A stretch of DNA of 64,000 bases. Source: Nitrospinaceae bacterium. GTDB taxonomy: Bacteria; Nitrospinota; Nitrospinia; Nitrospinales; Nitrospinaceae. How positions within the stretch are numbered: the first letter of the stretch is position 1; each line of letters begins with the position of its first letter. The position numbers were made by a program, and so were the translations under genes. The DNA is taken from the NCBI GenBank assembly GCA_965237905.1, contig OZ250172.1, positions 544,001-608,000 on the forward strand, written 5' to 3'. This document shows, one piece after another, positions 1-64,000 of the stretch. The notes beneath the pieces were generated by a model, which searched no databases, had not been told where the DNA came from, and saw nothing but the letters and a program-made list of their open reading frames with translations.

Positions 1-226
1 TAATTTTGTAAAAACAAAAGAGATCAAGTCTCTTGTTGTCTAAATAAGGCTTTTGAGTTCAGCGATTTTTCATTTCTTACCAAAAATTCGCTTAGGATCT
101 GAAGGTAAACTCTGCCCATTGGCCTTGTACCTTTTAATCAGGTTAAGGCCCGAAGGCGGGACAGACAACCAATTTCTGCCGTCCATTGGGGCTGTATTTT
201 TACAGCTCTACAGGGAGGGATCCGAA

Positions 227-1321
227 TTAGCGGACTTCCTTGAGGTGGGTCATGACCTGGTCCAAGACGGCCTGGCTGAACAACTTACCGTTCATTTTTT
301 TTTGGACTTCTCCCCCCACGGCGTAAAATTTTTCGAGTTCACTGCCGTTGGGTAGGGGCGTTATCTGCAACCCGTTCTGTTTCATGACGGTGATGGCCTT
401 GTCATTATCTTCCTGGATTTTCTGCACCAGTTTCTTCAGATAACGTTGACTGATATCCCGGACGGCTTTTTTATGTTTGTCCGGCAAACGGTCGAACACG
501 CGCTTGGTCATCAACACACCGCCGGTCGCGTTGGCCATGCGCAGTTCGGACATGTATTTCACCTTGGTGAACCATTGCAAAGCCAAAGCGCCCATGGCTG
601 AGGCGTAGACCGTGTCGACCATCCCCGTCTGCAGGGACAGCAGGACATCGGTAACCGAAAGCGGATGCGGACTGACCCCGAGTCCACTGTAGGTCGCCTG
701 CACCAGGGGATCGCCTTCCCACATCCAGGCTTTTTGAGGGCGCAGGCTGGCGACGGAGGTTACCGGTTCGGCGGAGAAAAAATGAATCCATCCCACCGGC
801 ACCCAGCCGAGGAGGATGTACCCTTTCTCCTCGAAGCGGGCTGTGAAATGATCGTTCATTTTTTCATAGATGTGTGCGATCTCCTTGTCATTGCGAAAGA
901 GAAACGGCAAATCCAGCACCCGGACTTCCGGCAGAATCTCCCCGAGGCCGACGCCGGTGAACCCTGCCGCATGCACCTGCCCGATGCGCATTTTACGGAT
1001 CACGTCGATCTCGTCTCCCGACACTCCGCCGGGATAAAATTTAAATCCTACTTCGCCGCCGGTCACGCTTTCCAATTCCTTTTCCAACACGCGCATCACC
1101 TTCATCCAGGAAGAACCCTCCGGAGCCAGGGTGGAAAACTTGATGCGGGTTTTCTTGGCGGCCAGCGCTTCCTCGGCCGGTCCGAAAATCAGGACCAGCG
1201 CCAACAACAGGGATGCCAGAATGCCGCACACAATGCACCCCAGGGTGGCGGGTCGAAGTATTCTTTTTTTAATTTCCGGCAAACTGAAACGAGAAGTTTG
1301 ATTGCGTTTAAAATAAATCAT
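227..1321 (-). CDS. dctP: TRAP transporter substrate-binding protein (DctP family, TPAT-type TatP)
   Basis: KFSTLAPEGSSW, FYPGGVSGDE and LDLPFLF motifs; signal/TM segment; directly downstream of a TatT gene. Start taken at ATG 1321 (uncertain). Confidence 0.88.
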   Translation of the reverse strand: MIYFKRNQTSRFSLPEIKKRILRPATLGCIVCGILASLLLALVLIFGPAEEALAAKKTRIKFSTLAPEGSSWMKVMRVLEKELESVTGGEVGFKFYPGGVSGDEIDVIRKMRIGQVHAAGFTGVGLGEILPEVRVLDLPFLFRNDKEIAHIYEKMNDHFTARFEEKGYILLGWVPVGWIHFFSAEPVTSVASLRPQKAWMWEGDPLVQATYSGLGVSPHPLSVTDVLLSLQTGMVDTVYASAMGALALQWFTKVKYMSELRMANATGGVLMTKRVFDRLPDKHKKAVRDISQRYLKKLVQKIQEDNDKAITVMKQNGLQITPLPNGSELEKFYAVGGEVQKKMNGKLFSQAVLDQVMTHLKEVR

Positions 1322-2165
1322 CCGCTGACTCCAGTAGTTTTTGGGCCTTTTGCTTCGCCACGGCATTGGCCAGTTGCTGTTCGGGCAGAATATCCGCCGG
1401 GGCGTCGAGGACGGCGCTTAAAAGTTTTTTGAACAACGCGCGGTCTTGCATCTGAACCGCGTAGGTTTTGGCATAAATCACCTTTGCCATCAAAAATTGT
1501 TGCTGGGTGAGTTCGAGGCATTTTTCAAAATGGCTACGGGCCTTGTCCGGTTTTCCGCCCAGCAGTTTGGAACGGCCACCGTAAAACGCGCCCAACAAAA
1601 GGTGTGGTCCGGCATAGTAATAAGACTCGTCCAATGCCAATGCTCTTTGTAAAATGGCTTCTACCTTGGAGATGGCGACAAAGGCTTGGAGATCATCCAG
1701 ATTGAGCATCAGCCAGCCCGCCCAGCACTGCCCCATCCAGTACAACCCATGCAAGTGATCCGCATCCAAAGTCTGCAACGCGCTTTTGAATTGTCCGGGG
1801 TTCAGTGCGGTCAGGTTCTCCGGCGCCCCGTCGGTCACCAGCAATTGTTCGGCATAACCGCGGCCTCTGAGATATAAGCGGGAGGCGCGTTCGGGATCGG
1901 TGTCCTCCACAAAACTGAAGGCATATCCGCAGAATCCTTCGGAGAGATTTTTTAATAAGGTTTCATTCTCCGGGTCCCCTCTCAGCATGCCTTCGAGCAT
2001 TTTCAAACTGGCCGGAATGGCCTGTTCCGCCAACACGGGATCGGTTTCTTCATTGATGGAGGCGACTTGGCCCTGCACCATGGGAGTGGCCAAACGAATG
2101 GAGAGGGTGGAACATCCCTGGAAGAGAATCAGAAGAATGAGGCCTGCCGGAAGTCGAGCATACAT
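1308..2165 (-). CDS. TRAP transporter TatT component family lipoprotein (TPR-like)
   Basis: Lipobox LFQGC; helical repeats; ALDESYYYAGPHLLLGAFY..GGKPDKARSHFEK pattern; adjacent to dctP. Confidence 0.85.
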   Translation of the reverse strand: MYARLPAGLILLILFQGCSTLSIRLATPMVQGQVASINEETDPVLAEQAIPASLKMLEGMLRGDPENETLLKNLSEGFCGYAFSFVEDTDPERASRLYLRGRGYAEQLLVTDGAPENLTALNPGQFKSALQTLDADHLHGLYWMGQCWAGWLMLNLDDLQAFVAISKVEAILQRALALDESYYYAGPHLLLGAFYGGRSKLLGGKPDKARSHFEKCLELTQQQFLMAKVIYAKTYAVQMQDRALFKKLLSAVLDAPADILPEQQLANAVAKQKAQKLLESADDLF

Positions 2166-2213
2166 AGGCCTATCATAGCAAAACCCCGGTAGAGCAACAA
2201 CTTATACCCCATT

Positions 2214-2242
2214 TTGACAAGCCACAGCCAAACTGCTATGAT
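2214..2242 (+). promoter_or_regulatory. sigma70-type promoter (TTGACA-17-TATGAT)
   Basis: Near-consensus -35/-10 with 17-bp spacer, ~45 bp upstream of the ATG at 2287. Confidence 0.65.
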
Positions 2243-2286
2243 TCCGCCTATCTATAGAAAAACATACCACTTGGGGAGATCGAGTC

Positions 2287-2679
2287 ATGAGTGACACGGA
2301 AGGAGAAGGCTTCACCATCAAGGACAAGCGCTCGTCCAATCAGCCCGAAGAAGAAACAAAAGCCTCCGAAGAGTCTCAAAAGAAAGAACCCGCCGCAAAA
2401 GAAGAGCCGCCTTCTCAAGCTGAAGGCCAGAACTTTGAACTCAATTTTTCCACCTTCGTGCTATCGCTGACCTCATCCGCGTTTTACCACCTGGGAGACA
2501 TCCCCGATCCCATGACCGGCCAAAAACAGGAAAACCTGCCGGCTGTCAAGCAGACCATCGATATCCTCATCATGCTCCAGGAAAAAACCAAAAATAATCT
2601 TGATGCCGAAGAAGCCAAACTGATGGAGCAATTGATCTACGAACTGCAAATAAAGTACGTGGCCAAAACCACGAAATAG
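2287..2679 (+). CDS. DUF1844 domain-containing protein
   Basis: FSTFVLSL..A..HLGDIPDP..NLPAVKQTIDILIMLQEKTKNNL pattern; GGAG RBS. Confidence 0.85.
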   Translation: MSDTEGEGFTIKDKRSSNQPEEETKASEESQKKEPAAKEEPPSQAEGQNFELNFSTFVLSLTSSAFYHLGDIPDPMTGQKQENLPAVKQTIDILIMLQEKTKNNLDAEEAKLMEQLIYELQIKYVAKTTK

Positions 2680-2794
2680 CCATTGTTGCCCTTTCCTCGC
2701 CGTCCGTTTCCCATTCGATTCCCAATGCCTATTGCCTTCCTTGTCACGGGAGTGGTATTTTGTTTCTTTTAATCTCAGTGATCTTTATTGCCCC

Positions 2795-3523
2795 ATGACT
2801 TTATATTCCGATCCTATCGGCGCCTTTATCCAGGGAGTGACAGACCCGGAGGAGTTGCGCCGTTTCATTCAGCAGAAGTTTTCCGAAGCCGAAATCCAGT
2901 ACGCTTACGAAAAAATGCTGGCGGACACCAAAGCGCTGGCCAAGGCCGAGAAGATTCCCCTTCTGAAAGCGTTCTGGAAAGTGCTCGACCGCGCTTATGT
3001 CAGCAAGGCCCCGCCGTTGACCTGCCGGAAGGGATGCAGTCACTGCTGTTACACCGGTGTCGCCCATACCCAGCTGGAATGGGACGGCATGATGAACGCC
3101 GCGCGCGACAAGGATATCGACCTCAACGCAATTATCGAAAAGTCGGAGAAAACCGTCCGCAAGGTGGCGAAGACTCTGGAGTCCGGAATCGACCCGGAAA
3201 CAGTGGACTGGTACCACATGGTGGTCAATCAACGGTGCCCGTTTCTGGATGAAGAGGAGTCCTGCATGATCCACGAAGACCGGCCTTTGGACTGCCGCCT
3301 CATGGTTGCCTTCCGCGAAGTATGCGCCTCGAAAAACCTGGAGCATGCGCAACGCGGCGTGCTGGTGGAAGAAGCGGTGGCGCCGACCGTCATCGCCCGC
3401 CTGCAATATGAAACCACGCCGAAAATCAAACGGCGCAAATTCACCGGGTCGCAGAAACTGCGGATCATCCAGCGCTGGCTGTTGACCTGGAAAAACAAAA
3501 AAGGCGGAAAAAAGAAACGCTGA
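2795..3523 (+). CDS. YkgJ family cysteine-cluster (CxxxCxxCC) protein
   Basis: CRKGCSHCC, CPFLD, CMIHEDRPLDCR motifs. Confidence 0.85.
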   Translation: MTLYSDPIGAFIQGVTDPEELRRFIQQKFSEAEIQYAYEKMLADTKALAKAEKIPLLKAFWKVLDRAYVSKAPPLTCRKGCSHCCYTGVAHTQLEWDGMMNAARDKDIDLNAIIEKSEKTVRKVAKTLESGIDPETVDWYHMVVNQRCPFLDEEESCMIHEDRPLDCRLMVAFREVCASKNLEHAQRGVLVEEAVAPTVIARLQYETTPKIKRRKFTGSQKLRIIQRWLLTWKNKKGGKKKR

Positions 3524-3640
3524 CGACTCCCCCTCCTGGAAATTCCAATTGCCCTACCGGGCTTCATAATATATTGCAAAGCGCATAGGCCTTTATTACC
3601 CTAGGTAACAAGGCCATTATCACGAATAGGATTCAGAATC

Positions 3641-4030
3641 ATGAAAACCATAATCACACTATTCATTTTGAGCGCCGTGATATCGGCGAATATTGCGTTG
3701 GCCGAACCGGAATCGAAAAACAGTCCGGTCCCGAATAGTTCCGAGGGAGCAGCCATTTCCGGGCCTCTGGGGTCATGGAATAACCCGGTGAAAAGCAATG
3801 GGCCGAGTGGCGAGCGGGCCTATATCAAACGGTTGAAGTGCCCCGATGGCGAAACTCCGAAGTTTCACCGCGTAGGCAGTTATGCGCCAGGGCCGTATGG
3901 CAACATCCTCGATGGATACGACTTGGTTTGCGGGGACCAGAAATTCAAAATTTTTATGGATATGTACCACTGCTGTTTTAAAGAGACGGAACCTGTTCCC
4001 GGTTTTACCATTGAACCGCCCAGCTCGTAA
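3641..4030 (+). CDS. secreted conserved hypothetical protein
   Basis: Signal peptide; NPV..GP.GER.Y..RL.CPDG..R.GS..LD.Y..DMY pattern of a small uncharacterised family. Confidence 0.7.
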   Translation: MKTIITLFILSAVISANIALAEPESKNSPVPNSSEGAAISGPLGSWNNPVKSNGPSGERAYIKRLKCPDGETPKFHRVGSYAPGPYGNILDGYDLVCGDQKFKIFMDMYHCCFKETEPVPGFTIEPPSS

Positions 4031-4052
4031 GGGGATGGGGTTTATGTGAGAA

Positions 4053-5037
4053 TTACCCCTTCAACATGTCGAGCGTGAGGCCTTCCTGGGAGAGGATCAT
4101 CTCCAGTGTGCTTTTGGGACCGATGGCTTTCAGGTATTTTTTGGTCTGCTCAAAAATATTGGCCAGTTTGAAATCGCTGTAAGTCGGCTCATGATGATAA
4201 AAGGCGATTTTCTTCACATTCGCCTCCAGGGCAATGTCCACGCCGATAAACGTGGAGCTTGTGTCCCCAATCTTCTTTTTCGATTCCCTCAATGAACGTG
4301 TATTGGGAGTCGAACACCAGTAAGTCGGCATCCTTGAAAAATTCGATGGTGGGCTTTAGGTTTTCATCCCCCAAGTCTTTATACTCCGAGTCGGTCGCGT
4401 AAATAAAAGACTTCCCCCGATACTCCACCCGGTAGCCGAAACACTGCCCGGGATGGTTCATTTCATGCCAGGTGATGCGGACATCCCCCAGCACGCATTC
4501 TTTCCGGTCCACCAGGGAAACCATATCGATATCGGCCTGACAGGAATCGAAAGACACCGGAAAATAATCAAAATGCTGTTGGCCGATCAACCGTTTTTCC
4601 AAGTGGGGATGAGAACCGTAAATCTTAAACCGGTTGCCTTCTCTATAAAAGGGGACAAAAAACGGGATGCCCAGGATATGGTCCCAATGGGTATGAGACA
4701 AAAACAGGTGCGCTTCGCCCTGCCCTTTTCCGAACTCCTGTTCCAGAAGATGGTTGCCCAGAACCCGGAGGCCCGATCCGCCGTCAAAAATCACATGATG
4801 GCCGCCCACCTTAAGGTAGACGCATGAGGAATTTCCACCATAACAACTTTTCAAATGATCGGGAAGGCTGTCCACAAACGCTTCGCGCGAGGCTGCATCT
4901 TTGAGGTTTTCCGGACTGGCCTGCTCCAGGGCCTTGACCAGCTTCTCGCGCACGTCCTGCCCCACCATCGGACTGGGAATGGAGCCCCGGACGCCATAAA
5001 ATGTAACCAGGAACGGCAGTTGGTCCATAGTCTGCAA
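4053..5037 (-). pseudogene. MBL-fold metallo-hydrolase, frameshifted near 4260 (pseudogene or sequencing error)
   Basis: GVRGSIP, DGGSG, SHTHWDHI motifs in ORF 4189..5037. The C-terminus (SSTFIGVDIA..FYHHEP) lies in another frame; one extra A after codons TGG GGA CAC. Confidence 0.8.
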
Positions 5038-5134
5038 ATGAAGGAAAGTAGAGGTTCGTTGCCTGTTTCAACGGAACTTGGCCAGGGTGAGAAGAATCCC
5101 CGTATTCAGCGCAATTTATTATACTTGGGATGGC

Positions 5135-6034
5135 TTATTTATAAAGGACTTCTTTAGCCAGATACAGACTTTCCCGGGTTTCTTCCACAATCTCTTCCAG
5201 GTCTTCCCTGGAGAGACCCTGTTGGATCAAGAAATTGTAATTGACCGGTTCCTCTGAATCGGAAATGCCGTTGCCCATATCGTAGGTATTGGCAATGGCA
5301 TTGGAGATGATCACAGCCAGCAGAATGGGATGGCTCTTCCCCTGATTCGACATGGTCAGATAATGCCCGCCGACGGAAGTCACGACCTCTTCAGGGACGG
5401 GCCACCATTTCTGAATAAACAACGAACCCAGTTCGGGGTGCGAAATACCGAATTTTTGAATTTCCAGTTCGTGCAGAGGGCTGTCCGTTCCGCCAATCTG
5501 TTTAAGAAACGCAGAGTATTCTTCCGGAATCAGATAGTTGAATACCATGATGCCTATATCGTGCATCAATCCGGAGAGGTAACACATATCCTGTTCGATT
5601 CTCAAACCTTCCAACCGCTGGCTCAAAATCCTAGCCAGAATGGCGACCGCCAGAGAATGCTGCCAGAATTTACTTTGGTTGATCCCCTTGCCTTTCATGA
5701 ACAATTTGGGAACTTCCAACGTATAAGCCAAATCGAGAATCATTTTGAGTCCCAGCCGAATAATGGCCTGAGACAGATTTTCGACCTTGTTGCCGCCACG
5801 GTTGAAAAATACGCTGTTGGAAAGCTGAATCATCCGGCCCGCTAAAATGGGCTCGGTTTCGATCAATATGGCGATATCGCTGATATTGCTTTTGGGATCT
5901 TCAATTTTTGATTCCAGGCGTACGAGAATATCCGGCAACGGAGGAATGTTTCCCTTTTCCTCCACCATGGCAAGGATGGCACTTCGCATCCCTTCTTGGG
6001 TCGTATTAAGCATGGGAATCTTGTAAATCTTCAA
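5135..6034 (-). CDS. HDOD domain-containing signalling protein
   Basis: IPPLP, EPILAGRMIQLSNS, FWQHSLAVA, GLMHDIG, FGISHPELG motifs; start may be 6013. Confidence 0.9.
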   Translation of the reverse strand: MKIYKIPMLNTTQEGMRSAILAMVEEKGNIPPLPDILVRLESKIEDPKSNISDIAILIETEPILAGRMIQLSNSVFFNRGGNKVENLSQAIIRLGLKMILDLAYTLEVPKLFMKGKGINQSKFWQHSLAVAILARILSQRLEGLRIEQDMCYLSGLMHDIGIMVFNYLIPEEYSAFLKQIGGTDSPLHELEIQKFGISHPELGSLFIQKWWPVPEEVVTSVGGHYLTMSNQGKSHPILLAVIISNAIANTYDMGNGISDSEEPVNYNFLIQQGLSREDLEEIVEETRESLYLAKEVLYK

Positions 6035-6182
6035 AAAATGATCATTAAAAAGCTGGAGGCGGATTCTCCAGCTTCACCGGTGATTTTTCCTGTAGTCTAG
6101 TATAAGGTCAAAATTCAAAAATTTATAAGTCAATTTTCAACCCTTTTGGCTTGTTAAAGACGAAAAGCCGGTCAAATTTGTG

Positions 6183-6211
6183 TTGACCTGATTCCCGGAT
6201 ATTCATACAAT
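6183..6211 (+). promoter_or_regulatory. sigma70-type promoter (TTGACC-17-TACAAT)
   Basis: Near-consensus boxes with 17-bp spacer upstream of rlpA. Confidence 0.55.
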
Positions 6212-6356
6212 TGATGCGAGCACTTCCTCTATAAGATCATATTTTTGAATGATTTACGATGAATTTTCTGATATTTGCCCGATCGTGTCTGCTCGGCTCC
6301 CACAACCTCCTGCAGACTGGTTTCTCCAACTGAAACCGATCAAAACTTACAATCAA

Positions 6357-7106
6357 ATGAAATCAACTGTATCGAACTCCCCATTGCCGTTTATAATAGT
6401 GTTTTGGACCTTGATGGGTGTGGGCTCGGGTTGCGCCTCACATCCCATGGTCCATCCGGGTCCTGAGACCCATTCCGATTCCGTTCAGACTTTACCTTAT
6501 CGGGTTGATGGTCGCGTTTATCATCCTTTGAGCAGTTCTTCGGGGTTTGTTCAAGAAGGCATCGCGTCGTGGTATGGCCGGGATTTCCATGGCAAGCTCA
6601 CCTCCAACGGGGAGGTGTATGATATGAATGCCTTGACGGCGGCGCACAAAACACTGCCGTTTAATTCTGTCGTTTTGGTCACCCACCGGGAAAGTGGGGA
6701 AAGTGTTACCGTTCGTATCAATGACCGTGGCCCCTTTGTGGGCGAACGGATTATTGATCTGAGTCATGGTGCGGCAAACAAACTGGGCATGGTTGAAACA
6801 GGAACTGCTCCGGTACACCTTCGGGTGATCAGAGGAGCACAATCATCTCCACCACGGAATGCGGCCGGGACTTCCGCGAAAAAGGGAATCTATTCGGTGC
6901 AAGTGGGCGTCTTTGAAGACCTTGACAATGCCCGGAAGATTTCACACCAATTTAATAACAGCCGGATCTTTGCGGTCAAACAAAGCAACCGGAAATGGTA
7001 CAAAGTTCTTGTTGGGAAATATTCCAACTACGAAAAGGCCCTGGAGCCCATGGACCAGATGCGACTCGAGGGATTTGAAGAAGCATTTATCGTACTGAGC
7101 CCATAG
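6357..7106 (+). CDS. rlpA: septal ring lytic transglycosylase RlpA with C-terminal SPOR domain
   Basis: GIASWYG..FHG, TAAHKTLP, VRINDRGPF, RIIDLS motifs; lipobox GSGC; SPOR-like YSVQVGVF. Confidence 0.92.
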   Translation: MKSTVSNSPLPFIIVFWTLMGVGSGCASHPMVHPGPETHSDSVQTLPYRVDGRVYHPLSSSSGFVQEGIASWYGRDFHGKLTSNGEVYDMNALTAAHKTLPFNSVVLVTHRESGESVTVRINDRGPFVGERIIDLSHGAANKLGMVETGTAPVHLRVIRGAQSSPPRNAAGTSAKKGIYSVQVGVFEDLDNARKISHQFNNSRIFAVKQSNRKWYKVLVGKYSNYEKALEPMDQMRLEGFEEAFIVLSP

Positions 7107-7149
7107 CTCCGGTTACGAGGATTAACAACTGACAAACTATTAGTAAACT

Positions 7150-7623
7150 ATGAGACTGCCGATACTGGATAAACTTGAAAAACAGTTAATGGATTCCAAA
7201 AAAGAACTGGATGTCGATATTCCCAAGGCCCTGAAAATTGCTACGGACATGGGCGACCTCAGCGAAAATGCGGAATATAAGGCGGCGAAAGAACGGCAGA
7301 TGTTCCTGGAGAGCCGTATCTCGCAACTTCAAAAGCGAATTGGAGATATCACTTCCATCGATATCAGCCGCATTCCCAAAGACCGGTCCGGCCTGGGCAG
7401 CACTTTACTTTTAAAACATACCGACTCGGGAGAAGAAAGAAAGTATTTCCTGGTGTTCCCCGAGGAAGTGGATCCTGATACTGGCAAACTCTCCATGGCC
7501 TCCCCAGTCGGAAAAATGCTGGCTGGCAAAATGGAAGGGGATGAGGTTGAGGTGCCGATCGAAGGGGAACGGCAAAACTTTGAAGTCATCCAACTGAAAA
7601 CCATTCATCAGGAGAACGGTTGA
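7150..7623 (+). CDS. greA: transcription elongation factor GreA/GreB family
   Basis: GDLSENAEYKAAKE and SMASPVG motifs. Confidence 0.9.
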   Translation: MRLPILDKLEKQLMDSKKELDVDIPKALKIATDMGDLSENAEYKAAKERQMFLESRISQLQKRIGDITSIDISRIPKDRSGLGSTLLLKHTDSGEERKYFLVFPEEVDPDTGKLSMASPVGKMLAGKMEGDEVEVPIEGERQNFEVIQLKTIHQENG

Positions 7624-7638
7624 AAGACCTGAAACCCC

Positions 7639-8295
7639 ATGGCAAAGCGGCTCATTCCATTCGATAAAATCGCCACCGAGCATCCTTGTTTTCTGGACCC
7701 CGAGGAACGGCCGGACTGGTGCGGCCTGTTTCAAAACAGCGCTCCACTGAAGCTGGAAATCGGATTCGGCAACGGCAATTTTCTCATCGACATGGCCATT
7801 CGCGAACCCCAAAGTAATTTTATTGGAATGGATTTTTACCGTAAGGGAATTCGCAAGGTCATCACACGTATGGATCGGCTCTACCTGAAAAATATCCGGG
7901 TCGCTTATGGCAACGCCAGCGAAAAAATTCCCATTCTTTTTGAAGAGGGTGAGCTCAGCGAGGTATTCATTAATTTTCCGGATCCCTGGCCCAAGAAAAG
8001 GCATCACAAAAGAAGATTGATCAAACCACAATTTGTAGAAACCCTGGCAGGCAAGCTGACACCGCAAGGTAAAGTCCGCATTGCAACGGACTTCGAATCC
8101 TATGCGCAAGAAATCCTGGAAGTCATGCAAGCGAATGCCCAATTCTACAATCCACACGAGGATCTGGGATTTCTCCACGAGCGGAACGATGTCCCCAAAA
8201 CCAAATATGAAAAAGCGTTTCTGGACGCAGGAAAGAAAATCTATTATCTCGAATTTTCCAAAGAGCAGGACTATGCGTTGGCTCCCACCGCATAA
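7639..8295 (+). CDS. trmB: tRNA (guanine-N7)-methyltransferase
   Basis: LEIGFGNG, FPDPWPKKRHHKRR, ATD, TKYE motifs. Confidence 0.95.
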   Translation: MAKRLIPFDKIATEHPCFLDPEERPDWCGLFQNSAPLKLEIGFGNGNFLIDMAIREPQSNFIGMDFYRKGIRKVITRMDRLYLKNIRVAYGNASEKIPILFEEGELSEVFINFPDPWPKKRHHKRRLIKPQFVETLAGKLTPQGKVRIATDFESYAQEILEVMQANAQFYNPHEDLGFLHERNDVPKTKYEKAFLDAGKKIYYLEFSKEQDYALAPTA

Positions 8296-8340
8296 TGGAT
8301 TTAGAAATGCTGTTTTTTGAAACCAATCACGGAGGTTTCC

Positions 8341-10380
8341 TTGGCTAAAGAAAGAGTCCTCATTGTCGATGACGAAAAAAATATAGTCTCCTCTCTTCAG
8401 GAGATATTAAACGACGAGGGGTATGATATCGTCACAGCTGAAGACGGGTTGGACGCCCTTGAAATAGTACAGTCCGAGCCCCCGGATCTGGTGCTGTTGG
8501 ATATCTGGATTCCGGGCATGGACGGGATTGAAGTATTGCAGGCCATCAAAACCTATCACCCTGAAATCGAAGTATTGGTGATGTCCGGCCACGGAACCAT
8601 CGATACCGCCGTGAAAGCGACCAAGCTGGGAGCCTACGACTTTATTGAGAAACCGTTTTCCCTGAATCAACTGGTCCTGTCCGTCGAGAGAGCTCTCAAA
8701 CAAAGAAAAGGCCGGATGAACGGAAGCGGCAAACATGACGCCGCTCAGCACGAACTTCCCCACTGTTTTGAAATGATGGTCGAAGTCAAGAAAGCGGTGA
8801 CCCGAGCGTCTAAAACCAATGCCCCCATCCTGATCCACGGTGAAATGGGGACGGGTAAGGAATATATCGCGCAGGCCATTCACCATAAGAGCAAAAAGTC
8901 CAATTTTCCCCTTCACAAAATCAATTGCGCACTCCGGTCCATGCCGAAAATCCAAATCGAACTGTTTACCCATCAGGATGAAAAAGGCCAGGAAACGAAA
9001 CCAACCCGTGGAGGCGCCGGGAAGAAGGCGGTGTATTTAAAAAATATTGATTCCATGAGCCAGGACCTTCAGGTAAAACTGGCAACCGCCTTAAAGTCCA
9101 CCTCTCCCGGAAAACCGGAGGGCTTTATTCCAGACAGGATTTTTGCCTCTTCTACAAAAGACTTGGAGGCTATGGTTGGGAAAGGAGAGTTTCATTCTGA
9201 CCTGTATGAAACCTTGAAAGAAAACAGCATCAACGTGCCGCCTTTAAGAGATAACCGGGCCCTGATCCCAACCCTGGTGGACGAATATTTTGAAGATTTG
9301 GAGAACAAGGGCAAAGTCGTTTGCAAAAACTTCAACGAAGAAACCATGCGGGTTCTTTGTGAATACGACTGGCCGGAAAACTTCAAGGAACTGCGTTCTG
9401 TCCTGGACCAGATTGCCCGGACCGTCCACCCGGATGAAGAAATCACCTTGAAGGACTTATCGGCCCTGATCAGGCAAACCCGACACCCACACCAGACAAA
9501 ACCAAATACATCCAAAGGCAAGAAGGGAGACCGCCCGCTTCAGCGCACTTTGAAGCGCAGTGTGGTGCTGTGTGGACGCGGTCTGCATTCCGGAATCAAA
9601 ACCGGCCTCATCATGCAACCCTTGCCTCCGGGAAGCGGAATAATTTTCGGTGATATTTCCAGCGGAAACACCATCCCGGCCAAGGTGGAAAACGTGCAAT
9701 CCACGGAATACGCCACCAGCCTGCGCAAGGGCTACGCATCCGTCTCCACGATCGAACATATTATGGCCACCCTCCACATGTACCGGGTCCATAACCTTTT
9801 GATCAAAATTGGAGACGAGGCCCCCGTGATGGATGGATCCGCCAAAGATTTCTGCCAATTGATCGAAGATGGAGATTTCGAGGAACAGGATGCGCTTTAC
9901 GAAGAACTGGTGATTGATAAAACGTACACCTTCGGGTCAAAAGAAGAAGGTGGAGCACATATTTCCATTGAGCCCTATGATGGCTTCAAAGTGAGTTACC
10001 ATATGGAATATCCGGCACCCATAGGGATCATGGAGCACACCTTTGAGTTTAAAGGGGCTGAGAGCTTCAAAGAAGAAATCGCACCGGCACGCACCTTCGG
10101 GTTTGTGAAAGATGTGGCCATGCTGAATAAAATGGGTTTCGGGGTGGGCGGTAAGCTGGATAACTTTATCCTGCTGGGGGACGAAAAAGTCCTCAACACC
10201 ACATTGCGGTATGACAACGAATTCGCACGCCACAAAATCCTGGATATTCTCGGGGATTTCTATCTGCTGGGAAAACCGATCCGCGGCTATATCAAAGCTC
10301 ATAAATCAGGACACACCCAAAACATCGGACTCCTGAAAACCATCAAGGAAGACCTGGCTCAAGCGGTGCCCGTTCATTGA
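8341..10380 (+). CDS. lpxC: fusion: NtrX-like receiver + degenerate sigma54-type AAA+ domain + UDP-3-O-acyl-GlcNAc deacetylase LpxC
   Basis: Receiver VLIVDDE/LLDIW/MSGHG/FIEKP; Walker A GEMGTGKE. From ~9541: QRTL..G.GLHSG, TIEHIMA, EIAPARTFGF, RHKILDILGD, KSGH. TTG start with GGAGG RBS. Confidence 0.9.
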   Translation: MAKERVLIVDDEKNIVSSLQEILNDEGYDIVTAEDGLDALEIVQSEPPDLVLLDIWIPGMDGIEVLQAIKTYHPEIEVLVMSGHGTIDTAVKATKLGAYDFIEKPFSLNQLVLSVERALKQRKGRMNGSGKHDAAQHELPHCFEMMVEVKKAVTRASKTNAPILIHGEMGTGKEYIAQAIHHKSKKSNFPLHKINCALRSMPKIQIELFTHQDEKGQETKPTRGGAGKKAVYLKNIDSMSQDLQVKLATALKSTSPGKPEGFIPDRIFASSTKDLEAMVGKGEFHSDLYETLKENSINVPPLRDNRALIPTLVDEYFEDLENKGKVVCKNFNEETMRVLCEYDWPENFKELRSVLDQIARTVHPDEEITLKDLSALIRQTRHPHQTKPNTSKGKKGDRPLQRTLKRSVVLCGRGLHSGIKTGLIMQPLPPGSGIIFGDISSGNTIPAKVENVQSTEYATSLRKGYASVSTIEHIMATLHMYRVHNLLIKIGDEAPVMDGSAKDFCQLIEDGDFEEQDALYEELVIDKTYTFGSKEEGGAHISIEPYDGFKVSYHMEYPAPIGIMEHTFEFKGAESFKEEIAPARTFGFVKDVAMLNKMGFGVGGKLDNFILLGDEKVLNTTLRYDNEFARHKILDILGDFYLLGKPIRGYIKAHKSGHTQNIGLLKTIKEDLAQAVPVH

Positions 10381-10460
10381 TCAAAATGGGATCGACAAAT
10401 TTATTCTTCACCCCTATCCCTTAATGCCATAAACACAGGCAATCGGGACCCAAGAGAACC

Positions 10461-11090
10461 ATGACCTCCAGCAGTTTTAAAATCGGAATACTGGTGTCCG
10501 GACGCGGCACCAATTTGCAGGCGATCATCGATGCCATTGAAAACGGCGAATTGAACGCTCGCATCGCCGTAGTGCTGAGCAATAAAAAAGAAGCGCCCGC
10601 CCTGGAACGGGCTCAAAAAAAGGGCATCGAAGCGGTATATCTGGACCCCAAACCATTCGCCGGTAAAAAGGAATTTGATCTGGCATTAGCCAGGGAACTT
10701 GAGGACCGCCAAGTCGACTTGATTTGCCTGGCGGGGTACATGCGCATCCTCGGTCCGGAATTCATCAGGAAATTTGAAGGGAAAATCATCAACATTCACC
10801 CGTCACTCCTGCCGGCGTTCCCGGGGCTGGACGTCCAGCAAAAAGCCATCGATCATGGAGTCAAATTTTCCGGGTGTACGGTTCATTTCGTCAACGAAGA
10901 AGTTGATGGCGGCCCCATCATCCTACAAGCGGTAGTGCCCGTCCACCCGTCTGATGACGCGGGGACCCTGGCCGAACGCATTTTGATCCAGGAACATCTT
11001 ATTTATCCGAGAGCGATACAAATGATTGTCGAAAATCGCCTGCATATTAAAAACCGGAAGGTCTCCTACAAAGAAAGCATATCGCAATGA
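10461..11090 (+). CDS. purN: phosphoribosylglycinamide formyltransferase
   Basis: SGRGTNLQA, LAGYMRIL, INIHPSLLP, GCTVHFV..DGGPII motifs. Confidence 0.96.
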   Translation: MTSSSFKIGILVSGRGTNLQAIIDAIENGELNARIAVVLSNKKEAPALERAQKKGIEAVYLDPKPFAGKKEFDLALARELEDRQVDLICLAGYMRILGPEFIRKFEGKIINIHPSLLPAFPGLDVQQKAIDHGVKFSGCTVHFVNEEVDGGPIILQAVVPVHPSDDAGTLAERILIQEHLIYPRAIQMIVENRLHIKNRKVSYKESISQ

Positions 11091-11746
11091 ACTTTAAAAC
11101 CTGCACCATTCTCCTTATTCTGCTTGTACTGTGGCTCCTGCCCGGATCGGCCTTCGCCCTGGACTCCACCGCTATTGTCGATGCCATCCAAAAACAATAT
11201 GACGCCACCGATACTTTTCAGGCCCGGTTCATTCAAAAATCGTATCTGAAGATTCTGGGACAGTCGCAGAAGGCCGAAGGTTTCGTCTCCATCAAAAAAC
11301 CCGGTAAAATGAAATGGGATTACAAGGCCCCGGATCGCCAGATTCTGGTGAGCAACGATCAGGGCCTGTGGCTGTACCTGCCCGACGAAAAGCAGGTCAC
11401 TAAAATGAAAGTTCAAAGCATCTACTCTTCCAACACCCCGGCCCTGTTTCTGGCGGGACGCGGCAAGCTGACCGAATCGTTCACAATCGGAAAAGTGACT
11501 GAAGAGAGCGGGCTTTACGTCGCCGAGTTGATCCCGCGGGATAAGGTACAAAACCTCTCAAAAATGGTGCTGCTGGCCGACAAGAAAAATTTCCAGATCG
11601 TCGGGTCCCGGGTGTATGATAACTTAGGAAACAAAACAGAAATGATATTCAGCAACATCCGAACCAACCCCACCCTTGAAAAGAAATTCTTTCGATTCGA
11701 GGTTCCCAAAGGGGTGGAGCTCATTGATCTTTCTTCCATGGAGTAG
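11087..11746 (+). CDS. lolA: outer membrane lipoprotein carrier protein
   Basis: Signal peptide; F.Q..G...KKPGKMKWDY; F.FEVPKGV. Confidence 0.88.
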   Translation: MNFKTCTILLILLVLWLLPGSAFALDSTAIVDAIQKQYDATDTFQARFIQKSYLKILGQSQKAEGFVSIKKPGKMKWDYKAPDRQILVSNDQGLWLYLPDEKQVTKMKVQSIYSSNTPALFLAGRGKLTESFTIGKVTEESGLYVAELIPRDKVQNLSKMVLLADKKNFQIVGSRVYDNLGNKTEMIFSNIRTNPTLEKKFFRFEVPKGVELIDLSSME

Positions 11747-11757
11747 TTTTATTTATC

Positions 11758-13128
11758 ATGTTTGATTTTGCCGCATTCTCTCTCGACGCCTTCCTGTCTT
11801 TCGGATTCAAAATGATGGCTTTCCTGGTAGGTTTGGCCGCCCTTATTTTCGTCCACGAGATGGGCCACTTTCTGATCGCCCGCAAATGCGGGGTGACAGT
11901 CGAAAAATTCTCCATCGGGTTCGGCCCAAAAATTATTGGATTCAAATCCGGAGGCACCGAATATCTGATCGCCGCCATTCCTCTGGGTGGTTACGTCAAA
12001 ATGAAAGGCGAAGATCCCGAAGAAGAGTTGCCAGACACCCAGGGCTCCTTCTCCGCCGCGTCCGTGTACCAAAGACTGGCCATTGCGTTCGGCGGCCCAC
12101 TGTTTAATATCCTGTTTGCCATCGTTATCTATGCCTGTGTCTATATGGTAGGCATGCCTACCAATGGAACTACTGTCGGCAAAATCCACGACAATTCCCC
12201 TGCCCTGGCGGCAGGCCTCCAAACCGGTGACCGGATCATTGAGGTTGACGGTAAGAAAACTTATTACTGGCACCAATTGACTAAAATTATTCACAACGCT
12301 CCGGGCAAGAAAATGGAGTTCGTGATCGAACGCGATTCGAAAACAATCCTTACCCTTCCCATTACACCCAAAGATAAAGAAACCCCTGACCTGTTTGGCG
12401 ATAAGATAAAGGTAGGATTGATCGGTATCGAAAGACTGCAGCGAAGAATCTCCGCTATCGAAGCGGGTTCCCCTGCCGACAAAGCCGGATTTCAGGTGGG
12501 CGACGATATTCTCGCGATCGATGGCGAAACAATCATGGGACATTCCGACTTGGAAAAAGTCTCCCTGGGAAAACCCAGACAAGTACTGACCTTTAGCCTA
12601 TTGAGAAATGGCAAGGTCATTCCTCTTCAGGTCACTCCTGAACCCAAAACGGTTAAAGACCTCAAAGGCAAGGATATTGAAATCGGATATATCGGATTCG
12701 GGGTCACCGGGGTGATGGTGACCGAACAATACTCGTTTCTGGGAGCCATCCAACGGGGGCTCGAGGAAACCTGGGAGTGGACTTACCGGATCGGTGTCAG
12801 CATCAAAAAACTGCTCACCGGGTCCATTTCTCCAAAAAACATCGGCGGCCCCATTCTGATCTTCCAGGCTTACGGCCATCAGGCGGAGCAAGGACTCCTG
12901 GATTTTGTCATATTGACCGCCATACTCAGCATCAACCTGGGATTGTTGAACCTTCTGCCTATTCCGGTTTTGGATGGCGGGCACATATTTTTCTTCCTGA
13001 TCGAAATCGTCAAAGGCAAACCCATCAGCGAATTAAACCGGGAGCGGGCCGCTCAGGTCGGTCTCTTCATGTTGCTCTCGCTGATGATTTTTGCTTTTTA
13101 TAATGACATCATGAGGGTCTTCAATTAA
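11758..13128 (+). CDS. rseP: RIP metalloprotease RseP (two PDZ domains)
   Basis: HEMGH, FSIGFGP, IPLGGYVKM, NLLPIPVLDGG motifs. Confidence 0.95.
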   Translation: MFDFAAFSLDAFLSFGFKMMAFLVGLAALIFVHEMGHFLIARKCGVTVEKFSIGFGPKIIGFKSGGTEYLIAAIPLGGYVKMKGEDPEEELPDTQGSFSAASVYQRLAIAFGGPLFNILFAIVIYACVYMVGMPTNGTTVGKIHDNSPALAAGLQTGDRIIEVDGKKTYYWHQLTKIIHNAPGKKMEFVIERDSKTILTLPITPKDKETPDLFGDKIKVGLIGIERLQRRISAIEAGSPADKAGFQVGDDILAIDGETIMGHSDLEKVSLGKPRQVLTFSLLRNGKVIPLQVTPEPKTVKDLKGKDIEIGYIGFGVTGVMVTEQYSFLGAIQRGLEETWEWTYRIGVSIKKLLTGSISPKNIGGPILIFQAYGHQAEQGLLDFVILTAILSINLGLLNLLPIPVLDGGHIFFFLIEIVKGKPISELNRERAAQVGLFMLLSLMIFAFYNDIMRVFN

Positions 13129-13155
13129 CGTCCTCCAAAAAGAGGGTTTTTCTCT

Positions 13156-13458
13156 ATGCCCCACTCGAACACAGAATCCCTAACGCTGTCCCGCTTGGAA
13201 GACCTCAGGGACACCGCACGGAAACTCTCGATTGAAATCCTGTTCGCCGACTTGTCCGACCCGGAAATTCCCACTCAAAGCGGTACCTGTAAAGTGCGCG
13301 GTGAGGATTTGATCGTGGTGGACAAACGATTGTCGGCTCAACGTCAGATCGAGGTGATCCTTAACATCTTCCAACAATTCGATTGGGATGACGTCTATGT
13401 CGCTTCCTGGATTCGGGAGCACCTTGATAATCCCAAACTCACCGGCCTCACTTCATGA
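13156..13458 (+). CDS. hypothetical protein
   Basis: GAGG RBS; overlaps the pepM start (ATGA); SG.C.VRG..I.VDK pattern. Confidence 0.7.
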   Translation: MPHSNTESLTLSRLEDLRDTARKLSIEILFADLSDPEIPTQSGTCKVRGEDLIVVDKRLSAQRQIEVILNIFQQFDWDDVYVASWIREHLDNPKLTGLTS

Positions 13459-15212
13459 CTCTGCTCAGCCAAAATTTACCGGAACAAAGGCGCGGCAAAC
13501 TCAAAGCCTTGCTCACTCAGGGCAAACTCGTCCGCGTCATGGAAGCCCACAACGGTCTCAGCGGCATCGTCGCCGACACCACCTGCGTGGAAGGAAAATC
13601 CGGCGACCAGTCGGTCACCCGTCAGTTCGACGCCCTCTGGGAAAGCAGTCTGACCGATTCCGCTTCCAAGGGTCATCCGGATATTGAAGTGGTCAGCTTC
13701 GATTCCCGCCTGCATACCATTCAGGAAATCCTGACCGTCACGCAAAAACCGATGATCGTTGACGGCGATACCGGCGGCGACCCCAACACCTTCGAGTACA
13801 TGGTGTCCAAAATGGAACGGGCCGGCGTCTCGGCAGTCATCATCGAGGACAAAGTATTTCCCAAACGCAACAGCCTGGAAGCCGGTACCAGTCAGGTTCT
13901 GCAGGAACCCGAAGTGTTCGCGCAGAAAATCAAGCGCGGAAAAAAAGTGCAGGCCACCGATGAGTTCATGATCATCGCCCGCATTGAAAGCCTGATCGCC
14001 GGCACCGGAATGGAAGACGCGCTCGCCCGCGCCCGAATTTATCTGCAGGCGGGGGTAGACGGCATCATGATCCACTCCAAGTCTAAACAGCCGGATGAGA
14101 TCATGGAGTTTGCCGGGAAATACCAGAGTCTCCTCAAAGAACTCGAGTTGAGTAAACCCCTCGTGTGTGTGCCCACCACCTACAACAATATCCTTGAGGA
14201 AGAACTGCAGGCCGCAGGATTCCAGATCATCATTTACGCCAACCATCTGTTACGCTCCGCGTATAAAGCGATGCGCGAAACCGCCAAATCTATTCTGTCG
14301 AACCAACGCTCGCTCGAAGCCGACCCCCTGTGCGCCCCGGTGCGTGAAATATTCGATGCCGTCGGTTTTCTGGACGTTAAGGAAAAAGACCAGCAGGATG
14401 AGACCAATACCAATATCCCGGTCATCATCCCCGCCGCCGGAGAAGCGCCGGCCATCGCCCCTGTTCTCAAAAATACGCCCAAGGCCATGGCCGATATCGC
14501 CGGCAAAACCCTACTGGCCCGGCAGGCCCAAACCCTCAACCAGAACCATCTGACGGATATCACCGTGGTGACAGGTTACGCAGGCGATAAAATGAAGGGC
14601 GAAGGGATTTCCTTCCTGCAAAACAAGGATTACAAAAAGGGCACCGAACTGCACAGCCTGCTCACCGCCCAGGAAAAAATGCACAACGGATTTCTGATGC
14701 TGTACTCCGATATTCTCATTGAAAACCATGTGATCGCCCAATTGCTGGCGTCCCGGGAAGATATTGTGCTGGTGCTGGACAACTCCATTCAATACTTGGA
14801 ATCGGTGGAGGGCAAGGCGACCGATTACGTGATCAGCCGCAACCGGCGGAACCGGAACCGCCGAAGCATCAACTTCGATCACCAGAACACCCTTGCCAAA
14901 ATCGGTAAAAATATTGATCCGGCGTTAGCCACTCACGAGTTCATCGGCCTCGCCAAATTCTCAAAGACCGGAGCCGAACAGTTTCTTCAGACCTATCACG
15001 ACGTGTTGAAAAACCTGGAGGGCAAAGTCCAGGAAGCGGAGGACATTTCCCAGTTCCGCCTTACCGACCTGATTCAGGAGATGGTCGATCGTGGTTTCAA
15101 CGTCCATTACCTGGAAATCCACAAAGGCTGGCTGGAAATCCATTTTCCCAAAGACATCGAACAGGCCAACGAATTGTTCACCGTACAGGAACATCCCTCG
15201 GAAGTTATGTAG
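13455..15212 (+). CDS. pepM: phosphoenolpyruvate mutase fused to C-terminal nucleotidyltransferase (PntC/LicC-like)
   Basis: Diagnostic EDK-X5-NS (EDKVFPKRNS), EAHNGLSG, DGDTGG, ARIES, YANH; C-terminal IPAAG..PKAM..TGY..YSDI..W.EI. Confidence 0.9.
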   Translation: MTLLSQNLPEQRRGKLKALLTQGKLVRVMEAHNGLSGIVADTTCVEGKSGDQSVTRQFDALWESSLTDSASKGHPDIEVVSFDSRLHTIQEILTVTQKPMIVDGDTGGDPNTFEYMVSKMERAGVSAVIIEDKVFPKRNSLEAGTSQVLQEPEVFAQKIKRGKKVQATDEFMIIARIESLIAGTGMEDALARARIYLQAGVDGIMIHSKSKQPDEIMEFAGKYQSLLKELELSKPLVCVPTTYNNILEEELQAAGFQIIIYANHLLRSAYKAMRETAKSILSNQRSLEADPLCAPVREIFDAVGFLDVKEKDQQDETNTNIPVIIPAAGEAPAIAPVLKNTPKAMADIAGKTLLARQAQTLNQNHLTDITVVTGYAGDKMKGEGISFLQNKDYKKGTELHSLLTAQEKMHNGFLMLYSDILIENHVIAQLLASREDIVLVLDNSIQYLESVEGKATDYVISRNRRNRNRRSINFDHQNTLAKIGKNIDPALATHEFIGLAKFSKTGAEQFLQTYHDVLKNLEGKVQEAEDISQFRLTDLIQEMVDRGFNVHYLEIHKGWLEIHFPKDIEQANELFTVQEHPSEVM

Positions 15213-15304
15213 TGTCTCAGTTAGAAATCTAAATGGCTGGAAACGACCCAAAGCGGACGTTCCAATGGCGATGAATGGGGGAGTGGACTAAGCTTCGGGG
15301 TTTG

Positions 15305-15360
15305 ATCAGCGTCACGCCCTCAAAGCATTGCGGGCATCTGTGGGGGATGAAGAGGGCCAT
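15305..15360. repeat. 56-bp direct repeat, copy 1
   Basis: 49/56 identical to 17075..17130. Confidence 0.9.
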
Positions 15361-15624
15361 GAAGCAGATTGTATATTGGCTAGGGAAGGCGAGCAAGCCG
15401 AGAAAACTGTGAAATTCACCCCACCCCTTTACCACTGGAATATCTGTTGCCAGTCCAGCTTCCGGGCATTAACCTGAATAGATAAAGTTAATATAGTAGG
15501 AAATCGGAGGAGAAAGAAACGTTTAGTGCTCCAGCATTCTTAAATACCACACAAAAAAACTTTCCCCCTTCGCACCCCTTTTGATTTCCGGCCTCTCTAC
15601 CTTATTTGGAAAACAGGAAACTCA

Positions 15625-17046
15625 ATGAACGGAGGAATGGAAACTCTCAAGTTAATATACCTTGCCGTAGGACCGGGCATCGCGCTTGCCGTCTATATTT
15701 ACTACTCCGGCCGGTGGAACCCCAAACCCAAAAAACTGGTGTTCAAATGTTTCATTTGGGGAGCTTTGGCCGTATTCCCGACTATGTATTATGAGGAAAC
15801 TTTTGTAAAGGTTCTTGGTTGGGAAGGATCTTTCAATGACACCTGGTGGCAGACTGTTATTTCTGCCTTTTTCGGGATAGCCCTGGCGGAAGAAGTCTGC
15901 AAATTCTTTTTCCTTAAAGAATTCATTTACGAGGACCCGAATTTTAACGATCCTTTTGATGGGATAGTTTACGGGGGTATGATTGGCTGTGGTTTTGCGA
16001 CCATGGAAAATATAATGTATGTATTTCCTTTGGGTTACGAGACAGGGATTTTGAGAATGCTCACCGCTGTTCCCTCCCACGCCTTCGATGGGATCATCCT
16101 GGGCTACTTCATGGGAAAGGCCAAGTTTTCTTCCACTCCCTGGAAACATTTAGCGCGGGGCCTAGTCATAGTAATCATTCTCCACGGGACTTATGACTCC
16201 GTGGCATTTTCCAATTTATCCTGGTCGATTTATCCGCTTTTTGGAATTGTCATTTTTGGAATTTATCTGGCTTTGAAAGTCAAAAGAGAACTTGAAAAAA
16301 CTTCCAAACGGATCGAATTCTCTTCCGGGGAATATTTTTTACCAGAAGATGTAAAGAAAAAAGAGCCGCTGTTATTAAAAGATATCCGGGATAGGCTTTC
16401 GGAGGGGAGTCTAAAACTGGATGATATTTTAGTTCCCGGGAAAAGCGATAGAAGAATTTCCATACGCACCCTTTGGGGTTCGCAAATCGGCTTGGAGGCC
16501 AGAGTTCGGGCAAAAACTCCACCCAGAGTGTTGCCCGCCAAACGGGTTGTAGTTTTCTATGGATTGACTTTCGGACTCTACCTTTATTTTTGGTTCCACA
16601 GGAATTACTGGAATTTCAAGAAATATAAAAACCTGAGACTCAATCCTGACCTTAGGACTCTGGGGTTGTTTGCATTCACCATCATTCCTTTTTTTATTTA
16701 TGGAGCTATTCTGGGAGGGTGGAAAGGACATCGCTTTGATCCCTCCATTGAAATTTCATTCTATGTGATGATGGCGGGTATAGAGGCGGCTTTTTTATTT
16801 TTTTTGTTTCGGATGATCAGGGAAATTTTAAATAAAGTACAAAAAAAATCTTTCCCAATATTATCCATTGTCCTGATGTTTTTTGTCTTGAGTGGAATGA
16901 GAAAGTTCTTGCCTTCGGAGCTTCCTTATTACTGGTGGTTTGAGTTTGCTTTGATTTTGCTTCAGGGAGGGGTTATGGCCATCGCTCAAAAGCACTTGAA
17001 TATTTATTGGGCGCTTGAAAGGGAGAAGCTCGCTGAGTCGACTTAG
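15625..17046 (+). CDS. PrsW family intramembrane protease with C-terminal extension (GYF_2-like segment and extra TM domain)
   Basis: EEVCK, FATMEN, PSHA, HGTYD PrsW motifs; C-terminal TFGLYLYFWF.RN helix bundle. Confidence 0.85.
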   Translation: MNGGMETLKLIYLAVGPGIALAVYIYYSGRWNPKPKKLVFKCFIWGALAVFPTMYYEETFVKVLGWEGSFNDTWWQTVISAFFGIALAEEVCKFFFLKEFIYEDPNFNDPFDGIVYGGMIGCGFATMENIMYVFPLGYETGILRMLTAVPSHAFDGIILGYFMGKAKFSSTPWKHLARGLVIVIILHGTYDSVAFSNLSWSIYPLFGIVIFGIYLALKVKRELEKTSKRIEFSSGEYFLPEDVKKKEPLLLKDIRDRLSEGSLKLDDILVPGKSDRRISIRTLWGSQIGLEARVRAKTPPRVLPAKRVVVFYGLTFGLYLYFWFHRNYWNFKKYKNLRLNPDLRTLGLFAFTIIPFFIYGAILGGWKGHRFDPSIEISFYVMMAGIEAAFLFFLFRMIREILNKVQKKSFPILSIVLMFFVLSGMRKFLPSELPYYWWFEFALILLQGGVMAIAQKHLNIYWALEREKLAEST

Positions 17047-17074
17047 ATATCTTGTTTGATTATGCTGTGGCTGT

Positions 17075-17130
17075 ATCAGCGTCACGCTCGCAAAGCATTT
17101 CGGGCATCGACTGGGGATGAAGAGGGCCAT
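17075..17130. repeat. 56-bp direct repeat, copy 2
   Basis: 49/56 identical to 15305..15360. Confidence 0.9.
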
Positions 17131-17290
17131 AGAAGACATCCAAGGTTTTAGGTCCAAATCCTAACATAAACTCTGGATCCGTTTTCGGAGGGCAGGTCAC
17201 CAACCCCTTGCACGGCAGGTTGCAGGACTGCCAATTTCAAAATCGGTTTTCAGGTATTATCGCCCCAAAAGAGTCTGACGGCGGCCGAGT

Positions 17291-17680
17291 TTATTTCATC
17301 TTTTCGCCTTCTTTCATCATGGTGTCCTTAGGCATGGTCCCTTCTTTATCCATCTTTTCGCCTTCTTTCATCATGGTGTCTTTAGGCATGGTCCCTTCTT
17401 TATCCATCTTTTCGCCTTCTTTCATCATGGTGTCCTTAGGCATGGTCCCTTCTTTATCCATCTTTTCGCCTTCTTTCATCATGGTGTCTTTAGGCATGGT
17501 CCCTTCTTTATCCATCTTTTCGCCTTCTTTCATCATGGTGTCTTTAGGCATGGTCCCTTCTTTATCCATCTTTTCGCCTTCTTTCATCATGGTGTCCTCG
17601 GTACAGGCCACACCCGACAACATCACTAACAAGGAAAGAATGACCAAATAAAAAGATTTGTTTTTAAGCATCGTTTTCAT
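17291..17680 (-). CDS. Met/Lys-rich tandem-repeat lipoprotein (MXKDX-like)
   Basis: Signal peptide with lipobox GVAC; 5 full plus 1 partial copies of DTMMKEGEKMDKEGTMPK; GGGGGA RBS. Confidence 0.85.
   Translation of the reverse strand: MKTMLKNKSFYLVILSLLVMLSGVACTEDTMMKEGEKMDKEGTMPKDTMMKEGEKMDKEGTMPKDTMMKEGEKMDKEGTMPKDTMMKEGEKMDKEGTMPKDTMMKEGEKMDKEGTMPKDTMMKEGEKMK
17294..17596. repeat. 54-bp coding tandem repeat (~5.6 copies)
   Basis: Near-identical 54-nt units, differing at a synonymous C/T site. Confidence 0.95.
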
Positions 17681-17749
17681 GATTGATCCCCCTATAGATT
17701 ATGTGGATTATTGGGCTAGCCCATTTTCAAAGATAGGTCTCAATGCCTG

Positions 17750-17834
17750 TGACCTGCCCCCGTAAGTTGTACCACATGTTAAGTTAGAGTTTGTTCCTTA
17801 GGTTTGACGCTCCGGGGCCGGAGGACGATAACCC
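17750..17834 (-). mobile_element. IS3-family right-end remnant
   Basis: Minus strand encodes GYRPPAPE (IS3 transposase C-terminus) followed by the IR-like ...GTGGTACAACTTACGGGGGCAGGTCA. Confidence 0.7.
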
Positions 17835-18011
17835 TTGAAAAATCGACGGCTACAAATGACCGAAATTTGAGTGGAGAATGGGTCAAAATGAATAGTGCAG
17901 GTATTTCGCTGCGCTTCATAGCGGCAGGTAAGCTTGGTCGTTAATGTCCGCTTATGGCCGTTCGGAGACATTCGATTTTAAACTGAGACACTCCTCGGAA
18001 ATTTCCACGCA

Positions 18012-18040
18012 TTGATTTATACTTCATATTTCTGCATAAT
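18012..18040 (+). promoter_or_regulatory. sigma70-type promoter for proS (TTGATT-17-CATAAT)
   Basis: 17-bp spacing and position upstream of ATG 18078. Confidence 0.5.
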
Positions 18041-18077
18041 CGCCATTCGCCCGGCCCATTCAACCTGAAAGACATCC

Positions 18078-19787
18078 ATGTACTATTCGAAACTGTTCAT
18101 ACCCACACTGAAACAATCACCCACCGACGCCGAAGTCGTCAGCCACAAGCTGATGGTGCGTGCCGGGATGATCCGGCAATTGGCCGCGGGTATTTATTCC
18201 ATCCTGCCCCTCGGTCTGCGCGTGCTGAAAAAAGTAGAGCAGATCATTCGCGAGGAGATGAACCGCATTGGCGGTCAGGAAGTGTTCCTGCCCAGCATCC
18301 AGCCTGCCGAACTGTGGCAGGAAAGCGGACGATGGGAACTGTACGGCAAAGAGCTCATGCGGTTCAAGGACCGCCACGACCGCGAGTTCTGCTACGGACC
18401 CACGCATGAAGAAGTCATCACCGATATCATCCGCCGCGAGATCAAGTCCTACCGGCAGCTGCCCTTGCTCACTTACCAGATTCAAACCAAGTTTCGGGAT
18501 GAAGTGCGGCCCCGCTTTGGCGTCATGCGCGGACGCGAATTCACGATGAAAGACGCTTACAGTTTTCATGCCGACGAAGCCAGCGTTCAAGACATGTACG
18601 AAAATATGAAGCAGGCCTACTCCAACACCTTCCGGCGGTGCGGGTTGGACTTCAAAATGGTGGAAGCCGACAGCGGCACCATCGGCGGCAGTTTTTCACA
18701 CGAGTTCATGGTGCTGGCCGATTCGGGAGAAGACGCCGTCGCGTTCTGCGACGCCTGCGACTACGCGTCCAACGTGGAAAAGGCCGCTGCACGCATACCG
18801 GACCCGGTCGATCCACCCAAAGAGATAGAAGAATTGAAAAAAATCCCGACTCCCGGACAAAAAACGGTGGAGGAGGTGGCGAAATTCCTCAAAATCTCTC
18901 CCCGGCAAATTGTCAAAACCCTCATCATGGAGAATGAGAACGGACTGGTGGCGGGTCTGGTGCGGGGTGACCGGCAACTCAACCCCATCAAACTCAAAAA
19001 CCTGATCGGATGCGACTGGCTCCACGCCGCCGACGAATCCCTGATCGCTTCCAAAACAAAAATTCCCTGCGGCTTCATCGGACCGGTGAAACTGGACATG
19101 AAGGTCTATGCCGACCACGAAGTCGCCGTCATGCACAATTTCGTGACCGGCGCCAACAGCAAGGACGCCCACTACACCGGCGTGCAATTCGAACGGGATA
19201 TCAAAGTCGCGCAGGTGGGCGACCTGCATGAAGTACAGGAAGGCGACCCCTGCCCCAAATGCGACAGCGGCCGCTACCAGGTAAAACGCGGAATCGAGGT
19301 GGGGCATATATTCATTCTGGGCACCAAATACAGCTCCGCCATGAAAGCGCATTATCTGGACGAGCATGGCAAGGAAAACCCGATGATCATGGGATGCTAT
19401 GGCATCGGCGTGGGCCGCACCGCCGCCGCCGCCATCGAACAGAATCACGATGACAAAGGCATCATCTGGCCCGTCCCTCTCGCACCCTTTGAGGCCGTGG
19501 TCATTCCGGTCAAATTTGAAGAGGACAGCCAGCGCATGGTCTGCGAGGAGGCTTACAAAATCCTGGGTGACCTGGGCATAGAAACCTTGTTGGACGACCG
19601 CCCGGAACGGCTGGGAGTCAAATTCAAGGACGCCGAACTCTTGGGAATCCCTCTCCAGATCATTATCGGCCCGAAAAATCTGGAAAACGGCCAAATTGAG
19701 ATAAAGTCAAGAAAAACGGGTACTTCCGAGCTTATCGACTTCCCCGTCGGCCTCCAGGACATTCCCAATCGGCTCAAAAACTCCTGA
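18078..19787 (+). CDS. proS: proline--tRNA ligase (with editing domain)
   Basis: SHKLMVRAG, GPTHEE, KFRDEVRPRFG, GIEVGHIF, MGCYGIGVGR. Confidence 0.97.
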   Translation: MYYSKLFIPTLKQSPTDAEVVSHKLMVRAGMIRQLAAGIYSILPLGLRVLKKVEQIIREEMNRIGGQEVFLPSIQPAELWQESGRWELYGKELMRFKDRHDREFCYGPTHEEVITDIIRREIKSYRQLPLLTYQIQTKFRDEVRPRFGVMRGREFTMKDAYSFHADEASVQDMYENMKQAYSNTFRRCGLDFKMVEADSGTIGGSFSHEFMVLADSGEDAVAFCDACDYASNVEKAAARIPDPVDPPKEIEELKKIPTPGQKTVEEVAKFLKISPRQIVKTLIMENENGLVAGLVRGDRQLNPIKLKNLIGCDWLHAADESLIASKTKIPCGFIGPVKLDMKVYADHEVAVMHNFVTGANSKDAHYTGVQFERDIKVAQVGDLHEVQEGDPCPKCDSGRYQVKRGIEVGHIFILGTKYSSAMKAHYLDEHGKENPMIMGCYGIGVGRTAAAAIEQNHDDKGIIWPVPLAPFEAVVIPVKFEEDSQRMVCEEAYKILGDLGIETLLDDRPERLGVKFKDAELLGIPLQIIIGPKNLENGQIEIKSRKTGTSELIDFPVGLQDIPNRLKNS

Positions 19788-19814
19788 CATCCCAGCCCAA
19801 AAGCGACATTTTTC

Positions 19815-19843
19815 TTGCAGGCACCGCAGGGATTATGTAAAAT
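19815..19843 (+). promoter_or_regulatory. promoter of the rimP-nusA-infB operon (TTGCAG-17-TAAAAT)
   Basis: 17-bp spacer between plausible -35 and -10 boxes. Confidence 0.5.
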
Positions 19844-19866
19844 CTACACAAATTTAAAGGGCTGCT

Positions 19867-19893
19867 AAGCGGGCTCTCTGGCCCGCTTTTTTT
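19867..19893 (+). terminator. GC hairpin + U-tract (rimP leader terminator/attenuator)
   Basis: AAGCGGGC-TCTCTG-GCCCGCTT followed by a T run, between the putative promoter and rimP. Confidence 0.75.
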
Positions 19894-20020
19894 GTATTGG
19901 CCTTAATTATTAAAAATTTATATCGATTTTTCGGACTTCGATTGTTTCGAAGGGCATTATTTTCATTGCAACACTTTATTATTGGTTCTTGTTCTTTCTC
20001 AAATCATGGGAGCCCCGAAA

Positions 20021-20482
20021 ATGGGTAAAGGCTCGGTTACAGAATCCATCGAAGAGCTGGTGACCCCGATCATTAATGAGAACCGCCTTGAGCTGGTCGA
20101 CGTTGAGTATAAAAAGGAAGGTAAAAACTGGTTTCTGAGAATATTTATCGATAAAGAAGGCGGAGTCACGGTAGACGATTGCACGCGGGTCAGTCGCCAC
20201 ATTGAAGATTTGATTGAGGTGGAAGAAGTCGTTCCCTCAAGTTACACCCTGGAAGTTTCCTCACCCGGGTTGGACCGGCCTCTTAAAAAGGAGGAAGACT
20301 TTCTTCGGTTCAAGGGCAAACGCGCCCACGTAACCACCTATACTCCCATCCATCAGCAAAAGAACTTTAAGGGAACCATCCAGGATTTCCAGAAAGATGT
20401 ACTGTTTCTGGAAATCGATCATCAACAGGTGGAAATTCCCAAGAACCAAATCGCCAAAGCCACATTGGGAATAGAGTTTTAA
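20021..20482 (+). CDS. rimP: ribosome maturation factor RimP
   Basis: LRIFIDK.GGV..DDC, YTLEVSSPGLDRPL. Confidence 0.95.
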   Translation: MGKGSVTESIEELVTPIINENRLELVDVEYKKEGKNWFLRIFIDKEGGVTVDDCTRVSRHIEDLIEVEEVVPSSYTLEVSSPGLDRPLKKEEDFLRFKGKRAHVTTYTPIHQQKNFKGTIQDFQKDVLFLEIDHQQVEIPKNQIAKATLGIEF

Positions 20483-20487
20483 CGATT

Positions 20488-22059
20488 ATGAGCATTGAAG
20501 TCATTCACATTATTGAGCAATTGTGCCGGGAAAAAGGCATCGACAAGAATTTTCTGATCGATGCTGTAAAAACCGCGGTGGAAGCCGCTGCGCGCAAAAA
20601 GCTTCCGCATGTGGAAAATATCGTAAGCCAGTTCAACGAAGAAAACGGCGAAGCGGAAATCTGGGCGGAACAATCCGTCGTGGATTCCATTGAGGACCCG
20701 GAAAACCAAATCCGACTGGAAGATGCGGTCAAAATTTCTCCCGACGCCCAACTTGGGGAGATCGTTCTGGTCAAACAGGAGTTGAGGGATCTCGGCCGAA
20801 TTGCGGCCCAACTGGCCAAGCAGGTTATTCTGCAAAAAGTCCGGGAAGCGGAAATTGAAATCACCTACAACGAATATCAGGAAAGAAAAGGCGACCTGAT
20901 CAACGGCATCGTTCAGCGCTTTGAACATGGAGACATCATCGTCGAATTGGGAAAGGCCGAAGGCATTCTCCCCCGGCGCGAGCAGGTGTTCCGCGAAGCC
21001 TTCAACCGCGGTGACCGGATCCGGGCGTATGTGGTAGACATCCGCAAAACCTCGAAAAACGCCTTGGTCATTCTTTCCCGAACCCATATCGGACTCATAG
21101 AACGTTTGTTCGAGCTGGAAGTGCCTGAGATCAGCGAAGGCATGGTAGAGATCATGGGTATCGTACGCGAACCCAACGGACGCACCAAAATTGCCGTTCG
21201 CAGCAACGACCGGGATATCGACGCGGTCGGCGCATGTGTCGGCATGCGCGGTATGCGCGTTCAATCGATTGTCCAGGAACTGCGTGGAGAAAAAATCGAT
21301 ATCGTCGAATACTCCGAAGACCCCGAGGTATTCATACGAAATGCACTGAGCCCGGCTAAGGTTTCCCGGATTATCTCCAATAAGGAAGAGAACCACATGA
21401 CCATTATCGTGGCGGACGACCAGATGTCACTCGCCATAGGAAAGAAAGGCCAGAATGTGCGGCTCGCCGCAAAATTGGTGAAATGGAAAATCGACATCAA
21501 AAACGGCTCCGAGGTCGGAGGCATCCTGGAAGCTTCGGGCCTGCTGCCCCTCAAGGAATCTCCCACGGAAGATTTTCTTGAAATCATCAAAAATGCCAAG
21601 GGATTTGGAGAAAAAATCGTCGCCATTCTTTTCACCAATAATGTGGTGAACTTTGAGGAAGTCATTAACCGGGGCGTCGAAGGGTTGACCCAGATTACCG
21701 GTATTGGCCCCAAAAAAGCCGAAGCGATTTTTGAGTTTTCTCAAAAACATATAAGCCAGAGGCCTAAAGTGGTACCGGTCGCTGAAGAAGTGACGGACGA
21801 GGAAGATACTGTGGACACCGCTCTCCAGGCAGAAGAGGAAGAAACCGCAGAAGAAGATCAGGAGTTTCCTGTGAGCGAACTTTCAGAAGTGGACCCCGCC
21901 ATCATCCAAACATTGGAAAGCAATGGATTCCAAACCATTGCGGAATTATCAGTGACCCCGGCAGAGGAATTAGTTGCCCTGGAAGGAATCGACGAAGCAT
22001 TGGCAAACAGTCTGGTGGAGCAAGCCCGGCTGCATATGGAAAAATTTGAAAATGTTTAA
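20488..22059 (+). CDS. nusA: transcription termination factor NusA
   Basis: GRIAAQ, LSRTH, GACVGMRG, AIGKKGQNVRLA; C-terminal HhH repeats. Confidence 0.97.
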   Translation: MSIEVIHIIEQLCREKGIDKNFLIDAVKTAVEAAARKKLPHVENIVSQFNEENGEAEIWAEQSVVDSIEDPENQIRLEDAVKISPDAQLGEIVLVKQELRDLGRIAAQLAKQVILQKVREAEIEITYNEYQERKGDLINGIVQRFEHGDIIVELGKAEGILPRREQVFREAFNRGDRIRAYVVDIRKTSKNALVILSRTHIGLIERLFELEVPEISEGMVEIMGIVREPNGRTKIAVRSNDRDIDAVGACVGMRGMRVQSIVQELRGEKIDIVEYSEDPEVFIRNALSPAKVSRIISNKEENHMTIIVADDQMSLAIGKKGQNVRLAAKLVKWKIDIKNGSEVGGILEASGLLPLKESPTEDFLEIIKNAKGFGEKIVAILFTNNVVNFEEVINRGVEGLTQITGIGPKKAEAIFEFSQKHISQRPKVVPVAEEVTDEEDTVDTALQAEEEETAEEDQEFPVSELSEVDPAIIQTLESNGFQTIAELSVTPAEELVALEGIDEALANSLVEQARLHMEKFENV

Positions 22060-22127
22060 GAAGGAAGATCGCCATGGGTAACTAACCTGTCGCTTACTTT
22101 TCCCTTACAGCATTAGGAGAACTTTCA

Positions 22128-24461
22128 TTGGGAAAAATCAGAATCAATAAATTGGCGTTGGAATTGAACATCCCCAACGACAAGATCATCGACGAGCTCA
22201 AGAAGAAGGACTATCCTGTCAAGAATCACATGAGTTCCATCGATGGCGAAGCGGTGGAGTATGTCCGCGGTCTGTTCACGGACAAATCCGTGGTCAAGGC
22301 GCAGAAAAAAGCGGCCACCAAAAAAGCCGTTGCCAAGAAAGAGTCGACAGTCGCTAAACCCATCACCGCCAAAACAGCCGCCAAGGCCGCCGCTAAAAAG
22401 AAAGCCGATCAGGAAGAGAAAGCCAAAGAAGAAGCCAAAAACCCCAAAGCCGCCGCAAAGCCCAAAGCGGCTCCCGCCAAAGCCCAAAAGGAAGAAATCG
22501 CTTCCGACAAACATAAAGCATCCCGAAAACTGGGATTGAAAGTAGTCGTTAAATCGGAGGAAGCGGAAAAGAAAAAGGAATCCAAAGCTCCCAAGGAAAA
22601 ACCGGCGGCCAAAAAGAAAAAAGAAGAACCTAAATCCTCCCCCGCCAAAAAGGCCAAGGACAAACGACCGGAAGAAGCTCCTCCGGTTGAAGAACCGGTT
22701 CAGGAAGAGACATTCGAAATCGTCCAACTGATGGACAACATGCCCCTGCGCGATGTGGCCGAAAAATTAAAGTGCACGCCCAACGATATCATTATGGATC
22801 TGATGACCCTGGGCTCCATGGCCACCATCAACCAGAGCCTGAGCCTGGAGGTCGCCTCGAAAATTGCTGATCAAAGAGGATTTGAGGTTGAAGTCATTAC
22901 CCCGGAGTTGGAGCTCGGTTTTGAGGAAGAGGAAGAAGAGGATTTAGCGAAGGACCGTATCCCGCGCCCGCCGATCGTTACGATTATGGGGCATGTCGAT
23001 CACGGTAAAACCTCCCTGCTGGACGCTATCCGGAAAACCAATGTCATCGGAGGTGAAGCCGGGGGGATCACCCAGCATATCGGGGCGTATCAGGTCAAAA
23101 TTAAGGATTCGACGATTACTTTTCTTGATACTCCGGGCCATGAAGCGTTTACCGCCATGCGGGCGCGCGGCGCGCAGGTCACAGATCTCGTCATCCTGGT
23201 GGTGGCGGCCGATGACGGCATCAAACCGCAAACTCTGGAAGCCATTCACCACGCCAACGCGGGGGGCGTTCCCCTGCTGGTGGCCATCAACAAAATCGAC
23301 AAATCCGACGCCAAACCCGACGAAGTCCAAAAGCAGTTGGCCGATCAGGGACTTCTCCCGGAAGAATGGGGAGGGCAAACCATTTACACCAGGGTATCCG
23401 CCAAAGAGGGACAGGGCATCGACCATTTGCTCGAAATGATTCTTCTGCAGGCCGAAGTCATGGAATTGAAAGCGAACCCTAAACTCGGGGCTCGCGGGAT
23501 CATCATCGAATCACACTTGGACAAAGGCCGGGGTCCGGTAGCGACCCTGATGATCCAAAAAGGCCAACTCAATGTGGGCGATCCTTTTATTGCCGGGAAT
23601 TATTTCGGGAAGGTGCGCGCCATGGTGAACGATCAGGGCAAGGAAATCCAACATGCTTCTCTAAGCACGCCGGTGGAAGTCATCGGGCTTCCGGAAGTTC
23701 CGGCTCCCGGCGACACCTTTTTAGTGGTTAAAGACGAAAAGCGGGCCCGCCAGCTCAGCAACCTGAAGATCCAACGGAAACGCGAATCAGTCCTGTCTCA
23801 GAAACCCCGCATCACCATGGAAGACCTGCACCAGCAAATCGTCGAAGGAAAAATTCACGAATTGAACCTGATTATCAAGGCTGATGTCCAGGGCTCCATC
23901 CAGGCCGTTCAGGAAGCCTTCAGTAAACTGGAAACAGATCGAGTGCGGGTGAAAATCATTCACGACGCGGTGGGAGGAATCACCGAATCGGATATTCTCC
24001 TGGCCAGCGCTTCCAACGCCATCATCATCGGATTCAACGTGCGGCCCACTTTCAAAGCCGAGGCCATGGCCGCCAAGGAAAAAGTGGACGTGCGGCTGTA
24101 CAGCATTATTTACGAGGCCATCGAGGATGTCCAAAAAGCCCTGGAAGGTCTGCTCGAGCCCGTCTTCCGCGAAAAAATCATGGGACGGGCCGAGGTGCGG
24201 AAGGTGTTTCCCATGCCCAAAATCGGCGTTATTGCCGGGTGCCAGGTCATTTCCGGTACCCTCGAACGCAACAGCCAAGCCCGGCTGGTCAGGGACAATG
24301 TAGTCGTTTACGAGGGCAAAATCCAATCTCTGAGACGTTTCAAAGACGATGTCAAGGAAGTCGCATCGGGTTACGAGTGCGGCCTGGCGCTGGATAAGTA
24401 TCAAGATTTGAAGCAGGGGGATATCGTCGAGCCGTTTGTTCTGGAAGAAGTCGCCCCTTGA
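22128..24461 (+). CDS. infB: translation initiation factor IF-2
   Basis: [30 protein letters not shown]; Ala/Lys-rich N-terminus. Confidence 0.97.
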
Positions 24462-24490
24462 TCGCCGATTTGGAAACCAGAGGAACCGCC

Positions 24491-24796
24491 ATGAATCTTG
24501 GGTACTGTTCATTGAGGTTTTTTTTGCACGGAAACAATTCTTTGAAGGGTAAGCGGAAGGTGATCCGAGCCATCAAGGACCGGTTGAAGAATAAATTCAA
24601 CGTATCCGTAGCAGAAGTCGGCGATCAGGACGTCTGGCAAAGCATTCACCTGGGAATCGCCGCGGTCAATTCGGACGCTCAATATCTGGATGGGCTGTTC
24701 AAGCAGGTGGTGAACTTCGTCGACAACATGCACTTGGCGGAAATGACTGACTGCCAAACGGAAATCATTAATGTCAATAACAGCTACGCGGATTAA
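24491..24796 (+). CDS. DUF503 (YlxP-like) protein
   Basis: SLKGKR..KFNVSVAEV.DQD.W; conserved position between infB and rbfA. Confidence 0.9.
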   Translation: MNLGYCSLRFFLHGNNSLKGKRKVIRAIKDRLKNKFNVSVAEVGDQDVWQSIHLGIAAVNSDAQYLDGLFKQVVNFVDNMHLAEMTDCQTEIINVNNSYAD

Positions 24797-24816
24797 GGGA
24801 CAATAGAAAAAGTATT

Positions 24817-25164
24817 ATGTTTCGATTTAAACGGTCACAGCGAGTACAGGAACTGCTCCTTGAGGAAATCTCCAAACTGATTCAGCATGGTTTGAAGGAT
24901 CCCCGTATCGGCTTCGTAACTGTCACCCGTATCGAGTTGAGCGACAACCTCAAGAATGCCAGGGTGTATGTCAGCATTATGGGCAGTGAAGAGGAAAAGG
25001 AGCAATCGATCGAAGGGCTGAACAGCGCCAAGGGATACCTCCGGAGTTGTCTCGGTAAGAACCTGTATCTGAAGCATATCCCCGAGTTGCACTTCAAGCT
25101 GGACGAAGCCGCCGACCATGTCGAAAAAATTACCAAAATCATCGGTGAATGGAACCATGAATAA
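24817..25164 (+). CDS. rbfA: ribosome-binding factor A
   Basis: KDPRIGFVTVT..S.NL..A.VY, PEL.F..D. Confidence 0.95.
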   Translation: MFRFKRSQRVQELLLEEISKLIQHGLKDPRIGFVTVTRIELSDNLKNARVYVSIMGSEEEKEQSIEGLNSAKGYLRSCLGKNLYLKHIPELHFKLDEAADHVEKITKIIGEWNHE

Positions 25165-26086
25165 TATCTTGAATCTGTACAAACCCGTGGGGCCCTCCTC
25201 CTTTTTTATGGTGCAATCCGTCAAAAGAACGCTCAGGGTCAAAAAAGCGGGCCACATCGGCACTTTGGACCCCAAAGCCGAGGGAGTGCTCCCGATCTGC
25301 CTCGACCAGTCCACGCGTCTGATTCAGTTTCTGGTCGGTCTTCCCAAGGTCTATTTGGCCACCATGACCCTTGGAATTGCGACAGATACACAGGATGCGA
25401 CCGGTCAGGTGCTGTCCACCGGAGACGCCAGCCACATCACTGAGCAGGAGGTCCGGGAAACTCTGGCCGGTTTTCAGGGAGAGCAACAACAGATTCCCCC
25501 CATGTACTCCGCCAAGAAGAAAAATGGGGTTCCCTTGTACAAATTAGCGAGAAACGGCATAACCGCCGAAAGAAAGCCGGTGACCCTACAAATTTATTCC
25601 ATAGATTTCCTTAAAAAAAAGGACGATCAGGTCACTTTCAGGGTAAAATGCTCCGCAGGAACCTATATCCGCACCCTATGCCATGATGTCGGTGAGACCC
25701 TCGGTTGTGGGGCGCATATGTCCCAACTGGTCCGGGAACAAGTCGGCCAGTTCGATGTACAGTCTTCACTGACCATAGAGGAGTTGAGCCAGGCCCAGGA
25801 TGACGGGACCCTGGCCCAAAAGTTGTTGGAGACGGAGACGGTTCTGGATTTTCTTCCGGAGATCAAAGTCATCCCGGATTATGTCGCATCCATCGCCCAC
25901 GGCAAGCCATTAACTAAAATTGCGGTGATGGAAACGCCCAAACACTTCCGGCCTGGAATGAACCTCCGGGTAACGGGAGAAGACGGACGTATTGCCGCGA
26001 TCGTCGAACCGATGGTCGATGAAGAGGGGTTTCAAAAACTGGACCCCAGAGACACTGCATTTAAATTGAAACGAGTACTGGTTTAA
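25157..26086 (+). CDS. truB: tRNA pseudouridine(55) synthase
   Basis: [32 protein letters not shown]. Confidence 0.96.
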
Positions 26087-26116
26087 AAGAAACCCTATTT
26101 ATTTTTAATGAACAAC

Positions 26117-26200
26117 GGGAGTTGTTGCGGTTGGAATGTTTTCGCAGGGAAGATTCCCTACGGAGAATTTTTTCTACGAAAACATTCAACAACCCCTCCC
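26117..26200 (+). promoter_or_regulatory. long hairpin in the rpsO 5' leader (candidate S15 regulatory RNA)
   Basis: ~27-bp stem with G-U pairs, capped by a cUACGg tetraloop, ending 30 nt before the rpsO ATG. Confidence 0.55.
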
Positions 26201-26229
26201 ATCACAGACCGAAAGAGGAGGCTTTTTAC

Positions 26230-26499
26230 ATGTCATTTACCAAGGAATTTAAAACCAATATTATCACCAAGTACCAAGTGAATGAGAAAGATACCGGATC
26301 CTCAGAGGTCCAGATCGCGCTATTGACCGAACGATTGAATTATTTGAATGATCATTTCAAAACCCACGGCAAGGATCACCATTCCCGCCACGGCTTAATT
26401 CGTATGGTTAACAGAAGGCGGAAACTTCTGGACTATCTCAAAAGAGAGGATGCCCAGCGGTATCAGACTATCATCAAAGAATTGGGCATCCGCAGATAA
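26230..26499 (+). CDS. rpsO: 30S ribosomal protein S15
   Basis: [29 protein letters not shown]. Confidence 0.97.
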
Positions 26500-26543
26500 A
26501 TTAGAATCCTACCTATAGGATCAAGAAAATTGGAGAGTATTGA

Positions 26544-28649
26544 ATGCAAGAACATAAAGTAGAAATAGATCTTGATGGAAAAACCCTTTCGCTCGAATCG
26601 GGCTGGTTGGCCAAACAAGCCAACGGATGTGTTGTCGTCAGATATGGAGATACCATGGTGCTGGTTTCAGCCACCATGGCGAAAAGTGCACGGGAAGGAA
26701 TCGACTTTTTCCCCCTCACTGTAGATTATCGAGAAAAAACTTACGCGGCGGGACGTATTCCCGGCGGCTATCTCAAACGGGAAGCCCGGCCCGGTGATCT
26801 GGAAACACTGACCTGCCGGTTGATCGACCGGCCCATCCGGCCCATGTTCCCCAACGAGTTCCGCAATGAAACCCAAATCGTCTGTTTCGTCGTTTCCCAC
26901 GATCAGGAAAACTCCCCCGATGTGAACGCCATCTCCGGCGCCTCCGCCGCACTCCTGGTATCCGATATTCCTTTCGAAAATCCGGTTGCCGGCGTACGCG
27001 TGGGGAGAAAAGACGGCGCTTTTATCATCAACCCGACGTATGAAGAGACCCAGGCCAGCGACCTCACTCTGGTGATGGCCGGTACTGCCGATGCTATCGT
27101 CATGGTTGAAGCCGGGGCCAACGAGCTCAGCGAAGAAGTCATGATGAATGCGTTGGAGTACGGACACGGTTTCATCAAAAAAATCGTGGAAGGTCAAATC
27201 AAACTCCGGGAAATGATGGGTAAAGAAAAAACCGTCATCACAGCGGAAGAAACCGACCAGGATCTGACCCAGAAGGTCACCGAAGCAACCCGACCGGGCC
27301 TGGCCGATGCCATGCGCATCGCCGGCAAACAGGAGCGGAGCGACGCAACTGCTAAGGTCAAAGAGGCCATGACGGCCCAATTCAATCCCGATGCCGATGA
27401 AGACATCAAAAAGACGTTGGGCGGGATTTTTCATGACGTTGAAAAGGAAGCCATGCGCAGTATGATCCTGGATGAGAAAAAACGGATCGATGGGCGAAAC
27501 CTCAATGAAGTCCGCAAAATCACCAGCCAGGTCGGCTATCTGCCACGCGTCCACGGGTCCGCCATATTCACCCGCGGTGAAACCCAGGCACTGGTCACCA
27601 CCACGCTGGGAACCAGCTCGGACGAACAGCGGTTGGATAGTCTGGAGTTCAAAGGCACAAAATCCTTTCTGCTTCATTACAATTTTCCGGCCTTTTGTAC
27701 CGGAGAAGTGAAATTCCTGTCGGGACCCGGACGAAGGGAAATCGGCCACGGTATGCTGGCGGAACGCGCCCTCACCCCGATGCTCCCCGATAAGGAAACG
27801 TTTCCCTATACCATCCGTATCGTTTCCGACATTTTGGAATCGAACGGCTCCTCCTCCATGGCTTCCGTATGTGGCGGTTCGCTGTCGCTGATGGACGCCG
27901 GCGTTCCCATCAAAGCCCCGGTTGCGGGGATTGCCATGGGATTGATCAAGGAGGATGACCGGGTCGCCATTTTGTCCGATATCCTGGGTACGGAAGATCA
28001 TCTGGGAGACATGGACTTCAAAGTAGCCGGCACCCGCAACGGCATCACCGCCCTGCAAATGGATATTAAAATCAAGGGGCTGACCCACGAGGTGATGGAA
28101 ACTGCGCTGACACAGGCCAAGGAGGGCAGAATGCATATCCTGGATGAAATGGCCAAGGCGCTGGATACTTCGCGTACCGAGATGTCCAAATACGCACCCC
28201 GCATCACCACCATCAAGGTACCGGTCGACAAGATTCGCGACGTCATCGGACCAGGCGGCAAAGTGATTCGGGATATCATCGACCGCACCGGAGTCAACAT
28301 CGACATCAACGACGACGGGACGGTCAACATCGCTTCGCACGACGAGGCAGCGTCCACCAAAGCCATTGGGATCATTCAGGATCTGGTACAGGACGTCGAA
28401 GTCGGGAAAATTTATATGGGCAAGGTCAAGAAGATCATGGATTTCGGGGCCTTTGTCGAAATTTTACCGGGCACCGACGGCCTTGTGCACATCTCGCAAA
28501 TCTGTGATCGCCGCATTCAGAAAGTGAGCGACGAGATTCAGGAAGGCGACGAGATCGTGGTCAAAGTGATCGACGTGGACCGCAATGGCAAAGTCAAGCT
28601 GAGCCGCAAAGAGGCAATGCGCGACGAGGCCGCTGCCGCCACGCATTAA
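26544..28649 (+). CDS. pnp: polyribonucleotide nucleotidyltransferase
   Basis: [36 protein letters not shown] and S1 domains. Confidence 0.97.
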
Positions 28650-28669
28650 GTCTCAAGATTCAAAATCTC

Positions 28670-28711
28670 AGCGGATGTGCCGGAGCTTTCCGGCCATCCG
28701 CTTTTTTTTTT
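28670..28711 (+). terminator. rho-independent terminator after pnp
   Basis: AGCGGATG..CCGG/CCGG..CATCCGCT stem followed by T10. Confidence 0.85.
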
Positions 28712-28714
28712 GCG

Positions 28715-29469
28715 CTAGAAATCGAGGTCCCACTCTTTAAGGTTTTCCAGAGCCTGGAAATGGGTGAGGTCGAAATGGATGGGGGTCACCGAAATATACT
28801 CCTCCGCCACCATTTCGCAGTCGGTGCCTTTTTCCACTTCATCGAACTTCATCTCCCCGGCCAGCCAGTAATAAGTCTCATTACGCGGATTCACCCGTTT
28901 ATCGAAGGTTTCAATGACGCGCGATTTCCCCTGACGAGTCACCACCGCACCTTTGATTTGATCTCTGGGGATGGCCGGTACGTTGACATTGAGCGACACC
29001 CCTTCGGGCAATCCATTTGCAATGACCAGGGGATATAACTTTTTGACAAACTCGACGGCAGGAGAAAAATCCTGAAACTCGAACGAATTGAGGGACACGG
29101 CAATGGCGGGCAACCCCATAATGGCCGCTTCCGTCGCCGCCGACACTGTGCCTGAATAAATGGCGCAGGTGCCTAAATTACCCCCTTGGTTGACCCGGAG
29201 ATCACCAGTTCGGGAGATTGGTCAAGCAGTTCGGTGACAGCGATTTTAACGCAATCGGCGGGTGTGCCGTTGACGGCATAGCCACGCAACTCGCCGCCCT
29301 CCTCGACTTTTCGGACCTTCAAAGGACTGGACAGTGTGATGGCATGCCCCACAGCGCTCTGCTCGGTTTCGGGAGCCACCACCAGGACATCAGCCACCTC
29401 GGCCAACCCCGCCCGTAGAGCCTGGATGCCCTTGGCGTAAAAACCGTCGTCATTGGTAATAAGAATCAT
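28715..29469 (-). pseudogene. surE: 5'/3'-nucleotidase SurE, frameshifted near 29195 (pseudogene or sequencing error)
   Basis: ILITNDDG and GTPADCV in the 5' ORF; NQGGNLG..YSGTVSAA.EA continues in another frame; one G is missing from TCC GGG GTC. Confidence 0.88.
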
Positions 29470-29519
29470 AAGAAAAGTGGCGAACCGCCACAGGTAATTT
29501 TAAAACCTGGATTCTTCGC

Positions 29520-29750
29520 GGAGTTTATCCTTGAGCAAAGCGAAGGGGGCTAGGGGGATTCCTTTTTGTAGTTGCTCGGTTCACCGAGCGCATTTAAACC
29601 GCCCCATGAATGGGGCAACTACAATTCTTATTTCCCCCTCACCTTAAACCGTCACCCCATGGGTGCTCCCCCAAGAGGAGAGGGAAAAATTAGCGCCGGG
29701 CCTTGCCCGGCCCCACCTGTATCCTCCCCTTAGTAAGGGGAGGAGTATAT
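29520..29750. repeat. cluster of REP-like palindromes including an inverted GTAG-type pair (29568..29622)
   Basis: GTAGTTGCTCGGTTCACCGAGC..GCCCCATGAATGGGGCAACTAC, plus CCTCCCCTTAGTAAGGGGAGG and other short palindromes. Confidence 0.65.
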
Positions 29751-29783
29751 TAGGTCCAGCGGTACGCTGGCCGGGCAGGAGGG

Positions 29784-30371
29784 TTAATTGTGACTTTTGA
29801 AATATGCCTGGGATTCTTTCGGCCCCGGCTTCATGGCATCTTCGCCTTTCTTCCAGTTGGCCGGGCAGACTTCTCCATTTTGTTCATGGTGCTGAAGCGC
29901 GTCTACCATGCGGACCGCTTCATCAATATTGCGTCCCAGCGGCAGATTGTTGACCAATGAGTGTTGGACGATACCGTCCTTATCGATCAGGAACAGACCC
30001 CGGAAAGCGATCCCGCCGTCCGCCAGCACACCGTAATCGGTGGAGATCGTTTTACCCAGATCAGCCACCAGAGCATAATCGATCTGGCCCAACCCGCCCA
30101 CTTTACGATCCGTGTTCCGCCAGGCCAGGTGGGAAAAATGACTGTCGACAGAAACACCGAGCACTTCCGTGTTGCGTTTTTTAAAATCATCAATTTGTGT
30201 GCTGAACGCGATAATCTCCGTTGGGCAGACAAATGTAAAATCCAATGGATAAAAGAACAGAATGACGTATTTTCCCTTGTAGTCGGACAACTGGATTTCC
30301 TTGAAACTCCCGTCCGGCATGACAGCCTGCGCCTTGAAATTGGGGGCAGGTTTCGCAACTAATGTCGCCAT
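29784..30371 (-). CDS. ahpC: 2-Cys peroxiredoxin (AhpC/Prx1)
   Basis: [13 protein letters not shown] and GEVCPANW. Confidence 0.93.
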
Positions 30372-30654
30372 ATTTTAAACTCCTCTAAGGTATGATCAAT
30401 GTTTCAAATGAAAATGAAGGGGTCTAATTTAGCACAAACCCTCTAGTACGTTCAAACCCTTGTTTCAGTAAAAAACCTTGGCCTCGGCGACACTGATAAT
30501 GGCACCCTTAGGTCCTTAAGGCCGAACTGGAGAATATCGATGAGTTTCTTGACAGCTCATCGGGAGGCACATAGAATGTTAATAAAGGTATTTTGATTGA
30601 CGGAACCCGACATCGCCCCTTTAGATGTCCTATCCCAGCCAGGGTTGCAAAAAA

Positions 30655-31554
30655 ATGGAATCTCGTGCCATCCAAAAAAGACTCAAAATCGCGCTCATAT
30701 TGGTATTTCTCGTTATGTGCGTGGAAGTCGCTGGCGGAATCATGGCTCACAGCCTGGCCCTGTTGAGCGACGCCGCACACATGCTGACGGATGTCTTCGC
30801 TCTCAGCCTGAGCCTGATGGCCCTCACCATTGCCGCCCAACCTTCGACCCGCACCAAAACCTTCGGATATCATCGGGTAGAGATTCTCGCCGCGCTGGCT
30901 AATGGTATTCTGTTGCTCCTGATGGCCCTGGGAATCCTATGGGAGGCCTACCGCCGTTTTACCAGCCCGCAGGAGGTACACAGCCTGATTGTAATCTCCG
31001 TGGCCACGGTCGGTTTGGCGACCAATCTGTGTGTCCTTTATTTCCTGAAGGACCCGGTTCATAACGCCCATAACCATGACCTGAACCTGAAGGGGGCTTT
31101 TTATCATGTAATCGGTGATTCCCTGGCGTCCGTCGCGGTGATTCTTGGCGGGGTAGCCATGTGGATAACCCAATGGTATGCACTGGACTCGATCATCGCG
31201 GCGGTGGTGGCGCTGGTGTTGATCTGGGGAGCACAGTCCATCATCCGCGATGCTTTTCACATTTTGCTGGAAGGTGTTCCCAAGGGAATTTCCATCCAGG
31301 AAGTGCAAAAGGAATTGACCTCCATTCCCGCGATCAAGGACATTCATGAATTGCATGTCTGGTCGATCTGTTCCAACATTTACGCCTTGAGCACTCATGC
31401 CCTGGTGAATGATCAGAAAGTCAACCAGGTGGAAATCATCCTGAAGGATATTGAATCCCTGCTGAAGGATAAATTTAACATTACGCATTCCACGATTCAG
31501 TTTGAATCCAACCCCTGTTCAGCAGCGGGCGTGGCGTGCGATATCAAGCATTAA
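30655..31554 (+). CDS. cation diffusion facilitator (CzcD/ZitB-like Zn/Co efflux)
   Basis: SLALLSDAAHMLTD, TFGYHRVEILAA, HVIGD, HELHVW, HSTIQ.E. Confidence 0.92.
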   Translation: MESRAIQKRLKIALILVFLVMCVEVAGGIMAHSLALLSDAAHMLTDVFALSLSLMALTIAAQPSTRTKTFGYHRVEILAALANGILLLLMALGILWEAYRRFTSPQEVHSLIVISVATVGLATNLCVLYFLKDPVHNAHNHDLNLKGAFYHVIGDSLASVAVILGGVAMWITQWYALDSIIAAVVALVLIWGAQSIIRDAFHILLEGVPKGISIQEVQKELTSIPAIKDIHELHVWSICSNIYALSTHALVNDQKVNQVEIILKDIESLLKDKFNITHSTIQFESNPCSAAGVACDIKH

Positions 31555-31562
31555 TAGAAACC

Positions 31563-32327
31563 ATGCGAATTCTGTTTTTGGGAACCGGCACCTCAACCGG
31601 TATCCCCAGCCTATGCTGTCCCTGCGATGTCTGCATATCGGACGATCCGCACAACAAGCGCCTCCGAGCCTCCGTTCTGATTCAGAACAACGGATTCAAT
31701 GTTCTGATCGACACCTCCACGGACCTCAGGCAACAATGCCTCCGGCACAACATTACGCAGATCGACGGAGTGCTGTACACCCACCATCACGCCGATCATG
31801 TACACGGCATCGACGAATTGCGGTGCTTCAACTTTTTCAACAAAACCGTCATCCCCTGTTACGGCAACCCAATGACCCTGTCCGCCATTCAGAAGAATTT
31901 TAGTTATATCTTCAACGGGGAAAAGCCGATGGGTGGCGGCGTGCCGAAACTCGACATGATCACCCTGGACAACGAACCCTTTTCCCTCGGCGGCGTGCAG
32001 GTCACTCCCGTCGATATCATCCATGGCAACATGACGATACTGGGCTACAAGGTCAACAACGCAGCTTATGTCACCGATTGCAGCGGTCTACCGGATAAAG
32101 CCAAAGAAATCCTGTCCGGGCTGGATGTCCTCGTCCTGAATGCTCTGGGTTTTGAACCGCATGCCACGCACTTTTGCCTGAGCGAGTCGCTGGAGGCTAT
32201 TGCCGGGCTCAAACCGAAACGGGCGATCCTCACTCATATCAACCACAAGTTCGATCACGAAACAGTCAGCCGGGATTTGCCGGATAATGTGGAGTTGGCT
32301 TACGACGGGTTGACGGTGGATTTGTAA
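31563..32327 (+). CDS. MBL-fold metallo-hydrolase (PhnP/YycJ-like phosphodiesterase)
   Basis: LGTGTSTGIP..C.C..C, THHHADHVHGIDE, AYDG. Confidence 0.88.
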   Translation: MRILFLGTGTSTGIPSLCCPCDVCISDDPHNKRLRASVLIQNNGFNVLIDTSTDLRQQCLRHNITQIDGVLYTHHHADHVHGIDELRCFNFFNKTVIPCYGNPMTLSAIQKNFSYIFNGEKPMGGGVPKLDMITLDNEPFSLGGVQVTPVDIIHGNMTILGYKVNNAAYVTDCSGLPDKAKEILSGLDVLVLNALGFEPHATHFCLSESLEAIAGLKPKRAILTHINHKFDHETVSRDLPDNVELAYDGLTVDL

Positions 32328-32618
32328 TCAGTCCAGATCAAAATCGCGGAGGGGTTTGGTGTCGTCGGATTTATCGACGTTCTTCTGCGCTTCCTTGAAT
32401 TTTTCTGCCAGGATGCGGGCCTTGTCTTTTTGCAGTTCCTTTTGTTTCTGGAACATGGACTGGCTCTCTTTCTGATGCTCGGCAAGATCATGGACCATAT
32501 CGGAGAGAGAGGAAAACTCTTTTTTCTTCTCCTCTTTCCAAAGCACCTCACCGGTTTTTTGATCCACCTGTATTTTGGCTTCGCAACAGGGGCATGTGAT
32601 TTCCAGTTTCGAGCTCAT
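32328..32618 (-). CDS. small conserved hypothetical protein with CPCC motif
   Basis: ITCPCC..VD..TG.V, coiled-coil, KPLRDFDLD end; AAGG RBS. Confidence 0.75.
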   Translation of the reverse strand: MSSKLEITCPCCEAKIQVDQKTGEVLWKEEKKKEFSSLSDMVHDLAEHQKESQSMFQKQKELQKDKARILAEKFKEAQKNVDKSDDTKPLRDFDLD

Positions 32619-32786
32619 GGTCCGGCCTTTCCCAAAAATAAGAGAACGAATAACAATTGACCCAGCAAAATTATAGCAGAAATTGAATGTCTTCAAAAGT
32701 CCCACTGGTGGAACCCTCGTTAAATTTAATATGGCATCTCTCCCTGCCCTTCCCTACAATAGCCTCTTTAAAATAGGGAACCCAGC

Positions 32787-33503
32787 ATGTCAGCACAGGG
32801 ATTGTTCATAACGGGAACGGATACCGGAGTCGGGAAAACCGTGGTCACCGCGGCGATTCTGGCCCATTTCCTACACCAGGGGAAAAAGGCCGGGGTCATG
32901 AAACCCATCGAAACCGGGGTGGACAGCGAGTGCAGTTCACCAGCCAATTCCGATGCGCTGTTTCTGATGCAATGCGGCGGCATCGAAGATGCTCTGGCGG
33001 AGATATGCCCTGTTCGTCTGAAGCCCGCCGCCTCGCCTTTCCAGGCAGCCCTCATCGAAAACCGCTCCATCCAACTGGAAACGATTCTGTCGGCCTACAA
33101 AAAACTTTCGGGCCAATACGATTGGATGCTGGTGGAGGGCATCGGCGGCGTACGCGTCCCTATCACCCGCGATTACGGAGTGGTGGAGCTGATACGCGAT
33201 CTGGGCTTGCCCGCGTTGGTGGTGGCACGTTATCAACTGGGAACCCTTAACCATACGTTGATGACTTTGGACACGCTGAAGCAAAACGGTATTCCGGTGA
33301 GAGGGGTCGTCTTCTGCCAGACCGAACCCGGGGCACCAGATGCCATCGAACAGGACCAACCCCGGTTGGTCGAGGAGTTGTCGGGAACTCAGATTCTGGG
33401 TACATTCCCGTATATCGACAACCTGAACACACAAAGTTTTTCTCCGGAGAAGTTGAAGGAATTGGAAGCGTCCGTCGACTTCTCAGGGTTAACCCAAAAT
33501 TAG
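32787..33503 (+). CDS. bioD: dethiobiotin synthase
   Basis: FITGTDTGVGKT, KPIETG, VEGIGG, LGTLNHT. Confidence 0.95.
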   Translation: MSAQGLFITGTDTGVGKTVVTAAILAHFLHQGKKAGVMKPIETGVDSECSSPANSDALFLMQCGGIEDALAEICPVRLKPAASPFQAALIENRSIQLETILSAYKKLSGQYDWMLVEGIGGVRVPITRDYGVVELIRDLGLPALVVARYQLGTLNHTLMTLDTLKQNGIPVRGVVFCQTEPGAPDAIEQDQPRLVEELSGTQILGTFPYIDNLNTQSFSPEKLKELEASVDFSGLTQN

Positions 33504-33515
33504 GAGACCGCTTTT

Positions 33516-34520
33516 ATGAATATAGATTGCTATGCCGCACAGGCCGCCAAAGCGCCGCTTGAAAAGTTCAATTACACCTCCCGCAATCTGGGTCCATGGG
33601 ACGTCGAAGTTAAAATCAGCCATTGCGGCATCTGCCATAGCGACACCCATCTGGTGGACAACGACTGGGGCATTTCCCAATATCCCCTGGTACCGGGACA
33701 TGAAATCGTCGGAACCGTATCGGCCATGGGTTCCTCAGTCAAACATTTGAAAGCCGGACAACGGGTGGGTATCGGCTGGCAGTGCTCCTCGTGCATGACC
33801 TGCGAATGGTGCATCTCCGGCAAGGAAAACCTGTGCCTGGAAATTGGAGGCACCTGCCTGGGGAATTATGGCGGTTTTGCCAAAGCTATCGTCGTTGACA
33901 GCCGGTTTGCCTTCGTTTTGCCTGACGGATTGGAGTCGGAAAATGCCGCGCCTCTGTTGTGCGGCGGCATCACCGTGTTCGCTCCCCTCATTCATTTTGA
34001 CATTCGTCCCGCCATGAAGGTCGGAGTGATCGGCGTCGGGGGTCTGGGACACCTGGCCCTGCAGTTTTACAAAGCCTGGGGATGCGAGGTAACCGCCTTT
34101 TCAGCCACCCCCGGAAAAGAAAAAGAGGCGAAAGATTTCGGCGCTCATCAGGTACTCAATTCAAAAGATCCAGAAACCCTGAAAGCCAATACCGCTACAC
34201 TGGATTTTATCATTTCGACGGTCCCGGCGGACCTCGACTGGGGAGCCTATCTCGACGTATTACGTCCGGAGGGCCAGTTGTGCATGGTGGGCATTCCGCA
34301 AAGCGCCATTTCCATCCCGGCGTTCCCCCTGATTGTGGCCCGGAAGTCGGTTCGTGGCAGTCCCATCGGCAGCCGGGGGGATATTGAAACCATGTTGGCC
34401 TTCGCGGCACGTCACGGAATCGAAGCCCAAACCGAATCATTCGCCATGAACGAGGTCAACCCTGCCATGGACCGGGTGCGGAACAATCAGGCCCGGTACC
34501 GCGTTGTTTTAAAAAACTGA
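33516..34520 (+). CDS. Zn-dependent NAD(P)H aldehyde reductase / alcohol dehydrogenase (Ahr/YahK-like)
   Basis: CGICHSD, GHEIVG, structural-Zn cysteines, APLLCGG, GVGGLG, ARYRVVL. Confidence 0.92.
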   Translation: MNIDCYAAQAAKAPLEKFNYTSRNLGPWDVEVKISHCGICHSDTHLVDNDWGISQYPLVPGHEIVGTVSAMGSSVKHLKAGQRVGIGWQCSSCMTCEWCISGKENLCLEIGGTCLGNYGGFAKAIVVDSRFAFVLPDGLESENAAPLLCGGITVFAPLIHFDIRPAMKVGVIGVGGLGHLALQFYKAWGCEVTAFSATPGKEKEAKDFGAHQVLNSKDPETLKANTATLDFIISTVPADLDWGAYLDVLRPEGQLCMVGIPQSAISIPAFPLIVARKSVRGSPIGSRGDIETMLAFAARHGIEAQTESFAMNEVNPAMDRVRNNQARYRVVLKN

Positions 34521-34618
34521 ACGGGCAGATAGACCTCAGGCAAAACTCCATTGCTTGACAATGCTTTCAATGGATGTCATGTTTTCGTAATCCGTTGACC
34601 GTTTGAAAGGAACCCCCT

Positions 34619-35143
34619 ATGAAAAAATGGTTCATGCTGACCCTGGTGGGACAAGACCGTCCCGGCATCGTCTCCCAAATCACCCGCGCATTGTATGAAG
34701 GCGAGTGCAACCTGGGGGAAGCATCCATGGTACGACTGGGCGGCAACTTTACCGTCATGCTCATGGTCCAGTTCGCGGGAAACGAACCCGCGCTGGATGA
34801 TTTGATCGGGCCGGTCTGCCGATCCTTTGACCTGCGCCATCATGTGGATGCGATTGAGGGTGAATTGTTGCACCACATGGAGCCGGACGTCCGCATCACC
34901 GTTTACGGGGCGGACCGGTCGGGTATCGTCGCAGAGGCCACGGGAACCCTGGCTGAAAAAGGATTCAACATCCTTAATCTGGAATCCGATGTCGGGGGCA
35001 CGGCGGAGAATCCCATCTATGTCATGACCATTGAGGGGGTCGCGGAACAGGGGATCGAGGTCCTCGAAGGAGCGCTTCAAAAACTGGCGCAGGAAAAGGG
35101 GTTGGAAACTCAATTGGAACCTATTGATACGCTGATCGGGTAA
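34619..35143 (+). CDS. tandem ACT-domain protein (GcvR-like)
   Basis: G.DRPGIV and GADRSGIV ACT motifs. Confidence 0.85.
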   Translation: MKKWFMLTLVGQDRPGIVSQITRALYEGECNLGEASMVRLGGNFTVMLMVQFAGNEPALDDLIGPVCRSFDLRHHVDAIEGELLHHMEPDVRITVYGADRSGIVAEATGTLAEKGFNILNLESDVGGTAENPIYVMTIEGVAEQGIEVLEGALQKLAQEKGLETQLEPIDTLIG

Positions 35144-35148
35144 GGTGC

Positions 35149-35673
35149 ATGGCTGTTCTTGATATATTGGTTTATCCCGATCCGCGATTGAAACAGATTT
35201 CAAAACCGGTGGCACAATTTGACGATTCCCTGCGACGCTTTATTCGGGACCTGGAAGAAACCCTACGAGCCGGGCCGGGGGGCGTCGGCATTGCCGCGCC
35301 GCAGGTCGGATACTTTGAGCGCATCGTGATTGTGGATGTCTCCTGTAAACCCAAGATCAAACACCACGGCCGGCTGGTCTTGATCAACCCGGAAATCCTC
35401 TCGCGGGAAGGGTCGGCGGTCGGACGCGAGGGATGCCTGTCCGTCCCCGAGTACATCGGGAACGTGGCCCGCGCCAAATTCATAACACTCCGAGCGCAGG
35501 ATGAATTCGGCGACTCACGCGAGTTTCAGATGGAGCGCTATGAAGCGCGAGCCGTCCAGCATGAAATAGACCATCTGGACGGGCTTTTGCTCCTCAACCG
35601 GCTGGTCAGCCGCCGGGATTTGTTCCGCCGTCAAACCCAGGAAGCAACTGCACCCAAACCCAAACCTGCCTGA
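35149..35673 (+). CDS. def: peptide deformylase
   Basis: GVGIAAPQVG, EGCLS, QHEIDHLDG. Confidence 0.95.
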   Translation: MAVLDILVYPDPRLKQISKPVAQFDDSLRRFIRDLEETLRAGPGGVGIAAPQVGYFERIVIVDVSCKPKIKHHGRLVLINPEILSREGSAVGREGCLSVPEYIGNVARAKFITLRAQDEFGDSREFQMERYEARAVQHEIDHLDGLLLLNRLVSRRDLFRRQTQEATAPKPKPA

Positions 35674-35922
35674 TTTATTTTCTGATACGACAAGCTATTC
35701 AAGAGTCCAGTGAGCAACCGCAAAGAATAAACAATCCGAGGCACGGATCTGAAAATCATTGAATTTCCTACTCTAACGCTCCCCTTCCCTGCCACCGGAA
35801 ACCACCCTTGTGCTTTTTCCTACGTTTGGACAACCCGATCCTGCCACAAAACCTGTGGCAATCTGAGAATGACCTGTTACATTAATAAGATAGAGTCAAT
35901 TCACATTTTCAGGATAAGAGTT

Positions 35923-36561
35923 ATGCAAAAAACCAAAGCGTTGGCATGGGCAGGCGGTCTTTTACTTTTGCTGGGAACCGCCGCAGGCTGTAATATTAAA
36001 AAAGCGGACACAGCTTTTCTGGACCTCAATACCAGAATACTCATCCACGAATCCAATCTGGGTGGCGGCAAGAACCTGGAGGTTTCCGTAGTGGACAAAA
36101 GAAGGCATAAAACCCTGATGAGGAGAGAATCAGAAAGAAAAATCAGATCCGGCCGGGCTTTGGTTGTAAAGGATTACCATCCATCTCTTCGAATAGATGC
36201 CAGCTTCCAAGAAACCGCCACCGAAGCTTTTCAATTGCAAGGATACCACACGGATGGCAAAGGTACCGGGAGCGCCCGGGAAGTAACCATCTACATCACC
36301 AAAATGGATCTTCGACTACGCAAGGAAAGAACTCGCTCGGGTTCTCTACCCAAAGTCCAGGCCCGGCTTCGCTCAAAAATGAAAGTGTCCGCCAAGAACC
36401 GAGGCATGGCTTACGGAAACGAATACGAGTTTTTCATCAAAAAATCCTACCAAGGCCCTCCTGAAAAACTAGAAACCGAAAAGGTTCTGAATTACGGTCT
36501 CACCCAGCTCCTGCACCAGATACTGGAAGATCCCAAACTCGCCCAATTTCTAACCAGCTAA
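35923..36561 (+). CDS. lipoprotein, YajG-like
   Basis: Lipobox AAGC; V.V.DKR; C-terminal LN..L..IL.DP.L..FL. Confidence 0.65.
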   Translation: MQKTKALAWAGGLLLLLGTAAGCNIKKADTAFLDLNTRILIHESNLGGGKNLEVSVVDKRRHKTLMRRESERKIRSGRALVVKDYHPSLRIDASFQETATEAFQLQGYHTDGKGTGSAREVTIYITKMDLRLRKERTRSGSLPKVQARLRSKMKVSAKNRGMAYGNEYEFFIKKSYQGPPEKLETEKVLNYGLTQLLHQILEDPKLAQFLTS

Positions 36562-36803
36562 AAATAGGACCCGCTCATTATCGCAATTTCACTGCCCTTT
36601 TTCTAAAAAGGAGTGGGCGCGTAAATGGATCCAAGGCATGGGTGTTGTCTTCAAAATTACCCCCTCTCGAAAATGCTTACTAATGACCTTTTCAAGAACA
36701 ACAAACCCGGTTAATTGTAGTAAACTACGGCCCGACCAAAAGGTTACCGAATAACTCCCTGTCCGAGTTTGATTCTGCATCTCACTTCCCAAGCGGGTAA
36801 GCC

Positions 36804-37484
36804 ATGACAAAAATAATCAACTTTCCTGAAGTCCTAAAAAGCGCCCATCAAAGAAGATTACCTTATCTATTGATGGGGACAATGCTCGGAGTATTCGTTT
36901 CACTTTCAGGATTTGGGTGTACCCATGATCACAAAATTAATCTCAATCCGGAAATATTCGTCCGCGTCAGCAACATCGGTAACGGTGAAAGGCTGGTAGT
37001 TCGAGTAAAGGATACACGTTCCCAAAAAGCTATTTCCAAAAAAGAAACCAACCTTAAAGTAATTTCGGATCGCGCGGTCGACACGGTCAACATCTATGCA
37101 TCCTCCAGCGTTCGCGATACCGTTTCGGATAAGATAATGGCGGGCTTTGAACGGATGGGTTTTCATCCATCCAAACATGGCAACAATTCCAACCGAATGA
37201 TCACCGTGGAGATATCCAAGCTTCAATTGAACTACCAGAGTGGGAAAGTAGGCATTAAAATCCCGGAAGTCCACGCTCAAATGGAAACAATCCTCCGGGT
37301 ACAGGCCAGCCATGGAGATCAATCCTTCAAAAATATTTACAGCTCCCGAATGACCAAATCTCACCGCGTGCTTACCGGGAAATTCAAAAACGAGCGCTTG
37401 GTGAACAATAGTCTTTCCATGGCTATTCAAAAAATATTCGACGACCCTGAACTACTCCAATTTCTTTTACCAGGCAAACCTTGA
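36804..37484 (+). CDS. lipoprotein, YajG-like (paralog of the upstream gene)
   Basis: Lipobox GFGC; V.V.DTR; C-terminal VN..L..IFDDPEL..FL. Confidence 0.65.
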   Translation: MTKIINFPEVLKSAHQRRLPYLLMGTMLGVFVSLSGFGCTHDHKINLNPEIFVRVSNIGNGERLVVRVKDTRSQKAISKKETNLKVISDRAVDTVNIYASSSVRDTVSDKIMAGFERMGFHPSKHGNNSNRMITVEISKLQLNYQSGKVGIKIPEVHAQMETILRVQASHGDQSFKNIYSSRMTKSHRVLTGKFKNERLVNNSLSMAIQKIFDDPELLQFLLPGKP

Positions 37485-37785
37485 CCCCGTTTCAAACCGT
37501 TATCTGATCCGCGGGGAATCATTCATAAGCCCAAATATTCTGGATCGCAAGGCACCTTAGCATTTAAAACTATTGAAATAACGTCATTAAAATCTGGTAC
37601 TTATTGCCAATCCAAAGGTATCGTGGTAATCTTAATCTTTGTAAATAATGAATTTATTCCTAATAGTTTTCAAAGAAAGGATTATTCCAAAGCTTCTGAA
37701 AACTTCAATTAAGCCATCTATTTGGATCGCGTGACCAAAGGATTTTAGGCCTGCATGACCACTGAATTTGAGAGGGAAAAAGCTC

Positions 37786-39114
37786 GTGAAGTATTCTCAA
37801 CTGACCTTTGACGATCCCAATTACAAGAATACCCCTCCCCACCTTCGGCGGGACCGGATTGTTTCCAAGCTGAAGGAAAGTTTCGATTTTGAAAACGCCC
37901 ACCTGCGCTCCTCGTCTAATGAGGGTCAAGGCGTCTTGTCAAAATGCCACGGGTATGAAGCCCCGGATCAAGCCAAGGATCTCGGCATTTACCCCTATTT
38001 CCGCGAAATTGAAGCCATGAACGGCGCCCACGTCACCATTGGGGGACGCGACGTCATAACGGTATCCAGCAACAACTACCTGGGTCTGACCAAGGACCCC
38101 CGAGTCATCGAAGCGGCCAAAAGCGCTTTGGAGAAATTCGGTACCGGGTGCACCGGCAGCCGGTTTCTCAATGGAACCCTGAGTCTCCACAAAAAACTGG
38201 GAAGCGACATCTCCCACTTCCTGCAGCGGGAAGACACAATCGTCATGTCTACCGGTTACCAGGCCAATCAGGGAACCATCGCCTGTCTGCTGGGCCGGAA
38301 AGACATTGCTTTTTCCGACCGGGAAAACCATGCCAGCATCTATGAAGGATGCGCGGTGTCTCCCGGTAAAACGGTACGTTACCGCCACAACGACATGGAT
38401 CATCTGGAGCACTGCCTGAAAAAATATAGCGGAGTCGAAGGCAAATTGATCATCACCGACAGCGTTTTCAGCATGAGCGGCGACATCGCGAACCTTCCGG
38501 GGATCGTCAAGCTGGCGCGGGATTACAAAGCCAGCGTTCTGGTGGATGAGGCCCACGGCATGGGGGTCATCGATGACGCCGGCCGGGGGGCCACGAGCTA
38601 TTACAACCTGGAAAAGGAAATCGACATCTATGTCGGCACTTTTTCCAAAAGCATGGGATCCATTGGCGGATTTGTTTCTGCACATCCTAAAGTCACCGAA
38701 TACATCCGGCACAAGGCTTCGGCGTTTATCTTTACGGCCGCGTTGCCGCCGGCCTCCGTCGCCGGTGTCAATACTGCTTTAAACATTATGATTCAGGAAC
38801 CGGAGAGGATTCGGCAACTTCATGACAATACCACCTACATGAAAAAAGGATTGTTCGGCATGGGATATCAAATCAACAACAATCCGGTTCCGATTATTCC
38901 CATCAAAATCGGAGACGAGGCATTGACGCTTTATTTCAACCAACTCCTGTTCGATCAAGGGGTTTTCGCGGGAGTTGCCGTGTCACCCGTGGTTCCGGCC
39001 TTCCACGCGATGATACGAACCAGCTTCACCTCTGCCCACACGCAGGAGGATATGGACCACGTTCTCCACACCTTCAAAACCATCGGAACCGATTTGGGCA
39101 TTATCCCTCAGTAA
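37786..39114 (+). CDS. spt: alpha-oxoamine synthase, probable serine palmitoyltransferase
   Basis: IYPYFR, SNNYLGL, GCTGSRFLNGT, DEAH, GTFSKS (PLP lysine); first gene of a ceramide-type operon; GTG start uncertain. Confidence 0.8.
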   Translation: MKYSQLTFDDPNYKNTPPHLRRDRIVSKLKESFDFENAHLRSSSNEGQGVLSKCHGYEAPDQAKDLGIYPYFREIEAMNGAHVTIGGRDVITVSSNNYLGLTKDPRVIEAAKSALEKFGTGCTGSRFLNGTLSLHKKLGSDISHFLQREDTIVMSTGYQANQGTIACLLGRKDIAFSDRENHASIYEGCAVSPGKTVRYRHNDMDHLEHCLKKYSGVEGKLIITDSVFSMSGDIANLPGIVKLARDYKASVLVDEAHGMGVIDDAGRGATSYYNLEKEIDIYVGTFSKSMGSIGGFVSAHPKVTEYIRHKASAFIFTAALPPASVAGVNTALNIMIQEPERIRQLHDNTTYMKKGLFGMGYQINNNPVPIIPIKIGDEALTLYFNQLLFDQGVFAGVAVSPVVPAFHAMIRTSFTSAHTQEDMDHVLHTFKTIGTDLGIIPQ

Positions 39115-40235
39115 TGACCATCGTTTTAAAAAAGGTCGAATCCACCAGAGATACCGACCGCTTCATACATTTTCCACGCCAACTATATTCCGACGATACC
39201 CACTGGGTGGCTCCACTGGACAGCGAGAGAAAAAAGTTTCTCTCCCCGGAGATAAACCCTTTTTTTGATCATGCCGAAGCCGAGTACTTTCTCGCTTTAT
39301 CCACCGAAGGAAAAACTCTTGGGCGCATTGCCGCCGTCGTGGACCACGACCACAATCGGTTTCACAAGGAAAATACCGGCTTCTTCGGAATGTTTGAATG
39401 CGTCAATGATGTGGAGGTTTCCTCCCTTCTATTAAACGCGGTGGAGCAATGGTGCCGGAAGAAAGAAATGGACCGAATGCGGGGTCCTCTGAGCCTGTCT
39501 ATCAACCACGAATGCGGCCTGCTCGTGGAAAATTTTGACGACCCTCCAATCCTGGGAATTCCCTACAACCCTCCCTACTACGCTGACTTGTTCCTCCACT
39601 GGGGCTTGAAAAAAATCAAGGATATGGTCTCATTCAAGATTCAAATAACCCACATCCCAGAGCATCTACAAAGAGCGGTTCCATTAATTCAAAAAAGGAA
39701 CCGGTTTAGCATACGTTGCTTGCAGATGGATCGGTTTGACGAAGAATTGGATGTCCTGTGGGAAATTTACAATGCCGCATGGGAGACCAATTGGGGGTTC
39801 GTGCCGATGAATCACAAGGAGTTCGTTTTTACGGCACGGGAAATGAAGACCGTATTGGATCCCCGGCTATGCTTCATTGCCGAGGTGAACGGTGAACCCG
39901 CCGGATTTTGCCTGACTTTGCCGGACGTGAATCAGGCACTCAAACCCATGAAAGGAAAACTGTTTCCTTTCGGCTGGCTGAAGTTTATTCTAGGTAAGAG
40001 AAGGATTAATCGCTTCCGCGTGATCACTATGGGAGTCAAAAAGCAATATCAACGTTTGGGAATCGACGCCTTTTTTTACCACGCCACCTGCAAGCAATTA
40101 ATGGAAATAAATATCTATCGGCTGGATATGTCATGGGTTCTGGAGGACAACCAGGCCATGATCGGTCCCATTGAAAGATTCGGGGGCACCCCCTACAAAA
40201 GGCATCGAATTTATGAACGAAGTCTCACTCATTAA
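39114..40235 (+). CDS. GNAT-fold N-acyltransferase, probable bacterial ceramide synthase (bCerS-like)
   Basis: WVAPL..NPFF, GRIAA, GFFG.FE, GLLVE.F, YNPPYY, NWGF.P, SWVLEDN; coupled to spt. Confidence 0.78.
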   Translation: MTIVLKKVESTRDTDRFIHFPRQLYSDDTHWVAPLDSERKKFLSPEINPFFDHAEAEYFLALSTEGKTLGRIAAVVDHDHNRFHKENTGFFGMFECVNDVEVSSLLLNAVEQWCRKKEMDRMRGPLSLSINHECGLLVENFDDPPILGIPYNPPYYADLFLHWGLKKIKDMVSFKIQITHIPEHLQRAVPLIQKRNRFSIRCLQMDRFDEELDVLWEIYNAAWETNWGFVPMNHKEFVFTAREMKTVLDPRLCFIAEVNGEPAGFCLTLPDVNQALKPMKGKLFPFGWLKFILGKRRINRFRVITMGVKKQYQRLGIDAFFYHATCKQLMEINIYRLDMSWVLEDNQAMIGPIERFGGTPYKRHRIYERSLTH

Positions 40236-41220
40236 CGGGTCATCGACGCTCGTCACCGGTGCCACCGGTTTTATCGGGAGCCATCTGGTCGACGCTTTGC
40301 TGGAACGCGGATGCAAGGTGCATTGCGTAGTCCGTGAAACCAGCAACCTGCAATGGCTCGACACGTCCCGCGTAACCCTGCACACCGGGGATCTCCATCA
40401 CCCCGAAACCTATCAGGACAGTCTCACCGAAGTGGACTATGTGTTCCATTGCGCCGGTATCACCCGTGCCAAGAACAGGCATGAATACCTGCATAACAAT
40501 GCCCGGGTTTGCATTCCTTTTTATCGAAGTTGCGTCGAGTATGGAAAACAGATCAAACGGGTGGTGCATGTCAGCAGTCTTGCGGCGGTCGGCCCCACAC
40601 CTCTCGATCAGAAAGTCGATGAAGACACTCCATGTCATCCGCTAACCTATTACGGCAAATCCAAGTTGACCGGCGAAGAGATTGCCTTGGGATATGCTTC
40701 GGAACTTCCTATGGTGGTTCTACGTCCACCGGTGGTGTACGGGGAACGGGAAATCAACTTTTTCTCTTACTTAAAAGCCATCAAGTGGAGATTGGCCATC
40801 AAAATAGGGACCGCGCCGCGAACCCTCTCCCTTATTCATGTCAAAGATCTGGTCGATGCGATGATCCGGGCGGTGGAGGCTCCGGACCCGGATCGAAATG
40901 TTTTTTTCATCACCGACGGCACTATTTATTCGTGGGACGATGTGGCCAATGCCGCCATGAAAGCTCTGGAGGTCCGGGCGCAGACCGTGATCATCCCGGT
41001 TTCGTTGATGGGCTTTGCCGCCATGGTATCGGAATTTCTGGCAAAAATGGGAAACCGAACCCCGCTCCTCGACCGGCAACGGATGATCGATCTCCGCCAA
41101 AGCTCATGGACGGCATCGCCTCAGCGATTTTTCGACCATTATTCCTTCCAACCCCGGCTTGACCTGAATCAGGGCTTGAAACAGACATGCGCCTGGTATA
41201 AACAACAGGGGTGGCTCTGA
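40213..41220 (+). CDS. NAD-dependent epimerase/reductase, probable ceramide (3-keto) reductase
   Basis: TGATGFIG, VSSLAA, YGKSK, RPPVVYG; overlaps the GNAT gene. Confidence 0.75.
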   Translation: MNEVSLINGSSTLVTGATGFIGSHLVDALLERGCKVHCVVRETSNLQWLDTSRVTLHTGDLHHPETYQDSLTEVDYVFHCAGITRAKNRHEYLHNNARVCIPFYRSCVEYGKQIKRVVHVSSLAAVGPTPLDQKVDEDTPCHPLTYYGKSKLTGEEIALGYASELPMVVLRPPVVYGEREINFFSYLKAIKWRLAIKIGTAPRTLSLIHVKDLVDAMIRAVEAPDPDRNVFFITDGTIYSWDDVANAAMKALEVRAQTVIIPVSLMGFAAMVSEFLAKMGNRTPLLDRQRMIDLRQSSWTASPQRFFDHYSFQPRLDLNQGLKQTCAWYKQQGWL

Positions 41221-41221
41221 A

Positions 41222-42082
41222 ATGTCTTTGCAAGACCAGATCAATCAAATCCGAAAAGACCTGGCAGAACCGGTGGTCCGGTGGATTCAGGAACCGGCCG
41301 CGCGGCCGCTCGTCTATGCTTTTAAAGAAACTCCAGTCACACCCAACCAAGTCACAGGCCTCTCGGCCATTCTGGCCATTGTGGCGGCGTATTTTTTTAG
41401 TTTTGGGGATACCCGCTCCATGATTCAGGGGGGGATTATTTTTGAAATATCCCTTATTCTGGATAGTGTGGATGGGGAACTCGCCCGGGCCAAAGGCTTG
41501 GCCAGCGAATGGGGGCGCATCGTGGACGGCATCGGCGATTACGTTTCCAGCATCGCCGTTTTAATTGGATTGATGATTGGGCTTCCCGACTCCAGGGGAG
41601 CACTACTCATTCTGGCGTTCCTCATATTTTTAAGAGGCGTCACTTTTGACTACTTCAAAGAAAGCATGATGAACAGAATAAAGCACGGGTATGACGGGTC
41701 ACAACGCGATATCCAAAAAACTTATGAAAAAATATCCGCATCCTCCTCCTTTATACTCAGAATCTATTTTTATTATTTGCAACTCCAGCAATTGCTGTTC
41801 AGAGGACATTGGACTTCTTTCAAGGGTTATGCTTCAGCCGGGTCATCGAAGGACGCCGCTTGGCCGGAAGAACAAAGACTACGCTATTATCAGGAAAAAC
41901 GACCCTTGATCATTCTTTGGAAATGGAACGGGCCGGATTTGATTTTTTTTCTCATCGCCCTGCTTTCCTGTTTTTCTATTCTGGATAGTTACTTGCAGTG
42001 GCTCTCAGGATTCATGATCATACAGTTGGTTATAACGTTCCTTCTTCATCATTATATGATTCGCAATGAAAAATATTCTTAA
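41222..42082 (+). CDS. CDP-alcohol phosphatidyltransferase family protein
   Basis: TPNQVT and D.VDG.LAR....S..G...D...D signature. Confidence 0.9.
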   Translation: MSLQDQINQIRKDLAEPVVRWIQEPAARPLVYAFKETPVTPNQVTGLSAILAIVAAYFFSFGDTRSMIQGGIIFEISLILDSVDGELARAKGLASEWGRIVDGIGDYVSSIAVLIGLMIGLPDSRGALLILAFLIFLRGVTFDYFKESMMNRIKHGYDGSQRDIQKTYEKISASSSFILRIYFYYLQLQQLLFRGHWTSFKGYASAGSSKDAAWPEEQRLRYYQEKRPLIILWKWNGPDLIFFLIALLSCFSILDSYLQWLSGFMIIQLVITFLLHHYMIRNEKYS

Positions 42083-44477
42083 GTGGTGCTATCTTAATAT
42101 AACTTCAAGAAATCCGTGGCTCCTGGTAACGTGCGCCGCTCTGGTAACGCTCGGAGCCCTCTGGATTGCCTCCGGCTTGACCTACAGCCCTCGCCTGGAC
42201 AACCTCCTCCCTCAAGACCTGGAACTTGTCCAGGAGTTCAACCAGGTGATAGAAAAAACAGGAGGTACCGGACCCCTGGTGGTGGTTCTGGACGGCTTAA
42301 AACCAAAAGAAGCACCCGGAGTTATCGATAGCCTGACCGGAAGATTTCAACGGGTCCCTGATGTTTATTTTGTAGACTTCCGGGTACCGGTTAAGTTTTT
42401 AAACAACCGCCAATTGCTGTTCGCCACTCAAAGTGATCTGGAAGAACTGGATCAAGTGATTGAGGGGGCTATTGAACACGCCCGCAGCTCGGTGACCCAA
42501 TTTTTCGGAACTACTCAGGATTCCTATAATCCCTCCAAACTCCAAGACCTGTCCGGCCATTATAAAATCTTTGAAAATATCCAACCGTTCTATAAGGGCA
42601 AAAGCGGAAAACGCTATTATATTTTTATTCAACCTCGCGGCACGGCCTCCAATACAGGTTTCACCCAACAATTCGTTGAGTCGATTCAGGAGCAAGTCGA
42701 TCAGTTCCTTGCAAAAAATCGGTTCCCGAATTTGAAAATCCAGTTTTCCGGAGGCATGATTACACGTATCGAGGAAAACCGGGTCATCCAAAATGATTTA
42801 AAAAATTCAGCGATCGTCACCGTGGTTCTGGTCACATTCATTCTAGCTCTGTACAACCGGTCCGTCCTCTCCATTATTCTACTATTCATTCCCCTGATCA
42901 CCTCCCTCAGCCTGACCTTCGCGCTCACCCGCCTGCTGATTGGCCACGTCAACATTGTTTCCGGGTTTTTGGTCGCGATACTGACCGGATTGGGAATCAA
43001 TTATGGGATACATTTATACATTCGATTCAAGCAGGAATTACGCAAAGGCCAAACCATCCCGGCGGCGGCAGAGCTGGTCGCCACCCAGGTAGGTCGATCC
43101 GGTGTCATCGCCATGGCCACAACCATCAGCGTCTTCTCTTTGTTAATGTTTTCCGATTTCCGCGGATTCTCTGAGTTCGGTGCCATTGCAGCTATCGGGA
43201 TCATGTGCTCCTTCCTCAGCTATTTTTTCCTGTTGCCTGCTTTGATTCTTTGCGCCGACAAAATTCACGGATTACGGAAGCCCCGGCCCCGGCTGTTCTC
43301 TTTAAGAATTTCCGCCATCTATTCCAAAACCCCTCTCTTTCTGGCGGCCATGTTCATCGTGTTGCTGATCTCCAGCCTGTTTCTCCTTCCCGATATTGAG
43401 TTCGAGCACGATTTCCGAAAACTGCGTGGAGAATCGCCGGCTGCCGACTTTGAAGCAGAAACCTCAGAAGACTTTGGGTTCGCCTTTTCTCCAACTGTGA
43501 TTATGACTCCCAACAAAGAGGATCTCTTCCAAATCCATCAGGCTCTTCAAACCCTCAAGGAGAAGTACGGGGACGACTCCACCATAGGAATTCACCATTC
43601 ACTGGATCTGTTCAGCCTCAAGCAATACGAAAGCAAAAAAGCGGTCCTGAAGCACATCCATGATAAATTGATCAAAGACCGGGATATCATTGAAATATCC
43701 ATGGGGACACAGCGATACCGCAAGCTCAAACGTCTGGTGGAAGCCAAACCCTTCGACGAAAAACATATCCCTCCTAATTTATTGAAACGCTTTATGGCGG
43801 GGGATCAATACCTGCTCCTGATTTTTTCTCCGGCAAATAAAAACTTTTTCGATGTAAGAAATATTTATCAACTCAAAAAGGAAATCACTGAACTCAAGGC
43901 ATCCCTCGCCAAAGACAATATCCACTTTGCAGTATTGAATGAGAACCTGCTGGCCGCCGCTATTTTGGACTTGGTTCAACAGAAAGGCCCACAAACCCTG
44001 GCTTGGGCCATGGGACTGGTATTTTTAATCCTGCTCTGGGACTACCGGAGCCCCCGGCTGGCCTTCAAAACCTTCCTTCCCCTGTTTACGGGTCTGGCTC
44101 TGACCGGAGCGTTGATGGCCGTCTTTCATATCAAACTGAATTTCATCAATATGGTGATGCTTCCCTCAATTGTCGGTATAATGGTCGATCATTGCGTTTA
44201 TCTGGGGCATCACATTCTGGATTATTCCCGGTATGAGACCACCAAATCCGTCAAGGAAACCGGAAGCGCTATTATTCTATCCGCCTTGGCAAGCCTGGCG
44301 GGATATATCAGCCTGAATATCGCACAGCATGCCGGAGTACGATCCATCGCTCATGTCGTGGAAGTAGGAATCATCGTCTGCACCCTGTGCGCTTTGTTCA
44401 TGCTCCCGGTATTGTTTCAAATGGGCGCCCACAAGTCTCCTTCATACAGAGCGCCCCAACCGGACAAGCAGGATTGA
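42066..44477 (+). CDS. MMPL/RND family lipid transporter
   Basis: Two repeats of TM + large periplasmic loop + 5 TM; GLGINYGIH, SDFRGFSEFG, GI.VD... Confidence 0.88.
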   Translation: MKNILKWCYLNITSRNPWLLVTCAALVTLGALWIASGLTYSPRLDNLLPQDLELVQEFNQVIEKTGGTGPLVVVLDGLKPKEAPGVIDSLTGRFQRVPDVYFVDFRVPVKFLNNRQLLFATQSDLEELDQVIEGAIEHARSSVTQFFGTTQDSYNPSKLQDLSGHYKIFENIQPFYKGKSGKRYYIFIQPRGTASNTGFTQQFVESIQEQVDQFLAKNRFPNLKIQFSGGMITRIEENRVIQNDLKNSAIVTVVLVTFILALYNRSVLSIILLFIPLITSLSLTFALTRLLIGHVNIVSGFLVAILTGLGINYGIHLYIRFKQELRKGQTIPAAAELVATQVGRSGVIAMATTISVFSLLMFSDFRGFSEFGAIAAIGIMCSFLSYFFLLPALILCADKIHGLRKPRPRLFSLRISAIYSKTPLFLAAMFIVLLISSLFLLPDIEFEHDFRKLRGESPAADFEAETSEDFGFAFSPTVIMTPNKEDLFQIHQALQTLKEKYGDDSTIGIHHSLDLFSLKQYESKKAVLKHIHDKLIKDRDIIEISMGTQRYRKLKRLVEAKPFDEKHIPPNLLKRFMAGDQYLLLIFSPANKNFFDVRNIYQLKKEITELKASLAKDNIHFAVLNENLLAAAILDLVQQKGPQTLAWAMGLVFLILLWDYRSPRLAFKTFLPLFTGLALTGALMAVFHIKLNFINMVMLPSIVGIMVDHCVYLGHHILDYSRYETTKSVKETGSAIILSALASLAGYISLNIAQHAGVRSIAHVVEVGIIVCTLCALFMLPVLFQMGAHKSPSYRAPQPDKQD

Positions 44478-44523
44478 ATCGAGTCGGTGCCAACGGATTT
44501 CGATATTTGAATGAGGCTTCTTC

Positions 44524-46176
44524 ATGAACGATTCTTCACCCTTCGAAGGAAAACCCATCTCCAAAATTGCTTCCAAGCTGGGGCTGAAAGAAGAAGATTG
44601 GATTCCCTATGGCACGACCAAAGCCAAGGTCAATCTCGATGTTCTAAAAAAGCACCCACCCCGCGGCAAACTGATTCTGGTCTCCGCCATCACCCCCACC
44701 CCGGCGGGCGAAGGCAAAACCACCACAACCATCGGATTAGGACAGGCCCTGGCACATCAGGGGGAATCTGTCAGCATCGCTTTGCGCGAACCGTCCCTCG
44801 GCCCGTGCCTGGGCATGAAAGGCGGCGCCACCGGCGGAGGCTTGAGCCAGGTGCACCCCGCCGAAGAAATCAATCTCCACTTCACGGGTGATTTCCACGC
44901 CATCACTGCCGCGCATAATCTGCTGGCCGCCCTCCTCGATAACAGAATTTACCGCGAGGAAGCGGTGGCTATTGATCCGCGCCGCATCACCTGGAAACGG
45001 GTCGTCGATATGAACGACCGTGCCCTGCGGAATATCATCATCGGCTTGGGCGGAGTCCTGCAGGGCGTACCGCGTGAATCGGGATTCGATATTACCGCGG
45101 CCTCCGAAATCATGGCCATCCTCTGCCTGGCCAAAGATTACGACGATTTGAAAACCCGCCTGGGCCGCATCCTCGTTGCGTTCACCTACGACGGCAAACC
45201 GGTCACCGCCGACTCGTTGAACGCCACCGGCGCGTTGTCCGCTCTGTTGAAAGACGCGCTCATGCCGAACCTCGTACAGACCACCGAAGGCGTTCCGGCC
45301 TTCATCCACGGCGGACCGTTCGCCAACATCGCCCACGGATGCAACTCGGTGATCGCCACCACAATGGCACTGGGATTGGCGGATTGGGTGATTACTGAAG
45401 CCGGATTCGGATTCGACCTGGGAGCGGAAAAGTTTTTCGACATCAAATGCCAAAGCGCGGGACTGGACACCGCCGCCGTTGTGCTGGTGGCCACCTGCCG
45501 GGCACTCAAAATGCACGGCGGCGTCTCCAAGGACAAGCTCACCGAAAAAAATAAGGAAGCCCTGCAAAAAGGCCTGGCTAATCTTGACAAACACGTCGAG
45601 AACATCCACAAATTCTGCGAACCGCCGGTGGTCTGCCTCAACCGCTTCGCCACCGATCACAATGAAGAAATCGAACTGATCCGCAACCACTGCCTGAAAA
45701 ATTTAGGCGTACCCTTCGCAGTCAGCAATCATTTTGAAGAAGGTGGCAAAGGCGGAGTGGAACTTGCACAGGCGGTGATGCGACACGCAGAGAAAACCTC
45801 GAGTCCATTTTGCCCGCTCTACGACTGGCAAGAGGGCGTCAAAACAAAAATCTGGAAAGTGGCGAACGGTATGTACGGCGCGGAGAACATCGTTTACACC
45901 AAAAAAGCGGAGCGCGATCTGAAATCCATCGAACAACTGGGATACGACAAATTACCGGTGTGCATTGCCAAAACGCCGCAATCGCTGTCCGACGATCCCA
46001 AACTGCTGGGCCGGCCCACAGGATTCACCGTGACCGTGCGTGAAATCATCATTTCGGCGGGCGCCGGATTTCTCGTCCCTATCACCGGAGACATCATGCG
46101 CATGCCCGGCCTGCCGAAAAGCCCACAGGCGGAACACATCGACGTGGTCGACGGCCACATCACCGGCGTGAAATAG
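44524..46176 (+). CDS. fhs: formate--tetrahydrofolate ligase
   Basis: PTPAGEGKTT, LREPSLGP, HGGPFANIAHG, TEAGFG, MPGLP. Confidence 0.97.
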   Translation: MNDSSPFEGKPISKIASKLGLKEEDWIPYGTTKAKVNLDVLKKHPPRGKLILVSAITPTPAGEGKTTTTIGLGQALAHQGESVSIALREPSLGPCLGMKGGATGGGLSQVHPAEEINLHFTGDFHAITAAHNLLAALLDNRIYREEAVAIDPRRITWKRVVDMNDRALRNIIIGLGGVLQGVPRESGFDITAASEIMAILCLAKDYDDLKTRLGRILVAFTYDGKPVTADSLNATGALSALLKDALMPNLVQTTEGVPAFIHGGPFANIAHGCNSVIATTMALGLADWVITEAGFGFDLGAEKFFDIKCQSAGLDTAAVVLVATCRALKMHGGVSKDKLTEKNKEALQKGLANLDKHVENIHKFCEPPVVCLNRFATDHNEEIELIRNHCLKNLGVPFAVSNHFEEGGKGGVELAQAVMRHAEKTSSPFCPLYDWQEGVKTKIWKVANGMYGAENIVYTKKAERDLKSIEQLGYDKLPVCIAKTPQSLSDDPKLLGRPTGFTVTVREIIISAGAGFLVPITGDIMRMPGLPKSPQAEHIDVVDGHITGVK

Positions 46177-46196
46177 ACCGGACTCCTCAGAAATCC

Positions 46197-46565
46197 CTAT
46201 TCATAATAGGAAGCCCCGCAATTGGGCATCTCGTAAATTTCCACTTTTTTGATGCGGACGCCATCGCTATTGAGATCGGCGCTCAGTTTTTTGTACAACC
46301 AGCGCGCGATATTTTCTGCGGAGGGGTTGTCTTTATCGAAGGGCGGTATTTCGTTGATGTTCTTGTAGTCGAGAAGGGACAGGCAGGACCCGACTTTTTC
46401 CTTGAGCTTGACGAAATCGATACCGACACCGATCGAATCCAACTCCTTCGCCTCGGCAGTAACGGATGCCGTCCAGTTGTGACCGTGCAGGTTTTCAAAC
46501 TGGCCGTCATACCCTTTCAACCGGTGTGCCGCCGAGAATTGTGTGGTCACATAAACTTCATACAT
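46197..46565 (-). CDS. queD: 6-carboxytetrahydropterin synthase
   Basis: FSAAH.L, HGHNW, DF..LK, NPSAENIA. Confidence 0.9.
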   Translation of the reverse strand: MYEVYVTTQFSAAHRLKGYDGQFENLHGHNWTASVTAEAKELDSIGVGIDFVKLKEKVGSCLSLLDYKNINEIPPFDKDNPSAENIARWLYKKLSADLNSDGVRIKKVEIYEMPNCGASYYE

Positions 46566-46593
46566 AATCAGACCAATTCATAAAAAATTTCTA

Positions 46594-47070
46594 GACAGGA
46601 TAACAGGATAAAAACCAAGATTAAATACAATCTATTTAATACCTTTGAGGTCTTTAACCTTACGCTTCACTTCTACTTTTTCGTCCCCAAAATTGAGCAA
46701 TAGACCTAACGGTTGTCTTGTGGCAACTAAATAATTCACTAACTGGACCTCGTGAATTTTATTAATTTTCTGAACTGCTTTCAGCTCCAGAATAATTGAA
46801 TCGTTAACTATGCTATCAGCTATGAATTCACCAACAATTATATCACCATAATATACTTTAATCGGTTTTTGAGTTTCAGCATCCAGACCAAGACTTTTCA
46901 ATTCAATCATCATGCATTTCTCATAAACACTCTCCAAAAAGCCTGATCCCATTTGATTATGGACTTTATAAGCACATCCAATTATTCTCTCGGTTATTTC
47001 TTTATATTCCATAACTTTTGAATCTGCCCTTAATGGTCCATAACTCCTTCCTCTATCCTGTTATCCTGTC
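46594..47070. repeat. 17-bp perfect inverted repeats flanking the GxxExxY gene
   Basis: GACAGGATAACAGGATA (46594..46610) and TATCCTGTTATCCTGTC (47054..47070); a further partial copy at 47091..47101. Confidence 0.8.
46632..47012 (-). CDS. GxxExxY family (PD-(D/E)XK-like) protein
   Basis: VH..MGSGFLESVYE, ELKAV, Q..NYL, GLLLNFG; AT-rich. Confidence 0.93.
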   Translation of the reverse strand: MEYKEITERIIGCAYKVHNQMGSGFLESVYEKCMMIELKSLGLDAETQKPIKVYYGDIIVGEFIADSIVNDSIILELKAVQKINKIHEVQLVNYLVATRQPLGLLLNFGDEKVEVKRKVKDLKGIK

Positions 47071-47104
47071 AAAAAGGTTTTAAGACTGTGGTTATCCTGT
47101 CCAG

Positions 47105-48484
47105 TCATTTTCCCAAGACGGCGGTTATGCTTTCATGGGCCGCGTTCACCATGGTTTCAATCTGGTCGGGCTCGGTCACCAGTGGCGGAATAAAATAAAC
47201 CACATTCCCCAGGGGACGCAAATACACTTCGCGCTTCAGACCCTCAAGAAAAATCTGATACCCCACCCTCTGCTCAACGGGAAACGGTTCGAGCATTGCG
47301 CGGTTTTGAACCAACTCCACCGCCGCGATCATCCCGGTTTGACGAAACTCACCACACCAGGGCAGATCGCACAGGATTTCACCCTGCTCATGCATCGATT
47401 CTATTTTCGCTTGCAGACTGTCCATAAACCCAGCTTCGGTCAACAGGTCCAACGTTACATTGGCGGCGGCGCAGGCCAACGGGTTGGCCGAATAACTGTG
47501 GCTGTGAATGAACAGTTTAAACGACTCGTAATCGTCATAAAACGCCTGATAAATTTCGTCCGTGGTCAATGTCGCGGCCAGTGGCAGATATCCGGAAGTG
47601 ATCCCCTTGGACAAACACACAAAGGTGGGATTCAACCCGTGATGTTCAGACACGAATAAAGAACCCGTCCTCCCGAAGCCCACCGCCACTTCATCATAGA
47701 TAACATGCACGTCCGATGCCTTACAGGCATCCTCCAGTTTTTTCAGATACACGGGGGGATACATTTTCATCCCCGCGGCGCCCTGCACCAACGGTTCGAG
47801 GATCACCCCGGCGACCGCATCCCGGTTTTTCTCCAGAGCCTGCGCCATCGGCTCGAAACACTCGGCCCGGCAGGACTCACGCTTTAAACCGAACGGACAG
47901 TGCAGGCAATCCGGTCCCTCGACCTCAAAGTTTTGCGGGAGTACTTTTTCAAATTTTTTACGGAACAAATCTATCCCGCACACCGAGAGCGCTCCCAATG
48001 TTTCGCCGTGATAGCCGCCCTTTAAATAAATGAATTTCGTCTTTTGAGGTTTGCCGGTCTGCAACCAGTATTGCAGACTCATCTTCAACGCCACTTCCAC
48101 GGCGGTGGATCCATTGTCCGAAAAAAATACTTTAGTCAATCTGGGGGAAGACGTTTTCACCAGTTTTTCCGCGAGGTCGATGGCGGGTTGGTGCGTCACG
48201 CCGGCGAACATCACGTGCGCCATTTTGTCCAGTTGATCCTTGATGGCTTGGTTGATGCGGGGATGGTTATGTCCGAACAGGTTGACCCACCAGGAGGAAA
48301 TCACATCCATGTACCGGTTCCCCTTCCGGTCGTACAGATAAATGCCCTCGGCCCGGTCAATGAGAAGCGGAGGCACCTCGGCATGGTCCTTCATCTGGGT
48401 GCAGGGATGCCAGACGTGATGAAAGTCCCGGACCAAATCCTCGTCCTGTTTAGGGTTCACAAATGCCAGCGGCGAATTCGCCAT
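47105..48484 (-). CDS. bioA: adenosylmethionine--8-amino-7-oxononanoate transaminase
   Basis: VWHPCTQM, SSWWVN..GH, YHGET, DEVA.GFGRTG, SKG.T.GY. Confidence 0.96.
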   Translation of the reverse strand: MANSPLAFVNPKQDEDLVRDFHHVWHPCTQMKDHAEVPPLLIDRAEGIYLYDRKGNRYMDVISSWWVNLFGHNHPRINQAIKDQLDKMAHVMFAGVTHQPAIDLAEKLVKTSSPRLTKVFFSDNGSTAVEVALKMSLQYWLQTGKPQKTKFIYLKGGYHGETLGALSVCGIDLFRKKFEKVLPQNFEVEGPDCLHCPFGLKRESCRAECFEPMAQALEKNRDAVAGVILEPLVQGAAGMKMYPPVYLKKLEDACKASDVHVIYDEVAVGFGRTGSLFVSEHHGLNPTFVCLSKGITSGYLPLAATLTTDEIYQAFYDDYESFKLFIHSHSYSANPLACAAANVTLDLLTEAGFMDSLQAKIESMHEQGEILCDLPWCGEFRQTGMIAAVELVQNRAMLEPFPVEQRVGYQIFLEGLKREVYLRPLGNVVYFIPPLVTEPDQIETMVNAAHESITAVLGK

Positions 48485-48511
48485 AGAACGCTCACTTTTT
48501 ATTTAAAACTA

Positions 48512-49624
48512 TTAAAGATCGTAACGATCGGGAGAGAACTCCGTTATGGGGTCCTTCAAAATTCCCAACAGGCAGGCGGTCATGTAATCGGCCTGATGAG
48601 GAGTTTGCAGAATGCCGTTGCGATAGTGCCCGGTGGAATAGAACAGGTTTTCGTACCGTCCGCTGGGCCCCATGATGGGCATCAAGTCTTCCGCCGCAGG
48701 CCTCAGCCCGGTCCACGATTCGATCAACGGAGCCTCTTTCAGGCACGGCAAAATTCCCGCGGCACGATTGATGAGGCCTTGAATCACATCGGCTTCCACC
48801 GTGTCGTTGAATCCCCGGTCCTCCATGGTGGATCCCACCACGAAACCGTTGCCTTCACGCCAGGGTGCCACATACGTGTTCAGGCCGTGAATCGTATAGT
48901 CCAGCCGTCCGTCCTCCACCGCCACGCGGCACATTTGTCCCTTGATGGGTTTGAGCGGCATGGACACTTCAAGGACCTTGCCCATCTGCTGGGACCAGCT
49001 TCCCGCCGCCACTACAAATTGTTTGCCGCGGATTTCACCGGAATCGGTAACCACCGCATGAATCCGGTTGGAGTAACGTTGAAAACCCGTCGCATTTTTA
49101 TTGAAGACCTGGACGCCCCGCTGACTGGAACCGGCCACCAGCGCATCGTGCAATTGCCGGTTGTTGACCTGCCCTTCGCCCACCCAGATGACCTCACCGC
49201 AATCCGGCGCCAAGTCAGGTACCTGTGCACGCACCCGGCTCACCGGCCACACCTCATGCGGAATATTCTCCTCGCGAAAAAACCTGAGCCGTTCGTCCCA
49301 CTGGTCCCCCACCGAAGACGCAGGCATGAGGGACCCGGCCATCGACAGGTAAATGCCAACACCGCTGACGTCGGTGAGTTCCTCGATGAAAACCGGAAAT
49401 TTGTCGAGAGATTCCCGGCAAAACCGGAAAAAGCGGTCTCCTTGCCGGCATTCACAGTAGGGGGCCAGCATCCCCGCCGCCGCCCGGGATGCCATCACCG
49501 AATTCATGGGATCCCCCAGCACGGCCACGTTGAGCGAGGGCTCGGTTCCTTTCAACTGATAGGCAATGCTGTGGCCGATGACCCCAGCCCCGACGATCAC
49601 CACATCAAACGCATCTGATGCCAT
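48512..49624 (-). CDS. thiO: glycine oxidase (FAD-dependent)
   Basis: GAGVIG, AS.AAAGML.P, P.KGQ, GLRP, GHYRNGIL. Confidence 0.85.
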   Translation of the reverse strand: MASDAFDVVIVGAGVIGHSIAYQLKGTEPSLNVAVLGDPMNSVMASRAAAGMLAPYCECRQGDRFFRFCRESLDKFPVFIEELTDVSGVGIYLSMAGSLMPASSVGDQWDERLRFFREENIPHEVWPVSRVRAQVPDLAPDCGEVIWVGEGQVNNRQLHDALVAGSSQRGVQVFNKNATGFQRYSNRIHAVVTDSGEIRGKQFVVAAGSWSQQMGKVLEVSMPLKPIKGQMCRVAVEDGRLDYTIHGLNTYVAPWREGNGFVVGSTMEDRGFNDTVEADVIQGLINRAAGILPCLKEAPLIESWTGLRPAAEDLMPIMGPSGRYENLFYSTGHYRNGILQTPHQADYMTACLLGILKDPITEFSPDRYDL

Positions 49625-49862
49625 AAAGCGAGTCTCCTGTATGAGTCCCGGCATTGTAACCAAATTTGTAAAACAGCTCCACTGAAAGGACTCCTGGCGG
49701 CCTACAATTAATCTCCGAAAGCGCCTGTAGCGCTTGATAAAAGGCCGGAGGGTATGCTATTTTGGGGCATCTCTAAAATACAATCCCCTTACCCGGCGGG
49801 TGCAGTGGACGTCTGGGAAGATTGAGTTAATCCATTGAAAATTTTGAATTTAAGGATTTACC

Positions 49863-50516
49863 ATGACAGAAGAAGGCGCCCAGGAATCAGAAAGTAAAAG
49901 CGGGCAGGAAGCGGTTCAAAAAGCCAGCGAGAAGATCGAGCCGATTATCGCCCACCTCAAGGTGGTGGAAGCGGACGTCGACCTGGACAAAATCCGCACT
50001 CATTTTGACCAATTGTGGGAATTTGAGAAAGCGGACGAGCTGAGCCCGGAGGAACAATACCTGACCACCATCGCATTGTTTATCTACACAACTCACGGCG
50101 CGCTGGATGATTACAACATCAATGTCAAACGGGCGCGGGAATATGTCACGGAAGCCTTCCGGAGCTGGTTGAAGCCGGAACTTGATAAAATGGTTGCTGA
50201 AGAAAAGGCATCGGACAATCCCTTCAGAACCTTTGTCGAACAGAGCCTTCCCAAGGTGGATGATATTTACTCTTGGCGGCATTTTCAGCTGGATCACAAA
50301 AAGAATGACGAAGCCAACTGGACCTACAAAATGAAACAGTGCTGGTTCGCTACTTTTTTCATCCGGTACGGGCGCACCGATATCATCCAGACCGCCTGCA
50401 GTTTTGATTCGATTCCTTCGGAAGCCCGGCAGGACTATGTGAACCTGAAATTGACCAACACGTTTGCCAAGCTGGGTTCCTTCTGCGAGTTCAAATACAC
50501 TCCGAAGAAAGATTGA
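49863..50516 (+). CDS. hypothetical protein with ATC-hydrolase-like C-terminal domain
   Basis: C.F..FF..YG......C..D..L..T...G..C.F.Y pattern; AAGGA RBS. Confidence 0.6.
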   Translation: MTEEGAQESESKSGQEAVQKASEKIEPIIAHLKVVEADVDLDKIRTHFDQLWEFEKADELSPEEQYLTTIALFIYTTHGALDDYNINVKRAREYVTEAFRSWLKPELDKMVAEEKASDNPFRTFVEQSLPKVDDIYSWRHFQLDHKKNDEANWTYKMKQCWFATFFIRYGRTDIIQTACSFDSIPSEARQDYVNLKLTNTFAKLGSFCEFKYTPKKD

Positions 50517-50541
50517 TTGCGTTTCAGGCAGGTTGAAAGAA

Positions 50542-51186
50542 TTACTTCACTTTATCTTTGTAAATGACTTGAAACTCGGCGACCGCCTTTTTGACTCCCT
50601 TGGTCATGGAGCGGACCGATAACGTTGCCCCGGTAATGTTATTGATATCGTTGAATGGATCGCTGGCACCCCGCCCGAAAAACTGGCTCATGAATGATTC
50701 GAAGCGCACTTCCCAGCCGTGCGGCTCCCGGTACACCATAATCTCCACATCCTTCACCGTGCCGTCGAGATTGATCACCACCATGAAGGTGATGGGGTAA
50801 GATCGTCCGATTTCGTTGCCGATGACCATGGCGCCCATCGGCTTGCCCGCCTCGTCCAATCCGAAATAATGGGTCGCGCGGCGTTCATTATATTTAATTT
50901 GATCGCCAAGGATATTCTGGATGGCCGCCGTTTGGGTGTCGGTCAGCCACACCTTTTTCTTTTTAACTTTTTTGACCCCGGGAAACGCCAGTTTCAGCGC
51001 CTCCTTTTTGGTCAGAAACATCTGCTCGACGTACTCCTCCTCTTCTTCCGCTCCCACGGTCAGGGTGAGAAGACACAGCATCATACCCGCAAGGAGTGCG
51101 GCTTTTAAAAAGAAAGAAACCCGAGGCCACAGGCCACCGGGTTTCTTCGCATGTCGGGTATTTATGGAGTTCAAGGATAATGCCAA
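50542..51186 (-). CDS. extracytoplasmic FMN-binding (flavinylation motif) protein
   Basis: Signal/TM; G...PITF.V.I..DG.V..V....YRE..G..V; ITGATLS. Confidence 0.88.
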   Translation of the reverse strand: MALSLNSINTRHAKKPGGLWPRVSFFLKAALLAGMMLCLLTLTVGAEEEEEYVEQMFLTKKEALKLAFPGVKKVKKKKVWLTDTQTAAIQNILGDQIKYNERRATHYFGLDEAGKPMGAMVIGNEIGRSYPITFMVVINLDGTVKDVEIMVYREPHGWEVRFESFMSQFFGRGASDPFNDINNITGATLSVRSMTKGVKKAVAEFQVIYKDKVK

Positions 51187-51202
51187 ACCGATAACAACCT
51201 TT

Positions 51203-51802
51203 CTATTTCACCTTGTCCAGAAAAATAACCTGGTAAGCGGAGACACTCTTCTGGACCCCCGCTGTGATGGTGCGCACCGAAATGGTAGCGCCGGTGATGC
51301 CGCTGATGGACCGGAAATCGGAATCAGACTTCATCCCGAAGAATTGCTTTAACCAGGACTCGTTTTGAATCCCCCAGTTGCGTGCGCCTTCATAATTCAA
51401 CACCTCGACATCCTTGACACTGCCATCGGCATTCATCACCACCAGATAACTGACGCTCCAGGACCGGTTGGTCACCCGTTCCACCACGGCGTATCCCATG
51501 ACCTGCCCGCCCTTTTTCCCGATATAAAAGCTCATGGTTTTGTCCCGAATCACCTGGGTGGACAGCTTGCCGATGGCCGCCCGCTGGGGAGTGGTCAACC
51601 GAATGCGTTTTTTAACGATTTTGTCCGCTCCAGGGAAGGCCATTTTCACCGCCTCTTCTTTGGAAGAAACGTCCAGAGCGGAAGCGTTGCCCGCCATCAA
51701 CCCCAGAACCGCGGCGACTACCCAGAACCCTTGCCAGAGAACCCGGACCGTTTGTTTGATGTTTTCAGTTTTCATTGCCCGCCTCGTGTTTATAAAGTTC
51801 AT
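51203..51802 (-). CDS. extracytoplasmic FMN-binding protein (paralog)
   Basis: Signal peptide; AFPG, DG.VKDVE, W..QF.G, ITGATIS; start may be 51775. Confidence 0.85.
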   Translation of the reverse strand: MNFINTRRAMKTENIKQTVRVLWQGFWVVAAVLGLMAGNASALDVSSKEEAVKMAFPGADKIVKKRIRLTTPQRAAIGKLSTQVIRDKTMSFYIGKKGGQVMGYAVVERVTNRSWSVSYLVVMNADGSVKDVEVLNYEGARNWGIQNESWLKQFFGMKSDSDFRSISGITGATISVRTITAGVQKSVSAYQVIFLDKVK

Positions 51803-51886
51803 TATACGTTTAATTGATATTTATTTGAAATAGCCGTTTTCGCGGATCTTGAGATTCCACGAAAAGGCCCATTCATCCATTCCTGA

Positions 51887-53281
51887 TTAGAAGAACATGT
51901 AGGCCATGCCAAAATTGATCTGGTTGTTCGATGTCCCGTCCGTGAACACCTGATGGGTATAATCCGCCTTTAACGCCACATTGGGGGTTGAGGGAAACCA
52001 AGTGACACCGGCCGTATATACATCCGTTTCACCCCGAGACCCCGTTTGCGGCGCAAAACCCGCCGGCATTTCGTTCTGAGTATCGATGAACTCGTACATG
52101 AAGTGAGTGACCACATCATGGGACGTGCTCTTGCCCAACAGTTGCGGCCAGTGAATACCGAACTGCACGTTGTATCCCAGAATGTTGGAAGCGATAAACC
52201 GATTGTTGGCAACATCTGGAAAAACCGCAGAATTTCCCTTACCAGCCGCTATCACATTTTGGGCGATGGCGAAATTATTCAATTCCGCGGCGTTGTTGAT
52301 GTGAACGTTGGCGACACTGGCGTTCATCTCAAACCACTTTCTACGGTATTTGATGTCTCCTTCAATGATGGTGGTGCGACCACCTTCCTGAATCAAACCC
52401 TGGGTGGTCTGGCCGGTATAGAACGAACCCGCGAGCTGGAATCCCGGAAGCAGGTTGGAAAATTCGATACGGCCGGTCAGCGCTATATCGGAAGCAATTG
52501 CCTGGTTGGGTTGCAGGCGACCACTGCGGATACCGCTGGAGGCCCGGAAACGTCCTGAACTCCCACCTCTCCCGGTTCCCGAGCCGGAAGAAAAACCGTC
52601 CTCGCGAATGGATTGCAGGGAGTTGATCGCATACAGACGGTAGTTCATGCCGCCCAGAAAATTACCGAAGGTGCCGAAGAAGCCGCCGCCGGTGCCGTTC
52701 CAGGACGTGGGAATGATGCGGTTGTGGAACACGGGACGTTCCACCGTCCAGAACAAAACCGGTTCGTGGAATTCGTTCAGGAACCCGACAGGAACCAGTA
52801 CCGTACCGGCGCGAAAGTTAATTTTGGGATCGAGCAGAAAATCCAGATAGCCCATCTCGAATTCCAACTCCTGCCCCGCGTGCTCGTAATCGATTTCAGC
52901 GTTCAGGAAGATCCAGTCGGTAAATCGGGCGTTGATACCGATGACAAACCGATGAGCATCAAACGTACTGTCACGCTCATCGGTCGGTATATTGAAATGC
53001 GTCTCACCGTAACCGGTGACGTTGACGTTTTTGCGGATGGTTCCGAATATGTCCCGCATATCGTCGATTTCATCCGCCAGACGGTTGATTTCCTCCCGCA
53101 AATCTTCGAGGCTCCCGCCGCCGTCTTCTTCAATGATCAAAATATCGTCACCCTCATCCTCGATGATCAAAATATCTGCATCCTGTTTTTTAGGCGATGG
53201 CGCCTGTTGCGACCACACCGCCGAAGGCACCATCGACCCGACCAAGACCAGAACCCCTGCCAGGGATAAAATGTGTTTCAT
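51887..53281 (-). CDS. outer-membrane beta-barrel porin
   Basis: Signal peptide, coiled-coil, GYGE, R.V...., EIDYEH, VPVG..NE.HEP, IP..W; terminal aromatic residue (YMFF). Confidence 0.82.
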   Translation of the reverse strand: MKHILSLAGVLVLVGSMVPSAVWSQQAPSPKKQDADILIIEDEGDDILIIEEDGGGSLEDLREEINRLADEIDDMRDIFGTIRKNVNVTGYGETHFNIPTDERDSTFDAHRFVIGINARFTDWIFLNAEIDYEHAGQELEFEMGYLDFLLDPKINFRAGTVLVPVGFLNEFHEPVLFWTVERPVFHNRIIPTSWNGTGGGFFGTFGNFLGGMNYRLYAINSLQSIREDGFSSGSGTGRGGSSGRFRASSGIRSGRLQPNQAIASDIALTGRIEFSNLLPGFQLAGSFYTGQTTQGLIQEGGRTTIIEGDIKYRRKWFEMNASVANVHINNAAELNNFAIAQNVIAAGKGNSAVFPDVANNRFIASNILGYNVQFGIHWPQLLGKSTSHDVVTHFMYEFIDTQNEMPAGFAPQTGSRGETDVYTAGVTWFPSTPNVALKADYTHQVFTDGTSNNQINFGMAYMFF

Positions 53282-53357
53282 TGCTTCCTCCAAAAACGCA
53301 AATTAAATTTCAATGATTTCAACTTCACTCTATTATTCCTAAAATCCGCAAAGCATT

Positions 53358-53639
53358 TCAGGCCTGAAAACGGGTCAAACACCGCTTCAGTCCCGATAGA
53401 CTCCCGGAAGAACCGTGAACCAATGGAATGGCATTCATTTTGGCGGTTCGCTTGACTTCGTGGACCAAAGGATGCCCCACCTGTCCGGTGAATATGACAA
53501 TGCCATCGACCCCGGACAACCGCCGGGACATGGCAGGCACCCGCCTTCCGAAAAACCGGACATCGAACCCCATTTCCCGGCCTTTCTGTTCATAATTCCG
53601 TTTCAACCGATCCAAACCTCCAATAATGGCTATACTCAT
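53358..53639 (-). CDS. DUF2325 domain protein
   Basis: IIGG.DR....Y, D.IV.FT..V.H, K..A....IP, S.S.L. Confidence 0.85.
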   Translation of the reverse strand: MSIAIIGGLDRLKRNYEQKGREMGFDVRFFGRRVPAMSRRLSGVDGIVIFTGQVGHPLVHEVKRTAKMNAIPLVHGSSGSLSGLKRCLTRFQA

Positions 53640-53689
53640 AAAAACCTCTCTGAACCACCCGATCAGGCAATCCGTGCAGAAAAGATTTT

Positions 53690-53754
53690 GAAAATCATTC
53701 TCATTATTAATAAACGGAGGGAGATTATCCTAATTGATAATGATTGTCAATATT
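53690..53754. promoter_or_regulatory. two Fur-box-like sites
   Basis: 53690..53708 (reverse) and 53736..53754 each match GATAATGATAATCATTATC at 15/19. Confidence 0.72.
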
Positions 53755-53874
53755 ATTTTTAAGATTTTTATGGTTTTAAGTTAACTCATTAAAATCAAAC
53801 AAGTTAAATGCCAAAAAGAATTGGTAGAAATGGAGGGATCGGGGGAAAGACTTGAGAAACTGCGGATTCTCAAT

Positions 53875-54639
53875 TTAAAAAGCAGTTTTACCTTCGATAC
53901 GGGTGAGCACTTCATGACCGTCGTCGGTGACCAGAATGGTGTGCTCGTACTGGGCGGAGAGAGCGCCATCCTGAGTGACGGCGGTCCAGTTATCCTCCAG
54001 GATTTTGAGGTCGGGTTTCCCCTGGTTGATCATGGGTTCGATGGTGAAGGTCATCCCCTTCTTCAGTTCCATGCCCTGTCCGAACTTGCCGAAATGCAGG
54101 ACCTGCGGGTCCTCGTGAAAATTGCGTCCAATGCCGTGGCCGCAGAACTCGCGTACCACGGAATAGCCTTTGGGTTCCACATGCTGTTGGATCGTGGCGC
54201 CGATATCCCCCAACCGCGCTCCCGGCCGGACAATGGCAATGGCCTTATGCAACGCTTCCCGGGTGGTGTCCACCAGTTTCTTGGCCTGCTTGCGGGGCGA
54301 ACCGACGAAAAAGGACTGATTGGTATCGCCGTGGAATCCGTCGACAATCGTCGTGATATCCAGATTCACCATATCGCCATTGCGCAGTTTGCGTTCCGAA
54401 GGGATACCATGACAAATCTCATCATTCACCGAGGTGCAGATACTTTTGGGGAATCCCCGGTAATTCAGCGGTGCCGGAATGGCTTTGTTCTTGATGATAA
54501 AGTCATGGCACCGGTCGTTGAGCTCGTTGGTCGTCACTCCCGGCTTAATGTACGGGGCGATCATCAACAGGACCTCCGCCGCCAGTTTGCCGGAGATGCG
54601 CATCAATTCGATTTCGTCGTCTTTTTTAATGGTGACCAT
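53875..54639 (-). CDS. map: methionine aminopeptidase type I
   Basis: FPKSICTSVN..CHGIP, HGDT, GHGIG..FHE, TIEPM, SAQYEHT. Confidence 0.96.
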   Translation of the reverse strand: MVTIKKDDEIELMRISGKLAAEVLLMIAPYIKPGVTTNELNDRCHDFIIKNKAIPAPLNYRGFPKSICTSVNDEICHGIPSERKLRNGDMVNLDITTIVDGFHGDTNQSFFVGSPRKQAKKLVDTTREALHKAIAIVRPGARLGDIGATIQQHVEPKGYSVVREFCGHGIGRNFHEDPQVLHFGKFGQGMELKKGMTFTIEPMINQGKPDLKILEDNWTAVTQDGALSAQYEHTILVTDDGHEVLTRIEGKTAF

Positions 54640-55552
54640 GGGTATACCCGAACTCCTTCAAATAGCGTGCACTTTCCCGCCAGCGTTCCTTAACCTTCAC
54701 GAAACTATTTAGATACACTTTACTGCCCAAACGTTTCTCAATTTCTGTCCGCGCCTGGCTTCCGACCTTCTTGAGCAGGGCTCCCTTTTCGCCAATGACG
54801 ATCTTCTTTTGCGAAGATTTTTCAACGTAAATGGCGGCATCGATGACGATTACCCCCTTTTGGCCCTCGCGCATGCTCTCCACCATCACCGCCACGGCAT
54901 AAGGTACTTCCAGATGGGTGAGGCGGATGATCTTTTCCCGGATGATCTCGGCCACCAGAAACTCCTCCGGGCAGTCGGTGATCATGTCCTCGGGAAAGTA
55001 CTGCGGCCCCTCCGGCAGATGCTTGAGCAGGATATCTTTCAGGATATCGAGCCCGTCCTCCTTTAACGCAGAGATGGGGATGATATCGGTAAACGCCGCG
55101 CGGCTTTTCAACTCGGCCATCAAACGCAACACCTCCGGCTTGGGGATCAGGTCGATCTTGTTGATCACCAGAAAAATCGGGGTCTTCACATCTTTCAATG
55201 AATCCAGTACAAACTCGTCTTCCGGCCGGAACTTCTGCTTCGCGTCGACCATGAACAGGATGATGTCAACATCCCCGTAAGTGCTCATCGAGGCATGCAC
55301 CATCGCCTGGTTGAGCTTGCTGGTGGACTCGTGAATACCGGGCGTGTCCATCAGGATGATCTGCCCGCCGGGCAGGTGACAAATGCCGGTGATCTTGTTG
55401 CGGGTGGTTTGGGGCCGCCGGGAAATCGCCGCCAGTTTGCTCGACACCAGGTGGTTGAGCAGGGTCGATTTCCCCACGTTGGGCTTGCCAATAAGGCTCG
55501 CGTAACCCGATTTGAATACTGTGCTCTCAGAGGCTAAAATGCTACTGTTCAC
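54626..55552 (-). CDS. era: GTPase Era
   Basis: GKPNVGKST, QTTR, DTPG, NKID; KH domain VIGEKG. Confidence 0.96.
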   Translation of the reverse strand: MNSSILASESTVFKSGYASLIGKPNVGKSTLLNHLVSSKLAAISRRPQTTRNKITGICHLPGGQIILMDTPGIHESTSKLNQAMVHASMSTYGDVDIILFMVDAKQKFRPEDEFVLDSLKDVKTPIFLVINKIDLIPKPEVLRLMAELKSRAAFTDIIPISALKEDGLDILKDILLKHLPEGPQYFPEDMITDCPEEFLVAEIIREKIIRLTHLEVPYAVAVMVESMREGQKGVIVIDAAIYVEKSSQKKIVIGEKGALLKKVGSQARTEIEKRLGSKVYLNSFVKVKERWRESARYLKEFGYTHGHH

Positions 55553-55635
55553 TCACATTTAAATGTGTATAGATTGTTCCGTTTGACTGGATAAATTGTA
55601 TTATAGGACAGGCCATAAACCAAGCACGGATATCA

Positions 55636-56790
55636 ATGAACTCTATCGGTTTGTATCTTCACATTCCTTATTGCCTGCATAAATGCGGCTACTGCGACTT
55701 CAACTCCCATAACATCAATGAGGCGGAGATGGAGTCCTACGTCCAGGCCCTGCTCATGGAAATGGAGCATGCAGCAAAAGGGGCGCAGAATCGCCGGGTC
55801 ACCACGATCTTTTTCGGCGGCGGCACCCCCACCACCCTGCCCTTCGCCGACCTGGCCCGCATTCTGGAGGCCTGCCGCCAGCATTTTCAAGTGGGCCCGG
55901 AAGCCGAGATCACCTGCGAGGCCAACCCGGCCACCATCCCGCAAACCGATTTGGCGCAATTGCGCGAGGCGGGATTCAACCGCCTCAGCATCGGAGTGCA
56001 GTCGTTCGATCCGGACGAACTGAAACGACTGGAGCGGGTGCACAGCGTGGACGAGATTTACCTCACAGTCGAACGGGCGCGGCAGGCAAAATTTGGAAAC
56101 CTGTCGCTCGACCTCATGTTCGCTCTGCCGGGGCAAACGGTGGAGCGCTGGCAGGACAATTTACAACAGGCCCTGGGCCTGCAACCGGATCATATCTCGG
56201 CCTACAACCTGACCATCGAGCCGGACACGGTCTTCTACAAACAACAATCACAAGGCCAACTGACTATGCCGCCGGACGATTTCCAGCGGGAACTGTTTGA
56301 GATCACCATCGACACCCTCACCGGTGCCGGATACGAACATTACGAAATTTCCAATTACGCGAAACCGGGAAAGCAAAGCCGCCATAACATCAATTATTGG
56401 GTGGACGGCGAATTCATTGGGCTCGGCGCGGGGGCATCGTCTTTCTTCAACGGCGATCGCTACAAAAACACCAACCTGCCCGCCCGCTACATCGCGCAGA
56501 TCCAGAAATCCAGGACAGCGGTGGAATCGCGCGAAACACCGGACCGCCGCCAACGCATGGGCGAGACGGTCATGCTCGGACTCCGCCTGCGCGGAGGCAT
56601 TCGCCTCACGACATTCGAAAAACAATTTGACACGTCATTCCATGCGGCGTTTGGAAATACGATAGAAAAGTTGGAAGAGACAGGTCTAATTAAAATAAGC
56701 GAAGACAACGTCGCATTGACCGATGAGGGTTTATTTTTAGCTGACTCGGTGATCATCGAATTCATCCCGGAACCGGAGAAAGCAATCTGA
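55636..56790 (+). CDS. hemW: radical SAM heme chaperone HemW
   Basis: LYLHIPYC...CGYCDF, GGGTP, EANP, YEISN, HNINYW. Confidence 0.92.
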   Translation: MNSIGLYLHIPYCLHKCGYCDFNSHNINEAEMESYVQALLMEMEHAAKGAQNRRVTTIFFGGGTPTTLPFADLARILEACRQHFQVGPEAEITCEANPATIPQTDLAQLREAGFNRLSIGVQSFDPDELKRLERVHSVDEIYLTVERARQAKFGNLSLDLMFALPGQTVERWQDNLQQALGLQPDHISAYNLTIEPDTVFYKQQSQGQLTMPPDDFQRELFEITIDTLTGAGYEHYEISNYAKPGKQSRHNINYWVDGEFIGLGAGASSFFNGDRYKNTNLPARYIAQIQKSRTAVESRETPDRRQRMGETVMLGLRLRGGIRLTTFEKQFDTSFHAAFGNTIEKLEETGLIKISEDNVALTDEGLFLADSVIIEFIPEPEKAI

Positions 56791-56791
56791 C

Positions 56792-57577
56792 ATGAGCCAC
56801 ACCCCTGACGCGGCATTTAAAAAACTGATCGATATCGTCAATACCCTGATGAGCGAGAACGGGTGTCCGTGGGACCTCGTGCAGACGCGCGAGTCGTTGA
56901 AACCCTATCTGGTCGAAGAAGCGTATGAAACGCTGGAGGCGCTCGACAGCAACCAGCCGGAAAAAATCAAGGACGAGTTAGGCGACCTCCTGTACCAGAT
57001 CCTGTTTCACTCCAAGATTTCCGAGAATCAGAAAGAGTTCGATATCACGCAGGTGATCGACAACCTGAGTGAAAAAATGGTGCGGCGTCACCCGCATGTG
57101 TTTGAAGAAGCCACGGCCGATACGCCGGACGCGGTGATTGATCAGTGGGAACACATCAAGATCAGCGAAAAGGCCAACCGGGACCACAAGTCGGTGCTCG
57201 ACAGCGTGCCGAAACATCTGCCATCACTCGCCCGCGCGCAAAAACTCACCAGGAAAGCCGCCAAGCACGGCTTCGACTGGCAGGAGATCAAAGACGTGTT
57301 CGCCAAGCTGGACGAAGAGGTTGCCGAGTTCAAGGAAGCGGTACTGAGCGGCAAGGACGGCGACATCGCTGGCGAACTGGGTGATATCCTGTTCGTGCTG
57401 GTGAACATCGCGCGGCACAAAAAGATCGACGCCGAGGAAGCGTTACGTGGCACCAACAACAAATTCATCGAACGCTTCCAATACATCGAAGCCCAGGTCG
57501 AAAAATCCGGCAAGCCGCTCAAAGACACTCCTCTCGACGAAATGGAACGTTATTGGCAGGAAGCGAAGGGGAAATGA
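56792..57577 (+). CDS. mazG: nucleoside triphosphate pyrophosphohydrolase
   Basis: GCPWD, EE.YE, ELGD (twice), RRHPHVF, GFDW. Confidence 0.95.
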   Translation: MSHTPDAAFKKLIDIVNTLMSENGCPWDLVQTRESLKPYLVEEAYETLEALDSNQPEKIKDELGDLLYQILFHSKISENQKEFDITQVIDNLSEKMVRRHPHVFEEATADTPDAVIDQWEHIKISEKANRDHKSVLDSVPKHLPSLARAQKLTRKAAKHGFDWQEIKDVFAKLDEEVAEFKEAVLSGKDGDIAGELGDILFVLVNIARHKKIDAEEALRGTNNKFIERFQYIEAQVEKSGKPLKDTPLDEMERYWQEAKGK

Positions 57578-57580
57578 TCC

Positions 57581-58051
57581 ATGCCTGACACCAAACCATT
57601 TGTAGGGATTTTATTAATATTTTCCCCTATTGCTACAATCGGTATTGGTGCCGTACTTGGTTTTTTCCCTTATTTTACACTGCTGGGATTCATATCTATT
57701 GCGTCTATTTTTGGAGTGATTTATCCATCATTGGGGTACTTTTTAAGCACTTACATCAAGATAAAGTTTCCTTTACAAAAAGCAAACCTATTATTTTTAA
57801 TCATATTTATTGGCCTTGGTCTTCTCAATATTTATTTTATTTTCATATCTTGGCCATATGGCTTGAAATACCAAGGGAAGCTCATTACCTATGGATTTTC
57901 CACCATCAGCATCGCCTGTCATATTTATTTTCTCTTTGTGATCAAAAAAACCTTCTCCACCCAACCACCTGAAAATCACTGGAAAGCCCACTGGTTATTT
58001 TGGTTCTGGTTGTCCGCACTGGCATTCCCATACCTTGGAGAAATGCCTTGA
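57581..58051 (+). CDS. AT-rich hypothetical membrane protein
   Basis: About 5 hydrophobic segments; ends AFPYLGEMP; markedly lower GC than its flanks. Confidence 0.65.
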   Translation: MPDTKPFVGILLIFSPIATIGIGAVLGFFPYFTLLGFISIASIFGVIYPSLGYFLSTYIKIKFPLQKANLLFLIIFIGLGLLNIYFIFISWPYGLKYQGKLITYGFSTISIACHIYFLFVIKKTFSTQPPENHWKAHWLFWFWLSALAFPYLGEMP

Positions 58052-58078
58052 GCGCAATGAGGAGTTGAACAACTGTTC

Positions 58079-58762
58079 ATGAAAAACCAATTAGAACAAT
58101 CCGGATACACATTTTGCCGCGGGGCTTTGGATGCCTCTACTGTGAGCAAAATCATCCAAGAAATCGAGGAGCAAGCTTGTGAAATGACGCGCGCTGGGAT
58201 TCGCAGCCCGGAAACCCGCTTCCCTTCCATTCAAGAACTGATTCAATCGCCCGTCCTGCAATCCATCGTGCATCAGTTTTTACCCGGCAAGGCCCTTCCG
58301 GTGCGCTCAATTCTGTTCGATAAGTCGGCAGATACGGATTGGGGGGTGCCCTGGCACCAGGATTTGACCATCGCCGTGCAAGCTAAACATGAGATGCCCG
58401 GATTCAGCGCCTGGACTCTTAAAGACGGAGTTCAACATGTGCAACCGCCGGTGGAGATCATGGAACGTATGGTGACCCTTCGCGTCCACTTAGATGATAC
58501 CGATGCAACCAATGGAGCCTTAAGAGTGCTTCCGGAATCTCATCGCAACAAAAGACATTCTTCCGAAGCTATCATCAAAGAAACTACTCTTAAGAAAAAG
58601 GTCCTCTGTAATGCCGATGCCGGAGATATTCTGGTGATGAAACCCTTACTTCTGCATTCTTCAAAGAAAGGAATATCGAAAGGAAACCGCCGCATCCTCC
58701 ATGTCGAGTATTCAGTGGATGATTTACCTTCACCTCTGACGTGGCTGAAATACAGTGGTTAA
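58079..58762 (+). CDS. phytanoyl-CoA dioxygenase (PhyH) family Fe(II)/2OG enzyme
   Basis: FDK...W.V.WHQD, R.HLDD...NGAL.V.P.SH, LLHSS, RR.LH.EY. Confidence 0.9.
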   Translation: MKNQLEQSGYTFCRGALDASTVSKIIQEIEEQACEMTRAGIRSPETRFPSIQELIQSPVLQSIVHQFLPGKALPVRSILFDKSADTDWGVPWHQDLTIAVQAKHEMPGFSAWTLKDGVQHVQPPVEIMERMVTLRVHLDDTDATNGALRVLPESHRNKRHSSEAIIKETTLKKKVLCNADAGDILVMKPLLLHSSKKGISKGNRRILHVEYSVDDLPSPLTWLKYSG

Positions 58763-58783
58763 GATTGCGGGTGCCGCAGGCAC

Positions 58784-58823
58784 AAAAAAACCCCGGCGGG
58801 GCGGGATGCCCGGCCGGGGTTTT
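58784..58823 (-). terminator. terminator of cold-shock gene copy 1 (possibly bidirectional)
   Basis: A7-CCCCGGC..GCCGGGG-TTTT. Confidence 0.8.
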
Positions 58824-58837
58824 CAGTGATCGCGGTT

Positions 58838-59038
58838 TTACTTGGGAATGACGTTGGAGGCCTGTGGACCTTTCTTGCCATCGGTCTTTTCGAACTCGAC
58901 CGTCTGGCCTTCCGTCAGGGTTTTGAATCCTTCGGCTTGAATCTCTGAGAAATGAACGAAAACGTCTTCGCCATCTTCCCCTTCGATAAATCCATATCCT
59001 TTGCTGTCGTTAAACCACTTTACTTTTCCTACTGACAT
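58838..59038 (-). CDS. cold-shock protein
   Basis: GKVKWFN..KGYGFI, DVFVHFS, KGPQA.NV. Confidence 0.96.
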
Positions 59039-59338
59039 ACTAATCGTGCTCCTTAAATGAGCGGGAAGCCTATCGAGCAAAACCCAAAACCGCATTCCCA
59101 GATTTTTCGTAAGACGGTCTTCAAAAACTCCGCCGGCGGGTGCGTTTCCCAACAAAAAAAACCATCCCAGAGGATGGTCGGTTCATATCGAATCGAATGT
59201 TCCAATCACCGCTGTCGGAAAAGCCCGTTCATCCGGGCGGATGGATTCAAAGCCCATCTCATTTTACGGCCCCTTTGTACCACAAGTAATTCGATTTTCC
59301 CAAGTTTTTTTAGTGAATGGGAGGTGATTGGCGGGCAC

Positions 59339-59373
59339 AAAAAACCCGGCGGAGGTGGGGAGCTCCGCCGGGG
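59339..59373 (-). terminator. terminator of cold-shock gene copy 2
   Basis: A6-CCCGGCGGAG..CTCCGCCGGG. Confidence 0.8.
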
Positions 59374-59389
59374 GATTAAATGCGTGAGG

Positions 59390-59590
59390 TTATTTTGGAA
59401 CTACGTTGGAGGCTTGCGGGCCTTTTTTTCCCTGGGTCTTTTCGAATTCGACCTCTTGGCCCTCTTTCAGTGTTTTGAATCCTTCGGATTGAATCTCCGA
59501 GAAGTGAACAAACACGTCTTCTCCATCCTCAGATTCGATAAAACCGTACCCCTTGCTTTCGTTGAACCACTTAACTTTACCTAGAGACAT
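59390..59590 (-). CDS. cold-shock protein (tandem paralog)
   Basis: Same RNP1/RNP2 motifs; 66 aa. Confidence 0.96.
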
Positions 59591-59892
59591 ACCAATCGCG
59601 CTCCTCAGATTGAGCGGGAAGGCGTTCCAGATGGTACCTAAAGCGCGTTCCCCAGTTGTCTTTCAGGCGATTACTGGCCCTATCCCCGCAAAGACCCTGC
59701 CCGGGCCCCACTTTTCGGATTGCCGTGACCACTACCACCCCTTTTTGGCACGCGTATCCTACCATAACCGGGGAAAACAACCCATACTTTTGTGGCCCGA
59801 AAACAGTGAATGTTCGCTTAACCGAAATACCCTAATTAAGGTAAGAATACTCTTTTTAATATCTTGGAGATCCCCAAAAGTCCCATTTCCCG

Positions 59893-60054
59893 CTACTTCC
59901 GATCCAGAGCAACTTGCACTGCTTTGTCGGCCCAGAGAACAAGTTCCTCTTCATTTTCGAGGATGTCCGGCGGGATTTCGTAATAGTTCTTGAGGGTCTG
60001 CTTGTCCGAGGGTCGAAACGGTTTCATGCCGTATTTCTCGTAGGCAGGACGCGG
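59893..60054 (-). pseudogene. TfoX/Sxy N-domain family gene remnant
   Basis: Translates RPAYEKYGMKPFRPSDKQTLKNYYEIPPDILENEEELVLWADKA..*; the 5' half and a plausible start are missing. Confidence 0.6.
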
Positions 60055-60163
60055 AGTACCTCCGCTGGTAATTTTAAAACCTTTGTCGGCGAAATAAACC
60101 TTTTGATCGCACGCTCATGCCTCAGCGAAATTTCCTCCGGACGTAGTCCGGCTTCATCACCTT

Positions 60164-60577
60164 TCATTGATCCTCCTTCGCCGGGGTCAATACAAAATAC
60201 AGATTGTATGCCATGATCAACAGACCCGCTCCCGTCATCAGAGCGAAGCCGACGAACGCGGCGTGTAGGATGCCGCCGGACCAGAGGCCTCCCGCCAAAT
60301 GAGTGGTGGCCATACCCAGCAGGCCGACGTTGTGCAATATGAAATGATACTTAACGCCCCCTGGCCAGGGAACGGGACGGGAGTTGAAGCGGGGAAGCAC
60401 ATGATACGCCACCCCGGAGATAAACATGGTCATGAATCCCAGCAGGTTGAGATGGATATGAACGAAACGCAGTCGCTGGCTCCACTCCGGCTGAGTGCCG
60501 ATCACCACACCCATCACCACCCCCAGCGCCAGATAAATCAGCGCCACTTTGGTAAAACGTTTCGCGTAAATTTCCAT
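60164..60577 (-). CDS. small 4-TM membrane protein with HxHLNLLGF motif (heme-copper-oxidase-subunit-I-like helices)
   Basis: VHIHLNLLGFMT..I.GV.YH.LPRF; GAGG RBS. Confidence 0.7.
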   Translation of the reverse strand: MEIYAKRFTKVALIYLALGVVMGVVIGTQPEWSQRLRFVHIHLNLLGFMTMFISGVAYHVLPRFNSRPVPWPGGVKYHFILHNVGLLGMATTHLAGGLWSGGILHAAFVGFALMTGAGLLIMAYNLYFVLTPAKEDQ

Positions 60578-60580
60578 AGC

Positions 60581-61723
60581 TCACCTCACTGGTTGTGAAT
60601 AGGTTCGTCCGCGCCATTCAGCCCCGCCGCGGAACAATACGTGGATCATGGAGTTGATCATGATGGCGGACATGACCAACGCTCCCAGGGGAAACAACAA
60701 CACATAACGTTTTTCCAGATTCAGTTCATGACATAAGGTCAATTTCGTAATCAACACCAGACCCAGCCCTGCCAGAGCCATCGCCTGCCACCCCAGGCTC
60801 GATCCCATCCACAGGTGAACTCCCACCATAAGCCAAGGCGTCAGCACGAATCCCAATACGCAAAAGATATAATAAAATGTTTTGAAGATGGATTTTTTCA
60901 TCGCCAGGAAAACGTTTTTGCGCCAACCGGTCCATATTTCCCGGAACGAATGGTACATGCGGATGGAATAAATTTTCTGGGCATCGGCGATCATCATTTT
61001 AGCGCCAGAGTGTTTCACCAAATGCGCCATGCCGATATCCTCCAGGATGGTCTGCTTGAGGGTTTCATGACCTCCCACCCGGTCATACACTTCCCGTCGC
61101 AACAAGATAAAAGCTCCGACGCCCATCGCGTCCGGAGACTCCGGATCATTCACCTTTCCGAATCGTGTGAGGGCCGCGATGAACGCGAAAATGACCGGTT
61201 GCACCGCCCGCTCCCAAAACGAACCGAATTCCGCTCCGGGCAGGAGAGAGACCATATCCAACCGGTGCTTCTGCATGAGATGGACTGCAGTCGTCAAGGC
61301 GTACGGCTGGAACACGGGATCAGCATCGGTGAACAGGAGCAGTTCGCCCCGCGCCTTTTGCGAGGCCTGATGCAGAGCGAAGGGTTTGCCGTACCAATCG
61401 GAAGGTAATGTGGCGCCCTGAATGGCGACCAGGTTGGCATGACGCTCCTGCAACGATTCGATAATATCCGGCGTGTTGTCGGTGGAGTTGTCATCGACCA
61501 CGATCACTTCAAAATTTGGATAGTCCTGGTTCAGCAAAGAGGTAAGACAAGCTTCGATATCCCGCTCCTCGTCGCGTGCCGGGACACAAACCGAAACGAA
61601 AGGATAGGCTGGAAGGGGTCCGACCGCCGGCTCGACTTTGACCAGAAAATAGGTGTTGATCGTCAAATAGATCACGATTGCAATAATCAAGGCGAACTGT
61701 AAAACGGAAAGAAAGATCAGCAT
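60581..61723 (-). CDS. membrane glycosyltransferase family 2 (CrtQ/HpnB-like lipid glycosyltransferase)
   Basis: VPARDEE, VDD.STD, W.GK..A, FTDAD, ED, RMY, W.GR.Y. Confidence 0.88.
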   Translation of the reverse strand: MLIFLSVLQFALIIAIVIYLTINTYFLVKVEPAVGPLPAYPFVSVCVPARDEERDIEACLTSLLNQDYPNFEVIVVDDNSTDNTPDIIESLQERHANLVAIQGATLPSDWYGKPFALHQASQKARGELLLFTDADPVFQPYALTTAVHLMQKHRLDMVSLLPGAEFGSFWERAVQPVIFAFIAALTRFGKVNDPESPDAMGVGAFILLRREVYDRVGGHETLKQTILEDIGMAHLVKHSGAKMMIADAQKIYSIRMYHSFREIWTGWRKNVFLAMKKSIFKTFYYIFCVLGFVLTPWLMVGVHLWMGSSLGWQAMALAGLGLVLITKLTLCHELNLEKRYVLLFPLGALVMSAIMINSMIHVLFRGGAEWRGRTYSQPVR

Positions 61724-61981
61724 TTTGAGCTCGGATGTCTGTGTTTCGCCACTATAAAAACCCCACTCATTTGTATTCGAGAAACTTCCATGTTACTCTG
61801 AAAAGGTCATCTTCGATCTTTTCAGGAGTTGACCCGCCCGCGCTCCAAGCGTATAATTTCAATTTTTTCAATGATTTATAGATTTCATTGGAGCGAATCT
61901 AAATTTAGTCTTGCGGCACACTATAACAAGTCCCTTGTCTCTCAAACAGTTATAAACTTCCCCCAACCCAAAGTTTTACCC

Positions 61982-62458
61982 ATGAGTCGTGTGAACCCTA
62001 AATCTCAGAATAAGTTTTTCCTTCTTTTGATTTTGACCTGTTTCGGCTTAACCGTATTGTGGACTTCGTCGGCGGATGCCCTGTGCATCAAAAATCGCCA
62101 GGCCAATCTACGGCAGGGACCCGGACTCCACTACGACAAAATCTGGGAAGTGTTCCGGTACATGCCGTTCCATCAGTTGGGTAAAAAAGGCGAGTGGTTG
62201 CGAGTGCAGGATCTGGACGGCGACATCTACTGGGTGCACAAAAGGCTCACCACCAAGTCGTTCAAATGCGCCGTCATCAAAAAAGATGCGACCAATTTAC
62301 GCAACGGTCCCGGCACCCATTATAAAAAGGTTAAAGGGATGCCCGGAGAAAAGTATTTCTCCATGAAAGTCATCAAGATCAAGGACAACTGGGTACAAGT
62401 CGTGGATGCCTGGGGTGACAAAGCGTGGATTTACCGGCCTCTGGTCTGGATCAAGTAG
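61982..62458 (+). CDS. periplasmic tandem bacterial SH3-domain protein
   Basis: Signal peptide; two NLR.GPG..Y repeats with W..V.D..G...W. Confidence 0.85.
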   Translation: MSRVNPKSQNKFFLLLILTCFGLTVLWTSSADALCIKNRQANLRQGPGLHYDKIWEVFRYMPFHQLGKKGEWLRVQDLDGDIYWVHKRLTTKSFKCAVIKKDATNLRNGPGTHYKKVKGMPGEKYFSMKVIKIKDNWVQVVDAWGDKAWIYRPLVWIK

Positions 62459-62467
62459 AACCCTTCC

Positions 62468-64000
62468 CTAACCCCCGAGCAGTTGTCTCGCCCGGTTTTT
62501 GAACACCATGTGGAACAGCAGGTTGCAGTACCGGTCCACTTCCTTTTTTTCATCCCCGAGAACCGAATAATTCCAAAATCCGTACAGCTTGGCGGCTTTG
62601 ATCAATTTCTCCGCATACAAGTTCCAGGTGAAGCGCTCTTTGACGCGAACGATGGCTTGGCCGCCCAGCGTCTCCCAACAGGAAGGGGCTTTTTCGCATC
62701 GAAGCAAAAAATCCAGAATGGGTTGACTGATAAGCTCCGGCTGAGTGGGATTGATCAGATACCCGTTTTTACCATCCTCAATAATTTCCTGCGGCCCTCC
62801 GAACTGGGTCGCGAATACCGGCAGGCCGCTGGCCATCCCTTCCAGAACCGTCAACCCGAACGCCTCGAACAACGCGGGTTGCACAAACACGCCTCTTCGA
62901 TCGGCGATAATCCGATACGACTCCGCGCCATCCTTCCTCGATGAGTTTTCGATCCAGCGGATTTTATTTTGGAGTCCATACTCTTCGATCAACTGATACA
63001 TTTTTTTCAATTCGGACAATTCCTCCTCGTCCGTCGCCTTCTCCTCCCGAACGGTGTGGGTCACGATGATCAAATTGGTCCTGTCCTGAAGTTCCTTGCT
63101 TTGGCCAAAACTTTCCACCAGTCCGGTAAGGTTTTTGATTTTATCCAGCCGCGCTATGGTGAAAATGGGAATTTTATCCGGATGCTCCAGCTCCCCAAAA
63201 ATATCATCTCCCTTTTTAGAAAATAACCGTTTGTTCAATTCCTTCGTTTGGTTTTTCAGCCTCCGCGATGTGTCGGTGTATGGAAAATAAATGGATTCAT
63301 CGACTCCGGGGGAAACCACGTTGAATTTGGGATGAAGTAGGTTGACGCCATCGGTTACCTTGTACAACTCCGGCATGGAAAACAGGCAGTACGATTCGTA
63401 TTGTCCCAGACTGGTCTCCGTGCCCGCAATTTCCTGCGCGGTGCTGGTAATGATAACGTCCGCCTTGTTCATGGAAATCAGATCGGCAGTAAACTGAAGC
63501 GAGAAGTTGTACTCCTTTTCCATATCCTGCCAATACAGGTCGGAAAACAAAAACTTAGGCTTCTCCAACGCATGGGCGATATTGCACTGAATCACTTGTA
63601 ACCAGGGAGCCAGTAGAGACGCCACCAGGTTGCCGTCCGAATAATTTCCGATGATCATATCCGGCCTGCCACCGAATTCCGTCAGCAATTCGTTTTTCGA
63701 ATCCAGCGCAAACTGCTCCAGAAACGGCCACACCTGAAACCGCGAGAGCCAGTGGGGAACAATATTCTGATTCTCATCCTTGAACGGAACGCGCAGAATC
63801 CAGCAATGGTCCGTCCCATTGATTTTTTCGAGACGCTGGTTGCTGGTAGTGCCATCATTTTCGGGAATGAGGCGGGTCACCACTATGATTTTGGGCGGCA
63901 CGGAAATTCCGGCGGAAGCGAGCGAGTTTTTCATATAGGCTTCCAGCGCCTTCACCTGGTCGAGAATATAAACCACCTGGCCTCCGGTGTCGGGCCGGCC
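62468..64000 (-). CDS. sucrose synthase (GT4), 5' part outside the window
   Basis: PDTGGQVVYILDQV, GNYSDGNLVA, AHALEK, QFTADL, QYESY, ARLD.IKN.TGL, FVQPALFEAFGLTV.E. Confidence 0.92.
   Translation of the reverse strand, partial: GRPDTGGQVVYILDQVKALEAYMKNSLASAGISVPPKIIVVTRLIPENDGTTSNQRLEKINGTDHCWILRVPFKDENQNIVPHWLSRFQVWPFLEQFALDSKNELLTEFGGRPDMIIGNYSDGNLVASLLAPWLQVIQCNIAHALEKPKFLFSDLYWQDMEKEYNFSLQFTADLISMNKADVIITSTAQEIAGTETSLGQYESYCLFSMPELYKVTDGVNLLHPKFNVVSPGVDESIYFPYTDTSRRLKNQTKELNKRLFSKKGDDIFGELEHPDKIPIFTIARLDKIKNLTGLVESFGQSKELQDRTNLIIVTHTVREEKATDEEELSELKKMYQLIEEYGLQNKIRWIENSSRKDGAESYRIIADRRGVFVQPALFEAFGLTVLEGMASGLPVFATQFGGPQEIIEDGKNGYLINPTQPELISQPILDFLLRCEKAPSCWETLGGQAIVRVKERFTWNLYAEKLIKAAKLYGFWNYSVLGDEKKEVDRYCNLLFHMVFKNRARQLLGG

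Follow-up and report, generated by a model that had tools for sequence, protein, structure and literature searches.

The sole lpxC gene across the phylum Nitrospinota, assigned here by match labels, is a fusion in which LpxC is carried on the same chain as the receiver of an NtrX-type response regulator. LpxC is the enzyme that commits the cell to outer-membrane lipid A synthesis. The fusion is described from a 64,000-nucleotide stretch of a Nitrospinaceae genome (the window; its genome is called G000) and from a set of 345 collected fusion proteins. With LpxC fused to a receiver, the likely point of control by a membrane sensor kinase is the enzyme rather than its gene. We lean, with slightly better than even confidence, towards a reading in which an NtrY-family kinase phosphorylates the fused receiver, which would dock on LpxC and directly tune the deacetylase activity. 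A bolder form is held at a little under even confidence: in Nitrospinota and parts of four or more further phyla, a DUF4390-NtrY envelope sensor would switch LpxC allosterically via a purpose-evolved docking face, and in long forms the dead P-loop of the AAA+ module would contribute a nucleotide signal. If true, phosphorylation-gated entry to lipid A synthesis would stand beside proteolysis, partner binding and transcription. The fusion points towards direct phospho-control of LpxC in a phylum of nitrite oxidisers and in several phyla that have been little studied. LpxC, a target for antibiotics, determines lipid A flux, and only in a few Proteobacteria is its control understood (PMC12444477). 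No description of a receiver-LpxC fusion was found in literature searches that covered the best 20-25 matches of larger result sets, subscription journals being outside the scope, and the text of the review on LpxC control (PMC12444477) contains neither "fusion" nor "fused".

The initial annotation had described one uninterrupted reading frame in three parts, and this holds, each part having Pfam support (Table 1). The receiver is intact as claimed, with the acidic pair D10-D11, the acceptor D54, S82 and K104-P105, and it bears the NtrX-type signature (Trp at D+2, S-G-H) that is also present in Brucella NtrX. The NtrX model NF051870 is the best-scoring one for the window protein, yet reaches 265.7 bits against a cut-off of 600. 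The AAA+ motifs are as described, with Walker A kept, GAFTGA absent and YLKNI at the Walker B position. A full LpxC stands in place of the usual Fis-type HTH: the PF03331 match covers 267 of the 268 profile positions (268 bits, E 9.9e-80), the catalytic residues are present, and the TIGR00325 lpxC score of 229.8 lies above the cut-off of 187.25. HTH_8 has no Pfam match in the window protein, where the segment is missing relative to 730-aa relatives; by alignment, the Fis-type HTH of about 55 aa of these longer relatives, in which HTH_8 matches occur, is deleted in the linker. Scans for sigma-70 promoters and terminators gave chance-level results, and the upstream sequence yielded no strict sigma54 motif.

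Table 1. Features of the fusion gene, in window coordinates
Feature	Position	Strand	Basis or remark
Ribosome-binding site GGAGG	8331..8335	+	sequence; 5 nt ahead of TTG start
ntrX::lpxC fusion gene, 679 aa, sole lpxC in genome	8341..10380	+	frame, Pfam, TIGR00325, genome search
NtrX-type receiver, aa 6-115	8356..8685	+	Pfam PF00072 Response_reg, E 1.9e-33
D54, predicted phospho-acceptor	8500..8502	+	present in 343/345 fusions
Decayed sigma54-type AAA+ core, aa 145-297	8773..9231	+	Sigma54_activat; without GAFTGA, without Walker B acidic pair
Walker A P-loop kept, aa 167-174	8839..8862	+	K173 in 197/199 AAA-bearing fusions
AAA+ lid, aa 306-387	9256..9501	+	Pfam; sensor-II position is Lys, not Arg
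Short linker	9481..9540	+	low confidence, pLDDT <50 at aa 379-397
Complete LpxC deacetylase domain, aa 401-669	9541..10347	+	Pfam; E472, H473, H631, K632, D635, H658
Span with fusion-specific patch V409, G422, I424, K489	9565..9807	+	predicted receiver-docking face

A separate internal start for LpxC was considered and rejected, in line with the earlier observation that the enzyme has no start or ribosome-binding site of its own. Near the junction, the TTG at L404 is the sole in-frame start codon. Its distance to the closest purine-rich stretch is about 20 nt, and a start there would remove the conserved Q401-R402-T403; such a start is therefore unlikely. An assembly artefact or frameshift was also rejected. 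Junction and close relatives were inspected for split genes, as had been proposed, and among the 120 top homologues, at 54-93% identity, 119 have receiver and LpxC in one protein. Contigs of two runs equal the window stretch with 0 differences, both runs being of one sample that is possibly the source. Contigs of two further samples span the junction; the indels listed for them (-3; -1/+1) leave the reading frame intact, and a contig of low depth has an unexplained 91-base skip.

The LpxC part is predicted to be the deacetylase of the lipid A pathway, in sole copy. G000 yields a single LpxC match, which answers the earlier question of whether this is the only lpxC, and lpxA, lpxB and lpxK are all found beside it in the genome. 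Throughout the phylum, exactly one LpxC match is found in 108 of 120 genomes; 104 of these matches lie in open frames of at least 460 aa, and the remaining four, in shorter frames, are truncated by contig ends. E472, H473, H631, K632 and D635 are present in all 345 fusions, and H658 in 344; from alignment to P. aeruginosa LpxC, we take E472-H473, H631-K632-D635 and H658 to serve as zinc ligands and catalytic residues. The window model matches Aquifex LpxC with a target-normalised Foldseek TM-score of 0.88, and the model of a short relative superposes on LpxC with an rmsd of 1.3.

The suggested architecture search across genomes extended the fusion beyond Nitrospinota to Binatota, Acidobacteriota, Thermodesulfobacteriota and Nitrospirota. 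In LpxC trees of 56 fused and 60 unfused (receiver-less) domains, whose support values come from unrooted trees, the LpxC domains of fusions form one clade, and none of the 60 receiver-less domains is nested within it. The low-scoring unfused LpxC genes of the G120 phylum were tried as secondarily split members, and none fell inside the clade. The receiver-only tree (112 columns) is too poorly resolved to bear on a single origin, with most fused receivers among unfused ones of the Trp type and six elsewhere.

The middle of the protein has a different history. The AAA+ module is lacking in 146 of the 345 fusions, and 133 are a bare receiver-LpxC; a single clade of AAA-less forms is rejected (AU p 4e-36, one very long branch, P0224, having been left out). 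An HTH-sized insert is present in about 128 fusions and absent from about 217; these counts are approximate because the architecture classes rest on linker length, by which at least one protein (P0130) is misclassed. AAA+ and HTH have been lost repeatedly, down to the bare receiver-LpxC, and what the family conserves is the pairing of receiver and LpxC. Where the AAA+ module remains, GAFTGA is found in 0/199, the Walker B Asp-Glu in 1/199, and Lys replaces the sensor-II Arg in 163/199. Walker A fares better, with G167, G170, G172 and K173 in 196-199 of the same 199 sequences (not dereplicated) and, after dereplication, its Lys in 33 of 35 rows. G000 has five further receiver-AAA+ proteins, each with GAFTGA or GSFTGA and each without the NtrX-type Trp. 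The remnant may be a dispensable scaffold that still binds nucleotide without hydrolysing it. The initial annotation had proposed that a transcription factor was repurposed as a phospho-switch or oligomerisation module on the enzyme; comparative evidence gives good support to an NtrX-type factor that became a phospho-module on LpxC, with the NtrY-like kinase described below as its candidate partner, but the AAA+ module, being absent from 146/345, is not the essential switch.

Alphaproteobacterial NtrX is the nearest structural relative. Brucella abortus NtrX (PDB 5m7n/5m7o/5m7p) is the best sequence and fold match over window aa 6-380, 5m7n being the top PDB sequence match, and alphaproteobacterial NtrX is, like the fusion, a GAFTGA-less atypical enhancer-binding protein. 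Unlike the fusion, the NtrX of Brucella, Rhodobacter and Caulobacter binds DNA, has many targets and carries no enzyme domain, and in the alignment Brucella NtrX keeps the Walker B acidic residues. The fusion might have two jobs, as transcription factor and as enzyme, its LpxC part signalling the level of substrate or product to an NtrX still active in gene regulation. Brucella NtrX is GAFTGA-less and acts as a repressor (PMC6158489), and some of the HTH-sized inserts have HTH_8 matches. We nevertheless regard this as highly improbable: the HTH is absent from the window protein and from most of its relatives, its state has changed about 9 times on the tree (an approximate count), and GAFTGA is missing from every AAA-bearing fusion.

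The receiver, by contrast with the lost parts, has been retained. D54 is replaced in only 2 of the 345 fusions, K104 is present in 344 and S/T82 in all, as are W56 and H84. In close pairs (13 of 16, three short-form pairs having been left out), dN/dS is 0.00-0.10 for the receiver, 0.01-0.18 for LpxC (12 pairs) and 0.065-0.50 for the middle part. This bears on the reading of the fusion as an accident of history or a means of co-expression, with LpxC constitutive and the receiver a passive passenger or folding aid. Such a fusion could arise easily, since lpxC adjoins DUF4390-ntrY-ntrX in unfused genomes (L134, L135, L158), with lpxC-DUF4390-ntrY in L208, and clean loss of the N-terminal part of an essential gene is difficult. 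Even so, a passive receiver seems very unlikely, given that it was kept while AAA+ and HTH were repeatedly lost, that its dN/dS is as low as the enzyme's, that none of the 60 receiver-less LpxC domains nests in the fused clade, and that the kinase was retained after the operon split.

No histidine kinase had been noticed nearby; this is correct for the flanking genes scanned, but a candidate NtrY lies 92 kb upstream, outside the window. There, a DUF4390-ntrY pair (G000:C1:457650-460689) adjoins no response regulator. Its NtrY/PlrS-type kinase (G000:C1:458377-460689) has NtrY_N, HAMP, PAS, HisKA (HEIKN) and HATPase domains, with the DUF4390 gene upstream. The search for a co-occurring NtrY-like kinase was thus positive, and a match is found in 103 of the 120 phylum genomes. 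Among loci belonging to the phylum's other families, 7 of 8 have the pair immediately 5' of the fusion, as against 0 of 11 in the window's order; DUF4390-ntrY directly before the fusion gene is the arrangement of the deeper-branching families. Of the 36 fusion loci in the GTDB scan, 13 have ntrY upstream and 23 have it non-adjacent, the latter including all the acidobacterial ones. No receiver adjoins the ntrY-like gene in the 30 loci checked. Gene order and co-retention make it likely that NtrY phosphorylates the fused receiver. A 1378-aa frame (L207) that suggested a triple fusion of kinase, receiver and LpxC was rejected as such, as ntrY lies in a different frame. The PlrP-PlrS-PlrR system of Bordetella (DUF4390 plus NtrYX; PMC13001219) likewise has DUF4390 immediately ahead of a HAMP-PAS-HisKA kinase whose H-box is HEIKN; PlrR, unlike the fusion, has a DNA-binding output, and LpxC is absent from that paper.

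A precedent exists in Desulfovibrio, where a kinase labelled NtrY and a REC-AAA-DBD regulator labelled ntrX (DVU2931/DVU2934; Dde_3000/Dde_3003) are dedicated to lpxC. The single target of ntrX DVU2934 is lpxC (PMC3333781), and in an ntrY mutant lpxC alone is raised (PMC4045070). Putative orthology to DVU2934 is based on the gene labels of these papers and gene order. Because unfused NtrX controls lpxC transcription in Desulfovibrio, the fusion is a regulator joined to its own target. Desulfovibrio NtrX, which still has GAFTGA and still binds DNA, works at the sigma54 promoter of lpxC, whereas in the fusion GAFTGA, Walker B and, in the window protein, the HTH are lost. A dedicated NtrYX-lpxC transcription circuit may have become a protein-level circuit through a single fusion event, with repeated AAA+ and HTH losses thereafter. 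The family forms a clear series in which a transcription factor, once fused to its own target, shed its ATPase and DNA-binding parts.

On alignment, the fused LpxC carries a new conserved hydrophobic patch: all four residues (V409, G422, I424, K489) occur in 49 of 56 fused domains, and none of the 60 unfused ones has as many as three. Because all fused LpxC share one origin, the patch amounts to a single evolutionary event and not to 56. The alternating pattern along the strands suggests that the receiver may dock via this patch. AlphaFold2 places the receiver against LpxC in a 450-aa short form (pTM 0.85), a model whose match to LpxC alone gives a TM-score of only 0.58. The full-length window protein reached pTM 0.45 (27-sequence alignment), so no fixed domain arrangement is predicted. 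Prediction of receiver (aa 1-124) and LpxC (aa 398-675) as separate chains scored 0.00 with the controls also unfolded, which speaks neither for nor against a contact, and in an underpowered mean-field coupling analysis with effective depth 84 for 392 columns the top receiver/LpxC pairs resembled gap or lineage noise.

In the favoured reading, NtrY, modulated by a periplasmic DUF4390 (PlrP-like) protein, would set D54 phosphorylation. The receiver would bind the new hydrophobic face on the first LpxC beta-sheet, near the H416-bearing hairpin, and phosphorylation would alter this contact and hence lipid A flux. A same-chain receiver gates the enzyme in CheB and PleD as well; their outputs are signalling enzymes, while the output here is an essential envelope-biosynthesis enzyme. 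As ancestral sigma54-type NtrX promoted lpxC expression, we slightly favour an unphosphorylated receiver that damps LpxC and a phosphorylation that releases it. The literature supports both signs, since lpxC rises on ntrY(X) loss in Desulfovibrio and Rhodobacter. Alphaproteobacterial NtrYX affects lpxC and LPS levels, the Rhodobacter effect on lpxC being indirect.

Phosphorylation might instead act indirectly, on stability (a signal for a LapB-like adaptor or protease), on the dimer state or through NtrY membrane tethering, leaving the rate per molecule unchanged. We consider this unlikely, though a serious alternative. Phosphorylation-induced dimerisation of receivers is common, the linkers of AAA-less forms are long and variable (34-125 aa), and all the conservation evidence is compatible with this reading too. 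LpxC is under turnover control in E. coli and is recruited to the membrane in Neisseria (PMC12444477), and G000 encodes a protein with TPR and rubredoxin domains that resembles LapB (106.7 bits against the LapB cut-off of 363). Against it, the receiver sits on LpxC within one chain in the short-form prediction, the C-terminal ends vary across the family (each of eight listed ends occurs once among 94 representatives), and G000, 96% complete, has no YejM-type DUF3413 (PF11893) match. Direct tuning of activity also has a parallel in partner-bound LpxC, as LapB lowers activity by about 80% and Pseudomonas MurA raises it (PMC12444477). E. coli FtsH/LapB/YejM, Pseudomonas MurA and Neisseria Ght are, unlike the fusion, separate proteins acting without phosphorylation (PMC12444477).

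In this family, one soluble protein makes the sensing and function of NtrYX testable, the readout being one enzyme activity that can be measured and not a broad regulon. A switchable allosteric LpxC surface, testable on the same protein, would, if present, be a site apart from the zinc pocket targeted by hydroxamate inhibitors. With the LapB-like protein present, proteolytic control may also act, and the fusion need not replace it.

The fusion gene reads through as a single 679-codon open frame that begins with TTG, has GGAGG 5 nt ahead of it, and carries all the motifs from which the initial annotation had proposed a response regulator fused to LpxC under phosphorylation control. Its product exceeds the cut-off of the lpxC model TIGR00325 and qualifies as a genuine LpxC on both sequence and fold. 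The NtrX model is its top match, yet at 265.7 against a cut-off of 600, and no HTH was found in it by Pfam search. The protein is predicted to act like an NtrX receiver, and by the features that define those two groups it falls outside both NtrX and the sigma54 activators. Receiver and LpxC share one chain in 119 of the 120 best homologues, which are 54-93% identical; those named are Nitrospinota, so the window probably belongs to this phylum. Public contigs show no sign of a break between receiver and LpxC: those from two runs, both on a single sample that may be the source, match exactly, and the indels listed in relatives' contigs preserve the frame, with the exception of one low-depth contig that has an unexplained 91-base skip.

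Features of the fusion gene and of nearby frames (window positions in nt; domains in residues of the fusion protein)
Feature	Position	Strand	Source
Fusion gene	8341-10380	+	
Receiver	aa 6-115	+	Pfam
Sigma54-activator AAA+ core	aa 145-297	+	Pfam
AAA+ lid	aa 306-387	+	Pfam
LpxC, complete	aa 401-669	+	Pfam
100-aa ORF	13156-13458	+	
Phosphoenolpyruvate mutase fusion (pepM)	13455-15212	+	
129-aa lipoprotein-like ORF	17291-17680	-	

The fusion is the sole LpxC of its genome, which is 96% complete and also encodes lpxA, lpxB and lpxK. Across the phylum, an LpxC match was found in 108 of 120 genomes (56 of the 57 near-complete ones), exactly one apiece; 104 of these matches lie within open frames of at least 460 aa, the other four run off contig ends, and all 30 translated loci start with a receiver. 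As far as sequence can tell, the fusion is real, conserved and essential. It also extends beyond the phylum. A scan of 2 of the 64 parts of the GTDB collection gave 36 fusion loci (two frameshifted) among the best 80, belonging by record title to Syntrophobacteria, Desulfomonilia, Desulfobulbia, Binatia, Thermoanaerobaculia, Holophagae, Terriglobia, Thermodesulfovibrionia, Aminicenantes and Nitrospinota; rough extrapolation suggests that species with the fusion number on the order of a thousand. It was the only LpxC match in 30 of 33 scanned genomes tested. The second LpxC beside it is a full stand-alone copy at locus L122 (genome G150) and partial at L104 (G133) and L112 (G141), and these copies may be recent transfers or replacements under way. 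Where the Syntrophobacter phylum was sampled (201 genomes), most of the LpxC frames listed are of stand-alone size, so the fusion is patchy there.

The two ends of the protein are strongly conserved, while the middle has decayed. Among 515 sequences collected, 345 are receiver-LpxC fusions, and these retain D54 (343), K104 (344), and S/T82, W56 and H84 (all) in the receiver, together with E472, H473, H631, K632 and D635 (all) and H658 (344) in LpxC. Proteins P0141 and P0140 have Asn or Ser in place of the acceptor Asp and are natural non-phosphorylatable variants. Compared with the window protein, 34 dereplicated AAA-bearing relatives average 63% identity in the receiver, 62% in LpxC and 32% in AAA+. 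Close pairs give dN/dS values of 0.00-0.10 in the receiver and 0.065-0.50 in the middle part (13 pairs), and of 0.01-0.18 in LpxC (12 pairs). Constraint on the receiver is thus as strong as on the essential enzyme, and on the AAA+ remnant it is relaxed without being absent; that the receiver is a passive passenger seems improbable. Assigned by linker length, the architectures comprise receiver-AAA-HTH-LpxC (115/345), receiver-AAA-LpxC, the window protein's form (84/345), receiver-HTH-LpxC (13/345) and receiver-LpxC (133/345). In the 199 AAA-bearing fusions the P-loop Lys is kept (197) and the sensor II residue is mostly Lys; one retains the acidic pair of Walker B, and none retains GAFTGA. A protein doing two jobs, as transcription factor and enzyme, would draw on the forms with an HTH, and is hardly likely.

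Set against 60 unfused LpxC, a set without proteobacterial sequences, 56 fused LpxC domains form a single clade (FastTree support 1.0; SH-aLRT 99 in a 60-row subset). A single clade of AAA-less forms is rejected (AU p 4e-36), and locus L232 (G039:C134), an AAA-less receiver-LpxC inside the window's own order, represents an independent AAA loss. Unfused lpxC lies directly upstream of DUF4390-ntrY at four loci (L134, L135, L158 and L208). Three of these loci, the acidobacterial L134, L135 and L158, have the order lpxC-DUF4390-ntrY-ntrX, with an NtrX that keeps GAFTGA and Walker B and ends in an HTH-like segment, and this is likely the earlier state before fusion. The most economical interpretation is a single fusion and then repeated losses, though the trees alone do not give the direction.

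Gene order around the fusion points to a kinase. Of the phylum's loci outside the window's order, 8 from other families, 7 have DUF4390-ntrY directly ahead of the fusion; none of 11 from the window's order does, and there greA-trmB precede it. The protein in the window's genome that matches those kinases best, at 52-53% against 34% for the next, is C1:458377-460689, which has NtrY_N, HAMP, PAS, HisKA and HATPase domains and a HEIKN box. With the DUF4390 gene in front of it, it occupies C1:457650-460689, downstream of mutS, and the pair is not followed by a response regulator; from sequence, this pair is the likely partner of the fusion. An NtrY-like kinase is retained in 103 of 120 phylum genomes, and no receiver adjoins it in the 30 best loci (flank up to 1.5 kb; under 1 kb in four). 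The genome's five other receiver-AAA+ proteins do not have the NtrX-type Trp and all retain GAFTGA or GSFTGA, so an unpaired NtrY co-occurs with an unpaired NtrX-type receiver. Against the pairing, ntrY is a neighbour of the fusion at just 13 of the 36 loci from GTDB, and at no acidobacterial locus.

We lean towards direct control of LpxC activity by receiver phosphorylation. Fused and unfused LpxC differ at alternating positions on neighbouring strands of the first sheet: V409, G422 and I424 stand where unfused enzymes have polar residues, and K489 where they mostly have Glu. All four occur in 49 of 56 fused domains, and three or more in none of 60 unfused. The residues between them are largely hydrophobic whether LpxC is fused or not, so the patch probably faces outward; it flanks the hairpin bearing H416, whose E. 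coli counterpart we take to be activity-determining. Because the fusions share a single origin, the patch counts as a single event that selection has maintained and not as many independent ones. The AlphaFold2 model of a natural 450-aa short form has pTM 0.85 despite 45 disordered linker residues, and a match to LpxC alone reaches a TM-score of only 0.58 on that length, so the model is confident in the relative placement of receiver and LpxC; for the window protein itself, pTM is 0.45. Phosphorylation may instead govern the stability, oligomer state or location of LpxC, which is possible but rather unlikely. A LapB-like frame of 447 aa (C1:1527671-1529011, outside the window) has hydrophobic segments at its N-terminus, which may be a fused LapA-like part, then TPR repeats, and a rubredoxin ribbon at the C-terminus. 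It scores 106.7 bits, under the family cut-off, and no YejM match was found in the genome; turnover control may therefore coexist with direct control.

Published work describes transcriptional links between these partners. In Desulfovibrio vulgaris, lpxC is the single target of DVU2934, labelled ntrX, and in Syntrophobacter fumaroxidans lpxC adjoins the orthologous operon, according to the authors (PMC3333781). DVU2934 contains GAFTGA (PMC4641369), unlike the AAA-bearing fusions, which share its absence with Brucella NtrX, an atypical repressor (PMC6158489). In D. alaskensis, lpxC alone rises in a mutant of an NtrY-labelled kinase (PMC4045070), and in Rhodobacter it rises 8.8-fold, indirectly, on NtrYX loss (PMC7240162). 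DUF4390 is described as PlrP, a third component restraining the kinase's phosphatase activity (PMC13001219). According to a 2025 review, LpxC is controlled by proteolysis, by binding of LapB and MurA, by Ght and by transcription through NtrYX; the words "fusion" and "fused" do not occur in it (PMC12444477). No description of a receiver-LpxC fusion was found in the literature searched, and databases label it only LpxC or NtrX.

Around the gene, the order rlpA-greA-trmB-fusion-purN-lolA-rseP-100-aa ORF-pepM (6249-15212) is maintained across several genomes from the order to which the window belongs. The pepM product, in which phosphoenolpyruvate mutase is joined to a nucleotidyl-transferase-like domain (relatives 68-76% identical), suggests phosphonate biosynthesis. 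The 100-aa ORF has no Pfam match and is 43-50% conserved between rseP and pepM in relatives. The lipoprotein-like ORF contains about five 18-residue repeats rich in Met, Lys and Glu.

What the first reader, a model, noticed from the sequence alone, without database searches (positions are those of the whole stretch)
15196..18015. Transposase-free 2.8-kb cargo element with 50-bp terminal inverted repeats inserted in the pepM 3' end
Seen: the left end 15211..15261 and right end 17943..17992 are imperfect inverted repeats (~39/51) with an identical outer AGTGTCTCAGTT and an inner AAyGTCCGCTT motif. CCTCGGAA(G/A)TT occurs on both flanks (15196 and 17993), offset from the left IR by a few bases. 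Joining the two copies restores an in-frame pepM ending ..HPSEISTH* (stop at 18013..18015) instead of ..HPSEVM*. The interior is AT-rich and encodes no recombinase. Inference: a non-autonomous gene-capturing element mobilised in trans, which does not match an IS or integron class I can name.
Basis: partly seen in the sequence, partly recalled or inferred. Interest (0 to 1): 0.78.

Follow-up and report, generated by a model that had tools for sequence, protein, structure and literature searches.

The report
Transposon shell holding swappable gene cassettes
An old transposon shell at the end of a housekeeping gene in a marine bacterium holds different genes in every related genome examined, and short sites just inside its ends, of the kind that flank the variable gene slot of phage P2, likely let a tiny visiting recombinase swap those genes.

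Summary
In detail: 39/51 inverted repeats, an empty site ending HPSEISTH* in one relative, no recombinase inside. But each 50-bp end is two things. The outer 21 bp are the terminal repeat of a widespread IS1-like DDE transposon family; the true element is 15208-17996 with a decayed 8-bp target duplication. The inner 30 bp are a 12-6-12 site, with core CGACCC at one end and CGGCCA at the other. Five same-genus genomes keep both ends at the same base but with unrelated cargo. One 640-bp cassette appears in two contexts with breakpoints exactly at the cores. Sites of this family flank fun(Z) in phage P2 and flank, in fixed polarity, a 200-residue tyrosine recombinase gene; a same-order genome has this gene between the same two cores. 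Neither transposase nor recombinase was found in this genome or genus. Best reading: a transposase-less shell, spread long ago by transposition, now a chromosomal landing pad whose cargo is likely exchanged by the small recombinase in trans. The enzyme link is by adjacency only, and earlier notes of this scan reached the site/recombinase idea before (two later marked in doubt).

The parts
13455..15212 (+). pepM (PEP mutase + NTP-transferase), target gene; last codons changed from ISTH* to VM* by the insertion
   Evidence: Pfam PF13714, PF12804; empty allele in G001:C35
15200..15207 (+). left copy of the 8-bp target duplication (GGAAGTTA)
   Evidence: single copy GGAAATTT in the empty allele
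15208..15228 (+). left IS1-like terminal inverted repeat (19 of 21 identical to the repeat of transposase-bearing elements)
15232..15261 (+). L-type 12-6-12 site: outer arm 15232-15243, core CGACCC 15244-15249, conserved inner arm 15250-15261 facing the cargo
15305..15360 (+). 56-bp direct repeat, copy 1 (copy 2 at 17075-17130); bounds the PrsW gene, abundant in related genomes; origin not resolved
15625..17046 (+). cargo: PrsW-family intramembrane protease with an extra C-terminal membrane region, 473 aa; found at other loci in G004, G006, G007, G014
   Evidence: PF13367 E 9e-35
17075..17130 (+). 56-bp direct repeat, copy 2 (88% identical), start of a 140-bp dispersed repeat ending in an IS3-like tip at about 17201 (family label recalled)
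17291..17680 (-). cargo: 129-aa predicted lipoprotein made of 18-aa (54-bp) repeats, weak MXKDX-pentapeptide match
17750..17905 (+). dispersed IS3-like end or miniature element (label recalled from the terminal letters)
   Evidence: many copies in relatives and sediment runs
17943..17972 (-). R-type 12-6-12 site: inner arm 17943-17954, core 17955-17960 (CGGCCA on the minus strand), outer arm 17961-17972
17976..17996 (-). right IS1-like terminal inverted repeat, tip decayed
17997..18004 (+). right copy of the target duplication (GGAAATTT)
17997..18015 (+). displaced original 3' end of pepM (..EISTH*)
18078..19787 (+). proS, downstream flank
   Evidence: PF00587, PF04073, PF03129

Best explanation
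The element is a transposase-less IS1-like shell with two different 30-bp sites just inside its ends, and its cargo is likely swapped at those sites by a 200-residue tyrosine recombinase supplied from outside. Shown: the two-layer ends, the 8-bp duplication, the empty allele, different cargo at the same base in five relatives, cassette breakpoints at the cores, one L and one R site per cassette, and the same site pair flanking the small recombinase gene elsewhere. Inferred: (1) an IS1-like element captured an L-cargo-R cassette and lost its transposase; (2) it was copied in trans to at least three, probably five, loci in the ancestor of the genus; (3) since then L-by-L and R-by-R crossovers, in one or two steps, replace the cargo while outer arms and terminal repeats stay, and the unlike cores prevent L-by-R deletion or inversion; (4) the enzyme is the small tyrosine recombinase, brought transiently by phages, plasmids or islands.
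For: Outer layer: a 20-mer of the repeat occurs in 100 viral-contig stretches; 25 of 35 paired rows have an exact 8-bp duplication, 27 of 35 at least 7/8 (two rows repeat an element from the other strand); 18 of the 32 paired loci scanned encode a PF03400-matching ~295-aa protein, 16 of 16 aligned match NF033558 best. Same site, other cargo: G008, G005, G002, G004, G010 carry both ends at the same base with 1.7-6.7 kb of unrelated genes; likewise at the tgt and 242-kb loci, each with its own 8-bp duplication. Breakpoints: the G007:C50 cassette is 99.5% identical to G000 2670396-2671042, shares private changes in both inner arms, and differs from the first base outside each core. Polarity: 39 of 43 inward-facing neighbour pairs are L+R (p 3e-8, pairs not independent). 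The site exists without the transposon repeat in arrays (31 of 61 related genomes match, reversed-pattern control 0; 26 of 31 metagenome junctions have a 20-nt linker). Same arms with cores GTGCCA and GAGCGA flank fun(Z) in phage P2. Enzyme: an R-type site lies within 80 nt downstream of the small recombinase in 28 of 34 distinct loci and an L-type site within 120 nt upstream in 21 of 27, against 89 and 129 of 1144 control windows; G073:C284, same order, has it between CGACCC and CGGCCA; catalytic-type residues are conserved in the 9 aligned rows (PF00589); G000 2820896-2820957 is 81% identical to the upstream flank of such a gene.
Against: No activity shown: contigs of two runs of one sample show no circle or empty junction. 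The recombinase was not found in G000 or in the other 20 genomes of its family (best hits 33% identity or less) and as a full-length close homologue in only 2 of 120 genomes of the phylum. Adjacency patterns were loose, many loci are near-identical enterobacterial copies, and among homologues under 70% identity the counts fall to 9 of 12 and 6 of 12. Most site arrays have no recombinase nearby (1 phage-type integrase among 127 ORFs; none among 80; 3 of 31 viral loci). The empty G001 allele nests among occupied genomes in the proS tree (91/95), so one ancestral insertion needs a later loss or allele replacement; the pepM tree is unresolved. Only one cassette gave exact breakpoints. Two earlier scan notes with the same enzyme idea were later marked in doubt and one rejects it.
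Confidence: 0.62

Rival explanations
1. The sites are real crossover points, but the small tyrosine recombinase is a passenger or a self-moving unit that uses them, and cargo is exchanged by another enzyme (a serine recombinase, whose 12-2-12 geometry also fits the central 26 bp, or a host function).
For: The enzyme is missing from the family searched while sites are common. G000 has a large serine recombinase in an island that also holds sites. Earlier notes read the recombinase unit as an IS-sized element (e1-5128486).
Against: No site with 2 or fewer mismatches near 29 resolvase loci or the three short serine recombinase loci; the G000 dif site at 124580 is canonical and unlike the motif; cores are asymmetric over 6 bp and change together with the recombinase clade.
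Confidence: 0.16
2. One reading: each copy is an independent non-autonomous transposon (mobile insertion cassette) that arrives with its own cargo, moved whole by an IS1-like transposase in trans.
For: True IS1-like ends and 8-bp duplications; tandem end-8 bp-end junctions at 246.5 and 248.2 kb; the empty allele nested among occupied genomes; transposase-less members with cargo exist among the viral-contig elements.
Against: It needs at least six insertions at the same base although the family's duplications show no common target; ends and duplications are decayed; no cognate transposase in G000 or 10 same-genus genomes; it does not explain breakpoints at the inner cores or the same cassette without terminal repeats.
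Confidence: 0.12
3. No site-specific enzyme: the 50-bp ends and inner palindromes are fossils of transposon termini, and cargo turns over by short-homology or illegitimate recombination between these repeats.
Against: Outside the fused copies conservation stops at about 12 bp from the core on either side; the G007/G000 exchange happened with only the 18-bp inner halves shared; fixed polarity beside the recombinase gene.
Confidence: 0.1

Closest known systems
Inverted repeats flanking the Z/fun locus of P2-like coliphages (Nilsson, Karlsson and Haggard-Ljungquist 2004, Mol Biol Evol 21:1; paper not held, seen only in reference lists; content recalled)
   Same: Same arms and 6-bp core layout: fun(Z) of P2 and the variable cassettes of other P2-like phages lie between inward-facing sites with two unlike cores; lower-GC, highly variable cargo; no enzyme inside.
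   Different: Cores here are CGACCC/CGGCCA, not GAGCGA/GTGCCA; the sites are on a chromosome of a Nitrospina-related bacterium and fused to IS1-like terminal repeats. Whether my sites are letter for letter the published repeats I could not check.
Mobile insertion cassettes (MICs) and transporter ISs (definitions seen as passages in PMC3129680); IS1 family, ISMhu11-like group (label recalled, not tested)
   Same: IS ends, 8-bp duplication, passenger genes, no transposase; parent family has a single-ORF DDE transposase closest to IS1.
   Different: A MIC keeps its cargo when it moves; here the shell stays and the cargo changes at a second, inner pair of sites.
pdif modules of Acinetobacter plasmids (XerC/XerD; recalled)
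   Same: Gene modules between inverted simple sites with 6-bp cores, no enzyme encoded in the module.
   Different: Arms do not resemble the host dif site; both arms are versions of one motif; candidate enzyme is a mobile 200-aa recombinase, not host Xer.
Integrons and integrase-less attC clusters (recalled)
   Same: Arrays of one- or two-gene cassettes at a fixed platform; the 56-bp junction folds into a long hairpin.
   Different: Two unlike sites per cassette in inverted orientation; no integron integrase among the five tyrosine recombinases found in G000.
GInts and strand-biased circularizing elements (PMC5385486 abstract and one section; PMC10214605 passages)
   Same: Tyrosine recombinases, 6-nt overlap, insertion at gene ends, variable cargo.
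   Different: They carry a four-gene operon and move whole; none of that is present here.

Membership tests
IS1-like non-autonomous element (MIC) | terminal inverted repeats shared with a transposase-bearing IS | tested here: met
   19/21 on the left, 17/18 on the right without the tip; parents
IS1-like non-autonomous element (MIC) | target duplication of the parent family's length | tested here: met
   parents 8 bp in 25 of 35 rows; here 6/8, relatives 6-7/8, single copy in the empty allele
IS1-like non-autonomous element (MIC) | passenger genes, no transposase | tested here: met
IS1-like non-autonomous element (MIC) | cognate transposase available and current mobility | tested here: not met
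   none in G000 or 10 same-genus genomes; strong matches in 3 same-order genomes, 5 of 61 with any match; no circles
IS1 family (ISfinder), ISMhu11 group | transposase passes the family model; ends match a catalogued IS | tested here: inconclusive
   best match NF033558 in 16 of 16 but below the cut-off (69 of 100 bits for the first member); no IS catalogue in the tools
P2 Z/fun-type site family | 12-6-12 imperfect palindrome, conserved arm towards the cargo, two unlike cores in inverted orientation | tested here: met
P2 Z/fun-type site family | identity with the repeat sequence published in 2004 | not testable with these tools
   paper not held; position around fun(Z) agrees
Tyrosine-recombinase cassette exchange | crossover within the core | tested here: inconclusive
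   one cassette with both breakpoints at the cores; position inside the core not resolved
Tyrosine-recombinase cassette exchange | enzyme acts on the sites | not testable with these tools
   adjacency only
Integron | integron integrase in the genome | tested here: not met
   five PF00589 matches: two XerC/XerD-like and two phage-type by inspection, one 202-aa protein far below the integron model cut-off
pdif module | sites resemble the host dif | tested here: not met
   canonical dif-like site at 124580 near the skew maximum, unlike the motif
Large serine integrase attP split at the junction centre | same central dinucleotide at both ends | tested here: not met
   10 of 43 pairs match
GInt / SE | four-gene recombinase operon inside the element | tested here: not met
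   no such genes in the cargo of six copies

The most novel reading that the evidence does not exclude
Bacteria have a natural two-site cassette-exchange system, run by a 200-residue tyrosine recombinase, that works from phage P2's Z/fun slot to marine nitrifier chromosomes; in this genus an IS1-like transposon picked up a site pair and seeded the chromosome with permanent landing pads, through which metabolic genes (nitrite reductase and transporter, antiporters, osmolyte uptake) are traded between species by a visiting enzyme.
Probability: 0.5. Interest if true: 0.85.

Novelty: new variant of a known kind. Interest (0 to 1): 0.68.

Why it matters
How single genes are swapped at fixed hotspots without a resident transposase is open: a 2026 survey of P2/P4 hotspots ends by saying the recombination processes still need to be elucidated (PMC13586616, passages). 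This locus gives defined sites, a candidate enzyme with matching cores from the same bacterial order, and one mapped exchange, so the question becomes a simple plasmid assay. If right, it is a gene-capture route separate from integrons and pdif modules, it explains strain-level metabolic variation in an abundant marine group, and a 200-aa recombinase with naturally orthogonal site pairs would be a compact tool for cassette exchange. The site/recombinase idea is not new to this scan; the transposon-seeded landing pad, the mapped breakpoints and the non-enterobacterial core pair with its own enzyme are what this window adds.

Tried and rejected
Rfam: two matches at E 2.7 and 4.3, both far below cut-off. 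GInt/SE/RIT reading of the ends: dropped when the paired repeats turned out to enclose IS1-like transposases. IS1595 guess: weaker than IS1. Host Xer/dif: unlike. Large serine recombinase attP split at the central AT of the 56-bp junction: 10 of 43 pairs match; PF07508 in 9 of 61 genomes, no close site in those 11 loci. Short serine recombinases of G001, G046, G070: no site nearby; no viral relatives. Resolvase loci: none of 29 with a good site. The invertase beside a site in L303 belongs to a P2-like tail region and was not pursued. Plasmid blastn with the right end: no match. Exact full-palindrome patterns in viral contigs: 0; the 18-mer gave 2 hits inside a gene, probably chance. PDB: nothing for the transposase profile; only distant Xer structures for the small recombinase. 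Reads: X18/X19 contigs show one joint 15259-17060 with unknown intervening letters that fits another genomic copy of the end; sediment runs X1, X2, X3, X5 are too fragmented to bridge the site. Promoter/terminator scan at chance level. Literature: ten searches found no description of the site pair with this recombinase or of the fused ends; the library lacks most subscription papers, including the 2004 and 2009 papers that matter most. G003, G006 and G007 were not examined at the pepM site (no flank match listed).
Full report
Observation. They are not chance: the genome (G000, one contig, 3.09 Mb) holds 13 copies at E<0.01, against one hit at E 0.78 in the reversed genome. The interior is 44% GC against 54% and 56% for pepM and proS and encodes a PrsW-family protease and a 129-aa repeat lipoprotein, no recombinase. 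Of 12 loci fetched from relatives at this site, G001:C35 is empty and reads ..HPSEISTH*; four genomes of other genera have no ends; G008, G005, G002, G004 and G010 have both ends at the same base; G009 and G001:C16 show one end before the contig stops. The host is a Nitrospina-related bacterium, inferred from the record titles.

The cargo changes, the ends stay. The five complete relatives carry 2871, 2073, 6741, 2032 and 1743 bp between the ends: formate/nitrite transporter plus nitrite/sulfite reductase; methyltransferase plus CDP-alcohol transferase; band-7, citrate and sulfate transporters and a GAF protein; SelO; a Na/H exchanger. None resembles the window's cargo beyond one 34-bp hit, and among the pepM-site cargos only a 74-bp stretch is shared. 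Alignment of six left ends shows conservation ending at the last base of the repeat. The same holds at two other loci, after tgt and at 242 kb, each with its own 8-bp duplication (7 of 8 in G002 and G007). At 242-248 kb G000 has a tandem stack of such units, two of them joined end-8 bp-end.

Outer layer. A 20-mer from the outer part of the repeat occurs in 100 viral-contig stretches, often as inverted pairs 0.4-4.3 kb apart. Of 35 paired rows, 25 have an exact 8-bp target duplication and 27 at least 7 of 8 (two rows are the same element from the other strand). I scanned 103 of the 166 enclosed ORFs (duplicates dropped); 18 of the 32 loci encode a protein matching the IS1 transposase model, beside passengers such as HTH/M78, Panacea, P63C and Abi genes. 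Sixteen aligned transposases are 52-64% identical to the first and all match NF033558 best, below its cut-off. That this is the ISMhu11 group is recalled; one search found no paper naming it. With this repeat as ruler the element is 15208-17996 and the duplication 15200-15207 / 17997-18004 (6 of 8). The transposase profile finds nothing in G000 or the 10 same-genus genomes, and strong matches in three same-order genomes (5 of 61 with any match), with this repeat or a variant beside them. The duplications of the parent family share no target sequence, so six hits at one base are better read as one old insertion. Against that, the empty G001 allele nests among occupied genomes in the proS tree (support 91/95; pepM tree unresolved), which needs a later loss or replacement; G001 also holds a second pepM copy with a left end.

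Inner layer. The inner 30 bp occur without the transposon repeat in 31 of 61 related genomes (control pattern 0). The motif is a 12-6-12 imperfect palindrome whose cargo-side arm is conserved. Two cores exist, CGACCC (L) and CGGCCA (R), and 39 of 43 inward-facing neighbour pairs are one L and one R (p 3e-8 ignoring kinship). Cassettes form arrays joined by a 56-bp L-R junction (example L198:1403-1458) with a 20-nt linker in 26 of 31 metagenome hits; it folds as a hairpin, the window's fused ends do not. In 74 sites that are neither fused nor junctions, conservation fades about 12 bp outside the core. The key case: the cassette between the fused ends in G007:C50 is 99.5% identical to G000 2670396-2671042, carries the same private changes in both inner arms, and differs from the first base outside each core. 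Inner arms travel with cargo; outer arms stay with the platform. This is one case.

Link to phage P2. A core-free palindrome pattern found 79 viral stretches, 34 distinct contexts, with cores led by GTGCCA (16). P2-like phages carry it before the tail sheath gene. In P2 itself fun(Z) lies between an inward-facing GTGCCA site and a GAGCGA site, and the other seven loci examined show such sites too, six with both cores. I recall that Nilsson et al. 2004 described inverted repeats around this variable locus and proposed site-specific recombination; the paper is not held and I saw only its citation and one sentence about the locus. Passages of PMC13586616 leave the swapping mechanism at P2/P4 hotspots open; passages of PMC13552941 do not mention such sites.

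Candidate enzyme. In a Pantoea plasmid locus a 200-aa tyrosine recombinase gene sits between an L-type site 35 bp upstream and an R-type site 15 bp downstream, both facing outward, that is in the place of the 20-nt linker. Homologues occur in 405 plasmid records and 60 viral loci. An R-type site lies within 80 nt downstream in 28 of 34 distinct loci and an L-type site within 120 nt upstream in 21 of 27; the opposite types occur in 4 and 2; control windows give 89 and 129 of 1144. With a stricter arm-only pattern the counts were 21 of 37 and 12 of 27 against 42 of 810. Among homologues under 70% identical to the query the counts are 9 of 12 and 6 of 12, a few of them probably chance. Enterobacterial genes have GAGCGA/GTGCCA; most others have CGACCC/CGGCCA or near variants, the window's cores. 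In the phylum 4 of 120 genomes matched: G073:C284 has the full gene between CGACCC and CGGCCA, G019 has it with the downstream CGGCCA site, G043 a fragment, G070 a 30% match that I set aside. The protein is a PF00589 member with conserved R, K, H-x-x-R, H and Y positions in nine aligned rows; its closest solved relatives are Xer enzymes. It was not found in G000 or its family, but G000 2820896-2820957, beside an L site, is 81% identical to the upstream flank of such a gene, a likely footprint.

Mechanism. An IS1-like element captured an L-cargo-R cassette and lost its transposase; the shell was copied in trans to several loci in the ancestor of the genus (inferred from fused ends with shared outer arms and separate 8-bp duplications); transposition then stopped, judging by decay and the missing transposase. 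Cargo is since likely replaced by two crossovers at the unlike cores, by the small recombinase arriving on other DNA. No current activity was seen (contigs only). Confidence 0.62; the two-layer anatomy and cargo turnover are firm, the enzyme is not.

Earlier notes. My reading before looking was the transposon shell with cargo replacement. Notes on serine-recombinase cassettes prompted tests that failed. After I had found the recombinase link, searches showed that other agents had reached the same site/enzyme idea and the Z/fun comparison; these are unchecked AI notes, two marked in doubt and one contradicting, and add no support. Look-ups by this window's end and by the junction found nothing.

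Verdict. Real feature; outer part a non-autonomous derivative of an IS1-like family, inner part a member of the Z/fun-type site family; the combination as a transposon-seeded landing pad was not found in ten literature searches of a library that lacks most subscription papers. New variant of a known kind, interest 0.68.

Noticed in passing
window 17902-17945: Looks like the 3' half of an integron attC site (label recalled) abutting the R site; in four sediment runs the sequence before 17902 is an attC-like 5' half. Integron-derived pieces also touch sites at G000 1361165 and 2669986-2671035.
   Followed up: partly
window 15305-15360 and 17060-17201: 56-bp direct repeat bounding the PrsW gene; very high summed depth in sediment runs and many copies in relatives; the PrsW unit lies elsewhere in G004, G006, G007, G014. 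Possibly a second cassette or MITE family.
   Followed up: partly
G000:C1 242025-248245 (L033): Tandem stack of fused-end units with ankyrin, cupin, anthrone-oxygenase and unknown genes, sharing one 8-bp target and partly duplicated cargo.
   Followed up: partly
L040 7480-7529 (G002:C5): A left end with a piece of the pepM 3' flank sits inside another cassette array, so ends plus host flank have been moved between loci; G000 1360320 likewise carries the flank of an end found in the G002 array.
   Followed up: partly
L041-L140 (viral contigs): A widespread IS1-like family with an almost invariant 21-bp terminal repeat, highly conserved transposase and defence-like passengers (HTH/M78, Panacea, P63C, Abi, NYN, ParE); falls below the NCBIfam IS1 cut-off.
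   Followed up: partly
G000:C1 about 2652000-2672400 (L037, L182): Island in a split comM with a large serine recombinase, a 202-aa tyrosine recombinase, a DNA methylase, IrrE/HTH and a CBASS-like patatin plus nucleotidyltransferase pair.
   Followed up: no
window 13455-15212: pepM is fused to an NTP-transferase domain and lies directly before proS in all relatives examined; no other phosphonate genes seen next to it.
   Followed up: no
L021 and L022 (G001:C35, G001:C16): One genome holds both an empty pepM-proS junction and a second, divergent pepM with a left end; duplication, strain mixture or recent allele replacement.
   Followed up: partly
L295, L314, L322, L323: Runs of three or more full palindromic sites about 20 nt apart with different cores, perhaps remnants of emptied cassette arrays.
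   Followed up: no
L023 1791-4263 (G008:C16): Formate/nitrite transporter plus ferredoxin nitrite/sulfite reductase as cargo at this slot, a nitrogen-assimilation module in a likely nitrite oxidiser.
   Followed up: no

Follow-up and report, generated by a model that had tools for sequence, protein, structure and literature searches.

Here we present a cassette of five co-inherited genes from a Nitrospinaceae genome (Nitrospinota) which, judged from sequence, probably encodes a sphingolipid pathway ending in a phospho- or phosphono-ceramide that would be exported from the inner membrane by an MMPL transporter; we put the probability of this reading at roughly 0.6. The cassette occupies positions 37786..44477 of the window, the 64,000-nucleotide stretch of DNA that was analysed, and its ORF coordinates and junctions bear out the five abutting or overlapping genes described in a sequence-only reading of the same DNA.

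All five ORFs are on the plus strand. Gene 1 (37768/37786-39114) gives 442 aa, matching its orthologs, from a GTG at 37786 that is preceded by a GAGGG motif. It is followed by a GNAT gene (gene 2, 39114-40235, 373 aa), an SDR reductase gene (gene 3, 40171/40213-41220, 335 aa from the ATG at 40213), a CDP-alcohol phosphotransferase gene (gene 4, 41222-42082, 286 aa) and an MMPL gene (gene 5, 42066-44477, 803 aa), and the successive junctions are a 1-nt overlap (TAATG), a 23-nt overlap, a 1-nt gap and a 17-nt overlap. The Pfam assignments are, in order, Aminotran_1_2 (1e-53), Acetyltransf_1 (2e-7), Epimerase (2e-36), CDP-OH_P_transf (5e-14) and MMPL (2e-30); Atlas searches returned generic family names and nothing more specific. 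Since dN/dS against a relative, L051, is 0.09-0.15 in all five genes, the cassette is not a chance arrangement. The synteny survey that the sequence-only reading had proposed found the identical five-gene order in loci of nine Nitrospinota genera (g1, g3, g6, g10, g11, g13, g17, g19 and g21). A promoter/terminator scan came out close to shuffle level (11 vs 8.3; 19 vs 10.8). The fhs gene starts 46 nt after the cassette, an adjacency not conserved across the order, and biotin genes lie within 5 kb (bioD at 32787, bioA at 47105).

Gene 1 likely encodes a serine palmitoyltransferase-like alpha-oxoamine synthase and carries the motifs YPYFR (residue 69) and GTFSKS (residue 284). The sequence-only reading had assigned it to the SPT type and had named clustering with BioF or Kbl as the contrary result; in a tree of 22 rows, which had no HemA outgroup and in which the E. 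coli Spt branch was long, gene 1 grouped with the E. coli and Bacteroidota Spt enzymes in a 14-row clade (support 100/98), with Kbl and BioF outside. This clade also includes a Priestia enzyme that has no ceramide genes nearby. The top NCBIfam model was SerpalmtaseCFB at 447.8 bits, with the BioF/Kbl models at 385, 374 and 370; gene 1 falls under every NCBIfam Spt cut-off (CFB 447.8 vs 640, BetaP 369.7 vs 500, AlphaP 308.2 vs 670), these models being lineage-specific. Its top PDB match is the S. multivorum SPT (344 bits; next protein 279), and the SPT active-site residues N52, G80, S81, H138, S185, D210, H213, T241 and K244 are identical in the alignment, most of them being common to other alpha-oxoamine synthases as well. 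SPT Met271, a main-chain contact, is Ile in gene 1. Identity is 46% to the Parabacteroides Spt and 36% to the E. coli Spt, the activity of which was assayed in PMC9386255.

Gene 2 is likely, by sequence, a bCerS/YghO-family GNAT N-acyltransferase. It was compared with E. coli YghO, the bCerS ortholog, in place of Caulobacter CC_1154; yghO (ECD_02850) is listed beside CC_1154 as an N-acyltransferase of dihydroceramide synthesis (PMC9386255). The two proteins are 36.6% identical over 99% of the length (36% over 378 columns; E 2e-77), and gene 2 is the sole YghO match in the window genome. This full-length homology, together with the linkage to spt, upholds the earlier bCerS-like assignment. No PDB sequence matched gene 2 up to E 1, and NCBIfam has no model for it or for YghO. 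Among its orthologs is a GNAT protein of Ca. Nitrohelix vancouverensis (P0085), with 52% identity.

Gene 3 is likely a CerR-like extended SDR reductase, with the motifs TGATGFIG and YGKSK and no N-terminal extension before the Rossmann motif. It is the top match in the window genome to the E. coli CerR, ECD_02852 (26% identity; 112 bits vs 64 for the next gene; E 1e-28 vs 4e-12), as well as to the spt-linked reductases of Streptomyces, Rubrobacter and Aureispira. Its previously suggested CerR-like nature is thus supported by the genome-wide match, the NAD motif and the linkage to spt, whereas its role as a ceramide-pathway enzyme is weakened on one point: the reductase is kept in four of four genomes of genus g4, which have neither spt nor bCerS, under purifying selection (dN/dS 0.07-0.17), and therefore has some other use there.

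From the phylogeny and active-site residues, the Spt would condense L-serine with acyl-CoA or a housekeeping acyl-ACP to give 3-ketosphinganine, no dedicated AcpR/AasR having been found. By homology, the YghO/bCerS protein would then N-acylate 3-ketosphinganine, and the SDR may reduce the 3-keto group to yield dihydroceramide.

The ceramide triad is already known. The three clustered Spt-bCerS-CerR homologs resemble Caulobacter CC_1162/CC_1154/CC_1164 and E. coli BL21 ECD_02854/02850/02852, and their spt-GNAT-SDR order is that of actinobacterial plasmid operons (Streptomyces, Rubrobacter). Unlike the Caulobacter and E. coli triads, the present system has an Spt closer to the Bacteroidota type, no AcpR/AasR or LptF2G2, a stand-alone CDP-alcohol transferase and MMPL in the operon, and a place in a new phylum. 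That the lineage is not a recognised sphingolipid producer, as had been supposed, agrees with the portions of the literature examined, which hold no statement of Nitrospinota making sphingolipids; the 38 phyla covered in PMC11334938 may include Nitrospinota. Caulobacter makes the phosphosphingolipids CPG/CPG2 and transports them by LptB-F2-G2 (PMC11324152; bioRxiv 10.64898/2026.04.12.717747). Its spt locus likewise encodes head-group genes, including CC_1159 with its CDP-alcohol-displacing domain, and an inner-membrane transporter, but the window cassette has no ceramide kinase or phosphoglycerate genes and an RND/MMPL protein instead of an ABC transporter.

Gene 4 is likely a CDP-alcohol phosphotransferase and, from its sequence and setting, a candidate ceramide head-group transferase. 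It belongs to PF01066 and has the full motif D81xxD84G85xxA88R89...G98xxxD102xxxD106; at the position of the fourth Asp, 14 of 21 ortholog sequences carry Gly, and Asp is confined to genus g1. The model of gene 4 (pLDDT 88) is nearest in fold to AF2299 and IPCT-DIPPS. The window genome has four PF01066 genes including gene 4, another being PssA, beside psd. A word-based search for homologs gave 91 matches, and the organism-named ones were all from Nitrospinota. The enzyme would transfer the head group of a soluble, CMP-activated donor to the C1-OH of ceramide, and the likeliest donor, CMP-2-aminoethylphosphonate, would yield ceramide aminoethylphosphonate.

The pathway had been called self-contained, a description that did not hold: nothing in the cassette encodes a head-group donor enzyme, an ACP or an acyl-ACP synthetase, nor does it provide for an outer-membrane step. 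A candidate source of the CMP-aminoethylphosphonate donor, unlinked to the cassette, is a 585-aa fusion of PEP mutase to an NTP_transf_3 nucleotidyltransferase at 13455..15212 (plus strand), with 354 bits to TIGR02320 (cut-off 319.55), an EDKVFPKRNS motif and a PF12804 domain; PF12804 enzymes make CMP-AEP (PMC6697681). With split Ppd-like genes (C1:1553703-1554750) and an AepZ/PhnW gene over cut-off (C1:684407-685501), the AEP pathway is complete in the window genome, G000. These genes recall the phosphonyl tailoring set of Ppm, Ppd, AEP transaminase and PntC (PMC6697681), but they are dispersed and show no linkage with the cassette. No member of the MIPS (inositol synthase) family was found in G000, nor any match to the choline/ethanolamine kinase family; these two results, and a full AEP pathway with a fused nucleotidyltransferase, make ceramide aminoethylphosphonate a candidate product. 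As the actual product of the cassette it is a tentative and rather doubtful choice, for all that its donor is the one we think likeliest. Among 120 phylum genomes the PepM-NTP fusion occurs in 90, Ppd in 97 and AepZ in 93, and these genes are just as common in the cassette-negative genera g2, g4, g9 and g14, so that their distribution does not follow that of the cassette; across the same 120 genomes, no co-variation of the cassette with MIPS or the stand-alone NTP transferase was found either. Ceramide aminoethylphosphonate is known mainly from invertebrates (see PMC9174665) and ciliates. Sphingophosphonolipids are known from Bacteriovorax stolpii. Our literature search found no bacterial CMP-AEP:ceramide transferase or bacterial ceramide phosphoethanolamine synthase.

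A reading that refines and overlaps the preferred one, and which we consider a serious possibility though short of even odds, keeps the sphingolipid pathway and makes the head group a phosphate ester (phosphoethanolamine, phosphoglycerol or phosphoinositol), with precursors imported or otherwise made. MIPS, patchy in the phylum, was found in 61 of 120 genomes, among them the majority of g18 and g22; related transferases adjoin MIPS (L238, L191); a stand-alone LicC-like NTP transferase is present in 73 of 120 genomes and could supply another donor; and M. xanthus makes ceramide phosphoinositol (PMC9246714). Against such an ester, MIPS was found neither in G000, which also gave no choline/ethanolamine kinase match, nor in the cassette-positive genomes G020, G030, G032, G033 and G034 (single-contig or at least 94% complete), nor in any of the three g19 genomes.

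Gene 5 is likely, on sequence and modelled fold, an MMPL/HpnN-type RND lipid transporter, with PF03176, two MMPL repeats and the RND fold. Its top fold is HpnN (TMq 0.72, 17% identity; model pLDDT 76), a fold shared with MmpL3/4/5. As a candidate for the genome's HpnN ortholog it was rejected: it scores 224.7 against the HpnN model TIGR03480 (cut-off 751.85), whereas another gene of the genome, only 22% identical to gene 5, scores 654. The predicted cargo, unlike that of HpnN, is a sphingolipid, and on the strength of the fold and of co-loss gene 5 would export the lipid, complete with its head group, to the periplasmic face of the membrane, by analogy with HpnN-hopanoid export and in place of the Caulobacter LptF2G2 system; the window genome gave no match to LptF2/LptG2 and has a single LptF and a single LptG. 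Its nearest named relatives are in Oligoflexia, Deltaproteobacteria and Corallococcus. In 59 non-Nitrospinota loci of related MMPLs, drawn from the best 80 of 551 confirmed matches, an spt-like gene occurs in 1, a bCerS-like gene in 0 and a CDP-alcohol transferase in 8 (spt in 1 of 38 among loci of at least 10 kb), so the MMPL subfamily is not one restricted to sphingolipids. No MMPL-Spt fusion was seen among 20 long homologs scanned. The notion of an spt-adjacent MMPL exporter is not new: an MmpL downstream of spt has been proposed, as a hypothesis, to be the sphingolipid transporter of Myxococcus xanthus (bioRxiv 10.64898/2026.04.12.717747), and apart from this 2026 preprint our literature search found no match joining MMPL, sphingolipid and bacterial serine palmitoyltransferase. 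Both systems have an MmpL-family transporter linked with spt in a single-lptFG lineage, the M. xanthus MmpL being likened by its description; the window MMPL differs in following the CDP transferase, and its co-occurrence was counted over 120 genomes.

In these phylum genomes, counted one by one although related genomes are not independent, the cassette is widespread, extending over most of the order. The MMPL is present in 66, the CDP transferase in 64 (62 shared with the MMPL) and the cassette-type GNAT in 68 (64 shared), and every genome discordant for the three is less than 80% complete; among the 57 high-quality genomes, the three occur in the same 34. In five high-quality genomes spt and the reductase are present while the MMPL and the CDP transferase are both missing. 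In g4 (4 genomes, 96-99% complete) the same site reads bioD-reductase-fhs, with spt, GNAT, CDP transferase and MMPL gone, and in g14/g15 spt-reductase lies between the same flanking genes with GNAT, CDP transferase and MMPL missing. Thus two syntenic deletions removed the MMPL and the transferase together, once leaving spt, which suggests that the MMPL follows the head-group step. In g18 and g22 the MMPL is unlinked yet retained (55-58% identity), the CDP gene still standing directly behind spt-GNAT-SDR. Genes for lipid tailoring accompany the cassette in some relatives: a fatty-acid desaturase has joined it in g16, g18, g20 and g22, while in g10 a fatty-acid hydroxylase lies downstream. The proposal of gene 5 as a sphingolipid exporter survives in its lipid-transporter fold and its co-inheritance with the pathway, but the gene tracks the CDP-alcohol transferase and not spt.

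It is conceivable, though unlikely, that genes 1-3 make ceramide while the CDP transferase and MMPL form a separate glycerophospholipid module, in which the transferase would load a CMP-activated head group onto diacylglycerol and the MMPL would move the resulting lipid. The joint loss in g14/g15 with spt staying would fit, as would distant MMPL relatives that adjoin CDP-alcohol transferase, NTP transferase, MIPS, LPG_synthase_TM and PAP2 genes without spt, four that are fused to PgpA, and L238, where a full-length gene 4 homolog (24% over 277 aa) adjoins MIPS and MMPL with no spt. Weighing on the other side, the module was lost along with spt and bCerS in g4, occurs in 0 high-quality genomes without the cassette GNAT, and left its CDP gene behind spt-GNAT-SDR in g18/g22, while the non-Nitrospinota locus L198 brings together a desaturase, two CDP transferases, a reductase, spt and MMPL. 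A 372-aa ORF after spt in L198 was considered as a bCerS and rejected, being no bCerS homolog.

It is improbable that gene 1 uses an amino acid other than serine (alanine, glycine, cysteate) or a different acyl donor, giving 1-deoxy-sphingolipids, sulfonolipids or other amino-lipids, and that the cargo of the MMPL is hopanoids or lipids in general. SPT enzymes show relaxed specificity (PMC10196870), and Nitrospinae carry hopanoid genes (PMC8026999), in keeping with the HpnN fold of gene 5; yet the cysteate acyltransferase structure scores far lower against gene 1 than the S. multivorum SPT (205 vs 344 bits), the linked CDP-alcohol transferase argues for a free hydroxyl acceptor, and hopanoids have the genome's own HpnN. 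That gene 1 is BioF or Kbl in a chance neighbourhood with the biotin genes within 5 kb is largely refuted by the tree, by a separate BioF (near bioC) and a separate Kbl (over cut-off, beside tdh) in the window genome, and by g4, which lacks gene 1 yet keeps bioD and bioA.

A 2024 JBC paper and the 2026 preprint (bioRxiv 10.64898/2026.04.12.717747) both raise the question of how bacteria that lack LptF2G2 get sphingolipids out of the inner membrane. For this the cassette offers a compact five-gene, one-transporter test system, and the natural deletion variants point to the head-group product as the MMPL cargo. Among known nitrite oxidizers of the sea, Nitrospinota rank first in abundance (PMC8026999), so a ceramide lipid found throughout the lineage would be a biomarker candidate. 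More speculatively, and with low probability, the main nitrite oxidizers of the ocean may make ceramide aminoethylphosphonate: a new transferase of the CDP-alcohol family would link a core CMP-AEP pathway to the ceramide operon, and a dedicated MMPL would export the lipid, giving bacteria a second way of transporting sphingolipids that does not depend on Lpt. Should the product be a phosphonolipid, marine phosphonate would have a further, new source in bacteria, and the enzyme that transfers AEP to ceramide would have a name.

The five genes form a real, conserved operon. All five open reading frames called in the sequence-only reading are present in the window (37786..44477, + strand), and domain searches upheld its assignments: an Spt-like enzyme, a GNAT protein resembling bacterial ceramide synthase (bCerS), a CerR-like SDR reductase, a CDP-alcohol transferase and an MMPL protein (genes 1 to 5), carried by a 3.09-Mb single-contig genome (G000), in which the window spans C1:544001-608000. 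Protein matches that carry an organism name come mostly from Nitrospinota. The successive junctions are a 1-nt overlap, a 23-nt overlap, a 1-nt gap and a 17-nt overlap, and dN/dS values of 0.09-0.15 for all five genes, calculated against one relative, indicate purifying selection. Immediately 5' of spt lie two tandem Lipoprotein_16 (YajG-like) paralogs (35869-36561 and 36804-37484), possible periplasmic or outer-membrane partners; the pair is retained in genus g1 and one copy in g3, with no conservation in the other genera.

The SPT-type identity proposed for gene 1 was supported by phylogeny: in a 22-row tree it groups with E. coli Spt and the Bacteroidota enzymes (clade support 100/98), with Kbl and BioF outside. 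Among NCBIfam models it scores highest against the Bacteroidota-type Spt (447.8 bits, under the cut-off of 640), ahead of the BioF/Kbl models at 370-385; the closest solved structure is S. multivorum SPT (344 bits vs 279 for the next), and in the alignment gene 1 is identical, Met271 excepted, at the active-site residues named in the available text of PMC10196870. Two further alpha-oxoamine synthases are encoded in G000: one, adjoining tdh, is a Kbl that exceeds its NCBIfam cut-off, and the other, close to bioC, is BioF-like. Membership of the Spt clade is no proof of substrate, since the clade also includes a Priestia enzyme without ceramide genes nearby. Just outside it branches an alpha-oxoamine synthase from a different order of the phylum (genome G112, L089:9100-11883), alongside an ORF encoding 88 aa and a ketosynthase-like gene.

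Gene 2 aligns full-length with E. coli YghO (36.6%), whose gene was located in the BL21 spt locus; YghO and Caulobacter CC_1154 are described as N-acyltransferases in the accessible part of PMC9386255. Gene 3 is the best G000 match for the BL21 spt-locus reductase and for the spt-linked reductases of Streptomyces, Rubrobacter and Aureispira, and the spt-GNAT-SDR gene order is shared with Streptomyces and Rubrobacter plasmids. A search of G000 gave no ortholog-level match to E. coli AasR, AcpR, LptF2 or LptG2; the genome has one copy each of LptF and LptG. Ceramide is very probably made via this operon, by a route resembling the known bacterial pathway.

Several related loci were encountered. 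The cassette GNAT of genome G038 is broken into two ORFs (L109:7683-8808) by a frameshift or assembly error. Genera g13, g14 and g17 (L039:9402-18914; L040:9098-18173; L043; L093-L096) have another YghO/bCerS-like paralog, at 33-38% to gene 2. It is arranged head to head with a type I PKS of the highly reducing kind (2550-2580 aa; KS-AT-DH-MT-ER-KR-ACP), often near another CDP-alcohol transferase; the product may be a ceramide whose methyl-branched acyl chain is made by the PKS. In g6 and g15 (L036:733-9093, L041:1-8833) this paralog neighbours a PIP-synthase-like CDP-alcohol transferase, a PAP2 protein, and GT2 and PMT-type glycosyltransferases, a gene set resembling a glycosyl-inositol-phosphoceramide-type cluster. 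Elsewhere in the window (8317-10380), a 687-aa fusion joins response regulator and sigma-54 activator domains to LpxC (lipid A deacetylase).

Among 120 phylum genomes, MMPL was found in 66, the CDP transferase in 64 and the reductase in 75; GNAT matches number 75, or 68 once seven genomes (g14, g15) with only a 34-40% paralog are removed, and spt matches 86, comprising 72 orthologs at no less than 65% and 14 weak matches in other orders. MMPL accompanies the CDP transferase in 62 genomes and the GNAT in 64, every genome discordant for these three genes is 61-78% complete, and the three occupy an identical set of 34 of the 57 high-quality genomes, one of which (G062) lacks an spt match and has its GNAT match at a contig end. 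In the loci examined, drawn from part of the cassette genomes, the five-gene order is present in nine genera; g20 has MMPL-desaturase-spt-GNAT-SDR-CDP, and g18 and g22 have desaturase-spt-GNAT-SDR-CDP with MMPL retained elsewhere in the genome. Losses were deduced from synteny among related genomes, not from a species tree. The g4 site reads bioD-reductase-fhs-queD-bioA, with spt, GNAT, CDP transferase and MMPL absent, and in g14/g15 spt adjoins the reductase and the pair is flanked by the genes found in those positions in g13, with GNAT, CDP transferase and MMPL absent. MMPL therefore follows the head-group step and does not track spt alone. Counting against a simple reading of the deletions, the g4 reductase (L100:8436-9458; L101:8650-9672; L102:8682-9704) is retained under purifying selection (dN/dS 0.07-0.17) in a genus free of spt and bCerS.

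The CDP transferase model (pLDDT 88) is closest to AF2299 and IPCT-DIPPS, and the DIPPS donor is a soluble CDP-alcohol according to the portion of PMC9246714 available. The CDP-alcohol motif is complete in the window protein, but of 21 ortholog sequences 14 carry Gly in place of its final Asp. Searches of G000 recovered neither MIPS nor any choline kinase family match, and no gene passed the LicD cut-off; MIPS is patchy (61/120 genomes) and absent from several well-assembled cassette-positive genomes. Nearly all members of the order carry a full aminoethylphosphonate (AEP) pathway: a fusion of PEP mutase with a PF12804 nucleotidyltransferase (window 13455-15212), split Ppd-like subunits (G000:C1:1553703-1554750) and AepZ (G000:C1:684407-685501), found in 90, 97 and 93 of the 120 genomes, respectively, cassette-negative genera among them. 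CMP-AEP formation has been demonstrated for PF12804 enzymes (PMC6697681, accessible part). The predicted donor would thus be available nearly wherever the cassette occurs. Nothing links the donor genes to the cassette; pepM neighbours housekeeping genes (rseP, proS), not a phosphonate cluster, and a second NTP transferase is also widespread (73/120). Ceramide aminoethylphosphonate is the single most likely candidate product, though its own probability is low.

Spt-like genes have been extended to 40 phyla (PMC11334938, text available); "Nitrospin" is absent from its main text, and its figure and supplement may include the phylum. The term is likewise absent from the available main text of a 2026 preprint (10.64898/2026.04.12.717747), which reports genetic and pull-down data in favour of LptB-F2-G2 in Caulobacter and raises, as another option, the MmpL encoded directly 3' of spt in M. 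xanthus; as of 2024, sphingolipid transporters were stated as not known (PMC11087976, part available). The accessible part of PMC8026999 mentions hopanoids and neither sphingolipids nor ceramide. No title or abstract opening in the literature searched, with subscription journals mostly outside coverage, reported Nitrospinota sphingolipids or phosphonolipids, in agreement with the earlier view that the lineage is not a recognised producer. The ceramide triad (spt-GNAT-SDR) and the MmpL-transporter idea are already known; new, on the literature surveyed, are the lineage, the joint losses that link MMPL with the head-group enzyme, and the lead on a phosphonate donor.

The MMPL model (pLDDT 76) best matches HpnN, for which G000 has a separate gene. 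A profile search returned a single full-length cluster from Nitrospinota, along with a wide family of relatives about 800 aa long, 2753 clusters at E <= 1e-30; three of 20 top relatives looked up carry organism names (Oligoflexia, Deltaproteobacteria, Corallococcus), and 20 long relatives include fusions to PgpA phosphatase (n=4), Wzi (n=2) and an outer-membrane efflux protein (n=1) (P0253, P0259, P0326, P0359, P0297, P0304, P0215). The best 80 of 551 metagenomic MMPL loci comprised 21 of Nitrospinota type (MMPL identity of 48% or more) and 59 distant ones; among the latter, spt occurred in one, bCerS in none and a CDP-alcohol transferase in eight, or in 7 of the 38 of at least 10 kb vs ~2% expected from G000 gene density. 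Neighbours in eight distant loci scanned include NTP transferases, MIPS, LPG_synthase_TM and PAP2. One non-Nitrospinota locus (L198:939-10568) encodes a desaturase, CDP transferase, reductase, spt, 372-aa ORF, second CDP transferase and MMPL; the 372-aa ORF was rejected as a bCerS homolog, and none occurs across 18 kb. This family picture backs the predicted export of a head-group-bearing lipid from the inner membrane by MMPL. The association with CDP-alcohol transferases without spt equally backs an alternative we consider unlikely, that genes 1-3 make ceramide beside a separate glycerophospholipid module of CDP transferase and MMPL. We assign the full make-decorate-export reading a probability of roughly 0.6. 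From these CDP-alcohol transferase neighbours and the near-absence of spt, the MMPL family appears to transport lipids whose head groups derive from CDP-alcohols; the sphingolipid case would be one such use.
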